9,656 nt of DNA, taken from IMG/VR virus record IMGVR_UViG_2534681992_000031. The stretch is one strand, 5' to 3'. The notes below the pieces were generated by a model. It made no database searches. It worked only from the letters and a program-made list of their open reading frames with translations, and was not told where the DNA came from. How positions within the stretch are numbered: position 1 is the stretch's first letter; every line of letters begins with the position of its first letter. Of this stretch, positions 1 to 9,656 are shown piece after piece. Both the position numbers and the translations under genes were made by a program. The DNA is from a virus (Duplodnaviria > Heunggongvirae > Uroviricota > Caudoviricetes).

Positions 1-1239
1 ATGAGCAGGGCAATTCATAGACTTAGCGACACTCTTTTACGAAAATTAAGCGGATCACCAACCACAAAAAGCACCTTTTTTAATGATGGTGGCAACCTTA
101 GCGTAAGGCATTCAACCAATGGCCTGTTAACCTGGTATTTCACTTACAGGGCCGGAACTGGTAGGCAGATATCACCGGAACGTCTGAGGCTGGGCAATTA
201 TCCCGATCTGAGCCTGAAAGCTGCCAGGGAAAAAGCGGCACAGTGTCGCGCCTGGCTGGCTGAGGGGAAAAATCCGCGCTATGAACTTAATCATGCTGTA
301 CAGGACGCTTTAGCCCCCGTGACGGTTAAGGAAGCTCTCACTTACTGGCTTGAATCGTACGCAAAGGAAAAGCGCACTGACTACGAATCACTGAAAAGCC
401 GGATCAATAAACACATAATTAGCCAGATTGGCGCTATGCCACTGGAAAAATGCGAGCTACGCCACTGGCTGGCCTGTTTTGACCAGCTTGCTAAGCGTAA
501 TCCGGTATCAGCCGGATTTTTGCTACAGGTGTGCAAACAGGCGCTTAAGTACTGCCGAAAACGACGCTACGCAATTACCAACGTTCTCGATGATATGGTT
601 GTCGGTGATGTTGGGAAAAAAGCAGAAATAAGCGAGCGCGTACTAACAAACAAGGAGCTTGGGGAATTACTACGCGCCCTTGATGAAAAAATTTACCCAC
701 CGTACTACAGCGCCCTGATTCGCCTCCTGATTGTCTTCGGATGTCGTACCACTGAGCTAAGACGCTCTGAGGTCCAGGAATGGGATTTTAAAGAAATGCT
801 CTGGACCGTGCCGAAAGAACACAGCAAAACGAAGGTAGCAATATTCAGGCCAATACCGGAAGCGATCTTGCCGTTTGTCATGAAGCTGGTGGAGCAGAAC
901 AGGCACACGGGATTATTGCTCGGAGAACTGAAAGGGCAATCATCCGTATCAGAGTACGGAAGAACGGCACACAGACGCATTAATCAAGCCCCATGGACGT
1001 TGCACGACATCCGGCACACGTTTACAACGATGCTGAACGATTTAGGCGTTGATCCTCATGTAGTGGAGCAGCTAACCGCGCACCAGTTGCCAGGAATGCA
1101 ACGAGTCTATAATCACTCCCGTTATCTTGATGCAAAACGTGACGCTCTTAATCTATGGGGTGAGCGTCTCGAGCTTCTCCAGAACAATGATGAAAAAATC
1201 GTTGTTATGACCCCGCGAATTTACTCCCAAAATTCTTGA
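1..1239 (+). CDS. int: Tyrosine site-specific integrase, P4-type, 412 aa; may be complete or begin just upstream of the window
   Basis: N-terminal arm-binding-like pattern (RKLSG...NDGGNLSVRHSTNG...WYFTYR...LGNYPDLSLKAAREKA) typical of P4-family integrases; C-terminal catalytic motifs LHDIRHTFTT (HxxR) and VYNHSRYLD (catalytic Tyr). ORF fills the frame from position 1 to the TGA at 1237-1239. Confidence 0.85.
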   Translation: MSRAIHRLSDTLLRKLSGSPTTKSTFFNDGGNLSVRHSTNGLLTWYFTYRAGTGRQISPERLRLGNYPDLSLKAAREKAAQCRAWLAEGKNPRYELNHAVQDALAPVTVKEALTYWLESYAKEKRTDYESLKSRINKHIISQIGAMPLEKCELRHWLACFDQLAKRNPVSAGFLLQVCKQALKYCRKRRYAITNVLDDMVVGDVGKKAEISERVLTNKELGELLRALDEKIYPPYYSALIRLLIVFGCRTTELRRSEVQEWDFKEMLWTVPKEHSKTKVAIFRPIPEAILPFVMKLVEQNRHTGLLLGELKGQSSVSEYGRTAHRRINQAPWTLHDIRHTFTTMLNDLGVDPHVVEQLTAHQLPGMQRVYNHSRYLDAKRDALNLWGERLELLQNNDEKIVVMTPRIYSQNS

Positions 1240-1244
1240 CAAAT

Positions 1245-1276
1245 TACGGCTGTTTTTCTTCGGGAAAATAGCCGTC
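1245..1276 (+). terminator. Hairpin with cUUCGg loop just after the int stop; weak intrinsic terminator candidate
   Basis: ACGGCT(1245-1250) and AGCCGT(1271-1276) pair, with inner TTTTC/GAAAA pairing around a TTCGG loop; followed only by CTT then an A-run, so the U-tract is poor. Confidence 0.25.
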
Positions 1277-1287
1277 TTAAAAAAATC

Positions 1288-1312
1288 GTCGAAGTTCGAC
1301 CAAAGTTCGTCG
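1288..1312. repeat. 13-bp palindrome GTCGAAgTTCGAC plus direct AAGTTCG repeats; candidate protein-binding sites in the int-alpA control region
   Basis: Read directly: gtcgaagttcgac at 1288-1300 is a 6-1-6 palindrome; aagttcg at 1292-1298 and 1303-1309 (11-bp spacing). Confidence 0.35.
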
Positions 1313-1513
1313 TTTTTTTATTTGTCAATCATCGAAAAAATTGAAATTCACTCTCCTGAATCCTTATTCTCTGTTTCTTGATTGTTCCAACACCTGATGG
1401 TTTATCTATTTGTTTTTAATGAGATAATTTAAGTGTAATACCAAATGACGACATTTTTTGTTGCGTCGCTTAAAAACTCGTGACACGATTTTATGAACAG
1501 CAGCAAACTCTAG

Positions 1514-1537
1514 CGAACTTTGACGAACATAAAGTTC
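1514..1537. repeat. Inverted and direct copies of the AAGTTCG-like motif (cgaactttgacgaac ... aaagttc)
   Basis: cgaactttgacgaac (1514-1528) is the reverse complement of gttcgtcaaagttcg, a 14/16 match to gttcgaccaaagttcg at 1294-1309; a further aaagttc lies at 1531-1537. Confidence 0.35.
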
Positions 1538-1648
1538 AGAAAGGTTACGTATTCAATTTAAGAGGTAAGAAAAGCTAAGAAGTAATATCTTTCCGTATAT
1601 CCACAGCGAAACAAAAATTTCTATACGTAATTTTATGTAGGACTTTTT

Positions 1649-1858
1649 ATGCGCGAAATAAATGAAGATCGTGTAATCCGCGAAAAAGAATGCAGAGAGC
1701 TAACAGGCGTTTGCCGCACAACTCGTTACGAGATGGAAAAGCAGGGCCGCTTCCCCTCACGTATCAGTCTCGGCGGTCGTTCTGTTGGCTGGGTTAAGTC
1801 TGAGGTTATGGAATGGGTTAAAAGCAGGGATCGTATTAATGCAGGTAAGGCAGCGTAA
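1649..1858 (+). CDS. alpA: AlpA-family phage regulatory protein (small MerR-like HTH; excision/activator type), 69 aa
   Basis: Pattern RVIREKECRELTGVCRTTRYEMEKQGRFPSRISLGGRSVGWVKSEVMEWV matches AlpA/Xis-like HTH proteins (VGW...E...EW signature); AGGA at 1639-1642 six nt upstream of the ATG; position immediately after int is typical of P4-like and PICI elements. Confidence 0.8.
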   Translation: MREINEDRVIREKECRELTGVCRTTRYEMEKQGRFPSRISLGGRSVGWVKSEVMEWVKSRDRINAGKAA

Positions 1859-1874
1859 AGGGGAGCATATGACA

Positions 1875-1905
1875 CATAAAACAAAGGCGACCTGTGGCGG
1901 TCGCC
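1875..1905 (-). terminator. Intrinsic terminator for the minus-strand RHH gene
   Basis: Perfect 7-bp stem GGCGACC(1886-1892)/GGTCGCC(1899-1905) with a 6-nt loop; on the minus strand it is followed by TTTGTTTTAT (plus-strand A-run 1875-1885). No U-tract follows it on the + strand. Confidence 0.45.
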
Positions 1906-1993
1906 AATGGGAAAACACTAAACATAAGCCCGAACATCATAGCGATTTGCTGTCTGGTGGGCAATGTGCTCAGTGTGCTGGCTTGCTGGTGGG

Positions 1994-2173
1994 CTATTCC
2001 TGCTCTTTGGCCTTGCGGCGCTGGCGGCGTTTGATCTCGCCTTGCATTGACGCAATGATGAATTGTGATGTGCTTTCGCCTGATTCTTTCACTAATTCCA
2101 TCTCGTTTACTATTTCGTGTGGTACACGAGCCTTTAGAGCTTGTGATTTTGCGTTTGTTGTACCCGTTGCCAT
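1994..2173 (-). CDS. Ribbon-helix-helix (Arc/MetJ/CopG-like) DNA-binding protein, 59 aa; putative repressor
   Basis: Minus-strand ATG at 2173-2171 with AGAGGA RBS; product MATGTTNAKSQALKARVPHEIVNEMELVKESGESTSQFIIASMQGEIKRRQRRKAKEQE follows the RHH pattern (beta strand ALKARVP, helix, G-x-S/T turn, second helix), comparable to Arc. The ORF track lists a longer minus ORF (1994..2356) in this frame; the internal Met with an RBS is preferred. Confidence 0.65.
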   Translation of the reverse strand: MATGTTNAKSQALKARVPHEIVNEMELVKESGESTSQFIIASMQGEIKRRQRRKAKEQE

Positions 2174-2195
2174 TTCTATTCCTCTGTTGGATTGG

Positions 2196-2275
2196 TGGGG
2201 GACAGTATACACAGAAAAAGCACAAATAAAACTCTTGACGTGGGCCACACCTAAAGAATATAGTGGGCCACACCT
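2196..2275. promoter_or_regulatory. Divergent promoter region: rightward sigma70-like promoter with two operator-like 9-bp palindromes; candidate leftward promoter for the RHH gene
   Basis: -35 TTGACG (2235-2240), 18-bp spacer, -10 TATAGT (2259-2264). Identical 13-mers gtgggccacacct at 2240-2252 and 2263-2275, each holding the palindrome GTGG-G-CCAC, cover the spacer and the -10/+1 region. On the minus strand a TATACT -10-like hexamer lies at 2204-2209. Confidence 0.45.
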
Positions 2276-2372
2276 TGAGGTTATCAAGGTGCATAAATGC
2301 AAAGCCCCGCAAGTGTCGTTACCACTCGCAGGGCTTCTAACCACCAACGATAGCAAGATTATCGAGGCAGCT

Positions 2373-2579
2373 ATGAGAAATCATACCACACACCCGCAAG
2401 GGCGGGACTCGCACAACCTGAATAAATACATCTGGCGTTTTATCGCCCTGAGCACGGCACAACCGCGCGTGATTACCATTGAGGCCACCAGCGAACAGGA
2501 AGCACGCCAGCAATCTCCGGCTGGCTGCGTGATGGTATTCGCTGCCCGTATTCGTCAGGGGGAAACCTATGCACAATAA
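2373..2579 (+). CDS. Hypothetical protein, 68 aa; first gene of the rightward operon
   Basis: ATG at 2373 with GAGG RBS (2364-2367, 5-nt spacer); stop TAA 2577-2579 overlaps the next gene's start. No recognisable motif. Confidence 0.5.
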   Translation: MRNHTTHPQGRDSHNLNKYIWRFIALSTAQPRVITIEATSEQEARQQSPAGCVMVFAARIRQGETYAQ

Positions 2580-2793
2580 AACCACACCGGACGCAACCGC
2601 CGCCGCACTCACTACACTGATGCACGCGCTGATTGATATTTCTGTTATTGCTGACAGGGCGCATAAACACGCAGCCAGAGAATCAGAATGCATCTTCCAT
2701 TATTTAGCATTTGTGCAGCTAAAAGCCGATCAGGCACTGGATAAGGCCGGAAAAATTATCATGGCTGATGTGCAGGAGGTGCACCATGCATAA
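2569..2793 (+). CDS. Hypothetical protein, 74 aa
   Basis: ATG at 2569 preceded by a GGGGGA RBS; overlaps the previous stop by 11 nt and the next start by 8 nt, consistent with translational coupling. Predicted helical; no recognisable motif. Confidence 0.5.
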   Translation: MHNKTTPDATAAALTTLMHALIDISVIADRAHKHAARESECIFHYLAFVQLKADQALDKAGKIIMADVQEVHHA

Positions 2794-3289
2794 CCTGTCA
2801 ATTTCTGACCTTAACAGCATTCAGTTTGACGAGAAATTTACCGGGCAGTTGCTGGTCAATGTGGAGAACGGGCGCATAGTGCGTAATTATCACCTGCCGG
2901 ATGGTGCAATTGCCGGAAGCGTTGAAGCATTGCTGGAACTGGCGGAACGTGCGCGACTGATTAAGCCGTCAACGAGCCATCACGATGATGATCTGCATTT
3001 TACCGGATGTATGGTGAGTCACTACGAAAACGGCGTCGAGGTATCCTGCGAACGGCTGCGTGATGATTGCTGTTTCGGCACACTGCCGGAATTTTCCGGC
3101 GTTCCTGATGATGCGGCTGATGCGCTTTCGTCAATGCCAGAGCTTATTAGAGCGGCTTTTTTCTTACTTTCCACGAGAGAATATAAATCAACGGGGCTTG
3201 ATGTACTGAATATCGCCGCCGATTATGCGGAATATGTGGCAGAGGCGCGTTATAGAAGAAAATTTCCTGAGGATGTAAGCCATGCGTGA
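2786..3289 (+). CDS. Hypothetical protein, 167 aa
   Basis: ATG at 2786 with a perfect AGGAGG RBS (2774-2779, 6-nt spacer); preferred over the upstream ATG at 2768. Acidic protein of unknown function. Confidence 0.55.
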   Translation: MHNLSISDLNSIQFDEKFTGQLLVNVENGRIVRNYHLPDGAIAGSVEALLELAERARLIKPSTSHHDDDLHFTGCMVSHYENGVEVSCERLRDDCCFGTLPEFSGVPDDAADALSSMPELIRAAFFLLSTREYKSTGLDVLNIAADYAEYVAEARYRRKFPEDVSHA

Positions 3290-3515
3290 TATTTACCACC
3301 AAACAATAGACCGCGCATTTCTTGCACTTTCTCACAGTGAAAACATGATGGAAATATTGCGCATATGGCTTAAAACACTTGGCGACAATGAACGCGACAA
3401 ACAAAAATCAAGAATTGCCACGGCATTAATAACGCTTCTTGAGCCTGTAATAATGGAACTGCAAGAAATAGATCTATTGCACGACAGATATAAAGAACAG
3501 CACACCGGAGAATAA
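3282..3515 (+). CDS. Hypothetical protein, 77 aa
   Basis: ATG at 3282 overlaps the upstream stop (3287-3289); GAGGA upstream; stop TAA 3513-3515. Confidence 0.5.
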   Translation: MRDIYHQTIDRAFLALSHSENMMEILRIWLKTLGDNERDKQKSRIATALITLLEPVIMELQEIDLLHDRYKEQHTGE

Positions 3516-3520
3516 AAATA

Positions 3521-3895
3521 ATGAAACTTAAATATTCTGGCTTAACTGCCAGTGGCAACACTCACCCTAAATTTACGCGCGGTGATATTTACCGCGACCA
3601 GTACGGCGGCACGGTAATGATTAAGGGCGTGGAAGAACGGCGCGTAACCTACCGCCGTGAAGGTTACGAATATGATTGCGTGATGCCTGTTTATCAGTTC
3701 CGGCGTGATTTTTCTCTGGTACAGACCGCGCCGCATAACGTGCCCACCAGCAACGCCAGGGCACGGGCAAACATCCAGAAGCTGAAAACCATGATTAACG
3801 GATTCAGGGGTAAAAATGAAACTGGCACCGAACGTAAAACAGCAGTCACGCGGCATAAAACACAAAGAAACAGAAGTCATTATTTTTGCGGGTAG
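3521..3895 (+). CDS. Hypothetical protein, 124 aa; 3-prime end overlaps the primase start by 80 nt in another frame
   Basis: ATG at 3521 with GGAG 10 nt upstream; ORF runs to TAG 3893-3895. Basic C-terminal tail. The unusually long overlap lowers confidence in the exact extent. Confidence 0.4.
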   Translation: MKLKYSGLTASGNTHPKFTRGDIYRDQYGGTVMIKGVEERRVTYRREGYEYDCVMPVYQFRRDFSLVQTAPHNVPTSNARARANIQKLKTMINGFRGKNETGTERKTAVTRHKTQRNRSHYFCG

Positions 3896-5570
3896 TGATG
3901 CCTGGGCACACGCGAAACAATGGCAGGAACATGATGCGCGTATGGCCGGAGATAATGAGCCTCCTGTGTGGCTTGGGGAGCAGCAGTTATCAGAACTGGA
4001 TAAGCTGCAAATTGTGCCGGAAGGCAGAAAATCCGTGCGCATATTCAGGGCCGGATATCTTGCGCCAGTAATGATAAAGGCGATTGGCCAGAAGCTGGCG
4101 GCGGCAGGCGTACAGGATGCAAATTTTTACCCTGATGGTATGCACGGTCAGAAGGTGGAGAACTGGCGCGAATATCTGGCCCGTGAGCGCCAGAATCTTT
4201 CTGATGGTCTGGTCATTGAGCTTCCGGTAAAGCAAAAGGCGCAACTTTCGCAGATGGCGGACAGTGAGCGCGCGCAGCTGCTTGCCGATCGCTTTGATGG
4301 CGTTTGCGTACATCCTGAAAGTGAAATCGTTCACGTATGGCGTGGCGGGGTATGGTGTCCGGTCAGCACAATGGAACTGAGCCGCGAAATGGTGGCGATC
4401 TATTCAGAGCACAGGGCCACTTTCAGCAAGCGCGTAATCAATAACGCCGTGGAAGCGTTAAAAGTTATTGCCGAACCAATGGGCGAGCCGTCCGGCGATT
4501 TGCTGCCGTTCGCCAATGGTGCGCTTGACCTGAAAACGGGGGAATTTTCCCCGCACACGCCGGAGAACTGGATCACCACGCACAACGGCATTGAGTACAC
4601 GCCACCAGCACCAGGGGAGAACATCCGCGATAACGCGCCAAACTTTCATAAATGGCTTGAGCACGCAGCCCGAAAAGACCCGCGCAAGATGATGCGTATA
4701 TGTGCCGCGCTGTACATGATTATGGCGAACCGGTACGACTGGCAGATGTTTATTGAGGCCAGCGGAGACGGCGGGAGCGGTAAAAGTACATTCACACACA
4801 TAGCCAGCCTTCTGGCAGGGAAACAGAACACGGTAAGCGCTGAAATGACATCGCTTGATGATGCTGGTGGACGTGCGCAGGTTGTCGGGAGTCGTCTTAT
4901 CGTCCTGGCAGACCAGCCGAAATATACAGGCGAAGGAACGGGCATCAAGAAAATCACGGGCGGCGACCCCGTGGAAATAAACCCGAAATATGAAAAGCGT
5001 TTCACGGCGGTAATCAGGGCGGTGGTGCTGGCGACCAATAATAACCCGATGATATTCACCGAACGGGCCGGAGGTGTGGCACGTCGTCGCGTGATTTTCC
5101 GTTTCGACAATATTGTTAGTGAGGCCGAAAAAGACAGGGAACTACCGGAAAAAATTGCGGCTGAAATCCCCGTCATTATCCGCCGCTTGCTGGCGAACTT
5201 TACCGACCCTGAAAAGGCGAGGGCTTTACTACTGGAACAGCGTGACGGTGATGAAGCACTGGCAATAAAGCAACAGACGGATCCGGTTATTGAGTTTTGC
5301 CAGTTCCTGAATTTTCTGGAGGAAGCGCGCGGCCTGATGATGGGTGGCGGTGGTGATTCAGTGAAGTACACGACCAGGAACAGCCTTTACCGCGTCTATC
5401 TGGCGTTTATGGCATACGCAGGCAGGAGCAAACCGCTAAACGTGGCTGAGTTCAGCAAGGCCATGAAGCCAGCGGCGAAAGTTTACGGGCATGAATATAT
5501 TACGCGAAAAGTTAAGGGAGTAACGCAGACCAACGCAATTACAACAGACGATTGCGACGCGTTTTTATAA
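3816..5570 (+). CDS. Replication primase/helicase, P4 alpha-like / D5-type P-loop NTPase, 584 aa
   Basis: Strong RBS CAGGGG five nt before the ATG at 3816; Walker A GDGGSGKST, Walker B-like LIVLADQ, and an N-terminal primase-like region (EVIIFAGSDAWAH, RAGYLAP resembling the EGYATA primase motif). Sits just upstream of an iteron cluster. Confidence 0.85.
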   Translation: MKLAPNVKQQSRGIKHKETEVIIFAGSDAWAHAKQWQEHDARMAGDNEPPVWLGEQQLSELDKLQIVPEGRKSVRIFRAGYLAPVMIKAIGQKLAAAGVQDANFYPDGMHGQKVENWREYLARERQNLSDGLVIELPVKQKAQLSQMADSERAQLLADRFDGVCVHPESEIVHVWRGGVWCPVSTMELSREMVAIYSEHRATFSKRVINNAVEALKVIAEPMGEPSGDLLPFANGALDLKTGEFSPHTPENWITTHNGIEYTPPAPGENIRDNAPNFHKWLEHAARKDPRKMMRICAALYMIMANRYDWQMFIEASGDGGSGKSTFTHIASLLAGKQNTVSAEMTSLDDAGGRAQVVGSRLIVLADQPKYTGEGTGIKKITGGDPVEINPKYEKRFTAVIRAVVLATNNNPMIFTERAGGVARRRVIFRFDNIVSEAEKDRELPEKIAAEIPVIIRRLLANFTDPEKARALLLEQRDGDEALAIKQQTDPVIEFCQFLNFLEEARGLMMGGGGDSVKYTTRNSLYRVYLAFMAYAGRSKPLNVAEFSKAMKPAAKVYGHEYITRKVKGVTQTNAITTDDCDAFL

Positions 5571-5583
5571 TTTTTTGTAAAAG

Positions 5584-5808
5584 CCCTCTACCCCATCTAC
5601 CCGAATGAAATAAATACATATTATTCAACATGATAAGTGGGTAGAGGGCCAGGTAGAAGGCTAATAAAAGCTCTCTACCTCTTCTACCTGATTTTATCAG
5701 TTTCAGGTAGCAGGGTAGACGGCAGGTAGAGGAGCCCCAAAAGCTATCTACCCGCTGAAAGCCTCGCCATTACTGACATGATGAGCATTCGGGTAGATGG
5801 GTAGAGGG
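5584..5808. repeat. Iteron cluster, putative origin of replication
   Basis: About 12 copies of the core GGTAGA / TCTACC in both orientations, arranged as close pairs (8-12 bp apart) at 5588/5596, 5640/5652, 5674/5683, 5714/5725 and 5792/5800, with further copies at 5706 and 5747. The outermost blocks ccctctaccccatctaccc (5584-5602) and gggtagatgggtagaggg (5791-5808) are reverse complements, and pairs flank AT-rich spacers (5603-5637 and 5690-5704). Confidence 0.6.
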
Positions 5809-5854
5809 GGGGGAGGCACAACTAAAAACTTTTTAAACGAGGGGGTGAAAATAA

Positions 5855-6169
5855 ATGCGCATACATCAAAATCACTTAACAAACATGCCAGCCGAAAACA
5901 TGAATCAGGGGCGACAAATGACCAAAATTCGCAGAGACAGAACAGAGCCAAAATATAAAGCGTTAGACATGACTGAGCATACCTTAAAGGTGGCAATCAG
6001 AACGATAGACCGCCATGCGGGGGAAGGATACGCGAAAGCACATCCCGACCTGATAAGCGCATTCATGACCACGACGGCGGCAAACTTTGCCACGCTGACA
6101 GAACGGGAGATTGCCGAAGCGGAACAGGTAACAACCATCAACGTTAAAACCGGAGAGGGGGCAGTATGA
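5855..6169 (+). CDS. Hypothetical protein, 104 aa, translationally coupled to the downstream SSB-like gene
   Basis: GAGGGGG RBS before the ATG at 5855; its stop TGA 6167-6169 overlaps the ATG at 6166 (ATGA). No recognisable motif. Confidence 0.5.
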   Translation: MRIHQNHLTNMPAENMNQGRQMTKIRRDRTEPKYKALDMTEHTLKVAIRTIDRHAGEGYAKAHPDLISAFMTTTAANFATLTEREIAEAEQVTTINVKTGEGAV

Positions 6170-6576
6170 CGGCACAGATAGCCGCTTACGGGCGGCTGGT
6201 GGACGACCCGCAGGTAAAACAGACCAGCAAGGGCACACCAATGACGCTGGCTCGTATGGCGGTATCGCTGCCATGCAGCCAGGCACAGGACGGACAGGCG
6301 ACGTTATGGCTGTCGGTCATCGCATTTGGCAAGCAGGCCGACTACCTGGCTAAACATCAAAAAGGCGATGTTGCCAGCGTATCCGGCACGATACAGGTTA
6401 GCCAGTGGACCGGACAGAACGGGGAAACGCGGCAGGGTTATCAGGTTATCGCAGACAGTGTAATCAGTGCCAGTGCTGCCCGTCCTGGCGGGAGCCGACG
6501 CAAGACCACAGGCACACAGGGTAATCAGCCACCAGCTGGAGGCGATGACCCCTACGGTGACAATATTCCTTTCTGA
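6166..6576 (+). CDS. ssb: Single-stranded DNA-binding protein (SSB-like OB-fold), 136 aa
   Basis: OB-fold pattern comparable to bacterial SSB (LWLSVIAFGKQADYLAKHQKGDVASVSGTIQVSQWTGQNGETRQGYQVIADSVI), a Gly/Pro-rich linker, and an acidic C-terminal tail ending DDPYGDNIPF (compare the canonical DDDIPF). Confidence 0.75.
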   Translation: MTAQIAAYGRLVDDPQVKQTSKGTPMTLARMAVSLPCSQAQDGQATLWLSVIAFGKQADYLAKHQKGDVASVSGTIQVSQWTGQNGETRQGYQVIADSVISASAARPGGSRRKTTGTQGNQPPAGGDDPYGDNIPF

Positions 6577-6584
6577 ACATCATG

Positions 6585-6607
6585 GCCGGAGAAAATCCGG
6601 CTTTTTT
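6585..6607 (+). terminator. Intrinsic terminator downstream of the SSB-like gene
   Basis: Stem GCCGGA(6585-6590)/TCCGGC(6596-6601), loop GAAAA, followed by TTTTTT (6602-6607). Confidence 0.6.

Positions 6608-9656: not shown

Follow-up and report, generated by a model that had tools for sequence, protein, structure and literature searches.

A small RHH repressor with operators that overlap promoters is a classical kind of regulatory system. The closest precedent for the locus described here is immI of phage P22 (Mnt and Arc; Pmnt and Pant), where the gene of a small RHH repressor regulates itself and points away from the operon under its control, with operators that extend into core elements of two back-to-back promoters. 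Arc and Mnt use one operator of ~21 bp, which they bind as tetramers on two adjacent half-sites. Short repeat units in both orientations have precedents in omega (pSM19035) and CopG. In the satellites known as PICIs, those of Gram-positive bacteria (SaPIs) are held quiescent by Stl/Rpr, which is encoded divergently from the replication module (PMC6092414). For the Gram-negative PICIs, the paper describing their prototype EcCICFT073 called the global repressor "unclear".

The window, i.e., the whole stretch of 9,656 bp that was analysed, is matched by the closest complete E. coli genome with 98% identity across 95% of its length. It encodes an integrase, AlpA, a D5-type primase, SSB and a fusion of a ClpP protease to a major capsid protein, the gene set of a Gram-negative PICI, and judging from the sequence its genes are ordered as in Gram-negative PICIs and in relatives of these that form capsids. 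Plus-strand genes for the tyrosine integrase (1-1239) and for AlpA (1649-1858) are followed on the minus strand by a 59-aa gene of the YlcI/YnfO family (1994-2173, MATGTTNAKSQALKARVPHEIVNEMELVKESGESTSQFIIASMQGEIKRRQRRKAKEQE), a predicted RHH repressor. The plus-strand Icd-like ORF at 2373-2579 (NF033153, 1.5e-19), whose product bears the PHROG label 'transcriptional repressor', is the first gene of a rightward operon. It is followed by overlapping small ORFs, DUF4222 (3521-3895), the primase (3816-5570) and SSB (6166-6576), all on the plus strand and the last three identified by Pfam matches. The operon ends at 6584-6602, the first plus-strand terminator in the terminator scan, and the protease/capsid fusion lies 3' of it. 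The same scan found a hairpin with a T-run resembling an intrinsic terminator at 1886-1905 for the leftward ylcI transcript (minus strand), and the leftward transcript of the window would end here. The plus strand of 1886-1905 is without a T-run, so alpA transcripts are not expected to stop there. In EcCICFT073 (L058:10243-10416) and in L003:370-1256, ylcI is followed by one to three more small hypothetical genes on the same strand, so that in some islands several genes can share the leftward transcript as an operon.

Our reading, to which we give a probability of about 0.75, is that YlcI is an RHH repressor that would act through three GTG-N5-CAC operators to silence the replication operon of this E. 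coli satellite. The first-pass annotation had proposed a divergent promoter with two operators for the RHH protein, and most of its description stands. The 59-aa ORF runs divergently on the minus strand from its ATG at 2173-2171, and 2174 is the first intergenic base. The proposed rightward promoter TTGACG-18-TATAGT (P_R; -35 at 2235-2240, -10 at 2259-2264) was found again by an independent promoter scan, in which it scored highest of all sigma-70 matches across the window (10/12). The 13-mer GTGGGCCACACCT is present exactly at 2240-2252 (O1) and 2263-2275 (O2), 23 bp apart start to start, with no third exact copy in the window. O1 occupies the promoter spacer from the last base of the -35, with an 11-bp unit at 2240-2250, and O2 covers the -10 and the expected +1 from the last two bases of the -10, with an 11-bp unit at 2263-2273, much as had been claimed. 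The count of two sites was right for the 13-mers and overlooked a third, degenerate copy, OL (2195-2205, plus strand, GTGGGGGACAG), which has three mismatches to O1 and a core that matches its own O1 and O2. The 9-bp palindrome GTGG-G-CCAC is also real in both 13-mers, but its proposed role as the recognition element does not hold, as only the GGCCA class has it, and operators of other specificity classes lack a palindrome in the corresponding register.

OL is found 45 bp 5' of O1. It shares 2 nt with the end of the leftward -10, and the +1 expected for leftward transcription falls within it. Its position over the leftward -10 mirrors that of O2 over the rightward -10, each covering the last two bases. 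The leftward promoter (P_L) has a poor -35, and its -10 was missed by the consensus promoter scan; we therefore infer the -10 to be AGTATA at 2204-2209 (TATACT on the minus strand). The sequence CAGTATAC at this -10 is almost invariant among the loci compared below. A further 11-mer of the form GTG-N5-CAC, GTGTGGTACAC, is found at 2117-2127 inside ylcI, where it encodes the invariant R-V-P-H motif and is thus probably a coding coincidence.

The intergenic region was first aligned with those of six diverged E. coli relatives, and the comparison was then based on 46 loci from one-genome-per-species Enterobacterales and 80 from IMG/VR, of which 124 were analysable and 94 non-redundant. In this first alignment, the repeat is kept as a pattern and not as a sequence, as both copies change together; examples are GTGGGCCACAC, GTGGCTGACAC and GTGTTCAACAC, each present twice. 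A third copy is located upstream, adjoining CAGTATAC. The candidate binding unit, GTG-N5-CAC, spans 11 bp and in most cases has C/T-T after it. In the wider set of relatives, the -35 (TTGAC, TTGAA or TTGAG) is at a constant 64 nt from the ylcI start codon and O1 begins directly 3' of it. The OL-O1 distance is 45 bp in most relatives (81 of 90) and 44-46 bp otherwise. The distance from O1 to O2 is either 22-25 or 34-36 bp. In 93 of the 94 elements, a copy of the element's own O1 with 0-2 mismatches is present in the O2 window, and operators of other classes are found there at one mismatch or fewer in 5 of 6834 comparisons. Roughly half of the loci have O2 as the reverse complement of their O1, in keeping with recognition by a protein of symmetric arms around an asymmetric core.

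Short direct repeats beside replication genes are typical of iterons, and the repeats could instead be origin iterons, arm sites of an integrase or excisionase, or products of chance. We regard this as extremely unlikely, as elements with the same core carry replication proteins as unlike as a D5-type primase, a RepA helicase and DUF927, and integrases differ between loci or are missing from them. When 2174-2372 was shuffled 5000 times with dinucleotides preserved, an exact direct repeat of at least 13 nt appeared twice; this chance probability of ~4e-4 is for the window alone and becomes negligible given the conservation in 94 non-redundant relatives.

Some loci depart from the common layout. 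In two YlcI variants of 101 aa (L004:1169-1474 and L005:1169-1474; phrog_6522), 42 residues are inserted before the conserved basic C-terminus, and O1 and O2 are more degenerate, with 2-3 mismatches. In Xenorhabdus japonica and X. indica (L030 and L052), OL is fused to the sequence that normally follows O2, GGTGGCTGACACC..., in the first 60 nt upstream of ylcI, and ~70 bp including both promoters are deleted. This deletion apparently arose by recombination between operator repeats, and these two regulatory regions are probably dead.

The N5 core changes in concert at OL, O1 and O2, and it tracks residues 11, 12 and 14 of YlcI. By comparison of sequences, and not by biochemistry, we distinguish 13 classes of these residues with distinct cores, each core being repeated three times per element. 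QAK and QSK go with GGCCA, KKE and RKE with GCTGA, QST with TAAGA, QMT with TATTT, QLT with TGTTT, QTA with TTCAA, QKQ with GAnnC, QKH with GAACA, KRD with TCCGA, QQN with CGATT, and TQA with GTTAG. While positions 11, 12 and 14 vary, positions 13, 15 and 17 are hydrophobic or small, and little or no variation is seen at K9, S10, R16 and P18. The specificity for the N5 core seems to be set mainly by residues 11, 12 and 14 of a putative beta-strand (Q-A-K in the window), with the invariant R16 and the conserved K9 and S10 probably reading the constant arms.

Because ylcI adjoins its sites, the correlation could be caused by linkage, and this was checked via the neighbouring genes. Among eleven proteins of the window, YlcI is the only one that occurs in every locus and ranks with core class. 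The Icd-like protein was rejected as the reader of the core, as it can be 90-95% identical to that of the window at a different core and 49% identical at the same core. The replication proteins differ within one core class, and the integrase was rejected by the same co-variation analysis, as integrases differ between the loci or are absent from them.

AlpA deserves closer attention, since it is the sole experimentally established regulator of Gram-negative PICIs (PMC6092414, PMC11773190) and alpA (1649-1858) lies 320 bp from the repeats. The repeats could then be sites at which AlpA, as an activator and possible antiterminator, switches the rightward operon on. However, AlpA does not co-vary with the core: in E. 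coli, AlpA proteins that are 97-100% identical accompany GGCCA, GCTGA, TAAGC and TTCAA cores, and in Xenorhabdus, AlpA is 100% identical between elements with TATTT and TAAGA cores. Conversely, the operators of the window and of EcCICFT073 are identical while their AlpA sequences, compared by eye, are visibly different. In many operator-bearing loci AlpA was not detected within 3 kb, and the spacer and the -10/+1 are a poor position for an activator. AlpA is therefore very unlikely to be the protein that the repeats serve, and YlcI is the candidate that fits the co-variation.

In several genomes with more than one island (Xenorhabdus innexi, X. santafensis, X. mauleonii, Xenorhabdus sp. IM139775 and Yersinia pekkanenii; loci L015/L038, L021/L039, L023/L036/L044, L018/L028/L034 and L035/L041), the islands fall in different operator classes. 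Fragments in X. indica are a possible exception to this pattern. The presence of different classes within one genome is suggestive of immunity groups, with p ~0.09 by a rough hand estimate that is not significant.

YlcI of the window matches the NCBIfam model NF041551 (YlcI/YnfO N-terminal domain) over residues 9-50 with 65.5 bits (cutoff 30; E 3.2e-18), its RefSeq homologues bear the YlcI/YnfO family name, and it also matches PHROG families of unknown function. Searches of Pfam and of PDB sequences with the window protein gave no match. Its homologues have sub-threshold Pfam matches (CB_ParB_C, 0.0045; PSK_trans_fac, 0.03), and no significant match to RHH families of Pfam or to RHH proteins of known structure was obtained. 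The similarity to RHH proteins is instead one of overall fold, with ~45 residues that fit the order of N-terminal strand, helix A, tight turn and helix B. In RHH proteins, which are obligate dimers, this strand pairs with that of the second subunit to give the ribbon that reads DNA. In 45 homologues, the G32-E33-S34 turn and R16-V17-P18 are invariant or nearly so, corresponding to the G-x-S/T and R-hydrophobic-P signatures of RHH proteins, the first a turn that caps the N-terminus of helix B and contacts phosphate, the second marking where the strand ends. In the monomer model, residues 8-16 are a low-confidence helix (pLDDT 51-71), while variable residues (12, 14) take turns with conserved ones that are hydrophobic or small (13, 15, 17), as a strand would have it. 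By hhalign, YlcI aligned in register with Arc (pairwise E 0.002; probability of 14%, i.e., no significant homology) and with CopG (E 0.022). Aligning the strands RVPHE and RWPRE places A12, K14 and R16 of YlcI on Q9, N11 and R13 of Arc. Taken together, this points to YlcI as an RHH-like protein.

The family also has members outside satellites. YlcI (prophage DLP12) and YnfO (Qin) of E. coli K-12 have the NF041551 N-terminal domain in common with the YlcI of the window, and a sequence pattern like that of RHH proteins is seen in K-12 YlcI as well, ...TRNIRFPNQMIEQINIALEQKGSGNFSAWVIEA... (L056:8252-8446). Unlike that of the window, K-12 ylcI is found in a lambdoid prophage, divergent from nohD near cos, and by eye its upstream region is without a GTG-N5-CAC triplet. 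Our literature search returned no published function for K-12 YlcI. When satellite YlcI proteins were searched by tblastn against 50,697 phage records, no match was found. There appears to be no account of the YlcI family, of its recognition pattern or of the place it has in Gram-negative satellites; the literature search for YlcI, YnfO, DUF3950 or an RHH repressor in PICIs was of incomplete coverage, and an earlier description elsewhere is possible.

Binding by YlcI could also serve a mainly architectural or centromere-like role, as for the RHH proteins ParG and omega, or that of a Cro-like late factor. The sub-threshold match to the RHH C-terminal domain of centromere-binding ParB points in this direction, as do the non-palindromic repeats used in both orientations by omega-type proteins, and the strictly kept OL-O1 spacing could mean a higher-order complex. 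Such a role is nevertheless unlikely, because in every relative all three sites are on core elements of two divergent promoters, and partition is not an evident requirement for an integrated satellite. Promoter geometry explains the fixed distance from OL to O1 equally well.

Repression by YlcI agrees better with the position of the sites, and it can be formulated as a mechanism. Two back-to-back promoters would be directed outwards, P_L to ylcI and P_R to the Icd-like gene and the replication operon. A YlcI dimer of the RHH type would recognise the 11-bp GTG-N5-CAC unit, in the window GTG-GGCCA-CAC. By occupying the two perfect sites, O1 in the P_R spacer and O2 at the -10/+1, it would block access of RNA polymerase and hold the replication operon silent, while the weaker OL at the -10/+1 of P_L would give negative autoregulation at higher repressor levels. 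Two sites on an early promoter and one on the promoter of the repressor is the textbook arrangement for tight repression with negative autoregulation. The repressor/operator reading of the first-pass annotation is thereby supported and sharpened on comparative grounds, with three sites in a conserved layout whose cores co-vary with the 59-aa protein.

Derepression could follow either of two routes. In the first, read-through driven by AlpA from upstream would pass antisense through ylcI. A Pseudomonas AlpA homologue is a processive antiterminator (PMC7969949). As the T-run of the hairpin between alpA and ylcI is on the minus strand only, alpA transcription could hypothetically cross ylcI in antisense and then the operators, and continue into the operon. 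In the second, a helper phage would supply an anti-repressor.

Compared with P22 immI, the window has three separate 11-bp sites that are 22-45 bp apart and in either orientation, and the genes controlled would be the Icd-like and replication genes of a satellite and not the antirepressor of a phage. The omega heptads are contiguous, whereas the YlcI sites are spaced and have symmetric GTG/CAC arms around an asymmetric core, and there is no sequence homology between the two proteins. With Stl/Rpr, YlcI shares a place divergent from the replication module and a presumed role in satellite quiescence, which is a functional analogy. Stl is a large HTH protein that is encoded in the same direction as int and is derepressed when it binds a protein of the helper phage, while YlcI is 59 aa, RHH-like and encoded opposite to int and alpA. 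YlcI has no similarity to HTH repressors and falls outside the Stl/Rpr family, and by analogy it may still work like Stl.

The predicted leader of the P_R transcript (2272-2372) is structured (z = -3.0). It starts near a perfect 8-bp inverted repeat (2271-2291, plus strand; CACCTTGA at 2271-2278 and TCAAGGTG at 2284-2291), which begins in O2 and shares its 3' arm. This repeat is found in relatives with the 22-25-bp O1-O2 spacing and is absent from the 35-bp class; in the transcript it would fold into a 5'-terminal stem-loop, or it would be a further protein site. Further downstream, per-sequence folds gave a leader hairpin at 2302-2336 (plus strand) with a tail, TCTAACCAC, to 2345. The per-sequence folds were used because the MAFFT leader alignment is out of register in some rows, so that its pair counts understate covariation. 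The hairpin forms in nearly all Enterobacterales relatives though the stem sequences differ (GCCCCGC/GCAGGGC, GCCCGG/CCGGGC, GCCTCAG/CTGAGGC and GCTCGGCGG/CCAGCCGAGC), while the inner GUG...CAC stem is near-invariant and the tail UCUAACCAC is conserved. It is without a U-run and has no match to an Rfam family.

A structured leader before an Icd-like first gene is also a feature of P1/P7 immI (c4-icd-ant) and P4 (CI), whose antisense systems are likewise upstream of icd, and such RNAs have been reported in Gram-negative PICIs (PMC10111431). The repeats could thus act as RNA, either by giving rise to an antisense immunity RNA of the P4 seqA/seqC-CI or P1 c4 type or by being its target. One E. 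coli relative (L006:1767-1968) does have bona fide C4, isrK and a1b1 target elements downstream of the same promoter; they lie inside an inserted 'ash family' pseudogene, which separates the promoter and leader presumed to be under YlcI control from the Icd-like gene. A single transcription unit can therefore combine immunity by protein with immunity by RNA. Searched with the C4/CI antisense-RNA models (RF01695, RF01394, RF03163), this relative served as positive control (C4 82 bits, isrK 75 bits), while the window gave no Rfam match at E<=1, C4 and isrK included. In addition, O1 is upstream of the predicted start of either transcript, and the inversion of O2 in about half of the relatives would abolish complementarity to one RNA, which rules out a role in RNA pairing. 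The co-variation of the cores with protein residues also argues against RNA, and we find this explanation hardly credible. Unlike P1/P7 and P4, the window is without a C4-type RNA, and a protein repressor at the promoter appears to be in control.

The same arrangement is found in EcCICFT073 (NC_004431.1, between roxA and phoQ), which is syntenic with the window. Its YlcI/YnfO protein is identical to that of the window at 57 of 59 residues, the O1 and O2 13-mers are identical, OL and the leader are the same, and the Icd-like gene is present. The locus tags of the two small genes, C_RS30120 and C_RS30125, are out of series, which suggests that these genes were added on re-annotation after the original annotation. 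Our search of the EcCICFT073 literature, incomplete in coverage, returned no report of a repressor and no description of ylcI or its sites. That YlcI-type RHH proteins are the master repressors of a large share of Gram-negative PICIs and capsid-forming relatives, EcCICFT073 included, with at least 13 specificities set by a code of two to three residues, is a tentative generalization that we hold to be slightly less probable than its negation. If true, several satellites could share one cell without cross-repression, and induction would be either a bypass, by AlpA-dependent read-through convergent with ylcI, or an inactivation by a helper-encoded anti-repressor. If YlcI is a repressor, the missing half of the regulatory switch would be supplied and the YlcI/YnfO family would gain a function. 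The relation between strand residues and 5-bp core would then be a recognition table testable by mutagenesis, the classes would provide a set of small orthogonal repressor/operator pairs, and the operator core could sort satellites into immunity groups straight from sequence.

The leader hairpin accompanies the Icd-like gene even where the upstream cassette is different. The capsid-forming prototype, an EcCIEDL933-type element in E. coli O157:H7 Xuzhou21 (L053:2803-3546), is without ylcI and has a co-directional hypothetical ORF of 247 aa between alpA and the Icd-like gene, with the leader hairpin at the 3' end of the ORF. In E. coli TUM1881 (L054:2248-2578), the same slot is occupied by a different RHH-like protein of 63 aa (...TFQIRISKELRQQVNEAATSDGLTLGNWFKELA...), and the 139-bp intergenic region has an inverted pair of GTACGTACGTAAC repeats followed by the same leader hairpin and Icd-like gene. 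The contents of these two islands indicate that alpA and the leader/Icd-like module are separated by a regulatory cassette that can be swapped.

Follow-up and report, generated by a model that had tools for sequence, protein, structure and literature searches.

What do the small genes between the regulatory switch and the primase of a tailed-phage DNA contribute to the element that carries them? The locus lies in a stretch of 9,656 nucleotides (hereafter the window), and a sequence-only reading had described five consecutive ORFs here which looked like real genes and had no recognisable function. We found all five on the + strand at the described lengths of 68, 74, 167, 77 and 124 aa. Two of them, ORF1 and ORF5, belong with confidence to named protein families, so that the claim of no assignable motif fails for these two, whereas ORF2, ORF3 and ORF4 are indeed uncharacterised. 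The features discussed below are collected in Table 1.

Table 1. Features of the five-gene region and its surroundings (positions are those of the window)
Feature	Position	Strand	Basis
Integrase, 412 aa, left end	1-1239		Phage_integrase and Arm-DNA-bind_3 domains
YlcI/YnfO-family gene, 59 aa, putative switch repressor	1994..2173	-	NF041551, E 1.8e-17
Sigma-70-like promoter, TTGACG–18 nt–TATAGT	2235..2264	+	10/12 consensus positions
Two direct operator-like repeats, GTGGGCCACACCT at 2240-2252 and 2263-2275	2240..2284	+	repeat search
Leader hairpin, conserved	2303..2335	+	leader fold -35.3 kcal/mol, z = -4.0
ORF1, Icd-like/Kil-like, 68 aa	2373..2579	+	NF033153, E 1.5e-19; phrog_6196
ORF2, module C, 74 aa	2569..2793	+	phrog_5146, E 1.8e-42
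ORF3, A–B chimera, 167 aa	2786..3289	+	comparison with RM12581, CFT073 and CRE287
Deletion junction GGAATTT, joining A and B in frame	about 3088..3094	+	alignment to CRE287
ORF4, module E, 77 aa	3282..3515	+	phrog_2196, E 6e-42
ORF5, RgdR/DUF4222, 124 aa	3521..3895	+	PF13973, E 2.5e-24; 85 bits against a cut-off of 27
A5 run at RgdR stop/primase start	3812..3816	+	A6 in relatives; RM12581 alignment
Primase/replicase, 584 aa, last operon gene	3816..5570	+	D5_N, DUF5906, Pox_D5; phrog_864 DNA primase

The element, its gene packing and its switch

With good probability, the window is an EcCICFT073-type Gram-negative PICI, a satellite of E. coli phages, and the five ORFs are its early, replication-proximal operon. 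At the DNA level it matches, with 98% identity, an island between cspD/yljB and clpS of E. coli O145:H28 (RM12581). PICIs are recognised by a size near 10-15 kb and a specific site, and this counterpart measures ~10.2 kb at the yljB/cspD–clpS site. They also pair an integrase with AlpA, and here an AlpA-family regulator (PF05930, E 7.9e-18) adjoins the integrase. Additionally, the primase, equal in length to that of EcCICFT073, is followed by origin iterons of the GGGTAGAGGG type, which occur in both orientations (5583-5816) and flank an AT-rich stretch (5605-5637); a primase next to an iteron origin is the layout described for PICIs (PMC6092414). The sole structural gene in the window encodes a protease-capsid fusion, and lysis and tail genes are absent, as expected of such an element. 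Gene order is syntenic, gene by gene, with EcCICFT073 and with Sakai Sp7/OI-51, which upholds the satellite setting proposed earlier. Helper-dependent induction, replication and high-frequency transfer have been demonstrated for EcCICFT073 and its relatives only (PMC6092414). The five-ORF region was matched, in part or whole, in 1,835 of 5,426 complete E. coli genomes; that is, a version of the operon occurs in about a third of them, including EHEC O157:H7, UPEC CFT073 and the probiotic strain Nissle 1917.

The view that these are real, apparently co-translated genes is supported by their tight packing, their ribosome-binding sites, the number of genomes matched and signs of purifying selection. 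Pairwise dN/dS against orthologues in other islands was below 1 in every family with enough divergence: 0.27-0.46 for the Icd-like family, 0.26-0.72 for the ORF2 family and 0.28-0.47 for RgdR, with values of 0.19-0.27 for the B module and 0.14-0.20 for the ORF4 family in deep comparisons. An SD-like motif precedes every start (ORF1, GAGG 2364-2367; ORF2, AGGGGGA 2557-2563; ORF3, AGGAGG 2772-2777; ORF4, GAGGAT 3269-3274; ORF5, GGAG 3507-3510), although that of ORF5 is weaker and farther from its start. Overlapping stop and start codons, which had been attributed to the whole series, occur at ORF1/2 (11 nt), ORF2/3 (8 nt) and ORF3/4 (8 nt), whereas ORF4 and ORF5 are separated by a 5-nt gap; ORF5 in turn overlaps the primase by 80 nt. 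None of the five proteins matched a PADLOC defence-system model (E up to 0.1), and PDB sequence searches with all five returned nothing significant.

Upstream of ORF1, the TTGAC and the spacer length of the promoter are kept in related islands, and the two operator-like repeats overlap its -35 and -10/+1 regions. In related islands, both repeat copies share an island-specific core, as do the two GTGGCTGACACCT copies of RM12581, and the YlcI alleles of these islands differ as well. The YlcI/YnfO annotation was present in all related islands examined (dN/dS 0.07-0.38), and its position suggests that the protein is probably the switch repressor, acting on the operator repeats. AlpA is the activator of EcCICFT073 (PMC6092414). 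Between ylcI and the leader there are also two short inverted repeats, which we judged to be chance.

The leader hairpin occurred as six variants among 10 islands, with three pairs changed on both sides. On its 3' side, positions 2336-2354 are nearly invariant and a small hairpin (2349-2363) abuts the ORF1 ribosome-binding site, and the CGATAGC...GAGGC.GC.ATG stretch before ORF1 resembles the sequence immediately 5' of P4 kil. RNA immunity of the P1/P4 type is unsupported because an Rfam scan of the whole window (E up to 1, including 1600-2400) gave spurious eukaryotic matches only and no C4/cI/IsrK-type RNA. Similarly, no Phage_ASH signal was found in the translation upstream of ORF1. We also looked for a P4-like long frame that is coupled to alpA and encloses the Kil-like ORF. 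Ten nt past the alpA stop, the ATG at 1869 follows a strong ribosome-binding site and begins a 236-codon frame which ends at the ORF1 stop. This frame is open for 171-367 codons in seven of 11 islands but loses phase in the other four, and of the two it is the antisense ylcI gene that shows clear purifying selection.

ORF1 and ORF5, the two genes of named families

ORF1 scored 69.8 bits against the NF033153 model, for which the curated cut-off is 25 and P1 Icd itself scores 52.6. Directly compared, ORF1 and P1 Icd are 35% identical over 43 aa (E 2e-6), and NF033153 is also matched by the Kil part of the eta ORF of P4 (E 7.8e-21; eta/kil is described in PMC10111431). By these matches, ORF1 is a homologue of P1 Icd and of the Kil part of P4 Eta, a homology from which it would most likely arrest host cell division or growth during satellite replication. 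A single protein, that of P1, defines the Icd family. A longer start for the Icd-like protein (GTG 2289, giving 96-102 aa in NCBI and Prodigal calls) was set aside for ATG 2373 because conservation starts at the ribosome-binding site of the latter; the part upstream is variable and folds as a hairpin.

The conserved part of ORF5 spans 3521-3814 (98 codons), and the remainder is a tail made by a frameshift. Over 98-99 residues ORF5 is 80% identical to ECs1581 (RgdR), and its identity to CFT073 c1493 is 94%. R20-G21-D22 and K35 are all present, and both the RGD (residues 20-22) and K35 matter for RgdR activity (PMC3378721); across an alignment of 62 sequences, G21 and D22 are invariant and R20 is variable. 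The RgdR of relatives is 99 aa long, ends in ...GFRGKK and meets the replicase start in an ATGA overlap. ORF5 departs from this, reaching 124 aa with an unrelated 25-aa tail because A5 replaces A6, a loss of 1 nt. An identical tail occurs in another allele, P0122, within a cluster of eight member sequences. The alignment indicates that ORF5 is a variant member of the RgdR family with its core intact.

The predicted structure of RgdR is an SH3/Tudor-like barrel with a C-terminal helix. The rgdR gene lies directly upstream of the replication initiator gene in each of the 12 islands that we examined and also in one lambdoid phage. The ATGA overlap between the DUF4222 gene and the replicase gene holds irrespective of replicase type, be it a primase, a RepA helicase or a P4-family primase; in phage vB_EcoS-733R5 the DUF4222 gene overlaps an O-like initiator gene, and a DUF4222 gene also lies just 5' of a DUF927 gene (annotation list only). 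This synteny was drawn from E. coli genomes and one phage; a scan of genome contigs with the RgdR alignment gave just two loci, owing to its strict patterns. Because RgdR is a small basic barrel protein which binds DNA non-specifically (PMC3378721), and because its gene stands directly before the initiator, it would most likely be an auxiliary factor for replication initiation or for transcription in the vicinity.

The shuffled middle genes

For the middle genes we used module labels: C is ORF2, A and B are fused in ORF3, E is ORF4, and D is absent from the window. Pfam, NCBIfam, PADLOC and PDB sequence searches gave no match above noise for ORF2, ORF3 or ORF4, so that confident homology to known proteins does not extend to all five genes. 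ORF4 has 524 database homologues, none with a name.

ORF3 joins residues 1-103 of a 121-aa module A gene to module B, a gene of 73-77 aa that is represented from its residue 14 onward, and the N- and C-terminal parts of ORF3 match different families (phrog_340 and phrog_24341). Aligned to CRE287, the region shows one 88-nt gap and four mismatches. As read from this alignment, the loss of 88 nt between two copies of GGAATTT has joined adjacent genes in frame to give ORF3. The lengths of ORF3 and ORF5 are, on these comparisons, peculiar to the lineage of the window, and annotators should treat both as lineage-specific products, of a fusion and of a frameshift respectively. The AlphaFold model of ORF3 is unreliable (mean pLDDT 45). 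An exhaustive HMMER search with ORF3 returned 36 cluster representatives among 1.84 billion clusters, indicating that the A and B families are tiny. Two long matches to ORF3 were rejected as informative domain fusions, one being an assembly read-through and the other an unrelated repeat protein. Diverged full-length A homologues of 117-120 aa do exist, with 32-42% identity.

Other islands contain at least four different in-frame A-B junctions; module C is often fused to module B there, and C-B and D-C-B fusions are common. Individual modules are present in some islands and absent in others, and profile-profile comparison of the seven modules gave no paralogy among them (all probabilities <10%). 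In the sister island, that in RM12581, module B is frameshifted and the SSB gene has an internal stop. By these comparisons, ORF2, ORF3 and ORF4 are narrow enterobacterial-satellite families in a mosaic cassette, the modules of which are often fused together. By analogy with epsilon, which occupies the equivalent position in P4, they would most likely bind host or helper proteins for takeover, derepression or interference; this is the weakest step of our proposal.

A working model, its rivals and the known systems

We propose the following sequence of events. In the quiescent island the promoter would probably be shut by the divergent YlcI/YnfO-family protein bound at the two operator repeats. 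Upon induction by a helper phage, AlpA would turn the genes on, as in the literature for EcCICFT073, yielding a single transcript with a structured leader and then six tightly packed, apparently translationally coupled genes. ORF1 would most likely stop host division or growth while the satellite replicates, the ORF2, ORF3 and ORF4 modules from the recombining pool would most likely act on host or helper proteins, and RgdR would most likely aid replication initiation or local transcription, with the primase/replicase presumably working on the iteron origin immediately downstream. In the window itself, the 88-nt deletion has fused A with B and a 1-nt slip has lengthened RgdR.

A different purpose is suggested by the prophage-encoded superinfection-exclusion system of ECOR61 (Silas et al., bioRxiv 10.1101/2023.04.06.535777), a set of six linked genes that starts with an Icd-like gene and finishes with a DNA primase. 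Its first three genes equal Sakai ECs1577-1579 in sizes and overlaps, and its gene names, sizes and overlaps make it very probably an equivalent operon in a related PICI. There, orf24, an accessory gene of the T7 group, triggered growth arrest; transposon insertions that suppressed it mapped to the Icd-like gene and to the two that follow, arrest was lost when the Icd-like gene was removed, and each of the six genes, primase included, was required. The Icd-to-primase cassette could accordingly serve mainly in abortive infection or superinfection exclusion, sensing an incoming phage protein and killing or arresting the cell through the Icd-like effector, with the middle genes as sensors or modulators, and the fast shuffling of the middle region is typical of arms-race genes. 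We consider this possible, if somewhat unlikely. The ECOR61 effect was weak when reconstituted in a lab strain, according to its authors, and its middle genes are of the Sakai type and not the C/A/B modules of the window, for whose five proteins no PADLOC model fits. Moreover, the operon holds the replicase of the island and would be on in the normal satellite cycle, so that toxicity might simply result from induction out of schedule; EcCICFT073, too, is toxic when AlpA over-induces it (PMC6092414). Another suggestion, that the middle ORFs or at minimum the ORF3 chimera are functionless decaying remnants in this island, we hold to be quite improbable. The 88-nt deletion, the frameshift extension of RgdR, the damaged B and SSB genes of the sister island, the variable presence of modules and the tiny A and B families would all fit such decay. 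Nevertheless, frames and lengths are preserved across islands, modules C, B and E all have dN/dS values far under 1, the A-B junctions and the common C-B and D-C-B fusions all retain frame, and full-length A homologues survive at considerable divergence. The ORF3 fusion, the sister-island lesions and the RgdR extension may still reflect decay of the lineage, in which case some of the five genes would perhaps be non-functional here.

Of the small genes of the operon, only rgdR has been studied previously, and solely as a virulence regulator. RgdR is an activator of LEE1 and of type III secretion and a repressor of motility, and sheep are less well colonised once OI-51 is deleted (PMC3378721); in addition, Fillol-Salom et al. 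class rgdR as an accessory virulence gene of PICIs. RgdR, and perhaps its neighbours too, might on these grounds be cargo which benefits the host and stands outside the life cycle of the satellite. This we regard as unlikely, since every E. coli PICI analysed is reported to have RgdR, also in strains that lack LEE, its gene is always translationally coupled to a replication gene of whatever type, in a lambdoid phage too, and its DNA binding is non-specific. PICI cargo genes, furthermore, are normally found at the termini of the element and not within the replication operon. With RgdR read as accessory to replication or local transcription, its effect on LEE and motility would most likely be a side-effect. 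A bolder extension, to which we give little credence, treats RgdR as a replication-coupled factor and joins it with a nested Eta/Kil-like first gene and the fusing modules into a decision-and-takeover device common to PICIs and P4. Were this extension correct, RgdR, whose modelled barrel seems to resemble the Tudor domains with which UvrD/PcrA and CarD bind RNA polymerase, would perhaps act at the origin by recruiting or remodelling RNA polymerase or DNA, the LEE and motility effects being collateral; the first gene would span the switch and contain the antisense repressor gene, and the modules would read the state of host or helper.

Among known systems, EcCICFT073 shares with the window, in the same order, the integrase, AlpA, the opposite-strand YlcI/YnfO gene, the Icd-like gene, small genes, DUF4222, a 584-aa primase and SSB. 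Identity is 98% for ORF1, 86% for ORF4, 94% for ORF5 and 78% for the B part of ORF3, and the switch operators are identical. Unlike the window, EcCICFT073 has an extra module D (76 aa), another C allele (46% identical to ORF2), a separate B gene, a 99-aa RgdR and no module A; its late region has separate capsid and decoration genes in place of the protease-capsid fusion, and it is inserted at roxA-phoQ rather than cspD–clpS. Sakai Sp7 (OI-51, CP-933C, EcCIEDL933; ECs1577-ECs1582) likewise begins with an Icd-like gene (50%) and contains an ORF4-like gene, ECs1580 (26%, E 4e-7), followed by RgdR (ECs1581, 80%, RGD at 20-22) and a replicase with the ATGA overlap, as in relatives. ECs1578 and ECs1579, however, come from other families, no YlcI gene is annotated, and Sp7 differs from the window in being a complete capsid-forming PICI that also has portal, terminase and adaptor genes.

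The P1 immI operon (c4, icd, ant1/2) differs in having a C4 antisense RNA and an Ant antirepressor, both missing from the window, and its Icd is just 35% identical over 43 residues. In both, however, an Icd homologue opens the operon and overlaps the gene after it, and in P1 downstream expression can depend on its translation. The left operon of P4 (eta/kil, epsilon, orf151, cnr, alpha) carries host-killing, helper-derepression and copy-control genes (PMC10111431). The window has no homologue of epsilon (PF25738) or Cnr (DUF5375) and no detected cI/C4-type RNA, and where P4 uses RNA immunity the window switch apparently uses a protein repressor instead. BLASTP of the five proteins against epsilon, orf151 and Cnr gave a single match, RgdR to orf151, which we rejected as weak (E 0.026). 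The two are nonetheless alike in overall plan: an AlpA homologue lies upstream, the sequence before kil resembles that before ORF1, the Icd-like domain comes first (in P4 as Kil nested in Eta), small regulatory and host- or helper-directed genes fill the middle, and a P4-family primase comes last. This correspondence agrees with the original suggestion that the position is typical of derepression, interference or takeover genes, as does the growth arrest obtained with the ECOR61 operon of the same layout.

The island and its five small genes

In E. coli O145:H28 strain RM12581, an island of ~10 kb flanked by cspD/yljB and clpS matches the window at 98% identity. The stretch itself comes from contig AJVQ01000223.1 of NCBI assembly GCA_000263895.1, which is its exact source. 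In gene-by-gene comparisons, its layout is that of EcCICFT073, the model Gram-negative PICI of strain CFT073, and of Sakai Sp7 (OI-51, CP-933C). The sequence-only reading had correctly placed the cluster in the operon of a satellite, between the switch and the primase. The late region is limited to a protease/capsid fusion and two small genes; no portal, terminase or adaptor genes were found there, so the window corresponds neither to a full capsid-forming PICI nor to an EcCICFT073-type late region. Directly 3' of the primase gene, iterons of the GGGTAGAGGG type (5583-5816, in both orientations) flank an AT-rich core (5605-5637). This origin-like array fits the PICI origin described in PMC6092414. 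Additionally, it explains a spurious Rfam microRNA match at 5582-5663.

Coordinates of features in the window
Feature	Position	Strand	Remarks
Integrase	1-1239
AlpA	1649-1858
YlcI/YnfO-family gene	1994-2173	opposite
Promoter-like site	2235-2264		TTGACG, 18 nt, TATAGT; outside the five ORFs
Two direct repeats, operator-like	starts 2240 and 2263, within 2240-2284	+	GTGGGCCACACCT; overlap the promoter-like site
Leader hairpin, conserved	2303-2335	+	six sequence variants among 10 islands
ORF1	2373-2579	+
ORF2	2569-2793	+
ORF3	2786-3289	+
ORF4	3282-3515	+
ORF5	3521-3895	+
Primase	3816-5570		584 aa, D5_N/DUF5906
Iteron-rich intergenic stretch			after the primase gene, before SSB
SSB			downstream of the iteron-rich stretch
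Two small late-region genes	7004-7231, 9375-9656		no assigned function
ClpP-like prohead protease/major capsid fusion	7228-9117	+	629 aa

All five small ORFs were found with the positions and lengths claimed for them, and each is preceded by a purine-rich motif, in agreement with the proposed ribosome-binding sites. Overlapping stop and start codons were confirmed for ORF1/ORF2 (11 nt), ORF2/ORF3 (8 nt) and ORF3/ORF4 (8 nt), whereas ORF4 and ORF5 are separated by a 5-nt gap. That these are real genes is borne out by pairwise Nei-Gojobori comparisons with orthologues from ten other islands, in which dN/dS stays under 1 in all cases that are divergent enough to judge: the Icd-like family of ORF1 gives 0.27-0.46, the ORF2 family 0.26-0.72, RgdR (ORF5) 0.28-0.47 and, in deep comparisons, module B (the second part of ORF3) 0.19-0.27 and the ORF4 family 0.14-0.20. 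Matches to the region, whole or partial, occur in 1,835 of 5,426 complete E. coli genomes. The earlier observation was therefore largely right. However, the statement that no product is recognisable holds for ORF2, ORF3 and ORF4, which are uncharacterised, and not for ORF1, an Icd/Kil homologue, or ORF5, which is RgdR. The cluster is a copy, specific to this lineage and rearranged in part, of a widespread early operon of PICIs. An Icd/Kil-like gene comes first, three satellite-specific modules that are uncharacterised follow, and RgdR, the last of the five, is coupled to the replicase.

Fusion and exchange of the middle modules

Residues 1-103 of ORF3 are the start of a 121-aa gene, module A, of which RM12581, CRE287 and O157:H7 strain 2571 have the whole. 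The rest is module B from its residue 14, a 73-77-aa gene that is free-standing in CFT073, Nissle and CRE287. Window and CRE287 differ by a single 88-nt gap between two GGAATTT copies and by only 4 mismatches; with B read in the +1 frame relative to A, the deletion joins the two in frame. By this alignment, ORF3 is a fusion of two genes and not one gene. For ORF2 (module C), ORF3 (A joined to B) and ORF4 (module E), the only matches are to PHROG families of no assigned function; Pfam, NCBIfam, PADLOC and PDB gave none.

Depending on the island, one to five genes lie between the Icd-like gene and rgdR, all from a small pool: modules D and E, C in three alleles, A as a 121-aa or a short one-repeat form, and B with either of two C-termini. 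The modules have no detectable relatedness to each other. Families A and B, for which a set of 1.84 billion clusters contains 36 representatives, are very narrow. Inspected by eye, module A seems to be an FTG, beta-hairpin, helix unit that was duplicated internally. Among public sequences, deletions have joined A to B at no fewer than four distinct junctions (products of 156, 158, 167 and the window's 167 aa); other fusions are full-length A+B (192-196 aa), C+B (144-155 aa, many contigs), D+C+B (221 aa) and short A+C+B (222 aa). In the 162-aa protein P0036, the N-terminal part is of DUF4222 type and is linked to module A; this protein is represented by a single 1-kb metagenome contig and may reflect recombination or misassembly. 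The fusions show this region to be fluid, and their frequent in-frame occurrence suggests that neighbouring modules act together. From their position and by analogy with P4 epsilon, we infer that ORF2, ORF3 and ORF4 may be host- or helper-directed binding proteins.

RgdR and its proposed link to replication

ORF5 matches PF13973 (DUF4222; E 2.5e-24), has R20-G21-D22 and K35, and is 80% identical to Sakai ECs1581 and 94% to CFT073 c1493, by which it is RgdR. Flockhart et al. (PMC3378721) showed for both of these proteins that they activate LEE1 and type III secretion and repress motility, and that their binding to DNA is not sequence-specific. RgdR was encoded in all E. coli PICIs analysed by Fillol-Salom et al.

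The window reads AAAAA at 3812-3816 where RM12581 has AAAAAA. With six As, RgdR is 99 aa long, ending in ...GFRGKK with a TGA that overlaps the primase ATG, and this is the state of nearly all of 120 listed homologues and of every island inspected. The five-A frame adds 25 unrelated residues and runs 80 nt into the primase gene. The short run may be a homopolymer error in a draft assembly. A second allele with the same 25-residue tail (P0122, from a cluster of 8 member sequences) indicates that the slip recurs or that the tail is a real lineage trait. In the nearly identical RM12581 island, module B (11595-11827) is inactivated by a 1-nt loss in a T-run, and the SSB gene (14705-15115) has an internal stop. 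Together with the A-B fusion and RgdR extension of the window, these changes suggest an island lineage that seems to be accumulating lesions.

The predicted RgdR barrel resembles CarD, the Spt5/RfaH KOW domains and DUF1653, and Foldseek against viral models returned DUF1653-like phage proteins. Since such barrels are common, this likeness is a lead rather than an assignment. Gene position says more. In 12 of 12 islands inspected, an ATGA joins the end of the DUF4222 gene to the start of a replication gene, be it primase, RepA-family helicase or P4-family primase; by annotation list alone, it also precedes a DUF927 gene. The temperate phage vB_EcoS-733R5 has an unannotated 59-aa DUF4222-like ORF (3480-3659, +) that overlaps the start of an O-like replication initiator gene by 11 nt; its record annotates an opposite-strand ORF there. 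This constant adjacency argues for a role of RgdR that is linked to replication initiation, and against host-benefit cargo.

The switch, the leader and the Icd/Kil-like gene

Within each related island, both operator-like repeats carry an identical core, which is island-specific, and the divergent YlcI/YnfO alleles differ between islands in step with it. Co-variation of this kind would be expected between a repressor and its operators, and suggests immunity-type specificity groups among these PICIs. A possible third copy lies near 2190-2205. Further downstream, the leader hairpin has both-side changes at three pairs and is followed by the near-invariant 19-nt TCTAACCACCAACGATAGC and a small hairpin ending at the ORF1 ribosome-binding site; the leader (2303-2363) matches no Rfam family.

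Unexpectedly, the ORF1 frame has no stop for a long way upstream in 7 of 11 islands, staying open over 171-367 codons; in the other four its phase is lost. Of the long frame and the ylcI gene antisense to it, it is ylcI that shows clear purifying selection. A faint Bro-N/antirepressor trace survives in the 428-codon version of the frame in CFT073. In the window, an ATG at 1869, 10 nt past the alpA stop and preceded at 5 nt by AGGGGAG as a strong ribosome-binding site, opens a 236-codon frame (1869-2579, +) that runs antisense through the ylcI gene, with ORF1 nested inside. In CRE287 (1767-2213) and Nissle 1917 (1721-2200), the NCBI annotation has a pseudogene of an 'icd-like protein' lying between alpA and the ylcI gene; thus, when translated, the upstream region is similar to the N-terminal portion of long Icd-like proteins elsewhere.

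Work on related islands bears on function. AlpA switches on the genes of the EcCICFT073 island, and when over-expressed it leads to runaway replication that is toxic (PMC6092414). Expression of the phage accessory gene orf24 was reported to arrest growth of strain ECOR61; the arrest needs all six linked genes, primase included, suppressor insertions fall in the Icd-like gene and the next two genes, and removal of the Icd-like gene abolishes the effect (Silas et al., bioRxiv 10.1101/2023.04.06.535777). Gene sizes (186, 192 nt) and overlaps from the supplement coordinates are identical to those of Sakai ECs1578 and ECs1579. By these sizes and overlaps, rather than by sequence, the ECOR61 system is very probably the same operon in a related PICI.

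P1 Icd matches the same family model as ORF1 and is 35% identical to it over 43 residues (E 2e-6). The C-terminal 48 residues of P4 eta, formerly 'cI ORF', match the Icd-like model of ORF1 (E 7.8e-21); this segment is Kil, a short product nested in eta that "functions in cell killing" (PMC10111431). Homology thus identifies ORF1 as an Icd/Kil homologue. Counterparts of the remaining P4 left-operon genes were looked for and not found in the window, and a C4/cI-type RNA was not detectable there. The sequence 5' of P4 kil resembles the leader end adjoining the ORF1 ribosome-binding site, and the long frame with ORF1 nested in it recalls the eta/kil arrangement (PMC10111431). With ORF1 as an Icd/Kil homologue, the PICI operon begins with a gene of the kind that also comes first in the P1 immI operon and the P4 left operon; the latter, like the PICI operon, has its primase gene last.

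Follow-up and report, generated by a model that had tools for sequence, protein, structure and literature searches.

Gene content of the island

The window, by which is meant the whole stretch of 9656 bp that was analysed, has its main genes all on the + strand, among them a gene for a DUF4222 protein and the following:

1–1239, + strand: int, tyrosine integrase
1649–1858, + strand: alpA
3816–5570, + strand: pri-rep, the Pri-Rep gene, 584 aa with a D5_N domain, an SF3 helicase, an origin-binding domain at the C-terminus and no primase domain that could be recognised
5855–6169, + strand: small ORF, hypothetical
6166–6576, + strand: ssb, island SSB, a probable replication accessory (Pfam SSB, E 5.7e-17)
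7228–9117: fusion gene of a ClpP-like prohead protease and a major capsid protein, 629 aa

With its integrase, AlpA and pri-rep, transcription in one direction and a PICI attachment site, the window belongs among the PICI-like islands, as a Gram-negative PICI of the EcCICFT073 type; the size taken for such elements is about 10–12 kb, to be compared with the 9656 bp at hand. Of the complete genomes, RM12581 and RM13514 of E. coli O145:H28 are the closest, and their island is located between cspD/yljB and clpS, the attachment site listed for EcCIIHE3034 and EcCI18098. The origin region described below matches 443 of the 5426 complete E. coli genomes, and part of the window matches 1940 of them.

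Compared to RM12581, about 554 bp are missing from the window somewhere between int and the DUF4222 gene, and RM12581 has an additional ORF of 774 bp directly after int. The intergenic region between int and alpA (1240–1650) is AT-rich with 31–37% G+C and probably holds the regulatory sequences of the island. The ssb gene, found in the same gene order in CFT073 and other islands, is intact in the window (136 aa); the RM12581 gene of the same length (L001, 12667–13077) has an internal stop and carries a pseudogene annotation. Between ssb and a small ORF at 7004 there is a noncoding stretch of about 430 bp (6577–7003, ~38–42% G+C), which holds a lone GGTAGA at 6965 and in Rfam gives only sub-threshold matches, to ctRNA_p42d and snR75. 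No portal, terminase or connector genes are present in the window beside the capsid fusion at 7228–9117. In RM12581 clpS comes within about 1.4 kb of the fusion gene, and related islands have at this position either separate capsid and decoration genes or terS and a capsid gene.

The iteron cluster downstream of pri-rep

The region between pri-rep and the small ORF is filled by a cluster of short repeats in both orientations, arranged as follows:

5587–5592 and 5596–5601, − strand: left iteron pair, spacing 9, at 17 and 26 nt past the stop codon in 10 of 10 E. coli relatives
5604–5637: AT-rich gap, 34 bp with 82% A+T, probable DNA unwinding element
5640–5657, + strand: iteron pair, cores at 5640 and 5652, pointing away from the left pair
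5674–5688, − strand: iteron pair, cores at 5674 and 5683
5706–5730, + strand: iteron triplet, cores at 5706 (GGTAGC), 5714 and 5725
5747–5752, − strand: single iteron
5755–5776, + strand: conserved G+C-rich non-iteron block, CTGAAAGCCtCGCCATTACTGa, inside the 45-bp gap 5747–5792
5792–5805, + strand: right iteron pair, cores at 5792 and 5800, forming the outer inverted repeat with 5587–5601
5817–5854, + strand: conserved leader with the Shine-Dalgarno sequence GAGGGGG of the next gene, invariant alignment columns, ATG at 5855

An earlier reading of this DNA, made from the sequence only, had counted about 12 GGTAGA sites on both strands in close pairs, and this count stands, with 11 exact copies and one degenerate site, GGTAGC at 5706, in 5587–5805. 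The whole window has 12 exact copies of GGTAGA, so that 11 of the 12 are in the cluster; the one at 6965 is the only further copy, and a second GGTAGA cluster is absent from the window. Shuffling of the whole window gives a mean of 2.0 copies, with none of 200 shuffles reaching 12, and a uniform model expects 0.11 copies in 222 bp (Poisson P = 5.5e-19). The first core, at 5587, is located 17 nt past the stop codon of pri-rep, which ends at 5570. The motif GGTAGA(G/A/T)G that had been put forward as the core fits 8 of the 12 copies; the extended consensus of the iteron is nRGGTAGAnRG. The outer blocks are reverse-complementary as had been claimed, with arms of 16 nt at 5592–5607 and 5786–5801 that are 100% complementary. 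The spacers had been described as AT-rich, and this applies to 5604–5637, 5662–5672 and 5691–5703, but not to the right-hand 45-bp spacer (5753–5791), which holds the G+C-rich block. Nowhere in the region is the DNA less stable than in the 34-bp gap separating the first two pairs, and the 30-mer starting at 5608 (5608–5637) is among the least stable 0.1% of all 30-mers in the window. A period of 10.7 bp describes the positions of the sites (R = 0.80, a value reached by 52 of 5000 random placements); this phasing statistic is moderately strong, about 1%, and would put the iterons on one face of the helix. The leader at 5817–5854 is probably outside the origin proper.

Rfam, searched in E-value mode with the whole window, gave sub-threshold chance matches only, and a match to MIR2617 at 5582–5663 was rejected as a mere reflection of the inverted repeats. 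The origin region gave no match by blastn in the phage collection. A scan of 5450–5950 found neither a sigma-70-like promoter nor a terminator, and this has a bearing on what the cluster is for. Iteron origins often double as autoregulatory operators, and the cluster, with its position between two co-directional gene blocks and its last iteron pair about 50 bp before the next start codon, might be chiefly the operator or promoter of the downstream operon (hypothetical gene, ssb and capsid gene), bound by a regulator. The result of the promoter scan argues against such a role, as do two findings given below.

The Pri-Rep initiator

Pri-Rep gives Pfam matches to D5_N, DUF5906 and Pox_D5. Residues 194–432 match the helicase of SaPI5 PriRep (7OLA, E 7e-15) and residues 488–576 match the origin-binding domain of P4 alpha (1KA8, E 7.7e-6), indicating a helicase of the SF3 type with a winged-helix origin-binding domain at its C-terminus, as expected of a PICI/SaPI-type initiator. 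It is identical to the Pri-Rep of EcCICFT073 in 576 of 584 residues (99%). The identity to P4 alpha is 40% over 434 residues and covers residues 324–756 of alpha only. The N-terminal part of P4 alpha carries the primase, and this part is missing from the window protein; its residues 1–160 have no match in Pfam and resemble a PHROG primase family only weakly and in part. The sequence-only reading had labelled 3816–5570 a primase gene, a label not supported by these comparisons, according to which the product is better described as a helicase-initiator.

A homologue search with Pri-Rep listed 120 matches, all of which are at least 99% identical, and the diversity of its relatives was instead taken from a scan of one genome per species, which gave 32 relatives. 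In nine E. coli alleles, all with GGTAGA, residues 488–584 are nearly invariant and the differences are found mostly in the N-terminal ~150 residues (window 3816–4300, residues 1–160).

Conservation of the cluster and iteron specificity

A search for the same iteron in related islands had been proposed as a check of the origin reading, and the GGTAGA cores are indeed conserved in position in 10 E. coli islands, whose intergenic DNA is 77–100% identical to that of the window, and ~77–86% between sub-lineages, with the RGGTAGA cores fixed while the spacers diverge. The cores are located 17, 26, 70/72, 82, 104/105, 113/114, 145, 156, 177/178, 222–224 and 230–233 nt past the stop codon. The mean identity is 0.88 in core columns and 0.74 in the other columns (Mann-Whitney p = 2.5e-7, a value that overstates independence, as the 10 sequences are related to each other). 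The sub-lineages differ in the core flanks (GAGGG or GACAG), and the interior arrangement varies. The first AT-rich gap is 44–46 bp in the relatives, in Morganella and in P4 crr.

More distant relatives have the following iterons:

Shigella: protein 90% identical, GGTAGA in 11 copies
Morganella morganii: protein 51% identical, ATGAACA(C/G)T in 11 copies with spacings 9, 44 ... 44, 8
Aeromonas tecta: protein 49% identical, iteron CAGTGCC
Serratia: protein 45% identical, iteron GTGAACAGT with a TGAACA core

The window spacings of 9, 44 ... 45, 8 match the layout in Morganella. In the alignment of the C-terminal domains, MGNAxIxP...RKYLYHAYLxYM is common to Morganella, Serratia and P4 only, and the iterons of these three all have a TGAACA core; the window and A. 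tecta differ in the MGNAxIxP segment. Judged from these alignments, the scaffold of the origin is old, with iteron and binding domain changing in concert, and there are indirect but consistent indications that the C-terminal domain is what reads GGTAGA. This makes the island family a clean natural case of an initiator/iteron specificity that has been switched on a fixed scaffold, the iteron being swapped with the C-terminal domain. It also speaks against the cluster being chiefly an operator, as the repeats change with the C-terminal domain of the initiator across species.

In the Morganella morganii H1r origin (L012, 3863–4280) both long gaps are AT-rich and without the G+C-rich block, and the initiator has 794 aa with a Zn-ribbon N-terminus as in P4 alpha. 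Most of the Pantoea and Erwinia relatives (~43% identical, alpha-like and full-length) have no obvious repeat within 420 bp downstream of the gene, and their origins may be located elsewhere, as in P4.

The homologous region in EcCICFT073

The match to the origin region in CFT073 sits in the island between roxA and phoQ, which is EcCICFT073. For this island Fillol-Salom et al. 2018 (ISME J, PMC6092414, Fig. 2b) present a pri-ori fragment that maintains a temperature-sensitive plasmid, whereas the pri-Δori and Δpri-ori versions fail to do so. Plasmid pJP2027, with pri and the intergenic region to about L002 8382, is maintained at the restrictive temperature, and pJP2028, which ends at about L002 8074 and does not contain the homologue of the iteron region, is not (L002 being the CFT073 locus). 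By mapping of the primers given there, the Δori clone ends about L002 8074, 4 bases past the stop codon, and the pri-ori clone at about 8382, and the segment required in EcCICFT073, L002 ~8075–8382, is then the homologue of 5574–5880 in the window. The iterons are not singled out as essential by this deletion, because the conserved block was lost with them, as was the leader of the following gene. The legend of Fig. 2a in the same paper describes E. coli PICI origins as opposed iterons that flank an AT-rich stretch.

These data also bear on the rival explanations. In the ortholog the homologous region is needed for replication (PMC6092414), and taken together with the promoter scan and the change of the repeats with the initiator this makes a role chiefly as operator hardly credible. 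Another model is offered by P4, where crr is likewise found directly 3' of alpha, with two sites spaced by 9 bp and then a gap of 43 bp, and where the ori proper lies 4.5 kb from crr; the cluster would by this model be a replication enhancer or copy-control locus, and synthesis would start elsewhere in the island. The window, however, has only the lone GGTAGA at 6965 outside the cluster, and in the plasmid experiments with EcCICFT073 pri and this region sufficed for maintenance without other island DNA, so that a crr-like role is very unlikely.

PICIs are also described as carrying helper cos sites somewhere in the island (PMC6092414), and the cluster might accordingly be a cos or pac signal for the terminase of a helper phage. 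In EcCICFT073, however, the exact 11-mer GGGCGGCGACC is found at L002 11634 and 12374, ~3.3–4 kb downstream of the origin, and these are presumably the two cosN sites (cos1 and cos2) of that paper. The iteron region itself is without similarity to cosN, and the sole cosN-like 12-mer of the window falls within the coding sequence of pri; the probability of a packaging signal in the cluster is negligible. The 12-mer in pri, GGGCGGCGACCC at 4958–4969, has one mismatch to lambda cosN and is kept in all relatives (CFT073: L002 7459); it was considered as a packaging site and rejected as a coincidence of the coding sequence. The two extra copies of the 11-mer in CFT073 lie 3' of its capsid genes. 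Outside pri the cosN-like 11-mer is absent from both the window and the RM12581 island, and the window island may thus be packaged differently.

We conclude that 5571–5816 very probably serves as the origin of vegetative replication for this Gram-negative PICI, an island of the EcCICFT073 type. The proposal of an origin beside the initiator gene with a satellite-like layout is in this way borne out, with the help of an EcCICFT073 region that is homologous and needed for pri-dependent maintenance of a plasmid. For the window island itself the anatomy, the conservation and the domain homology are direct observations, and the requirement for plasmid maintenance would carry over by analogy with the ortholog. 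An origin of this kind is already documented and experimentally validated for E. coli PICIs and is not a new kind. The cluster fixes the place of the origin in an E. coli island family that is very common and has otherwise mainly annotation value, and the exact iteron map can be used for origin probes or incompatibility tests.

Proposed mode of initiation

A possible course of events can be drawn from the work on SaPI Rep (PMC9371898) and the anatomy of the window. After induction of the island, Pri-Rep would bind the 12 RGGTAGA iterons by its C-terminal winged-helix domain, and the phased sites on one face of the helix might then allow a higher-order Pri-Rep complex to form. The opposed pairs on either side of 5604–5637 would position hexamers of the SF3 helicase, a loading geometry suggested by the orientation of the sites. 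The AT-rich 5604–5637 is the predicted place of melting, from which the helicases would unwind outward, and the separated strands would be coated by the SSB of the island or of the host.

The conserved G+C-rich block

The block in the right-hand gap, CTGAAAGCCtCGCCATTACTG at 5755–5775 (21 bp, annotated to 5776), has the consensus CTGAAAGCCGCGCCATTACTGG and is nearly invariant in the 10 E. coli islands and in Shigella. A. tecta has two near-copies despite its different iterons, and the block is absent from Morganella, where the layout of the origin is the same as in the window. Further copies are found at L002 8258–8278, L013 3952 and 4097, L047 9158, L164 2501–2526 and L168 ~577–597, and the block is also present at loci L058, L081, L158 and L159.

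An exact scan of viral contigs for the 15-mer GCCGCGCCATTACTG gave at least 120 matches, a number in which chance matches are expected at the size of the collection. Among the 120 matches listed, 47% are in a 335-bp segment with a 6-mer repeated at least five times, compared with 2.6% of 531 control segments from the same contigs. The repeat units round the block are at least six (TGGACA, TGTGCG, AACTAT, GTAACA, TGTCAA and GGTAGA). In lambdoid phages of the HK75, HK106 and mEp234 type the order is three TGGACA, the block and three TGGACA, all inside the gene for replication protein O, and within another O-like gene the block is flanked on either side by four TGTGCG. The AACTAT array with its block adjoins a gene for a primase-polymerase-like protein of 754 aa.

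Among plasmids, 790 records match the block at 23 or more of 26 positions. In the P1 family the oriR has the order DnaA box, five GATC heptamers, CTGTAAGCCGCGCCATTTCTGG, five RepA iterons and repA, and canonical P1 has GCAGGCCGCGCCACGTCTGGC at the corresponding position. The latter is presumably the "G+C-rich stretch" of the P1 origin core that Brendler et al. reportedly described in 1991, and which is regarded mainly as a spacer. In two small plasmids the block adjoins rep. A literature search on the block sequence found nothing relevant, and a review from 2016 (PMC5043065) says of the G+C-rich sequences flanking A+T stretches in origins that their role "has remained unclear".

The block is probably a functional element of the origin. 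That it has a sequence-specific function of any kind, and is not a passive spacer, is a possibility that we put forward tentatively and consider somewhat less probable than not. If it has one, the block would be read by a host component that is shared by origins using Pri-Rep, lambdoid O, P1-type RepA and the Rep of small plasmids. The block might be the one new lead at this locus, the cluster being otherwise of a known type, and its conservation across unrelated initiators would make the question of the G+C-rich flanks testable by point mutation.

Similarity of the block to the G4 priming signal

The primer template in oric of phage G4 (3970–3997, start at 3998) reads ...GAAAGCCGCCGTCCCTACTGC and has GAAAGCCGC and TACTG in common with the block. 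The block ends in TTACTG. In G4 the shared GAAAGCCGC...TACTG is located at 3979–3999, and the CTG of this second motif is where the annotated primer begins. The G4 genome has only two fuzzy matches to the motif, both in oric (3889 and 3979), and shuffled genomes have a mean of 0.47. The G4 motif (L163), AAAG(G)CCGCC-N4-5-CTACTG, is thus present twice, at 3889–3909, where the distal hairpin has its base, and at 3979–3999, at the primer start; we know of no description of this duplication of the oric motif.

The block might from this mark the site of the first primer made by DnaG, starting at CTG as in G4, which would account for the priming of an initiator without the primase part of alpha. The signal in G4 depends on three stable hairpins, however, and the window is without them: 5690–5782 folds with −10.8 kcal/mol (z = −1.2, equalled by 18 of 200 shuffles) as compared to −28.5 kcal/mol (z = −5.1) for G4 oric. 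The block also accompanies initiators of the AEP primase-polymerase type (A. tecta, L159), and it is missing from Morganella and P4, the proteins of which carry the Zn/Toprim part. No convincing copy of the block was found in phages alpha3 and phiK, nor downstream of oriR in R100, where a primase-only G site is located. A DnaG site is on these grounds unlikely. It was also considered whether the block compensates for a missing primase, an idea that is not cleanly supported and was dropped.

Comparison with known origins

Compared to P4, the likeness of the window lies in the initiator, with the 40% identity over 434 residues of alpha including the origin-binding domain, and in crr, which shares the place 3' of the initiator gene, the pair spacing of 9 and a gap of 43. 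The iteron of P4 is different, as the sequence-only reading had stated: the window has no copy of TGTTCACC, by comparison with the annotated type 1 repeats of P4. P4 furthermore needs a separated ori and crr, whereas the window has a single cluster; P4 alpha brings its own primase in the N-terminal part, which the window protein does not; and neither ori nor crr of P4 has a copy of the conserved block.

The origins of the P1 family oriR and of the lambdoid O genes have in common with the window a G+C-rich GCCGCGCCA-NNN-CTGG between or beside the iterons, near an unstable A+T stretch. The initiators that go with the block are unrelated, being Pri-Rep in the window, RepA in P1 and O in the lambdoid phages, with none in G4.

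The SaPI origins are similar in organisation. They consist of 6–12 short iterons with an AT-rich centre and at least two opposed iterons on each side (PMC9371898), and the window, with 12 sites and the − strand cores at 5587 and 5596 opposed to the + strand cores at 5640 and 5652 across the AT-rich gap, has the same organisation. As in SaPIbov1, SaPI1 and SaPI5 the origin is located directly 3' of the initiator gene (the stop codon of pri-rep ends at 5570 and the first core is at 5587), and SaPI Rep and PriRep are self-loading SF3 helicases with a C-terminal winged-helix domain, to which the predicted architecture of Pri-Rep corresponds. In contrast, the iteron sequences of the SaPIs are unrelated to those of the window, whose host is Gram-negative, and PriRep5 has a fused AEP primase domain that Pri-Rep is without.

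EcCICFT073 is the nearest of the known systems. There are differences, the intergenic DNA being only ~77% identical to the window and the core flanks GAGGG in the window and GACAG in CFT073; the interior has FF-RR-FFF in the window, with 12 sites in all, and F-RRR-FF in CFT073, with 11. The window island is inserted between cspD and clpS and EcCICFT073 between roxA and phoQ, and the fusion of ClpP protease and capsid in the window corresponds to separate capsid and decoration genes in EcCICFT073. The gene order is nevertheless the same in both (DUF4222 gene, pri-rep, origin, small ORF and ssb), the GGTAGA core, the AT-rich gap and the conserved block are all present, and most of the sites are found at the same distances past the stop codon, namely 17, 26, ~70, 104/105, 113/114, 177/178 and 222–233 nt.
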